Assembly (NCBI RefSeq): GCF_022045235.1
Contig: NW_027266277.1
Span: 12,338,001 to 12,402,000, forward strand
Source of the DNA: Haliotis cracherodii
Lineage: Eukaryota
Reading direction: 5' to 3'
Length of the DNA stretch: 64,000 nucleotides
Shown: positions 1-64,000 of the stretch, piece after piece
Layout: every line of letters starts with the position of its first letter
Position numbering within the stretch: the stretch's first letter is position 1
The notes under the pieces: model-generated
Seen by the model: the letters and a program-made list of their open reading frames with translations, nothing else
Database searches by the model: none
What the model was told of the DNA's origin: nothing
Made by a program: the position numbers and the translations under genes

Positions 1-869
1 CAGGTTTTATAAGAGTTTGAATGCCAAAGACAATCAAGTCTTTGATCAGCATTTAGAAGTTGATGGAACATGAAGACAAAACATTTTTTAAGGGTAACAA
101 CTTCTTTATTCTTTGTAACAATGTTTCAGGGCTACTTCTTGCCCCTTGGCCACATAGTGTTTTGCTTTCCCTCAAAGTATTAATTAAGAATAACTTAATG
201 TTAGGATACAAAAGTACAAATGCTATTGTGTTGTATTTTTCATAGTATATACTCATTTGTTATTTGCATTTTTGGGGTATTCCTGTCTTAATAAGTCATT
301 ATAATGTCATGGGTTTGTTATTTAGACTAGTCCATAGGAAAGTAACTTCTGTTTGAGTTGGATGTTTCTCATCCATTTCATTATTAGAATTAGAGCCAAA
401 GAAATTAACATTTATGTTTAACCTTGAATTATAAAATATTCTGATTTTGTTTCGATTTTTATCAACTTGGAATGTCCACTGATAATTTGGTGAAAGAAGA
501 CTGCCTATTGATTTGAGTTTGTTATCTTCATGTCATACTAAAAACAATTTCCTTGTCTAAACATTAGCAATAAAACACTGTAATGTAAAGCATTCCACTG
601 ACAGTGCATGGGAACTAGTATTATGTGTTTTAAGCAAGGGCATATCGTAGTTTTAAAAGCATTTTAAGATGGAGAAACAATATTTCAGTTTTATTTCAAA
701 CAAGTGGCCAAACTATCACTTGTGCCCCTACATAGATCAAAATATTATAATTTCACAACAAACAAAGATTTTATTGTTTTCATGCACTGTTATAAAAAGC
801 AAATGTGATATTTATATTCTAATTTGATAGAAGCAAGAAAATGACAGATTATTTGTTTGTTCAATATAT

Positions 870-1245
870 TTTGATTGAAAGCGATGGCTTTGCAGATAAA
901 ATATGTTTTCTCTTTGGGTTAGAAAGGGAGAATAATGTGAATAAAATAAGATAAAATAGACAACATGTATCTCACATGGTGTGTATCTCCTTAGATTTGG
1001 CTGATTTATTTTCATCAATGGTGCTGATCTGGCAAGTAAAATAAGTTTTGTCGTTGGTCCAGAAAAAGACAATAATCCTCATAAAAGATATAACAGACAT
1101 TTATCTCAGACGGTGTATATCTCCTCTGTTTCAGCCGCTTTGATCAAAAGTACTGATCTGGCAGGTAAAATTAAGTTTTGTCTCTGGTTCAGAAAGGAAA
1201 TAATCCTCAAATAAGATAAAACAGACAACAATTATGGTGTTTTTA
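870..1245. repeat. Degenerate tandem repeat, ~130-bp unit, ~2.5-3 copies
   Basis: CTGATCTGGCA at 1024 and 1153; AATAATCCTC and AAGATA(A/T)AA..GACA recur at the same spacing. Confidence 0.75.
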
Positions 1246-3085
1246 TTTCTAGGGGGGTAATACAGCAGTTCAATAGTAATTCAGTTTCATTAAAAAACAA
1301 CAAATAATATATTTTCAGTTAAAGGGGGCAAACAAATGGCTGTCTTGAGTGGCCCAATCATATCATAATTTCTTTGAGCTAAGATCATAGTGAGCTAATT
1401 TTATCTGGGGATTACCAAATTATGCAATAAACTGGTTCACTCAACAGCTTGCACAGAGGACAAAATCAGAGGACGGAGAGGTATTTTTACCAACTTGCCA
1501 TGCAAAGATCTAATCTATTTTCTAACCAAGTGCATATAGAGACCGAAATTGATTGTCTCTATACAGATGTCAATCCCCACAAAGACTACTTTGATCAATA
1601 TCGGATTAAGCACAAGGGTGTCAGATGAGATTGAGAAACTATGCTAGACACTTTCACTCATATATTCACTAGATCTCCTGCAGTGTTAGCCACAGCCATA
1701 AAAAATCTGAGATCATTTTAACATGCTATTCATCACACATAAGGCTTTAAAACAGGTTGTTTTTCCCCATTATGGCTTTCAAAATTAGGGTTAATAAAAC
1801 AGTAAATGGTTTTTGGAGGTGATGCTTCTGTTTAAAATTTGGCTGAAATTCATGGGAAATTTATTATTTTTTAATGGAAAAAGAAAGTTAACAAACTGTT
1901 TCATTTGAGACACTAATATGGGCAGGGTTTTTTGAAAAACTTTTAAGTTTAAGTACTGTTGGGGTTTCATACTGTCATCACTTCAATATTTCATTTTTTT
2001 AAAACTTCTTTAAATTGTATTAATGGATAATATATCAAATACTATGAGATCAGAAAAAATATAAATTCCTGATATTTTTATTTTATTTTAATTGCAATGA
2101 GTTTTTCCTAACAAGTATGAATATATTTTCAGATTCTGTATCAAAAGCAGTATATTCTTCTAAGCTTTGGTTCCATGTTCTGGCTTATGTTTTACAGAAA
2201 AAGTATAAAATAACAATTTAATCAGTTTTTTCACTTTGTAATATTTCTAAAATGATATGAACCAGATTGCATCGATTTCAGTTCTGTTCATTAAAACGAA
2301 ATATTCAAATCTCCTTACGCCATTCCCTTCAAAGCCCTCACTAATACATGTAACAATGCTAATCAGCTAAATCAAACAATATTTATTGCTTTTGTAAAAC
2401 ACTTCATTTAATGAAAAAAAATCACATCTCAGTAACCTGTTGATCCTTTTTGTGTCAGTGTAGCCAACTTTCAAGCAGCTAAATATTTATCCTATAAAAT
2501 AATTGATTTAACCATTTAATGTTATCAATTATTTCCCACCCAAACACATCCCCTATAACAGCAGTGATGCTGTTTCAACAATGACCTGACAACCGACCTG
2601 AACCAACCTCAGGGCATTTAACACTTAATTAATCACTTATTAATTACTGATGCATTCATTAATGACATGCCTAAGGGGCTTTGAATGGGAGACATTTAAT
2701 AGCACTTGGAGCCGATTTTCACCATAAATCTCAAGCACTGATTTCTCAGGATTCTACACCATTGAATAATTAAGCCTTTAACTTAATCATACCCCAAACC
2801 CATTGCATACTTAAGTCATATGCATATACAATTAAACGTTGCTCAATTCAGTCAATAATTCCATATTCATTAAAAAGATATCAGGTTGTAATTAATTTAG
2901 AAAATGTAGTCCTATGTACGAAGAGTAGGTGTACCTCCATATTTTATGATTTGATCAATATATGCATGCTTGGATACCTGTTTCGTGTGATGACTTGACA
3001 TGTGGAAGTTTTTGACTGCCTACTTCAAATTTTTATTGCGTCTAATGGCAGTCATCAATAATAATGAAGCGGTGAAGATCCATAC

Positions 3086-3133
3086 CTAACCGGTAACTTA
3101 TCACCTTGGTGACGTTACGAGTAAACCTTGGAA
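3086..3133 (-). CDS. Candidate 48-nt symmetric (phase 1-1) cassette exon (xPRFTRNVTKVISYRL)
   Basis: ATTTCAG acceptor and G|GTATGG donor; only the phase-1 frame is open, compatible with both upstream exons; weak pyrimidine tract. Confidence 0.25.
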
Positions 3134-3604
3134 CTGAAATTGTCGTCTTGCCGTATCATAAAGTACCACACCTCAAGTCAACGAGGCACATTGTTTGAAC
3201 AGTTCCTTTCAGATTCAAGTCCATATGTCACCATTATTGTCCCAACGATGAACGGGATTCTTTCAAATTGATAACGCAGCGCGTGCGCACGTGCTGTCAT
3301 TTTCACGAGCTTGGTAATCCCGTGCCCCTTCGTCTTACACATCGACCTGTCGTCGGTGCAAGACCCAGTTTAGCATATGTGGCTTTGAGAGCATAATAGT
3401 TGCTTGTACACGCGACTTGGGGTGGAGAATAAAACGGTATTGTTCCGAAACGACCTCCGCCGAAAACGTGCATCTGGCCATCTCAATAAAACATTACAAG
3501 AAATCCTACTTCTTTGAACATACTTGTCAGTTATGAATATCCACAATCTAATTATTGTGAAATGCGCTGCGGGAATTCGTGCCGACCGCTCCTGAGACTC
3601 TCAC

Positions 3605-3638
3605 CGACCCTCCTGTCAAAATCAGGCACCGATTCCAT
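3605..3638 (-). CDS. Candidate alternative first coding exon (MESVPDFDRRV), phase 1
   Basis: GGGATGG start context, 34 nt to a G|GTGAGA donor; same phase as the 37-nt exon. No recognised homology. Confidence 0.3.
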
Positions 3639-3945
3639 CCCTTTGCCGCTTGTGTCAACAAATAAACACCGCGTTGATTAACTGATAATTACACCGCGTT
3701 TCAATACATACATATATATTTAGACTGATCACATGTAAACACAGCGCATTGACCATGACACGATGTTCGGATGATAGAATTCATAACGACACACCAGGCG
3801 CTCGCTCTACAGTCTGGAACTTGGATGGAAACATATTTGAATGTCAGGCGACTGTCGCAGAATTCCCCTCAAAGTAAAGACATGTATATAAACATCCCAA
3901 CGAGGGGAAAGTTGGATGGCGTTATCTATCGGCAAATTAACTTAC

Positions 3946-3982
3946 CGTTGGGGAGTTTCCTAGCTTTGGATTTCGATCTCAT
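3946..3982 (-). CDS. PRDM16: First coding exon of a Prdm3/16 (MECOM/MDS1-EVI1, PRDM16, hamlet-like) PR-domain zinc-finger transcription factor; rest of gene lies beyond the left edge
   Basis: Minus strand reads ATG AGA TCG AAA TCC AAA GCT AGG AAA CTC CCC AAC G|GTAAGT = MRSKSKARKLPN plus a perfect donor. Matches recalled N-termini of PRDM16 (MRSKARARKLAK) and MECOM (MRSKGRARKLAT), whose first coding exon I recall is also 37 nt, phase 1. No downstream domain exon is visible in the window. Confidence 0.85.
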
Positions 3983-4009
3983 GTCTTGTTGCGTTGATCG
4001 AATGTTGTT

Positions 4010-4090
4010 CAGAAGTGATAAGCATTAGATTGACAGAACAAAAACACCACGGACAATTCTCCCGTAACACCTGGGCGCATGCGCATTGGC
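4010..4090 (-). promoter_or_regulatory. Core promoter of the Prdm3/16 gene (Inr-like, NRF1-type palindrome, CCAAT box)
   Basis: Inr-like TCACTTC (minus, ~4016) about 35 nt upstream of the ATG; GCGCATGCGCA at 4075-4085; CCAAT (plus ATTGG) at 4085-4089; inside a CpG-rich block. Confidence 0.6.
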
Positions 4091-5673
4091 TTAAGACACC
4101 ACATTGACTCTTCTAAAAAACTTTTAAAAGAAATTAAGCGTTGAGTGGATGGGATAGAGGCGATTGTTGGGTCGCGTGTGCCTCCCCCGATCTCCCCCTC
4201 CTAGCTGCACGAGACAAAGGAGGGGTCTGGTTTTGAGAGCTGACAGGAACGCGAGGGGGTTTGATATGAAAGATGGGGCGATATTGGTAGACGTAAGGCT
4301 GGTATGGCGACACTTTATTCTTTCATTTGAGTCTATAAACTGATCATGATGGTGTATTGTCTGGCTGTTAGAAAGCGATATCTGTGTTGTTTACCACGCT
4401 TTAGTCGCTCCAAGACGAGCTCGAAGTGTTTTATGTCTTCAACTAGGGACTGAGCTCGACGCTTTGTAAACAGCACGAGAACGGGACGACAGCTCGCCCA
4501 GTCGTGCAACCACCTGCTAATGGAAACAAAAGGCACAAAATTCGATCAGAAATTCTTTCGCGTTTTCCGTGTAAATAAACTTGTCTGCTAAATATTTGGC
4601 GACACCTTCTAGTCCATTGACTTTATAAACTTAAATTGTTAGCATTGAGTTAGAGCTCTACCGCTCGCTGCTGAAGAGACGGGAACTTGTCGTCTGCTCG
4701 CGGCCGCTTTCAAAATTAATTAGCGCGTTAAAGAGAATATAATGAGTTTCCGATAGTCTTTGTGAAACGGGTTCTCTATATTGCTGGGCTAGTCGATCTC
4801 TGAATAATCGCGAGGCTTCTGCGGGTGCCTACCTTGCCTAAAACGAGTTTCTTAGGGGAGGGAAAACGTCCCGGTGATGCTAGAGCACCAGTCGAAATGT
4901 CATCTCCCCTTTTACACAACGCGTAATGTCACTCTCTGATTTTGATGAATTTTTAATGATTATTTGAAATTCTAAAGATCTTATCTTTGATTGGAGACAG
5001 CGTTAAGAGGGTTGTTAAGAGCGGTTGCCTCTTTAAACAAGAATTAATTTCGAGTAGAGACCTCGCCATGTTTAAGCTATTGTTGCTAGACACACTGTTT
5101 GATTGAGGCAATAATTAGCCAATTGTGATAGCCATTTCTGAACATTATTTCAAAATATGTTAAGCAGTCACGGTGACTAGATTTTCGCTCTTTTTTCAGT
5201 TTAAATCGAATATGATCGCATTTCATGTAAGATTATGTACACTGTTGAATTTCAATTTAGACGTTAAATGTCTCTGAATTATTTAATTTTGATGTTTATT
5301 AAAATATTACATGTACTTATCCTATGTTGCGTTAATAATTAAATGAGTAAAGTCCAACATACATGACGTATTCTTAATAAAACAATTCTGCATTTGAAAT
5401 AGTTATAGAATAATACATGCGCTCCGATTGTGTATCGGAGTGATTGTACATGCATCTGTTAAAAAGGGAATATGGTCTCAATGTGTAGACTTTGTAATTT
5501 GTGATTGTGTTAATTAACACACTGTCCCTGGTTAATGAGGGGAGTGTTCAACTGTTAGACACGACAAAGCGGGGTTTGAAGGGCTGGACGTAAACTTGCT
5601 TGATGCTGGGACGGTCAAGTTGCCAGATTACAGTACCCCCTTTTGACGTCCGCCATTACGGTGAGGGAGAGCC

Positions 5674-5698
5674 GGGGGGGGGGGGGGGGGGGGGGGGG
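5674..5698. repeat. Poly-G run (25 nt)
   Basis: Direct reading. Confidence 0.95.
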
Positions 5699-5804
5699 AT
5701 CTCTACCTCCCGTCAACATCAGTGACAACATTAACAAGGAACTACATCAACACCGTTATCCACGGTTGCCGTTGTAAGCCAACAGGTTTACACTGCACTA
5801 TGCG

Positions 5805-5808
<4 letters not shown>

Positions 5809-5866
<58 letters not shown>
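5809..5866. repeat. (CT)n microsatellite
   Basis: Direct reading. Confidence 0.95.
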
Positions 5867-5873
<7 letters not shown>

Positions 5874-7319
5874 TAGATCATAAGGTATTTTTAACATTTT
5901 TAATAAACATATGTTTATATTATCAGCGTGTGGAAAACAGATTTTTACTTAATGGAGCGCGTGATTGGCTTTTTACATATTAATTAAAGAAAGTAAATAA
6001 TTCAATCGCTATTAGTTATCAGTCATCAAAACAAACTGAATTAATCGGTTATAATAAGCATCAGCGCTTTCTCTCGATAATCGCCGGGGATGGTATGAAA
6101 CAGTGATTAGGCTACGATTATTAAGATACAAATATCCTCGCTTAGACGTATAAACCAGATAACCTCCACAAGCCTTCGACTACCGATTTAACCAGATAAT
6201 CCATCTGCCCTTTGTTGCCATTTCACAGCGCGTCATAATGCGCTGCGAGAGGTGGGCTGGAGGCTGTTATATAACAAGCTTACCTATCTTGTAACGAACT
6301 GTAGGTACTACCCACACGCCAGGTCCAACACACAGCCTAACGTTATCGCAAAGCCCGTGTTTACCGGTCAGTAACGCTATTAGAACACGACACACTATGA
6401 AGTGTTTATCTTCAACGAAGTATTTACCCTGGTGATTGCTAATGATAGTGTCTCGTCACATGTTACAATAAACAAGATAAACAAAACATGTTTAGTTTTC
6501 AAAATACATTTAGCAAACTGTTTCCGTGAAAACAATCTCAAAATAACAACGAAATAGGAATTAAAAATTACATATTTGACATATTTTATGTCATATTCGA
6601 CATTTAAACACAGAACACACGAGTACTCTTATTATAGTTGTTTGCAAAAAATATGACATGGAGTGTGAATCAAGTACGCCCTGTAACGAGAAAAAATGGA
6701 CTGTTTTGTCTTTGCGCCGCCATTATTGAAAGAATCAATCACATTGAACGTTGCATCATTACGTCCGTAACAACGTTTTTCATTGGTCGGTTTTGATTTC
6801 TTCAAGTTGCAGGTGCCCAAACATAATTTACATAGAAAGTCAATTTGATGCGTACCCCAACAACGGCCACGTGTATGTTCAATGTGAAGTAGCTCGTTCT
6901 TGTCATGGCGGCCGGATACTCGACAGGTGCCCGAAAACCTCCTCGGTTGTAAAGAGATGCTTCAAGAATCCCATATAGTTAAACTACTTGGCTGACTTGT
7001 GGAAAAGACTGTGAATCCTTTTTATACATTATGGTACGCCGCGTTAAAAAATATGCCAGTGTGAAAGATGTGTTAACAATCTACGCACCATTTCACTCCT
7101 ATCAGATGCTGCAAGAATTTCGTATGGTCATAAAGTCACAGTATTCATCGCGACTTTGGATTTTCCGAAGGAATATCGCGGCATGCACCTAGTTATAACA
7201 TTATAAGTAAAATAAAAGTTTTTATAATTATATTAGAGACAGCACTTTGTGTAATGTCATCAACATAGAGATACTACCATTAACAACAAGAAGCGAATCA
7301 CCATAGCTATACAATTATA

Positions 7320-7490
7320 GTGAGTGAGTGAGTGAGTCTGGTTTTACGCCGCTTTTAGCAATATTCCAGCGATATCACAGCGGGGGTCACAAGAAATGGG
7401 CTTCACACATTGTACCCATGTCGGGAATCGAACCCGGGTCTTCGGCGTGACGAGCGAACGCTTTAACCACTCGGCTACCCGACCGCCCCC
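7320..7490 (-). mobile_element. tRNA-derived SINE family A, full length
   Basis: A box (TAGCCGAGTGG), B box (GGTTCGATTCC), (CACT)n tail; TSD TATACAATTATA at 7308-7319 and 7491-7502. Confidence 0.92.
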
Positions 7491-7578
7491 TATACAATTA
7501 TAATTATAAACATTGCGACATAATAGTCGCATGAAGTAAGAAAATATGTCAGTTCTAGCACGTTGGATTCGAACCTAA

Positions 7579-7836
7579 GGGGGCAGGGTGGCCCAGTCGT
7601 CTAAGGCGCCGCGATTCGCTGTGCAGAGTTGCGTCACTTGGGCACCAGAAACCCATGATTGTGGGTTCCAATCCCGGTTCGCCTCGATAATGTTTCTAGG
7701 TTCGTCATCACCATACCCGTGCTCATGGATTTGACCGAAGTGGTAAACGTCGGAGACCTGCATCACTTCGCTGACACGCAGCGATATAACTGGAATATTG
7801 TTAAAAGCGGCGTTAAACCCAACTCACTCACTCACT
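7579..7836 (+). mobile_element. tRNA-Leu-like SINE family D
   Basis: Head GGTGGCCCAGTCGTCTAAGGCGC...GTGGGTTCCAATCCC, (CACT)n tail; TSD TCGAACCTAA(GGGG) at 7569 and 7836. Confidence 0.9.
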
Positions 7837-8133
7837 CGAACCTAAGGGGCGCAATTCTGCATAGAAATACATAATGGCGCTGGTTTTACTGTTTTACGCT
7901 TTGCTTCAAGAGGAATATCCCACGGTGAATTACTTATTATTTGCCTCGAGTAAATTAATTTTGAATGTTCCGCGCCTAACGTTTATTGAGGAGGGACAGC
8001 CATTCTTTAATTGGGAGTAGGTTAGTCTATATATTACCCATAATTCTGAAAAATTAGCAGTTTGTATTTTGAGATAGTTTTGATATAGATGAATCACTCG
8101 ATCGAAGGATCTCCACGAAATTGTTACCTTGGA

Positions 8134-8372
8134 TTTGTTTGTTGTTTACCGCCGCACTCACCAATATTCAAGCTATGTGACCGTGGTCTGTAAATAATCG
8201 AGTCTGGACCAGACAATCCAGTGAGTGATATCATGAGCATCGATCTACGCAATTGGGATACGATGACGTGCATCAATCAAGTCAGCGAGACTGACCACCC
8301 GATCCCGTTAGTCGCCTCTATTATGTGAAGCAGGGTTGCTGAAAAACAATTCTGATCTGGAATCTTCACGGG
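8134..8372 (-). mobile_element. Short retroposon family B (no tRNA head)
   Basis: Matches ~18 other copies; TSD TGTTACCTTGGA at 8122-8133 and 8375-8386. Confidence 0.9.
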
Positions 8373-8441
8373 ACTGTTACCTTGGAAACATTTATAATCT
8401 ACAGTACGACACAACACTAAAACAAGAAAAACTCTGCTACC

Positions 8442-9223
8442 TGAGTGAATGAATTGGGTTTTGTGCTGCTTTTCACGGCTTGTAAGTCATGCCATTGCCC
8501 ATGTGTTTAATGCAACCTCATTAAAATCATATCTTAGTTCTCGCTACCGCTAAACAAAGATCTGAGGACATCCCATTAGGGGGTCATGTCAGAACGACCT
8601 TTCATCCGACCAATCAGAGCGTCGCTTACCAGATCACGAAAGTGACAGTTGGAATGTGATTTCCAATCATGCAGCCTCGAAAACGTTAAAACGGGGTATT
8701 CCGAACGATAGTTATGGGCTTAACGACTGAATCTATACAATCTAGACCATATATTAGCCATTCTAGAACGTTCTTTTGTTCAGGTTTCAAATTTTTAAGC
8801 GATGATTTGTCAAAATATGTTTCGAAGCGTAGTCGCCAATTTGAAATTAGTGCCGTAAAGCACGAGAAAGCTGCCTCCTGATTAGCTAATGTCGACTTCT
8901 TGTCAGTAATCCCATTGGTCGGTCAGAGTTTGCGAAAGGTCGGTCTGACGTGACCCGTAATGGGATGTCCACAGATCTTTGTTTAGCGGCAGCGAGAAGA
9001 TCTGATTTTAATGAGATTGGAGTTTAATGTGAACGGAAGCCCAAAGTTATTCAGGTGGTAGCAACCACTGTGGTGAAACCCAAGAGCACGGTTTTGAGCA
9101 AAGGTCATTTTCGGGGCGAATCTGGGATTCGAACTTACGACGAGCGGATTCAAACACGACGAAGGGGCACAACTCTATGCAATGAATTGCTTTATCCGAG
9201 ACCAATAGATCACGTGTTTCCCC
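8442..9223 (-). mobile_element. Old diverged family D-like SINE split by a MITE
   Basis: Tail at 8442-8512; body resumes after 9021 (GGAAGCCC, GTGAAACCC.AGAGCACGG, CGGGGCGAA..GGGATTCGAAC). Confidence 0.6.
8513..9020. mobile_element. MITE / non-autonomous DNA transposon with ~90-bp TIRs
   Basis: CAACCTCATTAAAATCA...CGCTAAACAAAGATCTG.GGACATCCCATTA is inverted at 8935-9019; flanked by GTTTAATG at 8505-8512 and 9022-9029 (8-9 bp TSD). Confidence 0.88.
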
Positions 9224-10429
9224 TCGTCAGCAGTTAACCACAACACAATGATTTTCTTGCCTTTATTTCTCCAAGAGCATTGTGTAGGTTATGTTTGATC
9301 CAATAAAAGAGAAAATGCACAAAAATATTTTTTAAAAATCCTAAATTAACTTTTTCAAGTCGTAAGGAGAACGTATAACAATTCTTGTCTACATTCTCTT
9401 TGTAAGCTATTGATAACACAAATCCAAGTATTTACTGAAAATTGAGACCGGTCATGTGATATTCTTGTGGCGGTCTTAATTGTCTGTGTGTCTTGTAGAA
9501 ATATTCTTCCCACTCCCGATTCCTTACAACACTGTCCTTATAAACAGCAGGCAAACCACATCAAGCTCAATCACGTCCAACATATCACAATCAAATCTGC
9601 TTGGTACATGTCAGTCACAAAGCATTCAGAAGAAATCAATCCACTCCATCAATCTGTCAATCAAATAATCAGGCCCATGAATGGTTAACCAAAAAAGACG
9701 GAATAGGCTGTCTGAAACGAACAACGGAGTGATATCCATCACCTTGACTGCCTACTGCCCATTGGACTGGCATGACACCAATAGGCACCAATAGTAAAGC
9801 TTCGATCGATACCATTCCTCAGTAATGTTGCGAGAGGAGGTTCCACAAAAATCCACCAAGTGTCTATCGATGTCGCTCTCACATGTATTTCTCTACATAC
9901 ATCTACACAATGTGCACTTGGTATCCCATAATGCCTCATTGACAACTCCGGATCCTTATTTTCATAATATGATTGCAGAGACTAATTTAGAATCCATAGC
10001 CGATTAGGACGATTGTAGTGGCGAATTAGTTAATGCTATACTTGTGCATCAGTATGGAAATTATTACCACCCGTGGAAGACATTTGAAACGAGCCTGAAA
10101 ATTAACAGACATGGCTATTTAGCTCTATTTTTCGAGTTCGAATAAAAACATTTTGTATTATAAAGTGCCTGGAATATTTCCTCTTGTTTACTGCTGAGAG
10201 TGCGAGGGAGCGCCACGTCATAGTACTCCACAAGAATTATTCTGTGTACGTATATATCACATTTGTGTTCACATAACACGTTTGTTTTTGTGCAGGACTG
10301 TAGCGCCGAAAGGCTGCCTACGTATCAAGTAAGGATAAGAATCATTGCCTACCTATCGGTGGTTTGCACTAATTTTAATTTAAAAATTACAACGGTGTGC
10401 AGTTTAGTGGTCCATATTCAAACTAAACA

Positions 10430-11630
10430 CTCTGACATTGTGCATATAGTCACACATTCGGACAACGTCTATGCAAATCACACATTCTGACATCGTGCAT
10501 TCAAAAGGCACATTCTGAGAATGTGCATTCAAATGACACATTCTTGCTGCATACATTGAATCGAAACATTCTTCCATGGAGCGAGCTTTCAAGTCACACA
10601 TTCTCTAAGCGTGCTTTCAAATCACACATTCTTCCATGGAGCGAGCTTTCAAGTTACACATTCTCCAAGCGTGCTTTCAAATCACACATTCTTCCATGGA
10701 GCGAGCTTTCAAATCACACATTCTTCCATGGAGCGAGCTTTCAAGTTACACATTCTCCAAGCGTGCTTTCAAATCACACATTCTTCCATGGAGCGAGCTT
10801 TCAAATCACACATTCTCGGAGAAGCAGTCAGATCATACATTCTGAGAACGTACATTCAAATCACAAATTCTCAGAATGTAACTCAAATCACACATTCTGA
10901 GAACGAACTTTCAAACCACACATTCTGAGAACGTACATTCTCAAATCACATATTCTGACAGCGAGCATTCTCAAATGACATATTCTGACAGCGAGCATTC
11001 AAATCTCACATTCTGAGAACGTACATTCAAATCACACATTCTGAGAAATTACATTCAAAGTACACGTTCTTCCACTGTGCGAATTCTCAGGTCACACATT
11101 CTCCAAGCGAACTTTCAAATCACACAAACTGGGAACGTACATTCAAATCACACATTCTAAGGACGTACATTCAAATCACACATTCTGAGAACGCACATTC
11201 AAATCACATATTCTGAGAACTTACACTCAAATCACACATTCTGAGAACTTACATTCAAATCACACATTCTGAGAACGTACATTCAAAGCACACATTCTGA
11301 GAACACACATTCAAAACACACATTCTGAGAACGTACATTCAAATCACACATTCTGGGAACGTGCATTTAAATCTCACATTCTGGGAACGTGCATTCAAAT
11401 CTCACATTCTGAGAACGTGCATTCAAATGTCACATTCTGGGAACGTGCATTCAAAACACACGTTCTTCCACGGAGCGAAGTCAGGCATTCTCCCAGCGAA
11501 CTATCAAATCACAAATTCTGGGAGAAGCGTTCAAATCACACATTCTGAGAACGTACATCCAAATCGCACATTCTAGCAGCGAGCTTTCAGATCACACATT
11601 CAATCAGCAAGCATTCAAATCACACGATCT
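10430..11630. repeat. Minisatellite, 28-bp unit (ACATTCAAATCACACATTCTGAGAACGT), ~40 copies, with a 60-bp higher-order sub-array
   Basis: CATTCAAATC at 11168 and 11196 (28-bp spacing); alternating 32/28-bp variants at 10566-10815. Confidence 0.95.
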
Positions 11631-12348
11631 GAGCGCAATCCCACCACATATTTAGCATGCCTATGCATGTTGTTTGTGCCAGACTGTTGACATTTGACTC
11701 ATCAATAAACAACAAACAGTGCCGCTTTGACAATAATTATTTGACAACAGGTCAACCGAAAAAGTCCACCGAAGTCAATATGTTCCGTAAGGTATGACTT
11801 CCGGTCAACGAGGGTGTCTATCGTGTGTCACATTGCAGAATAAACCGGACAAATTCTCTAATTACAAGAGCATGTTAGTCCAGTCCGAACGATTGATCCG
11901 ACTGTGGTCGATGTGTTGTCTTATCTCGATTGCTTGGCGCGAGATCATTCTCACTCTGCTAGTTTTCCCACGAGATGGACATTATGAATTAGGTACTTCG
12001 ACCCCGGTGGGATTTCTGCAAGATGGAGAATCTGAATCTTTCGCATTGAGAAGTCACAGTCAACGACGAAAATGAACTCAAATGATATATGAAGTCCATT
12101 TAAATACACTACCACAAATAAGTCTTTACGATTAGCATTCTGAATTCGAATTCATGAGTAAGTTAGTGTTAAATCATCCTCGATAATCCAGGGTATTTAT
12201 CCTCCTCTATGAAAAACAACCCCGAACCAATTTGCTTCCATAGCTTAGGGGTGGCTTATGCCATCTCTTTTATCAGTATCTGTTTATAGAATTGTTATTT
12301 TAAGTGTCGAGACATTCGAATTCAGAATGTGTACGCATTCCAAAAATG

Positions 12349-12350
<2 letters not shown>

Positions 12351-12418
<68 letters not shown>
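12351..12418. repeat. (GT)n microsatellite
   Basis: Direct reading; abuts a family C SINE where other copies carry an internal (CA)n. Confidence 0.95.
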
Positions 12419-12420
<2 letters not shown>

Positions 12421-12638
12421 ACTGTGCTAGCTCACTGAGATACCATTCTGCAATTTAACATGAATACTCTACTCAGACACTGTATACTGACTCCGAAACA
12501 ACCAATATTTGTTTTAAGACCTTGATGCAGAGCGCCTGGAAGGGTAACAACAAGTACCATCTTTTAACGTCTTTTGGTATGGAGATCGATCCACCGACCT
12601 TCCACTCTCCAGGCAGACGCTCTATCCACTAAACCACG
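12421..12638 (-). mobile_element. tRNA-derived SINE family C, 3'-truncated
   Basis: Aligns with copies at 18831, 30627 and 44954. Confidence 0.85.
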
Positions 12639-12883
12639 ATCACCCATGCTTTGAATCGCTGTTTCAAATTCAATGTTTAAATACAGCTAGAAAGATTGAT
12701 GACTGCAACACGTTACACAAAATTCATTCACTCAAACACAAAGGTTTTACATACACCAATCCGACTATTCACCTACACATGCAAATCCATCACGGAAGAA
12801 AACTTTGCTGAAACACAAAATGTGGCCAATGGTACGTGTTTCTCACAACAAGCACCGGATTTTCGATGACTTCAAACACTGAA

Positions 12884-13137
12884 ACCTATGAAGATTTGGG
12901 TTGGAATTGGACTCCAGCAACCCATGCTTGTCGTAAGAGGTGGCTAACGGGATCGGGTGGTCAGGCTCGCTGACTTGGTTGATGCATGTCATCGTATCCC
13001 AATTGCGTGGATCGATGCTCATAATGCCAATCAATACATTGTCTGGTCCAGACTCGATTATTTACAGACCGCCGTCATAGAGATGAAATATTGCTGAGTG
13101 CGGCGTTAAAACAACAACAACAAAAAAACCACCCACC
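12884..13137 (+). mobile_element. Retroposon family B
   Basis: CCCATGCTTGTCGTAAGAGG...GCGGCGTTAAAACAAC tail. Confidence 0.88.
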
Positions 13138-13913
13138 TATCTAAAGATAACCAAACCTGTCTTCCAATCCCCTGAACCACGGATAGATTATATCAAACAA
13201 TTATATTGGCACTTCCCCAGACACTTCTTAAATGGCACTTATATAATTTAAAAAAATTACAAGATAATACTTGGTAAGGGCTTCTCATGGATTCCTGCCT
13301 GCCCCTACCAGTAGGTACATGAAACAAAACTCCTTAATGTGATGTATCAGGTGTTATGGGAACGATGGTAACAGTGATAAATACGTGCGACAATATTAGT
13401 ATGACCGGGTGAGCCTCCATTGTGGGGGATCGTGAAATGAATTTGTTCAGGGGGGTTACGTCATGGCGATTACAACAGGCGGCTGTGAGGGTCGAAGCCA
13501 TTGTCATCTAGGACATGAAAGACTCTCATGTGAACATGTGAAAATATAACATTAGTTTAACCTAACATGCAGTGGAACGGAACGATGGCAAAGATTGGCG
13601 ACGCACATGGGATCTTAGTCTGTCTTACAGACCCTGATACAAATATATATCAAATACAGCCCATGCAAGTCTATAATGTTTGGCAAGTCTAGATCACTGC
13701 AGTATCAGGCTGAAAATGAAGAGAGTCACGAGGCTCCTTTGTATTATATTTTTATTAAGATATCTGAACAACTGTTTTTTCTGTGCGATATGTTCATTTC
13801 AGAGACTAGATGTTAGTCTAATGGGATCTCAATGATAACGGATGCTCAGTTCTCGTTCCACTAAGCGATCGTACTGCTTTTAGGGCTAACGGACTTCTCA
13901 TAGTTTAACATAG

Positions 13914-14098
13914 CGAGTGGTTTATAGTGACGTGACATCTTGTTATGGAGGGAAAGCCCGAACTGATACCGGTCTTACACGCCTAAAACACGAGCACGGC
14001 GAATCTGGGATTCGAATCAACGATCACAGGTTCCTGGCACGCATAAGGCACGCAACTCGACAGCGAATGCAACGCCACCTTGTTTAGCGAGACCTACC
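13914..14098 (-). mobile_element. Old family D-like SINE inserted in a short hairpin MITE
   Basis: TSD CATAGTTTAACAT at 13899-13911 and 14099-14111; D-like motifs; flanks resemble 52038-52140. Confidence 0.7.
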
Positions 14099-14175
14099 CA
14101 TAGTTTAACATGGACTTTGTAAACGGGATCCCGAGGTCACTTTATATAATACATGTTCTTCGTATTCTTCAAAAT

Positions 14176-14328
14176 GGGTAGCCAAGTGGTTAAAGCGTAC
14201 GCTCGCCACGCCGAAGAAATGAGTTCGACTCTCCGCTTAGTCAATAAGTGAAGTCTATGCTTGGTGTTCCGGGTCCTGGCGTGGTTTGAATATTGGTAAA
14301 ATGCGACATAAAACAATATTCACTCACT
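14176..14328 (+). mobile_element. SINE family A, diverged
   Basis: GGGTAGCCAAGTGGTTAAAGCG...CACTCACT. Confidence 0.8.
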
Positions 14329-14801
14329 ATTCCTGCAAAATGTGGTGCAGGAAACGATTTACCCCTGGGTTTTCCGAATTAGAATTGGTACCCTTGCTTG
14401 CCCCAGAAGCCAACTTAAATGGACAGGGTGATTAGGCTCTTGCATAAAAAAATGACCAACAAATGTAATAAATAAACAATAGAAATTACGGTGCTCTTTT
14501 TAAAATTGGGCGCAGCACAAGACCTTAAATGTCCTGTTGGCTACGTGGACAGAATAATTGACAGCGCGATAGAAAGAATACTAGAAAATTAAATAAATTC
14601 TTTCATATGTTGTGCAATATCTACGGATAAAACTACATGAATAAACCGTTAATATAATATCGGGCAAAATAAAGTATACATATACATATATGTAAAGTAT
14701 ACATATATGTTTTGATTTGATCAAAACATGACAACAGTTATCAAAACGTTACTAGTGTCAAATCACTCACTGAAATATTGCAAACTTACGACCTAAAACA
14801 T

Positions 14802-15044
14802 ATAGTCTTCAGCAACCCATGTTTGCCATAAAAGGCGACTATGCTTGTCGTAAGAGGCGACTAACGGGATCGGGTGGTCAGGCTCGCTGACTTGGTTGAA
14901 GCATGTCATCGATCCCAATTGCGTGGATCGATGCTCATGATATGCACTGGATTGTCTGGTCCAAACTCGATTATTTTACAGACCCCCGTAATATAGCTGG
15001 GATATTGCTGAGTGCGGCGTTTAACAACAAACCAACCAACCAAC
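14802..15044 (+). mobile_element. Retroposon family B
   Basis: TSD TACGACCTAAA at 14787-14797 and 15045-15055. Confidence 0.9.
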
Positions 15045-18000
15045 TACGACCTAAATCAGAACTAGGATATTAAACACATCACCATTGAATAACAATTTCT
15101 TGTGTGTTTCACTCATAGCCACTGTAAAACATGGGTGTACACTATCTTTTCCCCGGCCGTTTAGCAATGTGTACATGTGCTGACTTTTTTGCCCAAGGTT
15201 GTTTTTTTTGTGCTCATTAAACTGTCTGTACTATTCGGTTCAAGAAATCCATTAAATCCATTTTCTTCGTCGGCCATATTGGCGGCCATCTTGGATGTCA
15301 GACTATATTCATTCAATAAACGTCTTCAATTCACTTCCAGCAAATCTTTGACGTCATTGTTTGAATTATGCAATAGCTGATCTCACCTCCTCTGTCAAGA
15401 GATGCGGAAATTCAGCTGTAAAACAAGTCGTTTAACTATCTCCTGCTTGAAAACACGCGTAAATGAAGACAGATTGTTTAGCGAAACGACACGACATTAT
15501 CTCACCATCAAATCGTAAACATCCTTGATAGATTTATTCAACCGAAGTTGCAAAACACTATCATTTACATCATTCACATTAAGGAGGAAATTGTATATAT
15601 AATAGCTGATAAAAGCGTTGTTAAAATCTCAGATGAAGCTATCAATTTGCACTTCCCACGATCAATTAATTATTATGATTGAACACATAATAAATTAGTC
15701 ATCCTGTGCCCATTTTATCAACGCCGTGATGCACAACAGCGCTGTCTTCGTTGTTTCCAGACAACAACGACGACGGAAACATCAGTCTTCTTGTAGTCTG
15801 ATAAAAGCCTAGATTTGATATGACAAATATATTAGGGATTAGTTACTCCCAATGTCTCAGACAGAAAGAAGCGTTACCAGAAAATATCCAGTATATGTAT
15901 TTATTGAGAAAAATTGTTTCCTGTGCTAAAAAGCTATTGTGTCCTTTTGAAAAGACATGTTGGATGGGCGAGATACCGTATCTTAGAGACTGCCTTCTTA
16001 TCAGATGGGATGGGCGCGTTCGTTGTTAAGGGGAACGCAAATTCCCCCTAAAAACAACCAGTATGTTAACCTGGACGAAACCAAGATTCGTCAGATACTC
16101 TTTGCTTGTAGTGTAGATATTAACAACAAAGATGGCACCCGATTTGTTTCATATAACTATAGTTAGTCATAAGTCATACCAATAAATAGAAGTAAAAGAC
16201 AATCTGATTTTGTTTCTTATGACTACAGTTAATCTGTCATGTTTTTTTCCAACAGTATTAATGGTATTATTTCATGAATGGGTGAATGTTGTTTAACGCC
16301 GTAGTCTGCAATATTCTATATTAACACTGGACCGGTGCGTTATGGGATAGTCAAACTATTGACGGTAAGCATTAGAAATATGTTAAATGTCAGTCAAACA
16401 CGTCAAGTCACGTTTATATTCTGAACACGAATATTCCTCCAATACTGTCCAATTCATAGTAGCAGAAAGGACGAAAAATCCACAACATATATATTTTGGA
16501 AAATTTATTAGAAACTAGGGTCAAGTCAAGGTGTATAATATTGAAAACAACAACCTCGTAACATGCTACCCATAGTGGTTCTAATTGTATTTCGTTGTAC
16601 ACAATGACGGACGAATGGTCACAAATGAGATATTCAATATGGCCGACGTGACGGACATATTGAATATCTGATTGGTACCTGATAGGTTAATGTTGATATC
16701 GTCATAAGAGATAACATCAACATCAGGCGACAGCGACTTCGGAGCAGTTTACAACGTCACAGAAAATATTTACAGACGACGGCGGAAAAAATGCAACATC
16801 AATGCAAAGATAAGCTATAATTACGATCTTTGACAAGAAGATAATTCATCATTTTCAACGGTAACGCTCAGCTCTTAAAAAGTATCACTATTTTGTCCTT
16901 TCGAATTTCTTCAAGTGTTTTTAATTCCTTGTTTTGAGCTTCTGCTATGCTGTCATTCTAATAATGTGCACGATTAAATATATTTTGCACTTTTAAATTT
17001 CGTCAACAAGCAATTTTTCAGTGTTATAGCCGGCTAAAAAATTGCAATTGTATATTCTACACAAGCCTTGCTCCAAGGCTGTACGGGAAGAAAGCTCCAT
17101 GGATGTGTAGTAATTCTATCCTCCTAATATGCAAATCTAGATATGAAGGGACAACTTGTTCTTATTATTTACATAATCTAGAACTTATGATTTCAACTAA
17201 TTATTATTGCCTAAGAGACTTGTGCAAATCAAATTCTACACTGTCAGGGTAAAAAAAACCACTTCTTTCTTTGAGCTTTGTCGAAGCGTACGTGTTATAT
17301 GGGACAGCAGACCTGTCCTTTGACCCATTTAATCGTGTTCAATTGAATTACAACCTTCTTTTTGGCCTAATTGTTTGTTGTTTTTTTGTCTTCAATATAC
17401 GCAGCGGAACCGCGAATCGCAAACATAATCGTGTTTAGACGAACTCCAGAAAAGATGCCTGTTTGCTCGTGTGCCCGCGATCCACAGTCCGGTTCGACAT
17501 GACTAATTACAAGAGAGTTCTTGCCGAGTCAACCTACAGATAAATACAACACTAGCATTGACACAAACGATAAAGGGATTGTGAAAGGAGAATACAAACG
17601 ACAGTTCGGGTCTCCGAGAGATAGGAATGGCTTCACGTAGATGTCATTCCCTGAGAGATTAGTTTTAGAATCACAGTCACACGCAGCACAGGTATAAAGA
17701 CAGTTGTTGGATTTGAACTGCCGGAGCTACAAAAATCAATAAATTGCTCTTTGATTTCTGATTAGTATCGATACTTAGATCGATGGAGCACTTGATCAAG
17801 CATCTGAATAGCGTCGTTGACAGTCACGTGACACTAGGTTGCGTCTAAGAGTAACAGTAGTAACGCGACTAGATTATAAAGTTAGATGCTTGTAAAGATT
17901 ATCTCTCTGTGTCATAGAGCATGCATTTACCACTTGAACACAGCCAGTATATTCAGGTGGAGGTGCCCGGGGTTTATCTGTAATAATAATAGCCTAAACA

Positions 18001-18431
18001 TCAAGCCCTATCAACTACCGTGCCCGGATCCATTCGCTTGCCCGTGGCTAGCTACAAGGGCAGATAACTCACGTCAGACACTGACGGCAAGTCGCCACGT
18101 GTGAACATGTCATTGTCTGCCAATCATTTGTCCATGTGTCACGTGACAGGTATAGATACGATAACGAAAGGGGACATTCAGGTCTTCTTTTAATGTGAAA
18201 AGCCAACAACATAAAAATCCCAGCTTGTCAAATTGTGTGATCGTTGCTGATAATTCGATGGTAATATCGCTACTGTTACAAGTTTTTGGACAGTTTTATT
18301 GCCGTCAGTGTTGAATTACGTTTGTTGAAAGAAATGTCACATATATAGCTGAAAATAAAATTCACAATCACACAGGTGGCTAGGTCACATATTCACAGGG
18401 CATGAAACATTTGAAACTTTGTTACTCGGAT

Positions 18432-18696
18432 GTTGGTTGGTTTGTTGGTTTACGCCGCACTCACCAATATTCCAGCTGTATGACGGCGGTCTGTAAGTAA
18501 TCGAGTCTGGACCAGTCAATCAAGTGATTGATATCATGAGCATCGATCCACACAATTGGGATGCCATGACATGCTTCAACCAAGTCAGCGAGCCAGACCA
18601 CCCGACCCCGTTAGTTGGCTCTTATGACAAGCATAGTCGCCTTTTACAACAAACACGGGTTGCTGAAGACCTATTCTACTCAAGATCTTCAAGGGT
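18432..18696 (-). mobile_element. Retroposon family B
   Basis: Full-length match to family consensus. Confidence 0.9.
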
Positions 18697-18830
18697 CTTA
18701 CGCGTATGTAATATGGCTAGATACTAAAGGCAAAAAAAGTAATGAAAAACTTTAACCCATGTTATGAAAAAGTAACAACACGTTGTAAGGATTGGTAAAT
18801 ACTGACACTCCCAGACGCTAATTCGGAACC

Positions 18831-19183
18831 GGGACCTCCCCCGTGGTCTAGTGGTAGAGTGTCCACCCGGTGGGTGGAAGGTCGGAGTTCGACCCCTAGT
18901 CTCATCGTTAAAAAGACGTTAAAAAGATGGTACTTGTTGTTACCCTGTCTGGCGCTCGGCATTAAGGGGCTAAAACAAAGACTGGTCGGCTCGGAGTCAG
19001 TATACTGTGTCTGAGTTGGGTATTCATGTTAAAGTGTGGTATCTCAGTGGGATAGCACTTAAAAATTAAAAGCATTAGTCCGGACTAGTACAAGCAGTCA
19101 CACACATACATGCATGCACGTTGCTATATATTACAAGCGCAATAATCTTGAACGCGACGTTTAACCCATTTTCACTTCATCTC
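18831..19183 (+). mobile_element. tRNA-derived SINE family C (Meta/MESC-like core), full length
   Basis: GTGGTCTAGTGG A box, GAGTTCGACCC B box, core AAAGACGTTAAAAGATGGTACTTGTTGTTACCCTGTCTGGCGCTCGGCATTAAGGG; domain name is from recall. Confidence 0.88.
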
Positions 19184-19249
19184 ATTCGGGATGGGGTGTT
19201 TAGTTGAGCACAGAGTTGTGTCCCGTATTGCGCGCCGTGAACGTGGGTG

Positions 19250-19562
19250 GGAGCGTATAATGTACGTATGGTGTATGTACGTGTGTACGTGCGTGTGGGT
19301 GGGTGGGTGTGGGAGGGGGGGGGGGGGTATAATATATGTATGGTGTGTGTGTGCGTGAGTGCGTGCGTGTGGGTGTGTGGGGTATAATGTACGTATGGTG
19401 TGTGTGTGCGTACGTGTGTGCGTGTACTTGTGCGTGTTTGCGTGGCATGGTGTGGGGTGGGTGTGTGGGTATCTACGTGTTTGTGTATGATTGCGTGCGT
19501 GACTTTATAAGTAATTTGGCGTGTGTGTGTGTGCGTGTGCGTGTGCGTGCAAGCGTGCGTGT
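19250..19562. repeat. Compound GT/GCGT-rich simple repeat
   Basis: Direct reading; explains the His/Thr and Cys/Val-rich ORFs here. Confidence 0.9.
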
Positions 19563-20536
19563 TCATAACCCAACCTTAATTTTAAACATTGTGTTAGTAT
19601 AAGTCTTATTTTACCTTATCCAGATCATGACTATAATTTGCTTTTATGTCTAAGTGTCTCGTAGGCCATACCTGGTCGGATGTTATATTTTATTGTTCGT
19701 GTACGTGTTTTAGTATGAAGTGTATATAACATGTGACACTATAATAAACATTATTTTCTCATATTTTCTAATACACGAGGCAGTATGTTCGACTTATTTC
19801 AAATTGAAATACAGGATATTCCAGTTTAGATCTAAATGTGACGGTAGCCTCATGTTCAACTGACGTCGTCATTCTAACTCTTCACTTTTAAAGGTTTTAT
19901 TTTTAACGCAGACAGCCCCGAGGTACTTACTATGCAGAGAGATGTTCGCACTAAATGTCATTATATAATGGCGGCCGTAGCAGGAAGGTGCAGAACGGCG
20001 GTAAATATTACGGGAGAGGGGATTTGAATCTCATTACCTTCTTCTCATCCCCACTTAAATAGATACACTCAAATAAACTCGGCAAAAACTCGAGTTAGTA
20101 TTTTACTAAGGACTCACGTCAATGAGGGAATTTTTCACACGGGCTCGCCCCTTATCTATAGCCATCGTGAGAGCATGTTTTACATGGCGAGAAATAGCAA
20201 GATGGCATTTAAGTGTACTGTCAAAACTGGTCAATGTGTGGGTATACAGTCACTTAGTAACACAAAAACATAGAGGATAGATAGATAAATAATATACTTG
20301 GAAACCATGGTTGATGGACAGAAACACAGGTAGATGGGTGATATGCATATATAGATAGACAGACATACTGCTAGATGCCTGTGGTTGAGAAAAAATGCAT
20401 TGATAGATATGGACAGATATATATATATATATATATATATACAAATTAGATCGGTGGATGGGTAGGGATGGAGATACAGATCTATGGACAGGTGGGTGGG
20501 TGGCTAGATATATTTACAGATACATGTATGATATGA

Positions 20537-20782
20537 GAGTGAGAGAGAGAGAATGAGTGAGTGAGAGAGAAACAGAGAGAGAAAAAAGAGAGCAAGNNNN
20601 NNNNNNNNNNNNNNNNNNNNNNNNNNNNNNNNNNNNNNNNNNNNNNNNNNNNNNNNNNNNNNNNNNNNNNNNNNNNNNNNNNNNNNNNNNNNNNNNNNNN
20701 NNNNNNNNNNNNNNNNNNNNNNNNNNACGAGAGAGAGAGAAAAAAGAAAGAGAGAACGAGAGAGAGAGAGAGAGAGAGAGAG
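20537..20782. repeat. (GA)n-rich simple repeat containing an assembly gap (N 20597-20726)
   Basis: Direct reading. Confidence 0.95.
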
Positions 20783-20922
20783 ATGATGGATCCATGGATG
20801 GATTCTTTTCCTTATTCCTTACTGTAAAATAGTAACATAAAATAAAGTATCGATACAATCAGAACAATACTAAATAACAGCCAATCCGCGCTTCCTATTC
20901 TATTTGTGGCACATATCCGGGC

Positions 20923-21045
20923 TAGTCTGTCTCCCAGATCCTAGAGAGACCAAATAAAATTCCATTTGGAATTTATCTTTTTTATTTTGTAGATATATAT
21001 TTTTAAATAAGATAACTTTTTTCTTGGCTAAGCGTCAGTCTAATA
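20923..21045 (+). repeat. Unclassified AT-rich dispersed repeat, family E (related copies ~23590-23720, 32229-32420, 41373-41680, 46950-47125)
   Basis: Shared TAGTCTGTC.CCCAG start, TTTGGAATTTAT...TTTTGTAGATATATATTTTT core and (T)AGTCTA end across copies. Confidence 0.6.
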
Positions 21046-22210
21046 TCCGGGCCACAACTCCCACTGAAGGATGCAGCTTTCCCGGATGTGTAGAAGGATC
21101 ATATGAATAAATCACGTTCAACAAAATACACTTTTTATCACCATAAAGGATACATGTCTCATTTTAGAAGGCTTGACAGATAGTTGTATAAACATTCTCA
21201 CATCTGTTTAACTGACATGAAATTTTTTGAATAAATACAATATTTACGAGAAGATTCCCACTTTAACCAAAACCGTCTTTTGTTGAATTGTTTACAAAAT
21301 GCTACTTTTTATTTATGCATATTATTTGCATACATTAGGCGTTTATGTGCTGCAATCAGCTGCGGACTGTCCATGTGTATGCAAGATAGCTGTAGGGCAT
21401 CACGAGCCACGTGCAGCGTCAGGTGTTAATCTCTGCATGAAGCTGTCACGACAGGTAATCCCGTCTTTGATCAGGGATTAGCAGCACGTGGAGAGGTAAC
21501 GGCGGTGTGTACACTGTGACTCGACGTTTGCATCACTGTCTGTGCGACATCACCATACTACCAAATCAAGCAAAGTCGGGTAAACTGCAGTGTCGCTCTA
21601 AATGATTAAAAAAAACACCTCTTTCACTAAGTTATTTGCTTCAACCTCAGGTATACGGCGCCGATGTATTCTCTGGTCACCGCGACGTCTGTGCGAGTCC
21701 TATCGGGAATTCTTGTAAGGCTGAATGGTGATCCAGAAGCTGTTGAGGAGTTTGTGCGATGAACACCGTGGACAACTTGTGTGCTGACCCCCGTTCTATA
21801 TAGAGAGAATCTCACCCGAGTGTCTTTTGATATCAAATATATCAACACAAGTTGATAAAAGTGGAAAAATTCCGAGGCTTGCCGAGAATTTGGCTCGTGA
21901 TGCCCTACAGCTATCCAATATCATTCTTCCAACTTTTTTCAATTTGTAGACAGTAAAACGCAGTGTCTAAGTGTAAAAGGTACTGCCAATAGCTTCAGTA
22001 GCAGAGCCATTAGTGATGTCATTTGATTGTGACGTCATGGTAACCAGTGACGTTACAATGGTCTGCAAAGCATTGTGATGTAATTTCATTGCAGAGATAT
22101 CTACTGTGTAGCGATATCTCCTGTGGGAGCCAGTTTTGGATGATAAAAGTCAATGTTAAAGTACACGACTTATGTAGTCCCATACATTAACATTGATTAC
22201 AGTATAGGAA

Positions 22211-22463
22211 ACCTGTGAAGATACGGGTTAGAATAGGTCTTCAGCAACCCATGCTTGCCGAAGGCGAATATGCTTGTCGTAAAAGCGACTAACGGGATCG
22301 GGTGGTCAGGCTCGCTGACTTGGTTGATGCATGTCATCAATCCCAATTGCGTGGATCGATGCTCATGATGTCAGTCACTGGATTGTCTGGTCCAGACTCG
22401 ATTATTTACAGACTGCCGTTATGGAATATTGGTGAGTGCGGTTTTAAACAACAAACAAACAAA
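22211..22463 (+). mobile_element. Retroposon family B
   Basis: Full-length match. Confidence 0.9.
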
Positions 22464-23958
22464 TCAGAAGGTTATCCTGAATTGGTTTCAAGAGTACGAC
22501 AGATAGAAACACAAAAGAAACTGACAATTTACTGTTCTTCCATCTTTGATAAATTGTTTGATAGGCATTACTTAGAAGTTGATGTTACCCAGTTGTACAA
22601 AGGCTGTCGTGGCTGCCCTCGCCAACTTCTGACCCTCGTCACGCGCGCGTTAAACCTCTGACACCACTGACAGTCGGCGGATCCTGCAAATCTCAAACAT
22701 AAACAAATGTTTTTCCAAAGAACAACACCTCCTCATCAGTGAAGCCTCCTTCTGTATCTTACACTCGACCCGAATAAGTCCCCACCAACCACTCAATCAA
22801 CACACAACCCCTGTCCACAAGATGTATGCCCAGGGGAGACAACTGCTGTATACACGGTTTGCACGTGCTGCTCTAATATGGCCGCTCTGAAGATGATTAT
22901 GGATGCGCTTGGCTGATCTGTTTCAAGATGCAGATTTTCTGACCGGGAAATGAGATTGCCTCGGGTGATATTTTCTTAGCTGACAGTTGATGTTTAGAAA
23001 ATAAGGCTTGTAGATACTGTTCATTGTTTCTTCCTTCAAGGGGATAGCGCGGATATTTTAGCTGTCCCCTTGCCCCATCCTAACACACACTGTCCCGAAG
23101 CGCCCTGTAAGTCCCTAAGAAAACACTGCTAGTTGCTGCTGCGGTGTGGTGGGTTCTGTGGCATGCACGTCCTGTATTAGACAGGACCATTGTCAGTACG
23201 TCAGGGGGTTGCAGCGTCGAAGACAGAAAACCTCACAGAAATAGAGTAAATTAAGTTGAGAACATTGGCAGGTATTTTTGGACATGTAAACATGATATTG
23301 GCTTGACGTACTTCTAAGAAAGGGTCAAAGTCCAATGTCAACGAGAAACAATGTGTTTTGACACAACGGTGGGCACCGAGAATCGATATGATCAGGTGAT
23401 CGATATCGTGTGAGCTGTTGTGATGTATTGCTCTCAGATGTCACAAGCTGTCTTCTTTGAACAGCGATGGTCGTCAATTCAGAGTTGTCTACCTTGATCG
23501 GATGTCATATACATGAATATAGCTAATTCGCGAGTCCTGCGCCATAACTGTGGAATTTATGTAGAATTTATATTTTTTAATATAAAGATCAGACAAGTCT
23601 AGATCGAACTGAACCAAGTCTAGTTTCCTAGAATCCACAGCAAAAGAGAAAAGGTTCTTTTGAACAAAAAAATAAATAATTACTTTAAGGAAATGTTTTT
23701 ATTCAGTGTTAGTCTATGAAAGCAGCAGAGGAGAGGCCCTTTTGAATAAAAAATATAATTATTTTATAGAACTGTTTTTATTGACTAAGTGTTAGTCTAC
23801 GAATTCACCATTTCTGTATACCGGTAAGTGTTTTGTGTGAATACAACACTAATGCCAAGAGCTACATCAATAAATAAATAAATAAATAGGCCCTTTTACA
23901 ATTATTGTATAGGCAATATACATGATTTTACACATTAAACATGATTTTAAACACAGGT

Positions 23959-24298
23959 GGTTGGTTGGTTGGTTTGCTGTTTAACGCCGCACTCAGCAAC
24001 ATTCCAGCTATATGACGGCAGTCTGTAAATAATCGAGTCTGGACCAAACAATCCAGTGATTGATATCATGAGCATCAATCCACGCAGCGACAATATTCCA
24101 GGTATATGACAGCGGTTTGTAAATAATCGGGTCCTGTCTGGGCCAGACAATGCAGTGATTGATATCAGGAGCATCGATCCACACAATAGGGATCGATACG
24201 ATGACATACATCAACCACGTCAGCGAGCCGTACCACCGGATCCCGTTTGTCGCTTCTTACGACAAGCATAGCTTGGTGGAGACCTATTTTCTTACCCA
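23959..24298 (-). mobile_element. Retroposon family B, two nested or duplicated 3' halves
   Basis: CAATATTCCAG...GTGATTGATATCA..AGCATC occurs twice (~23995-24085 and ~24090-24180). Confidence 0.85.
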
Positions 24299-27200
24299 CC
24301 GATTCTTTCTTATAGCGAATACAAAACACTACATGAAAACAATGACACTTCTCTCAAGTTGATTGTTTGCACGTGTAAATGTATCATACAAACAATCGTC
24401 CGGCCACAGGCGCGTTCCAGTCAACAGAGTAATGGCATTTACACAAAGTCGTGGAATAAAAACCATTATGTTGTTACACCCTAATCTCTTACGAAATGTC
24501 ATTGCATTACACCCTCTCCGAAATCACCATGGAAACCCCAGATTCCAAGACCACACATCATAACCTGATGCATCATGTCTACTGTGACGTCACCGCACGT
24601 GCAAGACATCATCTCGGCTGTTTCCGTGACTCAACGGAAATGCCATCCATGTTTGTATCGCGACGAGGGACAGTGTGTGATGCGAGTTAAATATAGACAG
24701 CTGTCGTCATAGACTTCCCATTGTATATAACCTATATATATCCTTGCGCGACACAGAAAAGACATTGTCTCCTATAATCGTGTGTTTACTACGTGTAATG
24801 GCCTCCCGGCTTCCGCGAATGACGAGGCACGGAAATACTTAAGTTCTGATCACACACAAGGTACTGCTTTTTTTAGAAAACGTATCAGAATGAGTAAAAT
24901 TACATATTTATCATACACATCAACAGAAAAATACGTTTTTGATATATATGAAATTTTTAAATTTTTAAATTTTCAAAATAATGAAATAGTTGTTTGTGAA
25001 ACAATGAGAAAGGCGGTTCTCATATATTCATTATTAAACGTATACCGCAGTGTGGTGTAAAAAATATATATATAAAATTTAATGCATTTGAATATGTAAA
25101 TAGTGCCCTGTTGAATGTCTTCGCGGTGAATAGGTTATCTTGTTTAAGCCTCAGGAAGAGTACAACCCATTAAAACCCTACCCTGCTAGAATTAATATAA
25201 CTCTCCAAAGTTAATTCCAAAACCAAGAGCAAGCAGAAACCACAAAACAGATAGTAAAAACGGATCTATCCATTGCAACGGTTCCAAAGATAGCACAAAC
25301 GGTATATTCTTTCAAATCTTACATCTTCGTCTTCAATATTTGGTACCCCCATCAGAACTTAATCGTGAACTTTAGAAAGATACAGAGCTCTGCAAATGTG
25401 TCTTATTTTCTTTCCTTTTTATATAATAGTTTTTAATTTCAATTGTGTCTCTAAGTGGCCAGGACAATGTCACTGAAAACGAAATGTCTTTTATGACGAT
25501 GCAGGAAAGAGTCTCACCGGCCCTAGAGTGATTTCCTGTCATTGTCCTGGCATCGGGCGGGTAATAGCAGGTGTGGCCACAGTGGCGGGAGGGTGACAGG
25601 GCCCGTGGGCGTTTCCTGAGAGGGGGGTCTAAAGGTCCAAGGGCCCTCCTTTCAATGTAACCCATACATACTGTTGTAAGATACTCATTAAGGGCGGTGT
25701 TATTGATATTTCAACGTCCAACACCCTCAAATATCCAAATTCGGAATCTGTCCTTCAACTCTGAATCTGCCCTTCAATTCTGAATCTTTCATTAATGGGT
25801 TATTTCTAAATATTCACGAAAACAAAAATTAATTTTGATTGATTGTGTCTGTTGTGATTTTAAATCATTTTGGTTTGACATACTGAATCTGTACTTAAAT
25901 ATACTTGAAACAGTTGTGCTTTCATACTTGAAAATTAAACCATAAACAATTTGGAGGTTTTGAGGAACTGAATTGTTTTTGGAGCCGGAACCTCTAAATC
26001 AACTTCATTCATACACCTGAGTGTTATTTCCTTCAAACAGGATCGATTTAATTTTTAATGTCCGAAGTCACGATTTGCACCCGATTCCATGAAAACATAA
26101 CCAGTAGCATTCATTTACCTGTGGTCAGTGGTATAAATTTGATACTGACCGCACGCGATTGAAAATCCACGAGACCAAATGGATGGATATAAACTGGTTA
26201 AGTTCTGACCCCTCAGCGATCCGGGTCTCCCAGAACAACCCACCTCTGACCCCGTTTATCCCCAGGGAGGGGCCGGTCACTTGTTGTGCTTTCTCTGGCA
26301 CGTGAGTAATGGCGAGGGACTGGGGGTCGGGGGTTACCCTTGTCACGTGACCGCAGACATAACCACAGGGTATGGAGTACCCATTATGTTATATCTCCAT
26401 CTGATGTTCAAGAGAGGGTAATTTTATCCGAAGGGTATTACTACTTTTGTCGGGTTCACACCTGCTAGTCTGAAGAGAAGAATGGCCTGTTACCCGTTTT
26501 GTTTTATTTCTTGGACAAGGCGTTGCTTTAGCTGAGGATTCTTCGTTTGAGGTTTCAGTTGACAAACATTTTGAATAAAGTAAAGGGTTTATTATCAAAA
26601 TTTAAAATAAACCAGAGGACACAACAAATAGATAAATCTCTTTGATGGTGGTATATGGTGGTATTTACTTTGTTTTCTTTGCTGGTAACCAAAACAGCTA
26701 TCATAGCAAGTATCACTTTGTGAACATCGAGCATGTTTGAAATAGGGCAAATGATATTAATAAAGATTTTTTTTTAAAACTGTTTTGGTCAAATCCAAGT
26801 ATTTAAATGAATACTTTCTTTAGCCAGACACTTTACGTAAAAATATAAAAAAGGCAACTGACATTCCGAATCTTTGTTGATGCTTTATTTTTTTTTCAAA
26901 TGACACGTTTAATATATCTACAAAAACACATTTCATCATTCGACGCAGTGACGTAAAGAGTATGTGGGATATAATTGGTAATTCTAGTCATTTAATTTAA
27001 ACAATATTTTATTTCCATGTATGAAAATCTGGATTGGTCACCATAATGCCTATTTGAAGACCTCTCCAGTACACATGATTGATAATTTTCAGAATATTCT
27101 AGTCATATACAAGTTTGGTTTAATACTGGTACATTTAACTATACATAATACTGTAACTATCTATGCACAATTAATTTTAATCGGAGATTTGCGTAATCTC

Positions 27201-29606
27201 ATTACTTTCTCTATCTTTAAGATACAATGTGTTGTTTCTTAGTCTGTATATTACCAGTGTAATACATTTTTCTTGTAGCGAATTCAGAGAGAAATAAAAG
27301 AATCCTGATCTTCGGGCATTAATTAATAGGTCAAGAAGTTGTGATTTCTGATTAAACTTAGTTCAGCGTACGCAACACTGCCATATATGGTCTAGTGTTG
27401 AAGAGGCAACTCTATTAAAATTCTCCGGCCTATGAAAGCGGTCTCTTTGACGATCGGGTGGACTAACGCTTCGTCTCTCACAATATATAATTTTGATAGA
27501 AACAAACAACTTAATTTCTATTGAAAAGGTGCCCAAGTGAGATGGGAGATTCAGAACCTGATGAAAATGTAGACTTACTTCATTTAGGGCTGTAGCATAA
27601 CAGTAAGGGCGTGGCAGAAGGGAAAATAATACAGTTCAGGGTCTGACACAGATTAACAGTTTGATTCCAAGCACCGTACCATCACTGAGGAATACCTTTA
27701 GTGAATACATTCTGTACCAGTCTGGGTGATATAAATAGACAGGTCTGATCAATATTATTTCTCGTTAAAACAGAGAAATGTATTGTGTAGTGAAAGATTT
27801 TATTGACTTTTCGTGTATGTTCGTTTAGTCTATCTCAGCACGATCAGAGACCACATACCAATATACAGGTGTGTCGGAGTCGGAGTCGGAGTCGGAGTGC
27901 GGATTAACGGGTTTAATTGGTTCCCATCATTTGTGCCGGATAAACCGATTGTCGGATTAACAAGTGTCTGTTTAACGAGACTTGACTGTATATGGTCTAT
28001 GTCCCTATGGAGTAAAATCATCTCAAAAAGAGTTCAATTTAAAAAAAGGCCTCTTCAGAGTGATATCAGTGCATCCTTTAAAATTGGATTAGTTTCATTT
28101 GTGTAACAAGAGCGCCGAGTTTCACAGACAGGCACGTTCTGTATAGCCAGACATGACTTTCATCAGCTACAGCCAGAGACGTTCATCTCCGGGTCCCGAG
28201 CTCGCTCTCATACCCGACAACGGGACGGGCACCTGCTGTGTGTCCGAGCGATGAGCGGGGATGACACCTAACCCTGTGGGTGATGTATTGTGACCGGTTA
28301 ACATCACAATACCCACATAAACCTCTAACAAATAACCCTAATCGAGACAAGCTGATGTCCACTCTCTAACAATAGGCCCACAATGGACAACAAACACGGC
28401 TAATCGTCCCAATCTGATGTTGTGATGGCGATGTCCAGGATGGGCTATCAGGTCACTCGACCATCTTGTTAAGGGGGCTTACAAGGCGGTCAGCGGGCGG
28501 TAATTGGCGATGAGGCGGGACTAGATAGTAAATGGACATATAACTGGCCATCACTAAGTGGACAGCGGTCTTTATGTGGTGTGAAAGCTGTGTACACAAT
28601 GACTGGACATGACACCCGCCTGCATTCCTCTGGCCCAAAGCGGCCATGATGGATAATGGCCGTCACTGTTATCTTGTTTGGGTGATGAATTCCAATCCAC
28701 GATTAGTTAAAATTATAATAGCTGAACCAAAATGTGTTTGAATGAAAAAGATTTAAAAACCCGTTATATTATGCCTGTTGAACTTTTAATCAACTAATTT
28801 AAAAAAAGTCGCTGCCGTCAAAAACAATGGCTGCCATTGCTATCTTGGTGAATTCGAAATCCGATTTGCTGAAACTATTAAGATGTACCAAAATGTCTTC
28901 GATTGATATTATATGCTTTCAAAATTCCGCAACAAACAGATTGTGCTTGATTCCAAGAATTTTGTACATAAATATTTAAACAGGAGGACATCAAACCAGG
29001 AAGAACTCTCCAGCAGGATCCCGGATGTTGTCCACGTGGCTGGAATGGTAAAAACAGGATTTTAGAAATTATAAGTCGGATGTAGATTCTGTTGTCGGAC
29101 ATTCTTTAAAGCCCTTCAGATTTTATCTAATTGTTATTTGAGTATAATATCAATAATTTAAAGCTTGGCTAATTTGTCTTTGACTGGGCATTGGCTAAAT
29201 TAATTGTTAGTTAAACAGATATGGCAATGACGGAAATTATTTTTAATCAATCCCTGAATTAGATGGCATTTTGACGAAATATGTATCACGCGGGATTCGA
29301 ACCCTCGTGGTCTAACCTATACATACTTGCTAAACTACCGGCAGAAAGAATACACCTATGTTTGATGGTGGCTATACAAATAAAATGGTCATTCGATACT
29401 TGCAACGGGTATCATATCTATGTTGTGTTTATGACCTGAACTTTGCAGTATTTTTGCGACTGTTTTCATCCTAGTAACGTTTTGATAACGTCTCTAATTT
29501 TTTGGGTCACGCACAATTTTAAAATGCATTCTCTTGCCTGACAGTTTACTTATATAAGAAATGGATGCGGTCATAACGTTGAGTCTAATAATGGTATTGC
29601 TTATGG

Positions 29607-29876
29607 TGAGTGAGTGAGTGAGTTGGATTTAACGCCGCTTTTAACATTATTCCAGTTATATCACGGCGTGTCAGCTTAATGTGAGAGGAAGGCCCGAAGT
29701 GATGCAGGTCTCAGACGTTTACTACTTCGGTGAAACCCACGAGCACGGGTATGGTGCTGACAATCCTAGAAACATAATCGGGGCGAACCGGGATTCGAAG
29801 CCACAATAATAGGTTTCTGGCTTGCCCAAGGGACGCAACTCTGCACAGCGAATCGCGCCGCCCTAGACGACCCCGG
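29607..29876 (-). mobile_element. SINE family D
   Basis: Near full-length match to the 33166 copy. Confidence 0.9.
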
Positions 29877-30165
29877 CTTATGATGAAGTGGGATATAAAA
29901 TTAATGACACGCTAGTATAGATGAGCAACTTAATGTACATAATTATAGCGATGTTTCAGCGTAGATTCAGACACCGTCGTCAAGCAAGTTCATTAGTGTT
30001 GAGGATGAGCTTCTTTATATTGATCATAGCGCATTTCGGTGAACTTTCTTGAAAAGAGTGTAAGAATCCATGCCATGTCGAACACAACAATTAGGAGAAC
30101 GTGTTCTGCATATTTTGTGTGTGAAATAGGATAATTTATCTTTGGCCCAGCTCATTTACATGCAT

Positions 30166-30217
30166 TTCAATTGTCACATTCAATTGTCACATTCAGTTGT
30201 CATATTCAAATGTCACA
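30166..30217. repeat. 13-bp tandem repeat (TTCAATTGTCACA) x4
   Basis: Direct reading. Confidence 0.85.
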
Positions 30218-30248
30218 CAGTCAGGTAAATACAATAACAATTCACTTT

Positions 30249-30495
30249 ACCCGTGAAGATCCGGGGTAGAATAGGGGTAAAAGGCGACTATGCTTGTCGT
30301 AAGAGGTGACTAACGGGATCGGGTGGTCAGGCTCGCTGACTTGGTTGATGCATGTCATCGATCCCAATTACGTGGATCGATGCTCATGATGTCAATCACT
30401 GGGTTGTCAGGTCTAGACTCGATTATTTACAGACCGCCACCATATAGCTGGAATATTGCCGAGTGGGGCGTTAAACAACAAAAAAAACCCAACAA
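30249..30495 (+). mobile_element. Retroposon family B
   Basis: Match with a short internal deletion. Confidence 0.9.
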
Positions 30496-30626
30496 ATCAC
30501 TCACATAATTATCCTTTCAGATTCTTCCCACCGGTAGGACAGGATACGCTCACCCTTTCGAGAACACCTGGTGTCATCACATTGTCATGGTCATTTCTAA
30601 ACATATGTTCATGACATAGTCGCTTT

Positions 30627-30917
30627 AGGTCCGGGGTTCGATCCCCGGCCGCGTCATACCAAAAGACGTTAAAAGATGGTTCTTGTTGTTACCCTGTCTG
30701 GCGCTCGGCATTAAAGGGCTAAAACAAGGACTGGTCGGCTCGGAGTCAGTATACTGTGTCTGAGTGGGGTATTCATGTTAAACTGAGACATGGTATCTCA
30801 GTGTGCTAGCACTATAAATCGGCATCAGTCCAGACTACTGTAGTACAAGCAGCCACACACACACGTGCATGCAAGTCGCTATATAAGTGCGACGTTAAAC
30901 CCAATTTCACCTCCCCT
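30627..30917 (+). mobile_element. SINE family C, 5'-truncated
   Basis: TSD CATGA(C/T)ATAGTCG at 30610-30622 and 30918-30930. Confidence 0.9.
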
Positions 30918-31776
30918 CATGATATAGTCGGAATCATACACTGGACTGGTTTTTGCAGATATTTCTTATGATTATGGAAATCATTATGTCTCTTTTTATT
31001 CTTATCATGATACTCACCACATTTTAGTAAATCTCATTTAAAAAAAAATAAAAATTTGACTTTAAATCGTGTTCCAACTTGCGTGTGAAGCGTATGGGGA
31101 CGCGTTGGTGTAAGGCCTGACTGGACGTTTTAGTAAATTCTCACCCGAACAACCGTCAAGCCATCTAAGTCATAGTACGTGTACGTTTTCTTTTAGAGTA
31201 CACAAAAAGCTATAAAACTGTCGAATGTGTGAATGTTTAGAGTCAGAGAGTGGGTCTGAGTCTCCGTGTATGGGGTCGAACCCGCTTTGTAAATTAAATG
31301 CGCCACCAACTGGACTAGCCACCTCCCTGGTTAATGACCTATTGAGACATCATCATGTTGGATGTACTTCCCGGGACTTGGTTAAAGGAGGACTGTTGAA
31401 GAAAGGATGAAGCCACGGAGAGGATATAAGTCTCAAGAACGCGTAAGTAAGGCCCGGACGTCAACAATTAGCTGGACCAAGTACGCCTCCTTGGCACAGC
31501 TACCTGTTCCATTGGTGAAGCAGATCCTCTATCCTGGTTCGGCATAAGACGCCTTCTTTCTTAGAATTAGGAGTAAAAACAAATATTAGTGACATTTCAT
31601 CATCATCACGATGAAGATTCCCAGATGGAATCACACATGATCACCCAACCCGGATGTTCGGCGTTACGAGTGGCACTTTTAGGTCAAGGTCACTACCTGC
31701 TAAATTTGAAACAAAAACAGGATGTATTAATTTAACATGACTTGGGTTTCTGATTTTACAAAAATACAGTAGGAAT

Positions 31777-31918
31777 GTGAGTGTTGTTTTACGCCGCTTT
31801 TAGCAATATTCCAGCAATATAATTGCGGGGGACACCAGAAATGGGCTTCACACATTTTACTTTGGGAATCGAACCAACATGTGGGGACGACCGAACGCTT
31901 TAACAGCTAGGGTACCCC
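31777..31918 (-). mobile_element. SINE family A
   Basis: TTTTACGCCGCTTTTAGCAATATTCCAGC...GGGAATCGAACC. Confidence 0.85.
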
Positions 31919-33165
31919 TTTTCTAGAACCTGAAAGTCTACATCAGTCCTATTGCACAAGACGTCATGATGCGAATAATTTCTAAACAAATTTCACACAG
32001 ATAAAACGATTTCCCAGTTTGTACAAGACCACAGTTTCAGCAGGTCGAGATTGGTGAGGTCACGTGGATAAATTTAGCAGTTGCTCTATATTTGCCCCAA
32101 ATCACCTAACAAACATGTTCGATCCAACCAATACGACGTGCTATGATGCCGCATTAGGGCTACATAATGTGCACGAGTAAAACATGGTGACATTCATAAT
32201 AATTATTTTCTAGTTATACACAAACTGGTAGTCTGTCGCCCAGTCCCTGAACAGTCCTGAAAAAGCCCTACATGAAGCAAGTCTAGTTTTTCCTCAGGTT
32301 CTGGAATCTGAATCTCCCATCTCTGCCTCACTTGGGCTCCTCTTGAATTTAATTTTTTATTTGTTTCTTCCGATTTTTAAGTTTCATTCTGTATATTTTC
32401 AGAGACTTAGCGTCTTACAAACTGGGTGCAAGGGTGGGCTCAAGGTGACATGCGCCGTTAAATTCACTCACTCACTCACTCTGTCACATAAAGAATGTGC
32501 TCGCATTTCAACGAACCCACCACGGGTTTTATTTTATTACTCACCAACACCCACTCGCTCGCTCGCTCACTCACTCACTCACTCGTCTAAGGAATGTGCT
32601 CGGATTTCAACGAACCCATCACGGATTTATTTTACCACTTAAAAACATTCAGTGCGTGATAGTCTACACTAAATACTTTCCAGAGCGTCATAACCCTTAA
32701 ATTTACCAGGGATCCAGGAAAGAGAGAGCGTGGAGGCGGGGGAGGGTGATTCATCTGTGACAACCAGTTACATAAACCTCCATCATACAAAATATCTTTC
32801 TGTTATTCACATACTCGTATACGTCATTGTCTGGCTGCAGCCCCCCACCCCCGTCCCCACCCCCCTTCACCCACATGGATCAGTGAAGGTAACAATTTAA
32901 AATGTCACTCACACATATATACACTCATGAAGTGCAACAGATTTGACCCGACCATCCCAAAGTGAACAATTCGAAAATTTTGAATCCCCAACAGAAGTTA
33001 GGGTGAACTGACCCCACCCCATTTCCCGACCCCACTTTTAAAAATCCCGGATCCGCCTCAGGATTAAGCAATATTTGAATTTCAACAGATATATACATGG
33101 CCACTGAATACTGATAGCATATTTGTATGTCTTCTACAAAATGAAAACCAAATCTTAATGTGAAA

Positions 33166-33442
33166 GGGGGCACGGTGGCCCATTCGTCTAAGGCGCTGCG
33201 ATTCGCTGTGCAGTTGCGTACCCTGGGAACGCCAGAAACCTATGATTGTGGGTTCGAATCCCGTTTCGCCCCGATTATGTTTGTAGGTTTGTCAGCAACA
33301 TACCCACGCTCGTGGGTTTCACAGAAGTGGTAAACGTCTGAGACCTGCATCACTTCGGGCTTTCCTCCCACATTAAGCTGACATGCCGTGATATAACTGG
33401 AATACTGTTAAAAGCGACGTTAAACCAAACTCACTCACTCAC
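33166..33442 (+). mobile_element. SINE family D, full length
   Basis: tRNA-like head, core, shared tail, (CACT)n. Confidence 0.92.
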
Positions 33443-34827
33443 CTAATGTCAAAATGACTTTCAGATGCGACATTCATTATACAGATAACACTCATATAAT
33501 CCAGTACAATGGAAACCACGTATGTCATGATCTCCACCCCACATTGATTTAGTCAACATATTTTTTCTCTGCACTTAATTAATTGTTCACCTCACAATTC
33601 AAAAGCGCCTCCATTTTAATCTCGTTAACAAGATAATGAGAATGTTAATATCACGAAAACACTGACGCTGCGTTCATTACAAAGCAACAATCGCCGTTTG
33701 CTTTGTCCGATAGTCTAAATTTATCGCATAATGTAAATTTTCATATTTTCCCTGAAAGATTTATGGCCTTGAGAGTTGACAATCATACACGCCGGGATCG
33801 AGAGTGTGAATGTGAATTGGTACCCCTGAGGCTGAATCACTGACAGAGAAGACGTGTATTATGAACGAACAATGTGCTAGGCCACCGAGCGGACTCTTCA
33901 CGTAATTTTAGACCAATGACCTTGCTCCAAGATAATTAGACAGAGCTGACCAGCCAATCTCCACCTGTAATCAAAGTCTCAGGTAACTTCACTGTCAGAA
34001 CGCGCTTCAACGAACTTGATTTTTTCATCATCTTCGAGATTATTGTTTGCAACGCCATCTGTCGGCGAGAAACAGAATAATTAAAACACATCAGGTACGA
34101 CTCTCTGTTTAAGGGTTCTGTTGTCTCCTGACAACACTAAAGGGGGTCGTATTGTAATCATTTGGTCGCATTTCGAAATCAAAATTGGCGATGTTTATAA
34201 AATGTTTGTACTTTCCACATCTTAAAGAAAATATTAGATACCGCAAGCTCAGGAAACAGTATTCTATCTGGTTATTAACAAATGTCGTTTTGGGATGACC
34301 CCCGTCTATTGGTGAGATAAAGTGTGTTTTGTCCGGATGAATCCGGTTTTCTTTTAAAGGCTGTTCATAGCTTGACACTGTCTTGTTGGATAGTTAACGT
34401 TTAAAAGCAAAAAACAACAATTATTGTTCCTACGCCATATCTTATTGTCGCACACAGTACAATCCGCACCCCGAGTCAGGTAACTGTTGAAACTATGACA
34501 ACGCATTCTTAATTTACAACGATGTTAAAGTAATAATTATGGCTCGATAACAGTTTGTTATTCAATAGCAAATCGTTATCGCGATTACACAGATTTTAGC
34601 AATTATACCGGAGATGATTGGCATCGGTAACCATGGAAACATTACTATGATAAACGAATATTATAGACATTTTGGCAATATGAACAGATTTCATTAAAAT
34701 ATTGTGGTCATACTTTATAAAGAGATAACATAAAGCTGAGATAAGAATCTTCCACAAACGGTATTAGATTGTGGAATTTTCAATCGTCTTATCACTAACA
34801 TCGCTTGAGGGTTTAAAATATTTTTAA

Positions 34828-34920
34828 GTGAGTGAGTGAGTATGGTTTTACGCAGCTTTTAGCAATATTCCAGCAATATCACGGCGGGGACACCAGAAAT
34901 GAGCTTCACACATTGTACCC
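34828..34920 (-). mobile_element. SINE family A, 5'-truncated
   Basis: TSD AAAATATTTTT at 34815-34825 and 34921-34931. Confidence 0.9.
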
Positions 34921-35021
34921 AAAATATTTTTGAAAATATACTGTAGTCATGGTCATATTTTAAAGAGACAATTTTGGGCGCATGCTGACCAAAACCAGAT
35001 TCCCTCATTAAAAAGATGAAA

Positions 35022-35186
35022 GGTAGAGGAGTAGCCTAATGGTCAAAGGGTTTGCTCGCCACGCTGAAGGCACGGGTTCGATTCCCCTTATTGGTACAAT
35101 CTGTGAAGTCCATTTCTGGTGTCCCCTGCCGTGACATTGTTGGAATATTGATAAAAGTGGCATAAAAAACCATACTCAGTTATTCA
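35022..35186 (+). mobile_element. SINE family A
   Basis: A/B boxes and tail present. Confidence 0.85.
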
Positions 35187-36369
35187 AAAAAAAGTTTTTA
35201 GAAAAATGCTTGCGGCAAATCCGAAGCACAAATGATCAAGTTAAGTGACCTTAGCTGTTTGTCCGATCATCATCCGTGTCCCTTTCAACACAACGTGTCA
35301 GTTCACATTTACAAACGACCTTGCATCACACAGGTGAATTAAACACAAATACCTGCTGAACGATGCAGTTTGATGACGACCGTGAGCTTAAATGTCAATG
35401 TTCTTTTACAATTTAAACACGCATGTTTTACACATGGACTAGGTGGCTAAAACTGCCTCTTGAACAGATTGCCATCATAAAACACCCGTCATTAAATGGT
35501 TTAAGTGTAGTTTGTCGGGAGTTCAAGAAATCCCACGTGGGATGTCCATGTGCCCTACCTGTGCGTGTGGTTATCGCGTTAGCCTCTTTGGTTCTTGGAC
35601 AGATTGTTAATTGGTATTTTAATGCTGATCAGATAGTGCAAATGTGTAGTGATCTCTTGGCAGGTCGCGTCATACCAGCGAGAAGCATGACCTTGCGTTA
35701 TGGCGGGGAAAGGTTAAGCCTCCAACAAACCTTGTCACACAGTTCGCGACTCTGGATGAAATATGTTCTAATTTGGGAGGGTCAAACTAACCTCTGTGGC
35801 TACCAAAGACACGGAATGACCACTCCGTAGTGACCACGACCGTGTCACTCCATGGTCATAAGAACGTTTAAAGGAGACACTTCTTTGATACATTTGACGA
35901 CAATGTTCTTCAGACGTTCACTTTGAACAAGGAGGCATGGGCGTTTCACTTCGTGGTCAATGTGCTCGGACGTCTTTCAAATAAAATAGTTTTCTATAGA
36001 AGGCTGTTTAGTCATTTTAGTCAGTTATCATAAAGTGGGTTTTGTCCATTGGTCTTTCAAGTCAGACGAGTGACCTTATGGTTGAAGTTGCAGCTTGAGA
36101 AGCGGATATGGTATCGCTACCTTATTCGAGATGTTCTTTTCAGCGCTGAGGAGAGACCCTCGTGGCTGCTATTCTCCATGAGCAACACGCTGTGGGGTAG
36201 CCCTGGATCATTGGCATTATGGGAGTTTGATGGCCTTGACTTTGGACCGCCCGTTACCACCATGTCGACGTTTGAGAGCAAACGGAAACCTTGAAATAGC
36301 AGAGATTCCTATGCAGGGTCACGTGAACACACGCAACTCCATATTACGAAATCGCATGTGATGACTGTC

Positions 36370-37105
36370 GCTAATAACGAACTAATGTATCAGCCATGAC
36401 GAATATCAGTTTTAACGAACAAAGTTATTAGCCATGACAAATATCAGTTATAACGAGCTAAGGTATTAGCCATGACAAATATCAGTTATAACGAACTAAT
36501 ATATTAGCCATGACAAATATCAGTTATAACGAACTAACGTTTTAGCCATGGCAAATATCCGTTATAACGAACTAAGGTATTAGCCATGACAAATATCAGT
36601 TATAACGAGCTAAGGTATTAGCCGTGACAAATATCAGTTATAACGAACTAATGTATTAGCCATGACAAATATCAGTTATAACGAACTTACGTTTTAGCCA
36701 TGGCAAATATCAGTTATAACGAACCCAGATATTAACCCGAGATCACTATCGGTTATAACGAACCAAGATACATGTTTTGTTTGTTTGTTGTTGAACGCCG
36801 CACTCAGCAATATTCCAACTATATGACGGCGGTCTGTAAATAATCGAGTCTGGACCAGACAATCCAGTGATTGACATCATGAGCATCGATCCACACAGTT
36901 GGGATCGATGACTTGCATCAACCAAGTCAGCAAGCCTGCCCACCCGATCCCGTTAGTCGCCTCTTACGACAAGCATAGTCGCCTGTTGCAGCAAGCATGG
37001 GTTGCTGAAGACCTATTCTACCCCGGATCTTCACGGATCCCAAGATACATGTATTAGTCCCTGATCACTATCGGTTATAACGACAACTATCAGTTATAAC
37101 AAACC
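36370..37105. repeat. Minisatellite, 38-bp unit (GTTATAACGAACTAAGGTATTAGCCATGACAAATATCA), ~10 copies plus remnants, interrupted by family B
   Basis: GCCATGAC at 36431 and 36469 (38-bp spacing); array resumes after the insertion. Confidence 0.93.
36776..37039 (-). mobile_element. Retroposon family B
   Basis: TSD CCAAGATACATGT at 36763-36775 and 37040-37052. Confidence 0.92.
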
Positions 37106-37157
37106 AAGCATTAATCAGTTTAGACGTGATTGACTTCTACTTAACATCTGTTGCCTG

Positions 37158-37305
37158 TGGGTAGCCTCACACTAGTCAAGACCTTCGTTTATCACACCAA
37201 ATCCCGGGTTCGATTCATCCCACGGGTACAATGTGTGAACCCCATTCCTATGTCCCGAGTATACTTGGAATATTGCGAAAAGTGGCGTAAAACTATTATC
37301 ATTCA
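37158..37305 (+). mobile_element. SINE family A, diverged
   Basis: GGGTAGCC...CCCGGGTTCGATTC...GGGTACAATGTGTGAA. Confidence 0.75.
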
Positions 37306-38459
37306 GGGAACATCTCCACATCGTATACAATTCGACAAAACTGTAAACGGTAGTCAGACCAATATGTAAGATTAACCCCAATGACGGTTATACGAACATC
37401 TTCAACACACCCAACTGTTGGATATATCATAATACAAAAAGGAACGTTTTTTTACTTTACTGTCTGATGTTCATGTTTCGCGTCCCTCTAGAAATAGTTG
37501 ACAATGAAATATTATTTGTTGTATAATCAGGATAATCATAAACTGCTAGATTGATGACATCATAAAAGTTGATTTATCAAACAAATACAAGCGTTCTTAA
37601 ACGACTTGGTCGAACTTACTGGGACTGACAAAGTGGTTCGCTCGTCACGTCGAAAGCCCGGTATGGATTTACAAGGGTAAAATATCTGGAGCCCATTTTT
37701 GGAGTACCCCCTTTGTGGTCCCTTTGAGTTCGTTATAAACGTAGTTTACTGTATATTCTTAAAATCTGATTGTGCTTTACACCACTGAATATTGTAATTT
37801 GGCCACTGACTCCTTTTAACTTTTAACAGTTCAATAACTCAGCTATCACAAAATTATCCCTAGTCAGCATTTCAACCGAGACAAGAATGTTCATCCTCAA
37901 GGCTTCGTTACTAAAAGCCTTCCAGTCTGTGTTGTTGAGGGGTTGCAACCATAGCGCCTAGACAGCTCTGTGATGCCGGACCCTCAACCAGGATAGTTGA
38001 CCAGTGACCGGCGATTGTTGGTCAGCAGTGTCCGGCTTGCGTTCATTGAGGAAGTCCCCCTCAGAATATAAGGGTCAGGTCATTATGATGTCCCAAGTGG
38101 TCAGATCAGTGAAGTAGACCTGGGCAGGTGTCCAAGTTGGTTCCGCTAACATGTAAATTCCGACAGGGGGTAATGAGGATATGATATGTGAACAACGCTA
38201 TTTATTGGAGTTTAATTGCCATGTTCAAGACTTAGATGTCAGCTTACTGAAAGTGGGGCTATGATAACTGAATACATCGGGGTAAAACATGAAGGGCACG
38301 AACGCTGTCATGGGAAAGGTTGTTCTGCCATTCAGACCTATAACATTAAGAGAGCGGATTCGGTTCTACTGGAAGCGCTCATGATATCTCATGATATCTT
38401 TACAACTAATTCTCATCACTACCGTAGTATTTTGCCTTTTGCACAGAGTGAAAACTGTG

Positions 38460-38688
38460 AGGGAGGTGAGGGAGTTGGGTTTACGCCGCTTTTAACAGTA
38501 TTCCAGTGATATCACGGCGTGTCAGCTTAATGTGGGAGGAAAGCCCGAGGTAATGCAGGTCTCAGACGTTTACTACTACGGTGAAACCCACGAGCACGGA
38601 TATGGTGCTGACAAACCTAGAAATATAATCGGGGCGAACCGGTTTCATAGGTTTCTGGCGTGCCCAAGGGACGCAACCCGTGCCCCCC
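38460..38688 (-). mobile_element. SINE family D with deletions
   Basis: Core and tail match. Confidence 0.88.
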
Positions 38689-51200: not shown

Positions 51201-51478
51201 ACCCGTGAAGATCCGGGGTAGAATAGGTCTTCAGCAGCTATGCTTGCTATAAAAGTCGTATGCTTGCTATACTATGCTTGTCGTAAGAGGCGACTAACGG
51301 GATCGGGTGGTCAGGCTCGCTGACTTGGTTGATGCATGTCATCGATCCCAAATGCGTGGATCGATGCTTATGATATCAATCACTGGATTGTCTGGTCCAA
51401 ACTCGATTATTTACAGACCGCCGTCATATAGCTGGACTATTGCTGAGTGCGGCGTAAAACAACAAACCAACCAACCAA
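51201..51478 (+). mobile_element. Retroposon family B
   Basis: TSD CCCATGTACAAA at 51189-51200 and 51479-51490. Confidence 0.92.
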
Positions 51479-51491
51479 CCCATGTACAAAT

Positions 51492-51492
<1 letters not shown>

Positions 51493-51547
<55 letters not shown>
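51493..51547. repeat. (CA)n microsatellite
   Basis: Direct reading. Confidence 0.95.
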
Positions 51548-51549
<2 letters not shown>

Positions 51550-52037
51550 TTATGACCCAAATGGACGTATTGTTCCCATCCCGGGAATCGATCGTAACGA
51601 GTGCACGCTTAAACCGCTAGACTAGATAGCAACAGAAACACCACGGCATTTTATAAATAGGAGAGATACACCCCCGTTGATAAAACCTACACACGTGCAG
51701 TGAGTTGCAAGATGTTGTCATTTGTAGCCTGCAAGTCATATTTGCTTGTGATGTGTTTTTCAATGTTTCCGTCAGTCTACTGTGTACCGTGTTTTGTTTA
51801 TTTTGGGAGGACAAGATCACACCAACGTAAACAGGCAATCCATTTAAGACATCAAGACTGGCGTTACAGATTAGCAACAGATGCATCACAGCTTCAGGAC
51901 GAACATCTATGTAATGTGCTAAGTTGGGAGTTTGCACATCTGTAATCCCCCGTTAGGATGGTGGTACAGAACAGGTGCCCCTTACCACAGGCTGAGTCCA
52001 CAAAGACGGGGATTAAGGGGTCACAGTGTCTGACCTC

Positions 52038-52140
52038 GGCCCGTTCCACAAAGCGGTCTTAGCGCTAAGGCGATCGTAACTCCATACTTTAACAAAGACT
52101 TACGAGAATCGTATGGCTAAGATCTTTCTGTGGAACGGGT
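52038..52140. mobile_element. Short palindromic MITE (~100 bp)
   Basis: CCCGTTCCACAAAG ... CTGTGGAACGGG; homologous to 55541-55649. Confidence 0.7.
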
Positions 52141-52742
52141 GGCGTGTTGATTGTGTGTAACTTAGACAGACATTGTAAATCGTTGCTCATGATATCAACA
52201 CTGGTTTGTATTGTTCAGACTGTGATGTAAACTGCCGGACAAAAGCAAGTATACACCCATGTTTAATGTTGGCTAAATATAATAAACTATACACTTGAAA
52301 ATTGGATTTGAGCAAAGCATTACAAACGTTATAAAAACATTAGTTAGCTTAAAACAGTCGCCGAAACAATGCAAACTTAAGGTTCAAAACACTAATATGA
52401 TACTCTATCAAATACATCACCATCGAGTTACCATTTCTCGCTTGTTTCATTTTAGCCACCATCAAACATGGGTATACTTTCTTTTGTCTGGCAGTGTATT
52501 ATACATAATCCTATCAAGCAATCATGCTTCAAATGTACTTAAATGTATAAAGATAACTTGAACTTAATGATAAAAAATACATTTTTGTAAACATGGTTAA
52601 AAAAATTATGATTAATTTATTTTGGCATTATCATCCAGTTCAACATTACAAATAAGCAACACGCTGTGCCAAGTTTATATATGTTGAAAATGATATGAAA
52701 AGCCATTGCACGTGAAAAATTCAATGCTATCATTCATGGCCA

Positions 52743-53031
52743 GGGGTGGTGGGGTAGCCTAGGGGTTAAAGCGTTGGCTCGTTACACCGAAGACCGGGGT
52801 TCGATTCCCAGCATGGATACAAAGTGTAGAGTTGATTCTTGGTGTCTCTGTATTTGACATTGCAGGACTGTTGTTAACAGCGACATAAAAGCATGCTTTC
52901 TCACTTTTGCCGGCGGTGGGGTAGCCTTGTAGTTAAAGTGTTCGCTCGTCAGTTAGGAGACTCGGGTTCGATTCCAGACATGGGTACACTGTTTGAAGCC
53001 CTTTTGGTGTCCCCTTGTCGTGTTATTGCTG
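52743..53031 (+). mobile_element. Two tandem SINE family A copies (52743-52905, 52911-53031)
   Basis: Two heads with A/B boxes; the second copy's tail resumes at ~53286 after a family B insertion. Confidence 0.85.
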
Positions 53032-53034
53032 CCT

Positions 53035-53284
53035 ACCTGTGAAGATCCGGAGTAGAATAGGCCTTCAGCAACCCATGCTTGTCGTAAGAGGCGTAAGAGG
53101 CGTAAGAGGCGACTAACGGGATCGGGTGGTCAGGCTCGGTGACTTGGTTGATGCATGTCATTGTATCCCAATTACGTAGATCGATGCTCAAAATGTCAAT
53201 CACTGGATTGTCTGTTCCAGACTCGATTATTTACAGACCGCCGCCTTATAGCCCGAATATTGCTGAACAAACGAAACAAACAAA
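53035..53284 (+). mobile_element. Retroposon family B nested in family A
   Basis: Match; GTAAGAGGC triplicated. Confidence 0.9.
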
Positions 53285-53739
53285 TGATATTGCTGCGACA
53301 AAACCAAATTCACTCAACTGGATCAGACAATGAAGGAGGCAAGTGGATGTACATTCAGTCAATATGTACCCCAGGAATATAATTAAGCACGAATAAGCAT
53401 AATGTTATTAATTAACTATACATTTACATTCATAAAATCCATTTATACAAACCCTATCCTGTATTTATTATCTGAAGAAACGCATGGGTTTTTTTCACGA
53501 AGACACGTACTCCTATTGAAATACAGAAAGCCATATCGATAATGTAATTGTTTGTAACTATTCCACGGCAATATTTGTCTGATTACCCTAGCAACAGCAT
53601 CCTCTGCTTCTTGCTTCATACGACGCAGTTATTGTACCCACATGGCATCAGGTATCGAAGGTATCTTGAACATTCACCATCATAATGAGGTATCCATAAT
53701 ATTTACAAAGTACATATTTCCTAAACGTACATGGATGTC

Positions 53740-53949
53740 CGACTAACGGGATTGGGTGGTCAGGCTCGCTGACTTGGTTGATGCATGTCATCCAATTGCG
53801 TGGATCGATGCTCATGATATCTATCACTGGATTGTCTGGTCCACACTCGATTATTTACAGACCGCAGTCATATAGCTGGAATATTGCTGAGTGCGGGGTT
53901 GAACAACAAACCACCGAACCACCCACCCAACCAACCAACCAACCAACCA
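53740..53949 (+). mobile_element. Retroposon family B, 5'-truncated
   Basis: TSD ACATGGATG at 53729-53737 and 53950-53958. Confidence 0.9.
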
Positions 53950-54583
53950 ACATGGATGCCCGGGACAAATGAAAACAAAGCCAGAGTGGTGCTAGACATT
54001 TTTACACATGTATATGATAGCATCACGACGACTGTGTTGGTTCCATGAGGGAAACATATTAGTAGCTTGGTGATTAGAATAACCAAACAACACTTCGATT
54101 TATCCGATATGTGGACACACCCTACATCGACTTACTGTGGTTCGAGTTAAATATGTTTCAGTGTTGCGTGAAATACTTAGGTGTTAGGTCATACTGAGAG
54201 CATTAAAACACTCAAATTTATACATTTCTTTGCAAAGGTAGCTGACCGATTACCAGATTTGTTTCTACATCAGTTTTGATCCAAATCTTTGAATGTTTGC
54301 AGATGTGCAGCTATCATTGTGATGACAAGTCACACTTTCCATAAATAACTTATTTTTGGTTCATCACATCAAACCCGCAAGGGTTTATTACCAGCCTGCT
54401 TGTTTGGTGTTGAGCTTGTTTCTTCCAACGCGAGAATGACATTCTCGGTCTAAGGGAGGTAAATGTGTTAGTCTCTTTGCTCAAAACACATGTAAGGTCA
54501 AGAAGATTTTACGTCGCTTCAATATTAGAGCCTAGCTGCATTGTTGGTTAAAACTTTACGTCGTGTTCAGTGTGTTTTATAAT

Positions 54584-54585
<2 letters not shown>

Positions 54586-54641
<56 letters not shown>
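54586..54641. repeat. (CT)n microsatellite
   Basis: Direct reading. Confidence 0.95.
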
Positions 54642-54644
<3 letters not shown>

Positions 54645-54716
54645 GACTGCTGCATGTTGTGTTTCTCATCTTTCGCTCAACGTCTACCCCTCTCCCTCAC
54701 CCCCCACCCCCACCCC

Positions 54717-54865
54717 NNNNNNNNNNNNNNNNNNNNNNNNNNNNNNNNNNNNNNNNNNNNNNNNNNNNNNNNNNNNNNNNNNNNNNNNNNNNNNNNNNNN
54801 NNNNNNNNNNNNNNNNNNNNNNNNNNNNNNNNNNNNNNNNNNNNNNNNNNNNNNNNNNNNNNNNN
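54717..54865. other. Assembly gap (N run)
   Basis: Direct reading. Confidence 0.99.
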
Positions 54866-55042
54866 AACCCAAAACCAATCGTTTTTATATCCATCCTCCC
54901 GCTTGGGTACATAGGAATAGATTAACGCATTTCACATCTCATACAAAAATGCTCGCTGTGTTCCTTTTTTCACTCATCAAATCAGCGTTAATCTCTCTCA
55001 CTCAAGGAAGCACCCAGAGAATTTCGTTCTTTCCTAGACCAA

Positions 55043-55152
55043 GGGGTAGCCAAGTAAAAGCGTTCGCTCGCAGTGTGTGAAGCCCATTTCTGGTGTCCCC
55101 GCCGTGATATTGCTGGAATATTGCTAAAAGCGGCGTAAAACCATACTCACTC
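55043..55152 (+). mobile_element. SINE family A, internally deleted
   Basis: Head fused to body and tail; B box missing. Confidence 0.85.
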
Positions 55153-55360
55153 AGCCACATTGTTATTTCATCCCACCGACCATTCTTTTCAGACATGACT
55201 CGAGAAATATTAGCTTTAATATTATTAATATTTTTATTTCGACCTGCAAACTCATACTAATAAACAAATGGAAAATCATATGAACATCCATACCTCGCTA
55301 ATGTTCTCAGTTTAGTTGTGTTATTACTCAACAAGGGAATAAGGTATACACAATTTTATA

Positions 55361-55426
55361 GATAACAACTTCTTTAATACTGTGAAAAGCGACGTTTTGG
55401 TATAGATCCTTATACCGTTGTCAAGC
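55361..55426 (-). mobile_element. Penelope-like pLTR remnant with degenerate hammerhead-like motif
   Basis: CTTGACAA, stem (C)GGTATA/TATACC, AAAACGTCG, then ATTAAAGAAGTTGTTATC shared with 61953-61970. Confidence 0.5.
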
Positions 55427-55540
55427 AAGACTGAATGAGGGACATGTTTGTGATTCTGTCAATGAGAAAGGAGTCGTGTTGAAATCTGCCTGAATGGTTG
55501 TTTAACATAATTTTTCAGTGCCATCAACACGTTCTGTCCG

Positions 55541-55649
55541 GGGCCCACTTGCACAAAGCGATTTTAGCGCTACGACCGTCTTAAGTCTATGTTAGAGTAT
55601 TGGAGTTACGACCATCGTAGCGCTGAGATCACTTTGTGCAAGAGGGCCC
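55541..55649. mobile_element. Short palindromic MITE (GGGCCC ends, possibly PIF/Harbinger-type)
   Basis: GGGCCCACTTGCACAAAGCGATTTTAGCGCTACGA vs TCGTAGCGCTGAGATCACTTTGTGCAAGAGGGCCC, ~35-bp inverted arms. Confidence 0.8.
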
Positions 55650-56077
55650 AGGTCAATTCTCGAAAATTCGAAAACCTGTGACAGTACCCCTGCTGTAACC
55701 TGCTGTTAATAACGGCGAGTTGTGCGATCTTCCGATCGCTTCACACACGATTTCGCCGAAATTAATTAACCCAATATCAAAAGGAATTTTGAATAAATTT
55801 AATGAAATAAGTTACAAACATAAGTCCAGATATACAAAGAACACTTTTTATAGCCAGACAGTGTAATTACCTGACTAATTTGCGTACTTCAGTATGGATT
55901 TGTTGACATGGTATTTCCGGTGATACGTGCTCGCGGTAATGTCTTTCCATGGGGGGAAAAACATCAAAACTCATTAATTCGTGTATAATGCGCACCCCCT
56001 TCTACATAGCTGTGTTTTTTTTTTAAAAAAAAGTGCGCACTATACTCAAGAAAATACGGTATGTCTTTAACTTCTCG

Positions 56078-56365
56078 TCAATGAATTGTTCTTGACCTCT
56101 TGACATCATAACCCTTCAAACCGACGGTGTCAGTAAACGAGCCATATTCAGTGCCACTTCCTGGTTTTTGCGTTAAACCCGAAGTACCTCTTTGAGCTAA
56201 CAATCCGTCTTGAAGAGGCTTCAGTGTGTGTTTCAAGGGTCCAGCAGATCTTGAAATCACCCGAGCAGTCGTCTTAGACTTGATGTTCTTGGATTTTGTA
56301 GGATTTGATTTGATTTTTGTCTCCGGTATGTCCTGTCCTTGTAGGTGTCGCCTGTTGCCTTTGAT
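56078..56365 (-). CDS. Probable frameshifted C-terminal extension of the same protein
   Basis: Alternative frame open for ~96 codons (KIKSNPTKSKNIKSKTTARVISRSAGPLKH...RTIH*) with similar K/S/T/G composition; joined by removing one base from the A5 run at 56314-56318. Confidence 0.45.
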   Translation of the reverse strand: MKGNRRHLQGQDIPETKIKSNPTKSKNIKSKTTARVISRSAGPLKHTLKPLQDGLLAQRGTSGLTQKPGSGTEYGSFTDTVGLKGYDVKRSRTIH

Positions 56366-59300
56366 CTACTTTGGTACCAGCGTGACCTTGATTTGGCGCA
56401 TAATCATGACCCGGTGAACCTGTATCACTCCGCAAACCTTCGTGACCTCGCACTCCAACGTGACCTCGTACAGCAATCTGACTTGGTACATCAACATTAC
56501 CTTCAGTGTGACCACGAACACCATTGTAACCTTGACCACGTACATCATCTTGACCTCTGGCACCATCTTGACCTTTGACACCATCTTGACCTAGCAAACC
56601 TTCGTGCGTTCGCACTTTATCGCGACCTCGTACATTAACTCGTACACCAGTACGACTTCGCGCACCGTCGTGACCTTGATCTCGTACATAACCATGACCT
56701 TGTACATCAGCTCGGCGTATTACATTATCGTGAGGTCGTACATCAGCTCGGCGTATTACATTATCGTGAGGTCGTACATCACCTTGACCTCGTGCACCAT
56801 TGTGACCTTGACCTCGTACATCATCATGACCTTGTACATCACTGTGACCTCGTGCACCATTGTGACCTTGACCTCGTACATAACCATGACCTTGTACATC
56901 GCCGTGACCTCGTAATTCATCGTTCCGTGGTTCAGCTGGACGTCTTTGCTGCGACCTTGTCCGGTCATTCTTTGTACTTTCGGATTTTGGAACTGGTAGT
57001 GTCTTCTTATGCACATTATTCTCAGATAAACCACCAGTTTCCTTGTGTTCGGTGATATGCAATTTCATTTTGTTCCCTAATCTGCTAAGGTTCTCCGTCA
57101 TGCCTAAAGACCCTGTCTTCATTATAGCCAATCTGTCCACAGCGTGTAGCCTCCCCTTATTTCTAGCCTGCTGCAGTGTATATTCAGACAGCCCAGCATG
57201 GAGACTTTCCTTTCTTCTGATTCCAAGATTTCGTAAACTCCGCATCTGAAGAGTCGTAAGCCGTTTCCCGATGTCAGCCTTGGCCTTGATCGTTTTGTGT
57301 GATATGTTTTCTTGTCCCTTGATTCTGTCAACAAACCGTGGTCCAGTAATACGTTCTGGTTGACCTCCTAGCTTCAACACGTCCATGCGTGTCTGCTCAG
57401 CGTTGGCTGTTTCATCGCTGGCGTTTCCTTTTGTTGAGGTCAATGATTTAGCGTCCCGGACCTTGGAAATAACTTTGGTGTCGTGGAGTAGATCATATTT
57501 TGTTTGATGCCTACGTGAAAGGAAGAGATGGATTTTGGTAATATTTGCTCGCTTTCGATTACGCTGTTTTAAAAGATCACGTTTTTGGCCTGTGAACATC
57601 TTTTTGTCCGATTTTCTTTTCATACTCTTTGGAGTCAGTTTGTTTATCTTCTGTATTTTAATATTTTTAAAAGCGCCAATATTCTGATTCTTTACCCCTG
57701 CTCTATCGGTAGCATCTTCTTTCGCTCCAATATTTAGCTTCATCGCAGTATTGCGTTGTTGACCTGAGAAGTCCCCGGTGTCCAATTGTCTATTTTCACT
57801 CTTAGTTTTTGAGGTAACAAGTGGCTGTTTTGTTTCAGTTTCTTCAGAATGGACATGACTCTTAGTCTTTGACGTAGCAAGTGCTTGTTTTCTTCCAGTG
57901 TCATCAGCATGGACATGACTCTTAGTATTTGACGTAGCAAGTGGTTGTTGTCTTCCAGTGTCCTTTACATGGACATGACTCTTAGTCTTAGACGTAGCAA
58001 GTGGTTGTTGTCTTCCAGTGTCCCCAACATGGACATTGCTCATAGTCTTTGACGTAGCAAGTGGTTGTTTTGTTTCAATGTCTTCAACTTGGACATGACT
58101 CTTAGTATTTGACATAGCAAGTGGTTGTTGTCTTCCAGTGTCCTTAACATGGACATGGCTCATAGTATTTGACGTAGCAAGTGGCTGTTGTCTTCCAGTG
58201 TCTTCAGCATGGACATGGCTCTTAGTATTTGACGTAGCAAGTGGCTGTTGTCTTCCAGTGTCTTCAGCATGGACATGGCTCTTAGTATTTGACGTAGCTA
58301 GTGGCTGTTGTCTGCCAGTGTCCTCAGCATGGACATGACTCTTAGTATTTGACGTAGCAAGTGGTTGTTGTCTTCCAGTGTCATCAGCATGGACATGGCT
58401 CTTAGTATTTGACGTAGCAAGTGGTTGTTGTCTTCCAGTGTCATCAGCATGGACATGGCTCTTAGTATTTGACGTAGCAAGTGGTTGTTGTCTTCCAGTG
58501 TCATCAGCATGGACATGGCTCTTAGTATTTGACGTAGCTAGTGGCTGTTGTCTGCCAGTGTCCTTAACATGGACATGGCTCTTAGTATTTGACGTAGCAA
58601 GTGGTTGTTGTCTTCCAGTGTCATCAGCATGGACATGGCTCTTAGTATTTGACGTAGCAAGTGGTTGTTGTCTTCCAGTGTCATCAGCATGGACATGGCT
58701 CTTAGTATTTGACGTAGCTAGTGGCTGTTGTCTGCCAGTGTCCTTAACATGGACATGGCTCTTAGTATTTGACGTAGCAAGTGGCTGTTTGGTTTCAGTG
58801 TCTTCAGCATGGACATGGCTCTTAGTATTTGACGTTGCAAGTGGCTGTTTTGTTTCAGTGTCTTCAGCATGGACATGGCTCTTAGTCCTATTCAGTCCAC
58901 CCCCTTCTCGCTGTTCTGTAAGACGCTGTGGGGACAAACTGAGGCGTTCTTTATTGGTTAACTGTTTCCCAATGTTAGCTAGTTTCAGTTTCGACCCCGT
59001 CTGTGGGAATCGTGTCTGTGATAGTTTACCAGTCAAACGTTTTGGACTCTTTGTGGATATGCGAGGTAATATACCCAAAGCTTTCATACCAACCCCTGCA
59101 TATTTGTTCAGTCTACCCGACTTCAATGGAAACTCCTTCCTGGCCGTGTCAGACGTTCTGTCTTTTGTCCTAAGGTTCATCTTTAACAAAGCCGGTTCAT
59201 CAGCATTTTTGTCACGAACAAAGGTAAGGGGAGACATGTTAGAGTTCACCTTCTTGTGCATCCACGGGTTGAACCCATTACCGGAATATATTCTATTATT

Positions 59301-59556
59301 GCGCAACTTAGAGCGACGATAACCGTGGGATTCTTTCATACGAGACCCAAAGCCGGAAGGTCTGAATCCTTTGCTGTTTGGTCTGTAGGATGGGTGTGAG
59401 TGATGTTTGTTGGGTGTGACAGAGGTCCACGTATGTCGGTGCCAGGAAGTGACGGAGAAGAAGATGTAGATGACACACGTCAGTAGCACGACCTACGTCA
59501 CGTACTGGCATGTCTGCAGGAACCGGAAACACAGACAGGGGGCGTATCGCGCATAA
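56274..59556 (-). CDS. Large coding exon of an uncharacterised basic low-complexity repeat protein with N-terminal signal-anchor; in-frame TAG at 59493-59495 (possible null allele, pseudogene or assembly error)
   Basis: 1071-codon open frame, mostly non-repetitive outside two arrays. Acceptor TTCTCATTCTACTTCCAG at 59557 is in phase with the upstream micro-exon. Hydrophobic VVLLTCVIYIFFSVTSW; K/R-rich linkers; no recognisable globular domain. Confidence 0.8.
56380..56915 (-). repeat. Coding 18/24-bp repeats encoding V-R-G-H-x-D-type Gly/His hexapeptides
   Basis: Recurrent TGACCTCGTACATC / TGACCTTG on the plus strand. Confidence 0.9.
57798..58886 (-). repeat. Coding tandem repeat, 60 bp x 18 (TKSHVHADDTGRQQPLATSN)
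   Basis: Exact 60-bp periodicity with no indels. Confidence 0.97.
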
Positions 59557-59872
59557 CTGGAAGTAGAATGAGAACCCGTCAGTGTTAAAGACACCCAGAC
59601 CCACTCGGTTTATTCCGCCAAATACGAGTACAATGGACGAAAACAAAAGCACGTTCCTTATGCCATTACTCTAACGAGTTTCGAGGCCTAAACATGTAGC
59701 AATGTGTCTAAAATCTAAGCATGTTTTCAATCTAAACCTTCATAATATATCAGTGAAACTAATAATGATAATGACGTTAATAGAATAAGGAGTCAAGTCC
59801 TTATAGTATATAATTGCACATGGCGTCTTGTTTCACTAACATCTTGCACTAGGAACCAAAACATCAGAATAA

Positions 59873-60025
59873 GTGAGTGAGTGAGAATGGTTTTACGCTG
59901 CTTTTAGCAATATTCCAGCAATATCACCAGAAATGGGCTTCACACATTGAACCAACTTCGGGAATCCAACCCGGGTCTTCGGCGCGACGAGCGAACGCTT
60001 TAACCACTAGGCTACCCGACCGCCC
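59873..60025 (-). mobile_element. SINE family A (intronic)
   Basis: TSD ATCAGAATAAG at 59863-59873 and 60028-60038. Confidence 0.92.
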
Positions 60026-60172
60026 GAATCAGAATAAGGAATGTTCATTATTATAATGTTTGGGGGTTGCTCTGCTTTATTGCAACAGGTATATAAACCA
60101 CCTTGAAGTATATTGCATTAACACTGAAACCTTTTAGCCATGATGTCTTGCAAGTTCTAATAAGTCCTTTTC

Positions 60173-60649
60173 TACGAAAGCCTAACGGTGCCACTTTGTA
60201 GCATATGCACTTTTTTTAAATCGAAATTTCTCGTTATTTCAATTATTTGTTTGATTTCTTCGAGTTTTTCATTTACGTTACTTCGAGTATGTTTTGGGTA
60301 TTTCAATTACTTTCTCACTACATCGAGTGATTTTTAGTTTATTTTCAAAAACTCCAAATGTCGATTTTTTTTCTGCTAACTTCGATTAAAATAATTTAAG
60401 TAACGAGAAAAAACACTCGAAATTTCGAGTTTTTTAGATAAACTTGAAATAACGAGAAAATATCCAACGGAACAAAAACAAACTCGTTATTTCGAGAAAA
60501 TAACGAGAAAATAATCGAAGTAAGGAGAACAAATTCGAAGCAACGAGATAGAACTCGAAATTTCGAGAAAATAATTGATACAACCAGAAATTTCGATTAA
60601 AAAAAATAAAATCTATTAATGCTAACATTGGCACCATTAGGCTATCGTA
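60173..60649. mobile_element. MITE with ~30-bp TIRs and internal inverted short-period repeats (intronic)
   Basis: TACGAAAGCCTAACGGTGCCA...TAGCAT vs ATGCTA...TGGCACCATTAGGCTATCGTA; interior built of TTCGAG / ATAACGAGAAA motifs. Confidence 0.85.
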
Positions 60650-61273
60650 CTTCTCTACCATACAAGACTATTACATGCTGATATATATCAACACAAAATA
60701 CAAACACACAACTCATCAAAGAATGCATACTTTAGTGTGTAATTATGTTTGTATAAATGTGTGTAGAGGCAGTTTTATTACATGAAAGCTGGAAGATGAT
60801 AGTGCCACGGGCACTGCAACTCCCCCTTACATCACTACCTCTTCTACAGTACTACTTCTGTTCATTTCGGAGCTAATACAGGCCGATAAACAGTAAAGGC
60901 GAAGGACAATGGCCAGTTGGTGGAAGGGAGGTAACTCGTGGAATTCCGATATTTGTCTAAATTTCAGCCCCTCTGCTTCACCACGTCAGTTCGAAACCTC
61001 ATAATCAGGCACCCGATTTACTGTTATTCCCCTTTTCTTTTAGGGGATTTTCCAGGAATAGCAAGTGCCTAAAAGTAAACCCCCGTTAAGCCGTAATTGT
61101 AAATGATCTGTTTTTCACTTCTCACCAATACCTTCATCTACACAGCCATTCTTTCAGACGCACCTCTTGCTTGCCAGGTGAAATAGTTATGATAGTGACG
61201 TAAATGCAAAGTTGCTCGATCAATCTTCCATCACCAAAATATAACAGCAAACATTTCACAAGCGTGCATTACA

Positions 61274-61275
<2 letters not shown>

Positions 61276-61312
<37 letters not shown>

Positions 61313-61325
61313 TGTGTTTGTGTGT
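61276..61325. repeat. (GT)n microsatellite
   Basis: Direct reading. Confidence 0.95.
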
Positions 61326-61608
61326 TTAAGTTTAAGACCAGCTTGTGATTGTCACATGCAGGAAACAAGCTGAATAGTCAAACTGAATAGTCAGATTTGT
61401 ACATATTTATATAGTGAAGCGGTCGGGGCCTGAGAATAATTTCGAGATATAGGTATATTCGAGATAATCGAAGCTATGCGCAGAAACCATATATTTTTTT
61501 ACAACTGTAACAATATCTTTACATTCTCTATAAAAAATCTTGATAACCTACACCGTCGCTCCAATTGTAATAAAGAAGATGTTCATCCTATAGGCATTAC
61601 TTATAAAA

Positions 61609-61879
61609 GTTGTTGGTTGGTTTGTTGTTTAACGCCACACTCAGCAATATTCCAGCTATATGATGGCGGTCTGTAAATAATCGAGTCTGGACCAGACAAT
61701 CCAACCATTGAAATCATGAGCATCGATCCACACGCACTTTGGATCGATGACTTGCATCAACCAAGTCAGCGAGCCTGACCACCCGATCACGTTAGTCGCC
61801 TTTTACGACAAGCGTAGTCCCCTTTTACGGCAAGCATGGGTTGCTGAAGACCTATTCTACCCCGGATTCCTCACGGGTC
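61609..61879 (-). mobile_element. Retroposon family B (intronic)
   Basis: TSD ACTTATAAA at 61599-61607 and 61880-61888. Confidence 0.92.
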
Positions 61880-61894
61880 ACTTATAAAGTAGCT

Positions 61895-61975
61895 ATATAA
61901 ACACTGTAAGTTGATGTGGAGTTAGCATATACTCCGAAACGTTGTTCCTGATAATAAAGAAGTTGATATCCATAT
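61895..61975 (+). mobile_element. Penelope-like pLTR remnant with degenerate hammerhead-like motif
   Basis: TATATAAA, TTGATGT, stem GGAGT/ACTCC, GAAACGTTG, AATAAAGAAGTTGATATC. Confidence 0.5.
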
Positions 61976-62020
61976 ATTCTCTTCCTAACTTTAAATCATA
62001 CATGCAATATCGTACATTAC

Positions 62021-62055
62021 CTTCTCTCGTCGTCTTTAAACTGCGTCTTCGTCAT
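62021..62055 (-). CDS. First coding micro-exon of the repeat-protein gene (MTKTQFKDDER); whole exon 62021-62069
   Basis: Branch point GACTAAC plus CTCCCAGTTTCAG acceptor, GAGCCATG start, AAG|GTAATG donor; phase 2 fits the 59556 acceptor exactly. Confidence 0.7.
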
Positions 62056-62696
62056 GGCTCACAGCACTACTGAAACTGGGAGGTTAGTCAACAGCAAGTC
62101 ACCGGCTTCACGTGTAAGGGGTGTCAACCAAGCGAGAAACAAGGCAACATATTTCTGCGAGTTAACTCCAGGGGACATCATTTCAAAATCGCCAAATTAA
62201 GCCCTTGCTTTATAAAATTGGACCATATCCCTGCGTTAACCTGAAACGGCTGTTGCCTTTGCCAGCGTTCACAGGCGGGATCATATTGAAAGTCTGCTTC
62301 AATAATCTTGAATGTGTCTTAAAATGCAATAAAATGCCTTTATTGCCAGGTCGTTATTTATAAGATAATATTTTAATGTTCAAGATTTAAAAGGCACAGT
62401 TCTCGGCTGCTTCCGTTGTCATGTTCGGCTGTTTCCGTAATCTATATCCGATAATCTGGTTCAACATATAAGGGAAGAATGCAAAAAGATGAAAAAAATT
62501 TTACCAGTTGAACGAGATCCGAGGCTCTGATTCAACGTATACCAGGGAGCAGAAAAAAATCGACAACTGTTTTGTGTTTGACTCACTCATGCAAAATATT
62601 CAACTAAATGCACAAATACATGTACATAGTGTTTGTTGTGCGATGTTCAAGGTCTTATCTGCGGAAGCTTTTAGGGCCATTTGTTTTTTCTTTGTT

Positions 62697-62856
62697 TTCT
62701 TGAACTTTCAAGATACTAAGTTGAAATTTCAAGATACTGTGAACATATGTATCTTGAAATTTCATCGTAGCATCTTGATATTTCAAATTAGCGTCTTGCA
62801 ATTTCAAGCCAGTATCATAAAATTTCAACTTGGTATCTTGAAATTTCAACTGAACA
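62697..62856. repeat. Degenerate ~22-bp repeat (ATCTTGAAATTTCAA core)
   Basis: Palindromic TTGAAATTTCAA recurs several times. Confidence 0.75.
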
Positions 62857-62989
62857 TAATAGGTCTTCAGCAACCCATGCTTGCCGTAAAAGGCGACTAT
62901 GCCTGCGTAGGAGGCGACTAACAGGATCGAGTGGTCAGGCTCGCTGACTTGGTTGAGTGCGGAGTTAAACAACAAACGAACAAACAAAC
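62857..62989 (+). mobile_element. Retroposon family B, internally deleted
   Basis: 5' part joined directly to tail. Confidence 0.85.
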
Positions 62990-63591
62990 TGCTACCATGG
63001 GTGGTTTTGAGTGAACATATGGATCTGACACTTCGTCTTTGCAGTATTGCAATACTTAGAGAGGCGACGTAAAATATCACACACTTGGCCGGCGGCAGTC
63101 AGGCCGTAATACGACAGATCGGAGTCCTTAACCAAGCTCATCACGACATTAAACAAAAGTGACTATTTGCGCAAAGATGTCCATCTGCTGAAACCCCTTT
63201 CGCAACATCCTTAGAACACTTCTTTTAGTTTTGTCGCACCCTTGTTAATATGTTTTATTGGTTAACCGGGTTAAACAAATTGAATTCAGTCAGTGAAATA
63301 AAACAGGAAAACAGGAAAACAGGAAAACAAATAAATAACGCAAGGGATTTCCATCTTTTACTGCTTCACTTTAACATAGCAACTGCCCTCATTTCATACA
63401 GCACTACAGCACTGCATACTTTAAAAGTTAAATATAACTTAACATGGCAAAATAAGCTCTCTCCTAGAAGACCGAATGAGAAAACAAAATTTAATCATTC
63501 TTAAACTAAACTCAATGTTGTGCTTATCGTTGGTATTGAATTAATTAGATGATATATTAACATGTGCTTTTAGTATACATTGACATTTGTC

Positions 63592-63719
63592 GGGGGTGGT
63601 CGGGTAGCCTAGTGGTTAAAGCTTTCGCTTTTTCCCCGAAGACCCGGGTTCGATTCCCCACATTGGTACAGTGCGTGAAGCCGTGATATTGCTGGCGTGA
63701 ACACATCGTTACACACTCA
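63592..63719 (+). mobile_element. SINE family A, internally deleted
   Basis: A/B boxes intact. Confidence 0.85.
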
Positions 63720-63910
63720 TCGAGACTTTGCTGTCTTTGAAAACATGCATTGCCTTCAGATATTTATTTACATTTCGTAAACTTTTCTTTTATTGTTGTA
63801 AGGAATCTTAATTATAGTTTTCCTCTACTTTGTTTCTGATGATTTTCTTGTCATAAAGTTAACCTGTTAAGATAGCTGGGAAAGAGTAGAAGCGCCTTAC
63901 AGTATCTCGC

Positions 63911-64000
63911 CCACGTGAAGATCCCGGTTTGAATAGGCCTTCAGCAACCCATTCTTGTCGTAAGAGACGACTAACTGGATTGGGTGGCCAGGTTCGCTGA
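63911..64000 (+). mobile_element. Retroposon family B, cut by window end
   Basis: CGTGAAGATCC...GTCGTAAGAGACGACTAA. Confidence 0.85.

What the first reader, a model, noticed from the sequence alone, without database searches (positions are those of the whole stretch)
3946..3982. Hidden 37-nt first exon of Prdm3/16 with vertebrate-like peptide, length and intron phase
Seen: MRSKSKARKLPN followed by G|GTAAGT, too short for the ORF track. Recalled knowledge: human PRDM16 and MDS1/MECOM start MRSK(A/G)RARKLA on a 37-nt phase-1 coding exon followed by a huge intron. Inference: this basic micro-exon and its boundary predate the protostome-deuterostome split, implying an under-appreciated function (NLS, histone-tail-like ARK motif, or marker of the PR-plus isoform). 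Automated annotation would easily miss it.
Basis: partly seen in the sequence, partly recalled or inferred. Interest (0 to 1): 0.8.

Follow-up and report, generated by a model that had tools for sequence, protein, structure and literature searches.

The report
Abalone Prdm3/16 first coding micro-exon
The 37-base stretch is a real, transcribed first coding exon of the black abalone MECOM/PRDM16 gene; its 12-residue start matches the human peptide that recruits the NuRD chromatin complex, so the finding is correct but mostly extends known biology to molluscs.

Summary
On the minus strand, window 3982-3946 reads ATG...AACG|GTAAGT (MRSKSKARKLPN plus one base). A degenerate pattern for this peptide hits once in the 1.18-Gb genome.

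Spliced contigs in three RNA-like runs end exactly at 3946. They continue with 30 letters that map uniquely 63,992 bases downstream, at a phase-1 acceptor opening the first PR-domain exon. Further downstream lie the remaining PR exons, six plus three C2H2 fingers and two CtBP motifs. This is the RefSeq Haliotis cracherodii 'MECOM-like' gene.

The same start (MRSK[S/G/A][K/R/I]ARK[L/F]) is already annotated in bivalves, a brachiopod, amphioxus, hemichordates, echinoderms and vertebrates. Human PRDM16 intron 1 also falls between c.37 and c.38.

The function is not unknown. Residues 1-12 of human PRDM3/16 bind RBBP4 of NuRD as a histone-H3 mimic (PMC6379669). The contact residues M1, R2, K4 and K9 are kept here.

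'Hidden' is only partly true. The RefSeq abalone isoforms I could see start at another first exon (MPFSS...); isoforms X2 and X4 could not be viewed.

Verdict: a correct call and a new member of a known kind, of modest interest.

The parts
3946..3982 (-). Coding part of exon 1 (exon 1a) of the abalone Prdm3/16 (MECOM-like) gene. It encodes MRSKSKARKLPN plus the first base (G) of codon 13. Length 37 nt, phase 1.
   Evidence: Sequence. The peptide pattern is unique in the genome. RNA-like contigs end exactly at 3946 and continue into exon 2.
3983..4222 (-). 5' untranslated part of exon 1, as far as the contigs reach (their ends lie at 4213-4222). It holds four out-of-frame upstream ATGs, at 4104, 4086, 4080 and 4025, all with a pyrimidine at -3. 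The main ATG has G at -3.
   Evidence: Contig pieces 3946-4213, 3946-4215 and 4015-4222 in runs X2, X3 and X1. uATG analysis. The exon is single copy in the genome.
3940..3945 (-). Splice donor GTAAGT of intron 1.
   Evidence: Loose ends of spliced contigs begin exactly here.
1..3945 (-). First 3,945 bases of intron 1. The whole intron is 63,992 nt, C14:12277954-12341945, and it contains the alternative first coding exon MPFSSDSSPSSGS at C14:12294875-12294914.
   Evidence: The loose-end consensus maps uniquely to C14:12277924-12277953, just after the acceptor ttctacttcag. The MPFSS exon was located.

Best explanation
This is the true first coding exon of the PR-domain-containing isoform of the single black-abalone Prdm3/16 (MECOM/PRDM16/Hamlet-family) gene. 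Transcription starts at or beyond window 4222 on the minus strand. The exon carries about 240 nt of 5'UTR and 37 nt of coding sequence. Its donor at 3946 is spliced across a 63,992-nt intron to a phase-1 acceptor (G|AG gives Glu). That acceptor opens the exon encoding the acidic linker and the start of the PR/SET domain. These steps are shown. By inference, the encoded N-terminus MRSKSKARKL acts as in human PRDM3/PRDM16. The free Met1 amine, Arg2, Lys4 and Lys9 would dock, like the histone H3 tail (A-R-T-K...A-R-K), into the acidic top face of the WD40 protein RBBP4/Caf1-55. That would tether the NuRD deacetylase/remodelling complex (and possibly other RBBP4 complexes) to sites bound by the zinc fingers. 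Isoforms starting at other first exons lack this handle. These are MPFSS..., which keeps the PR domain, and MDIWS..., which lacks it. Promoter choice would therefore decide whether the factor can recruit RBBP4.
For: Exon and junction: contigs in X1, X2 and X3 (two coded organisms, three studies) cover 3946 to 4213-4222. Each carries the loose end CAACGCTCTCAGCTTCAGCATCACCCTCCT at 3946. That string maps once, to C14:12277924-12277953, directly after ttctacttcag. The DNA run X15 is collinear with no such end. Exon 1 is single copy, so a retrocopy does not explain the joint.
Gene identity: PF21549 hits at C14:12228873-12229049. The exon-2 peptide PVYIPEDFPIPTDFELRES aligns to camel PRDM16 and meerkat MECOM at E 8e-16 and 7e-19. 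The last exon holds four proximal and three distal C2H2 fingers plus PFDLS and PLDLS motifs. Its best hits are named MECOM/PRDM16. RefSeq H. cracherodii MECOM-like proteins sit on a contig of 16,056,623 bases, the same length as C14. Pfam finds PR plus C2H2 domains.
Peptide: Tegillarca and Mytilus start MRSKSKARKL, oyster MRSKSKARKF, scallops MRSKSIARKL. Lingula, amphioxus, hemichordates and a sea star have MRSKGKARKL, an urchin MRSKAKARKL, and vertebrates MRSKARARKL or MRSKGRARKL.
Function in mammals: residues 1-12 bind RBBP4 with KD about 3 uM, a K4A peptide does not bind, and contacts run through Met1, Arg2, Lys4 and Lys9 (PMC6379669).
Partner: an RBBP4 orthologue lies at C23:29.026-29.036 Mb. 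Its exons are near-identical to PDB RBBP4 chains, including 6bw3/6bw4, across the segments holding E231 and N277.
Against: The runs are labelled only 'RNA? (a guess)', and contigs cannot give expression level or a true 5' end. Only the first 30 letters beyond the joint were shown. The RefSeq isoforms visible for four Haliotis species start with MPFSS..., MKYIR... or MDIWS..., not MRSK, so this may not be the dominant start. Four upstream ATGs could reduce initiation at the MRSK codon. Position 6 is Lys here and Arg in human. No binding has been measured for any invertebrate peptide.
Confidence: 0.85

Rival explanations
1. The exon is real, but the conserved basic peptide serves another purpose, for example a nuclear localisation signal or a degradation or modification site, rather than RBBP4/NuRD docking.
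For: The peptide is lysine- and arginine-rich, like a monopartite NLS. No invertebrate binding data exist. The review PMC7761934 lists the cellular function of the NuRD (RBBP4) interaction as unknown.
Against: Conservation is strictest at exactly the RBBP4 contact positions M1, R2, K4 and K9, and at the extreme N-terminus, which the free-amine contact requires. An NLS would tolerate shifts in position and composition. The RBBP4 segments checked are near-identical in abalone.
Confidence: 0.1
2. The exon is transcribed but acts mainly as a 5' leader. Ribosomes are captured by the upstream ATGs, or start at a later Met (the MKSES Met in exon 2), so the MRSK peptide is rarely made in abalone.
For: There are four uATGs in the 240-nt leader, and one uORF overlaps the main ATG.
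Against: All the uATGs have a pyrimidine at -3 and no G at +4, whereas the MRSK ATG has G at -3. Ten of the first twelve codons have been kept since the mollusc-vertebrate ancestor, and the phase fits exon 2. A mere leader would not show this.
Confidence: 0.04
3. The match is a chance ORF next to a chance GT, or the joined form comes from a processed DNA copy rather than RNA.
For: Short ORFs followed by GT are very common. The runs are not on record as RNA.
Against: The peptide pattern occurs once in 2.4 Gb of searched strand and the control gives none. Exon 1 is single copy. The DNA run shows no joined form. The join lands on a canonical acceptor in the right phase.
Confidence: 0.01

Closest known systems
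Human and mouse PRDM3 (MDS1-EVI1) and PRDM16 N-terminal residues 1-12, the RBBP4/NuRD-binding H3 mimic (Ivanochko et al., NAR 2019, PMC6379669; PDB 6BW3 and 6BW4)
   Same: The peptide sits at the extreme N-terminus of the PR-plus isoform. Residues M1, R2, S3, K4, A7, R8, K9 and L10 are identical. It is encoded by a 37-nt, phase-1 first coding exon before a very long intron (human c.37|c.38). It is absent from PR-less isoforms.
   Different: Position 5 is Ser (Ala or Gly in vertebrates), position 6 is Lys (Arg), and positions 11-12 are Pro-Asn. Binding is untested. Abalone also has an annotated PR-plus isoform that lacks the peptide (MPFSS start).
Annotated Prdm3/16 orthologues of other lophotrochozoans and non-vertebrate deuterostomes (Mytilus, Crassostrea, Tegillarca, scallops, Lingula, Branchiostoma, Ptychodera, Acanthaster)
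   Same: The N-terminus is the same MRSK[S/G/A][K/R/I]ARK[L/F], followed by an acidic linker, a PR domain and two zinc-finger clusters.
   Different: In those species public gene models already start at this exon. In the Haliotis models I could see, they do not.
N-terminal NuRD-interaction motifs of FOG1, SALL1/4 and BCL11A
   Same: These are short basic peptides at the very N-terminus of zinc-finger transcription factors, and they occupy the H3 groove of RBBP4.
   Different: They have an adjacent Arg-Lys pair without the intervening small residue. PRDM3/16 and this abalone peptide keep the H3-like R-S/T-K spacing.
Histone H3 tail (residues 1-10)
   Same: It has the R2-(T/S)3-K4 and A7-R8-K9 pattern and is bound by RBBP4 and by Drosophila Nurf55.
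   Different: H3 starts with Ala after Met removal. In the crystal structures the PRDM peptides retain Met1, and its free amine makes a contact.

Membership tests
Prdm3/16 subfamily (MECOM/PRDM16/Hamlet) | N-terminal PR/SET domain | tested here: met
   PF21549 hits at C14:12228873-12229049 with E 2.3e-6. On RefSeq P0129 the match covers residues 66-169 with E 6e-22. Exon 2 aligns to PRDM16 and MECOM PR domains.
Prdm3/16 subfamily (MECOM/PRDM16/Hamlet) | Two separated C2H2 zinc-finger clusters (proximal and distal three) | tested here: met
   There are six proximal fingers across exons 5-7 and three distal fingers in the last exon. Vertebrates have seven proximal fingers by my own knowledge, and I did not count them here.
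Prdm3/16 subfamily (MECOM/PRDM16/Hamlet) | CtBP-binding PxDLS-type motifs between the finger clusters | tested here: met
   PFDLSKK and PLDLSKK are present in the last exon. The role of CtBP is taken from PMC7761934. Binding was not tested.
Prdm3/16 subfamily (MECOM/PRDM16/Hamlet) | Closest relatives are named Prdm3/16 orthologues | tested here: met
   The top 120 hits are MECOM, PRDM16, EVI1 or hamlet proteins, including Platynereis PRDM3/16. No formal phylogeny was built.
RBBP4-binding N-terminal H3-mimic peptide of PRDM3/16 | Located at the extreme N-terminus, with Met1 followed by Arg2-Ser3-Lys4 | tested here: met
   The sequence is ATG AGA TCG AAA, with an in-frame stop 13 codons upstream.
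RBBP4-binding N-terminal H3-mimic peptide of PRDM3/16 | Lys9 contact and the Ala7-Arg8-Lys9-Leu10 segment | tested here: met
   The abalone peptide reads ...A R K L at positions 7-10. The contacts are described in PMC6379669.
RBBP4-binding N-terminal H3-mimic peptide of PRDM3/16 | Physical binding to RBBP4, dependent on Lys4 | not testable with these tools
   This needs ITC or pull-down. Only the presence of a conserved RBBP4 orthologue was shown.
RBBP4-binding N-terminal H3-mimic peptide of PRDM3/16 | Encoded on a 37-nt, phase-1 first coding exon | tested here: met
   Abalone has 37 nt and phase 1. Human PRDM16 intron 1 lies at c.37|c.38. In camel, ray and amphioxus, alternative or mis-started models diverge from the MRSK forms exactly at residue 13. 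Other invertebrate genomes could not be fetched.

The most novel reading that the evidence does not exclude
Abalone uncouples two things that vertebrates lose together. Two alternative first coding exons end in the same phase with the same base: MRSK... (ancient) and MPFSS... (Haliotis-specific and fast-evolving). They would give PR-domain isoforms with or without the RBBP4/NuRD handle. A third exon (MDIWS...) gives the PR-less form. That would be a three-state promoter switch for co-repressor recruitment that has not been described for PRDM3/16.
Probability: 0.3. Interest if true: 0.45.

Novelty: new member of a known kind. Interest (0 to 1): 0.3.

Why it matters
The finding shows that the NuRD-recruiting, histone-H3-like start of PRDM3/PRDM16 dates back at least to the last common ancestor of molluscs and vertebrates. 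Its 37-base phase-1 exon followed by a very long first intron is shared by abalone and human. This argues that RBBP4 docking is a core, ancestral part of how this developmental and leukaemia-linked transcription factor family works. It gives invertebrate models a defined 12-residue element to mutate. Practically, it flags that abalone gene models, and probably those of Priapulus and spiders, may lack or under-represent this distant micro-exon. Such models would mis-state the protein's true N-terminus. It does not reveal a new mechanism.

Tried and rejected
- The CCAAT plus GCGCATGCGC element at window 4075-4089 first looked like a core promoter. The RNA-like contigs run through it to 4213-4222, so it lies inside the transcribed leader.
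- The sigma-70 promoter and terminator scan is meaningless for an animal gene.
- Rfam found nothing in the window.
- A paper search for PRDM16 'c.37+' found nothing. 'c.38-' succeeded.
- I tried twice to see all 27 members of the Haliotis protein cluster, to learn whether RefSeq X2 and X4 start with MRSK. The same 15 members were listed each time.
I therefore could not read the RefSeq gene span or the exon 1 boundaries in other animals.
- The search of earlier findings had nothing near this place.
- I left the big representative-protein search and the third word search unused. Ecdysozoan and cnidarian status would not change the verdict.
Exons were searched one by one, only exon lengths were summed, and full-length comparisons used RefSeq proteins returned by the tools.

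Full report
**Observation**

The minus strand of window 3982-3946 reads ATG AGA TCG AAA TCC AAA GCT AGG AAA CTC CCC AAC G, followed by GTAAGT. An in-frame stop lies 13 codons upstream. A degenerate DNA pattern for M-R-S-K-x-[KR]-A-R-K-L matches once in the whole 1.18-Gb assembly, at this site. The reversed control pattern matches nowhere.

**Where the window lies**

The window is G000:C14:12338001-12402000. RefSeq proteins named 'histone-lysine N-methyltransferase MECOM-like / PRDM16-like [Haliotis cracherodii]' are recorded on a contig of 16,056,623 bases. That is the length of C14. Their sequence matches the exons found here. The genome is therefore black abalone, which agrees with earlier notes of this scan.

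**Downstream gene, all on the minus strand of C14**

A Pfam PR-domain search of the genome hit C14:12228873-12229049. I fetched 200 kb to the left of the window and mapped the exons one at a time.

| Exon | C14 coordinates | Length | Notes |
|---|---|---|---|
| 2 | 12277953-12277688 | 266 nt | Acceptor ttctacttcag\|AG GAG GGT. Encodes an acidic linker, then PVYIPEDFPIPTDFELRES... |
| 3 | 12229043-12228909 | 135 nt | PR domain |
| 4 | 12218786-12218669 | 118 nt | PR domain |
| 5 | 12210196-12210043 | 154 nt | Zinc fingers begin |
| 6 | 12208100-12207992 | 109 nt | Starts at a cag\|cag tandem acceptor |
| 7 (last) | 12207484-12205469, then TAA | 2,016 nt | Four proximal fingers, PFDLS and PLDLS CtBP-type motifs, three distal fingers, acidic tail |

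- Exon 1 ends with G and exon 2 begins with AG, so the split codon is GAG and the frame is kept.
- Summing exon lengths gives 2,835 nt, or 945 codons, for the MRSK form. Only lengths were summed.
- The same sum with the RefSeq first exon gives 946 aa, the length of RefSeq isoform X1. This validates exons 2-7.
- Pfam on RefSeq X1 finds PRDM2_PR/SET plus C2H2 arrays.
- The last exon's best database relatives are all MECOM, PRDM16, EVI1 or hamlet proteins.
- Exon 2 aligns to camel PRDM16 and meerkat MECOM at E 8e-16 and 7e-19.

**Is exon 1 used?**

- The run search found 14 small runs from four studies, labelled 'RNA?', each holding 0.39-0.46 of the sampled words. That is roughly the share an exon of about 280 nt would give. 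It also found larger DNA-like runs holding 0.78.
- I laid X1, X2, X3 and X15 on window 2300-5600. In X1, X2 and X3 the contigs cover only 3946 to 4213-4222.
- Each of those contigs has a loose end exactly at 3946, with the consensus CAACGCTCTCAGCTTCAGCATCACCCTCCT on the plus strand.
- That string occurs once in the 206-kb region, at C14:12277924-12277953, immediately after the exon 2 acceptor. Intron 1 is therefore 63,992 nt.
- The DNA-like run X15 is collinear across the site and has no differences in the 37 coding bases.
- Exon 1 is single copy, so a processed DNA copy does not explain the joined form.
- Caveats: these are contigs, not reads. They show presence but not level, strand or the true 5' end, and only 30 letters past the joint were displayed.

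**Leader**

Window 3983-4222 holds four upstream ATGs. All are out of frame and all have a pyrimidine at -3. The MRSK ATG has G at -3. Translational control is plausible but untested.

**Conservation of the peptide**

All N-termini below come from proteins returned by the searches.

| Taxon | N-terminus |
|---|---|
| Tegillarca, Mytilus | MRSKSKARKLTH |
| Crassostrea virginica | MRSKSKARKFTK |
| Scallops | MRSKSIARKLPH |
| Lingula | MRSKGKARKLTQ |
| Branchiostoma | MRSKGKARKLAK (behind an annotated upstream extension) |
| Ptychodera | MRSKGKARKLPK |
| Glandiceps | MRSKGKARKLAQ |
| Acanthaster | MRSKGKARKLTK |
| Diadema | MRSKAKARKLTN (internal in its model) |
| Vertebrate PRDM16 | MRSKARARKLAK or MRSKARARKLPK |
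| Meerkat MECOM | MRSKGRARKLAT |

- Similarity stops after residue 12-13 in every case.
- Alternative or mis-started models diverge from the MRSK forms exactly at residue 13. This holds for camel-family P0148 against P0145, Narcine P0141 against skate P0140, and Branchiostoma belcheri P0136 against B. floridae P0135. It is what a phase-1 boundary after 37 nt predicts.
- For human, the migraine SNP rs2651899 is named PRDM16 c.38-18977T>A (PMC12310283). Intron 1 therefore sits between c.37 and c.38.
- The Priapulus and spider models seen lack the motif. I did not resolve whether that reflects loss or mis-annotation.

**Function**

It is in fact published.

- Ivanochko et al. (PMC6379669) showed that residues 1-12 of human PRDM3 and PRDM16 bind RBBP4 of the NuRD complex with a KD of about 3 uM.
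- The peptide lies in the histone-H3 groove and makes contacts through the Met1 amine, Arg2, Lys4 and Lys9. A K4A peptide does not bind. The PR-less isoforms lack the peptide.
- All of these contact residues are present in abalone. Arg6, a weak contact in the human structures, is Lys here.
- The abalone genome encodes an RBBP4/Caf1-55 orthologue at C23:29.026-29.036 Mb. Its exons are near-identical to PDB RBBP4 chains, including those of 6bw3/6bw4, across the segments that hold Glu231 and Asn277.
- The segments GHQKEG/YGLSW and HKDEIFQV are also visible in its open frames.
- Binding in abalone is inferred, not shown.
- I found no paper in the library that discusses this motif outside mammals.

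**Was it hidden?**

- The visible RefSeq isoforms of H. cracherodii, H. rufescens, H. rubra and H. asinina start with MPFSS..., MKYIRGS... or MDIWSLAENL....
- The MPFSS exon (ATG at C14:12294914, 40 coding nt, donor CAG|GTAGGT, also phase 1 ending in G) lies inside intron 1, 17 kb upstream of exon 2.
- Its peptide differs at 5 of 13 residues between H. cracherodii and H. asinina, while the last coding exon is 95% identical to the H. asinina protein. It is therefore young or weakly constrained.
- H. cracherodii isoforms X2 and X4 were never listed. By length order they could be 945 and 944 aa, which is what MRSK forms would be. That is a guess.
- The exon is thus at least under-represented in abalone annotation, but it is routinely annotated in other phyla.

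**Verdict**

The element is an orthologous instance of a known, structurally characterised co-repressor docking peptide on a known exon structure. The one possibly new point is that abalone may make a PR-plus isoform without the peptide.

Noticed in passing
G000:C14:12294875-12294914 (minus), inside intron 1, outside the window: Alternative first coding exon MPFSSDSSPSSGS, used by RefSeq isoforms X1 and X3. It has 40 coding nt, phase 1, and ends in G like the MRSK exon. A possible acceptor (ttgtgattacag) 26 nt upstream of its ATG would keep the MRSK frame open, making a 66-nt symmetric cassette. No such isoform was seen.
   Followed up: partly
G000:C14:12211973-12212030 (minus), outside the window: PR-less alternative first coding exon MDIWSLAENLAEVDRESYS (RefSeq X6), between PR exon 4 and zinc-finger exon 5. 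It mirrors the vertebrate EVI1 / deltaPR-PRDM16 arrangement. All three alternative first coding exons end in phase 1 with G.
   Followed up: partly
G000:C14:12208100-12208103 (minus), outside the window: The tandem acceptor cag|cag at exon 6 explains the one-serine difference between RefSeq isoforms X1 (946 aa) and X3 (945 aa).
   Followed up: yes
window 3086-3306: The RNA-like run X3 holds a 225-nt contig inside intron 1. The stretch is single copy in the genome. It could be pre-mRNA, DNA carry-over or a small separate transcript.
   Followed up: partly
window 4075-4089 (minus): CCAAT is immediately followed by the palindrome GCGCATGCGC (NRF1-site-like). It lies within the transcribed 5' leader rather than upstream of it. 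Two of the four upstream ATGs fall inside this element.
   Followed up: partly
window 56274-59489 (minus): A 1,071-codon open frame with about twenty tandem copies of a 20-residue unit (TSNTKSHVHADDTGRQQPLA-like), flanked by basic and Gly/Arg-rich repeats. Whether it is coding is unknown.
   Followed up: no
G000:C3:18.58-18.74 Mb and C3:26.06-26.20 Mb: Two clusters of many strong PR-domain exon hits (E 1e-25 to 1e-27). This suggests tandem expansions of another PRDM subfamily in abalone.
   Followed up: no
window 5674-5698 and 5808-5867: A G25 homopolymer and a (TC)30 microsatellite lie about 1.5 kb upstream of the exon.
   Followed up: no

What the first reader, a model, noticed from the sequence alone, without database searches (positions are those of the whole stretch)
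56078..62069. Unannotated-type spliced gene for a ~1100-1170 aa membrane-anchored or secreted repetitive protein
Seen: micro-exon plus giant exon give MTKTQFKDDERSYARYAPCLCFRFLQTCQYVT*VVLLTCVIYIFFSVTSWHRH..., i.e. a short tail with Cys cluster and one hydrophobic segment. Then come a K/R-rich region, 18 x 20-aa Thr/His-rich repeats, a second basic region and Gly/His repeats. No known domain is recognised. Inference: lineage-specific type II or secreted low-complexity protein like mollusc shell-matrix, adhesive, mucus or gamete-coat proteins.
Basis: partly seen in the sequence, partly recalled or inferred. Interest (0 to 1): 0.75.

Follow-up and report, generated by a model that had tools for sequence, protein, structure and literature searches.

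The report
Membrane-anchored histidine-repeat mollusc protein
This is a real, fast-evolving gene, likely of an abalone, for a roughly 1,100-residue, positively charged, repetitive protein that is predicted to hang from a membrane by one anchor and likely acts as a histidine-bearing scaffold in an extracellular coat; the early stop codon in this assembly is missing from three other animals, and the gene is an ordinary kind for molluscs.

Summary
The gene is real. A 35-nt coding micro-exon (ATG 62055) joins in phase to a 3.3-kb exon (59556-56274, minus strand), giving 1,105 codons; the junction itself is unproven. The stop at codon 33 is private to this assembly: 3 of 3 covering DNA runs from three organisms read TAC (Tyr) there. 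The protein ends at TAA 56274, not 56078, because frameshifting indels lie only beyond it while 7 of 7 length changes seen inside the ORF keep frame. Amino acids change almost neutrally (15 synonymous, 37 non-synonymous). Anatomy: Cys-bearing tail, one hydrophobic segment, then a Cys-free ectodomain of pI 10.5 with two basic tracts, 18 x 20-aa His-x-His repeats and a Gly/His tract. No true homologue, domain or published peptide was found. AlphaFold2 folds the repeats as a beta-solenoid, but it does so for most random 20-mer repeats too. Best reading: a lineage-specific, signal-anchored, mostly disordered polycationic coat or matrix protein of the molluscan RLCD kind. Tissue, topology and metal binding are inferred, not shown. 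New member of a known kind; interest 0.3.

The parts
62021..62069 (-). Micro-exon: 14 nt of 5' UTR, ATG at 62055 in gccATG context, 35 coding nt (MTKTQFKDDER + AG). A branch-point-like TGACTAAC and acceptors at 62076/62070 lie upstream, so a further non-coding exon is likely.
   Evidence: donor ranks 4 of 510 GT sites by a crude matrix; junction not seen in RNA
59557..62020 (-). Predicted GT-AG phase-2 intron, 2464 nt, holding high-copy interspersed repeats
   Evidence: (acceptor ranks 8 of 521 AG sites)
59496..59556 (-). Rest of the N-terminal tail with Cys19, Cys21 and Cys28 (likely cytoplasmic, possibly palmitoylated)
   Evidence: palmitoylation inferred
59493..59495 (-). Codon 33: TAG in this assembly, TAC (Tyr) in runs X1, X7 and X15
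   Evidence: table 3, row 59493
59442..59495 (-). Single hydrophobic segment, residues 33-50 (signal anchor, or h-region of a long signal peptide)
   Evidence: (helix 2-15 of the model)
58887..59441 (-). Basic tract 1, residues 51-235 (net about +29, predicted disordered); its 3' part is highly polymorphic
57799..58886 (-). 18 x 60-bp repeat = 18 x 20 aa (TKSHVHADDTGRQQPLATSN type; Thr+Ser 26%, His 9%)
56922..57797 (-). Basic tract 2, residues 599-890 (net about +38, predicted disordered)
56406..56921 (-). Gly/Arg/Val/Asp/His tract of 6-, 8-, 12- and 20-residue imperfect repeats; length varies in frame between organisms
   Evidence: 36-nt and 96-nt skips, 114-nt duplication
56274..56405 (-). 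C-terminal tail and true stop TAA (56276-56274)
56078..56273 (-). 3' UTR, not coding: indels of 2, 10, 1 and 1 nt in X15. The transcript end is unknown (ATTAAA at 55803, AATAAA at 55238).

Best explanation
A two-coding-exon gene keeps a 1,105-codon frame across at least four organisms and encodes a basic, repetitive protein that is likely inserted in a secretory-pathway membrane by its single N-terminal hydrophobic segment and likely displays a mostly disordered ectodomain as a scaffold of an extracellular coat or matrix. Shown: the ORF, the repeats, the composition, the frame conservation, the true stop, and Tyr at codon 33 in three other animals. Inferred mechanism: the short Cys-bearing tail stays in the cytosol (type II). 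The Cys-free, 117-kDa, pI 10.5 ectodomain faces out, either tethered or shed at one of 19 dibasic sites or after the VTS motif. Its two basic tracts would bind polyanions (sulfated glycans, acidic matrix proteins), and the His-x-His repeats and Gly-His tract would give pH- and Zn/Cu-dependent cross-linking or condensation on release into seawater. Selection appears to act on length, charge and frame rather than on sequence. The copy in this assembly is either a null allele or a base error.
For: Frame: 7 of 7 net length changes seen inside the ORF are multiples of 3 (3, 6, 18, 36, 42, 96, 110+4), against 0 of 4 listed indels in the 174 nt laid beyond the stop (X15), plus X7 contigs with 11 and 1 gap letters there. 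Codon 33 is TAC at full depth in 3 of 3 covering runs. No new stop among the other 51 ORF substitutions shown. Single copy: exon depth matches unique intron depth. X17 (RNA by the tool's guess, organism F) has contigs on 56190-56710 and 56880-57534 that read through the stop colinearly, and no depth on unique intron bins. All four ectodomain tracts fall on the disordered side of the charge-hydropathy line; pLDDT is under 50 outside the repeats and the helix. RLCD proteins make up about 30% of shell-matrix proteins in Lottia, Haliotis and Pinctada and evolve by slippage (PMC4897951 passages). Polycationic disordered and His-metal cross-linked proteins are known in other marine secretions (PMC9999432 and PMC12721214 passages).
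Against: No RNA shows the junction or a tissue. X17 lacks the 5' third of the exon and may be DNA. Flanking charge does not favour N-in topology (+1 vs +2 within 15 residues). Six N-glycosylation sequons are no enrichment. There is no canonical furin site. His is only 67 of 1054 ectodomain residues, far below the 27 mol% of NVJP-1. None of six peptide motifs occurs in the 27 supplement files of the H. laevigata shell proteome. Substitutions are not distinguishable from neutral (15 of 52 synonymous vs 0.23 expected, p=0.32). Three of the seven in-frame indels lie in repeats with periods divisible by 3, so they are not independent (the other four: 0.012).
Confidence: 0.5

Rival explanations
1. 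Reverse topology: the short N-terminus is luminal and the large basic domain lies in cytosol or nucleoplasm, where it would tether a membrane to nucleic acid or cytoskeleton (for example in germ cells).
For: Charge next to the hydrophobic segment is slightly higher on the C side. K/R clusters such as KRKSDKK and RNRKR resemble nuclear localisation signals (sequence; inference). The long domain has no Cys and no sequon enrichment.
Against: Three Cys just before the anchor fit a palmitoylated cytosolic tail (established knowledge, not tested). The anchor ends in a signal-peptidase-like V-T-S. His-x-His and Gly-His repeats are typical of extracellular materials.
Confidence: 0.17
2. A gamete-recognition or self/non-self surface protein under diversifying or balancing selection, rather than a structural coat protein.
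For: Within organism A, two contigs over 58857-59217 differ from the window at 33 of 506 bases, against 15 of 1324 in five intron or exon-1 pieces and 10 of 1498 in three pieces at the anchor and C-terminus. 14 of 17 shown changes there are non-synonymous. X1 is heterozygous for haplotypes that share variants with organisms B and F.
Against: The two divergent pieces were picked after seeing the table; other mid-exon pieces differ little (1/418, 0/210, 0/200, 21/825). 14:3 is not above neutral (p=0.78). Rough pN/pS is 0.76 and 0.60, below 1. There is no gonad data.
Confidence: 0.13
3. The big exon is an alternative terminal or stem exon of a longer type II Golgi enzyme or receptor gene whose catalytic exons lie further downstream.
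For: A short Phe/Tyr-rich anchor after a Cys-bearing tail resembles Golgi type II enzymes (recalled). A few moderate donor sites lie inside the exon (59249, 59281, 56782, 56500).
Against: The stop is kept in X1 and X17, and X17 reads through it without a joint. No Pfam domain above cut-off in 150 of 248 unmasked downstream minus-strand ORFs. No longer homologue.
Confidence: 0.08
4. A dispensable or decaying gene: a young pseudogene in organism A, with the stop at codon 33 as its first lesion.
For: Nonsense codon in the assembly; near-neutral amino-acid change; three guessed-RNA runs of organism A hold next to none of its words (the tool says this is no evidence).
Against: X1 of organism A is TAC at full depth; the frame is intact in organisms A, B, D and F while the adjacent UTR collects frameshifts.
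Confidence: 0.07

Closest known systems
Molluscan repetitive low-complexity domain (RLCD) secretome proteins (PMC4897951; H. laevigata IDPs in PMC6003135)
   Same: Lineage-restricted, modular tandem repeats, biased composition, predicted disorder, length change by in-frame slippage.
   Different: A 32-residue tail before the hydrophobic segment suggests an uncleaved anchor rather than a short signal peptide; no motif match in the H. laevigata shell proteome files; mantle expression unknown.
His-bearing marine structural proteins: mussel Mfp-4, Nereis NVJP-1, squid-beak HBPs (PMC9999432, PMC12721214)
   Same: Large, basic or near-neutral, disordered, repetitive, with His and Gly-His motifs that could cross-link through metal or pH change.
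   Different: No sequence homology; His 6% overall (9% in the repeats) vs 27 mol% in NVJP-1; no GHGXY pentapeptide; membrane anchor present; Tyr only 11 residues.
Membrane-tethered mucins (MUC1 type)
   Same: Membrane anchor and a 20-residue, Thr/Ser-rich tandem array in one giant exon (20-residue MUC1 repeat noted in PMC11795689; exon layout recalled).
   Different: Anchor is N-terminal, not C-terminal; no SEA or other Pfam domain; Pro is low; strongly basic flanks.
Parallel beta-helix / beta-solenoid proteins (3p4g ice-binding protein, pectate lyases, curli CsgA)
   Same: The AF2 model of eight repeats aligns at Z 11.7 (rmsd 3.0, 155 aligned) to 3p4g_A and Z 11.2 to 1ee6_A.
   Different: 3-16% identity, no Foldseek match at E<=0.001, generic fold, and a known AF2 bias on such repeats.

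Membership tests
Molluscan RLCD secretome proteins | Tandem low-complexity repeats with biased composition | tested here: met
Molluscan RLCD secretome proteins | Predicted intrinsic disorder | tested here: met
   (AF2 orders only the repeat array and the anchor helix)
Molluscan RLCD secretome proteins | Lineage-restricted, no distant homologue | tested here: met
   0 hits; 68 hits, all on repeats; 8 sequences read and 30 scanned in Pfam were unrelated
Molluscan RLCD secretome proteins | Entry into the secretory pathway (signal peptide or anchor) | tested here: inconclusive
   one hydrophobic segment; topology ambiguous; SignalP and DeepTMHMM not available
Molluscan RLCD secretome proteins | Mantle expression or presence in shell matrix | tested here: inconclusive
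   no motif hit in 27 supplement files of PMC6003135, exact match only, another species possible; no tissue data
His-rich metal-cross-linked structural proteins (NVJP-1, HBP, Mfp-4 type) | Very high His content or GHGXY-type repeats | tested here: not met
   67 His in 1054 residues; GHGDV and GHGYV only; values for NVJP-1 and HBP
His-rich metal-cross-linked structural proteins (NVJP-1, HBP, Mfp-4 type) | Zn/Cu binding and metal- or pH-triggered assembly | not testable with these tools
   18 His-x-His and 14 Gly-His motifs present; binding needs bench work
Membrane-tethered mucins | C-terminal anchor with SEA or related domain (recalled definition) | tested here: not met
   only hydrophobic segment is N-terminal; no such Pfam hit
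Type II Golgi enzymes with long stems | Luminal catalytic domain after the stem | tested here: not met
   ORF ends at a kept stop; no domain
Beta-solenoid repeat proteins | Repeat stacks into a parallel beta-helix | tested here: inconclusive
   AF2 pLDDT about 60-88 over the array, but 36 of 50 random 20-mer repeats gave the same in PMC11795689

The most novel reading that the evidence does not exclude
The 18 repeats really stack into a membrane-tethered beta-solenoid whose His-x-His motif forms an 18-rung histidine ladder, a Zn/Cu-binding rod or functional-amyloid seed flanked by polycationic brushes, which nucleates or cross-links an abalone coat (and might hydrate CO2, as designed His-ladder amyloids do; recalled). 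That would be an undescribed architecture among mollusc matrix proteins, with deeply diverged alleles and a segregating null allele as a ready natural test.
Probability: 0.12. Interest if true: 0.65.

Novelty: new member of a known kind. Interest (0 to 1): 0.3.

Why it matters
It adds a real gene that is absent from the protein collections searched, which fits an annotation broken by the private stop and the 35-nt coding exon (inferred). It shows that such a stop should be checked against other individuals before a gene is called dead. If the protein is a tethered His-bearing polycation, it is a candidate anchor between a secretory epithelium and its coat. If the stop is a true allele, it gives a natural knockout.

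Tried and rejected
No whole genome is held, so paralogues could not be searched. No listed holder is on record as RNA; this is not evidence either way. Homologue searches were blank: residues 1-200 of P0001, residues 560-1072 against longer proteins, the C-terminal 458 aa, ESM Atlas twice, metagenome contigs, earlier scan findings by sequence, place, relatives and words. The 68 phmmer hits all fall on repeats. The Pfam SfsA_N hit (E 1.5e-10) is rejected as summed score over repeats of a bacterial OB domain. Double stop read-through or a frameshift to 56078: rejected by the UTR indels. A splice at about 56188: rejected, because X17's loose end is the colinear genomic continuation. TAG 59493 as an acceptor: poor site (rank 224 of 521) and it is TAC elsewhere. 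Neighbouring genes: no Pfam hit above cut-off in 150 of 248 minus-strand and 143 of 245 plus-strand unmasked ORFs, shortest 48 aa; short exons would be missed. Literature: five peptide motifs gave only two unrelated listings; topic searches listed no paper on this protein. bioRxiv supplements are closed and other proteome tables were not searched, so an accession may exist there. The Foldseek PDB search gave no match at E<=0.001.
Full report
Observation. On the minus strand an ATG at 62055 opens 35 coding nucleotides that end at a phase-2 donor, AAG|GTAATG, at 62020. An acceptor ending at 59557 continues the frame, and the joined CDS has 1,106 codons with stops at codon 33 and codon 1106. The frame from 59492 to 56274 is open for 1072 codons. 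The chance of 518 non-repeat codons without a stop is about 1e-13, and the other five frames hold 40-99 stops. The donor ranks 4 of 510 GT sites and the acceptor 8 of 521 AG sites in 55500-64000 by crude scores of my own. The junction is therefore plausible but unproven. The window is likely abalone; this rests on unchecked earlier notes for the same genome and on my recall of its interspersed repeats, and was not tested.

The stop at codon 33. Contigs of three DNA runs from three coded organisms cover position 59493, and all three read G on the + strand at full depth: X1 31/31, X7 14/14, X15 13.5/13.5. That is TAC, Tyr. X17 does not cover the site, and X4's letter was not shown because the table was cut before it. 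The normal protein therefore reads ...CQYVTYVVLLTCVIYIFFSVTSW... The assembly carries either a rare nonsense allele or an error; these tools cannot tell which.

The true end. No difference is listed at 56274-56276 for X1 or X17, whose rows bracket the site; rows seen only in X7 or X15 were partly hidden (139 rows not shown). Beyond the stop, X15 has indels of +2, +10, -1 and -1, and two X7 contigs have 11 and 1 gap letters. Inside the ORF, 7 of 7 net length changes seen are multiples of three: 3, 6, 18, 36, 42, 96 and 110+4. Three of these lie in repeats of period divisible by three, and two are flagged 'between: not known', so the conservative chance figure is 0.012 for four events. Tables were truncated, so minor indels could be hidden. 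X17's loose end at 56190 matches the next genomic bases, so it is not a splice.

Expression. X17 is RNA only by the tool's guess. It has contigs over 56190-56710 and 56880-57534, small pieces further 5', and zero depth on unique intron bins and on the 5' part of the exon. This fits a 3'-biased transcript in organism F but is weak evidence. No holder is on record as RNA.

Evolution. Of the 52 ORF substitutions displayed (387 and 139 further rows were hidden), 15 are synonymous and 37 non-synonymous, against 0.23 expected synonymous (p=0.32). None creates a new stop. Rough pN/pS is 0.76 within organism A and 0.60 between organisms at the C-terminus (hand counts). The frame is held while the residues drift, as expected for a disordered protein selected on length and charge. 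The gene looks single-copy by depth. Two organism A contigs over 58857-59217 differ from the window by 33 of 506 bases, against 15 of 1324 in intron or exon-1 pieces. I chose these pieces after seeing the table, and other mid-exon pieces are nearly identical (1/418, 0/210, 0/200), so this is a hint only.

Anatomy. Residues 1-32 form a tail with three Cys. Residues 33-50 are the only hydrophobic segment. The remaining 1054 residues (117 kDa, pI 10.5, no Cys, 67 His, 18 His-x-His, 14 Gly-His, 19 dibasic sites) comprise basic tract 1, 18 x 20-aa repeats, basic tract 2 and a Gly/His tract. All four fall on the disordered side of the charge-hydropathy boundary. AlphaFold2 gives pLDDT under 50 everywhere except the anchor helix and the repeats. 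It builds the repeats as a parallel beta-solenoid, both from the single sequence and from a repeat-shift alignment (pTM 0.74, three or fewer of five models above pLDDT 60). The model matches generic beta-helices (3p4g_A, Z 11.7, rmsd 3.0; 1ee6_A, Z 11.2) with no significant Foldseek hit. PMC11795689 (abstract and sections 3.1 and 3.2.8 read) reports that 36 of 50 random 20-residue repeats gave such solenoids, and this repeat has only four hydrophobic residues in twenty. I give the fold low weight.

Relatives. No homologue was found in three searches of 5.8 billion proteins. The 68 hits among 1.84 billion representatives all lie on repeats, and those inspected are unrelated. ESM Atlas, metagenome contigs and earlier scan notes were blank. 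No other Pfam-recognisable gene was found among 293 ORFs scanned in the window.

Mechanism. Shown: gene structure apart from the junction, frame conservation, composition. Inferred: membrane insertion by a signal anchor with the tail inside; display or shedding of a polycationic disordered ectodomain; binding to polyanions through the basic tracts; His-mediated, pH- or metal-triggered cross-linking through the two His-bearing tracts. I put this at 0.5. The rivals are reverse topology (0.17; flanking charges +1 vs +2), a recognition protein under diversifying selection (0.13), an alternative exon of a longer type II enzyme gene (0.08) and a decaying gene (0.07). Confidence that it is a functional protein-coding gene in the lineage is about 0.9.

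Comparison with what is known. It works like the molluscan RLCD proteins (PMC4897951, passages) and meets the sequence criteria that I could test; the tissue criterion is open. Six motifs were absent from all 27 supplement files of the H. laevigata shell proteome (PMC6003135, passages and supplement searches). It resembles Mfp-4, NVJP-1 and squid HBPs in principle (PMC9999432 and PMC12721214, passages) but fails their His-content and motif criteria. It is not a MUC1-type mucin or a Golgi enzyme. Searches for it in print (listings only) found nothing; closed bioRxiv supplements and unsearched proteome tables may hold it.

Verdict. This is a real orphan gene, a new member of a known kind. The one oddity, an in-frame stop before the anchor, is private to this assembly. 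Interest 0.3. The boldest reading not excluded is a membrane-tethered histidine-ladder solenoid (probability 0.12).

Noticed in passing
window 58857-59217 and 57421-57630: Organism A alleles differ by up to 6-7% in the tracts flanking the repeat array and share variants with organisms B, D and F, while the anchor and C-terminus differ by under 1%; possible old polymorphism or introgression.
   Followed up: partly
window 59514 (-): A second strong acceptor inside the tail (rank 3 of 521) would accept a phase-0 first exon and still keep the anchor; spliced to the known micro-exon it gives an immediate stop.
   Followed up: partly
window 59308-59670 (-): A 120-codon open frame overlaps the acceptor and the anchor in another frame; probably incidental.
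   Followed up: no
window 10450-11632: A 28/32/60-bp satellite of about 41 copies with short His/Ser/Phe-rich ORFs broken by stops.
   Followed up: no
window 36374-36767: A 38-bp tandem repeat, 10.3 copies.
   Followed up: no
window 62493-63098: A 21-bp repeat leaves 142- and 147-codon frames open on both strands upstream of the gene; part of it is repeated elsewhere in the window.
   Followed up: no
window 1-56000: No Pfam-recognisable exon in 56 kb. A promoter- or first-exon-like stretch near 4100-4900 was seen by eye, so the gene may sit in a long intron of another gene.
   Followed up: partly
window 57799-58886: The repeat array scores above the Pfam cut-off for SfsA_N (PF17746), a false annotation that pipelines could inherit.
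   Followed up: yes
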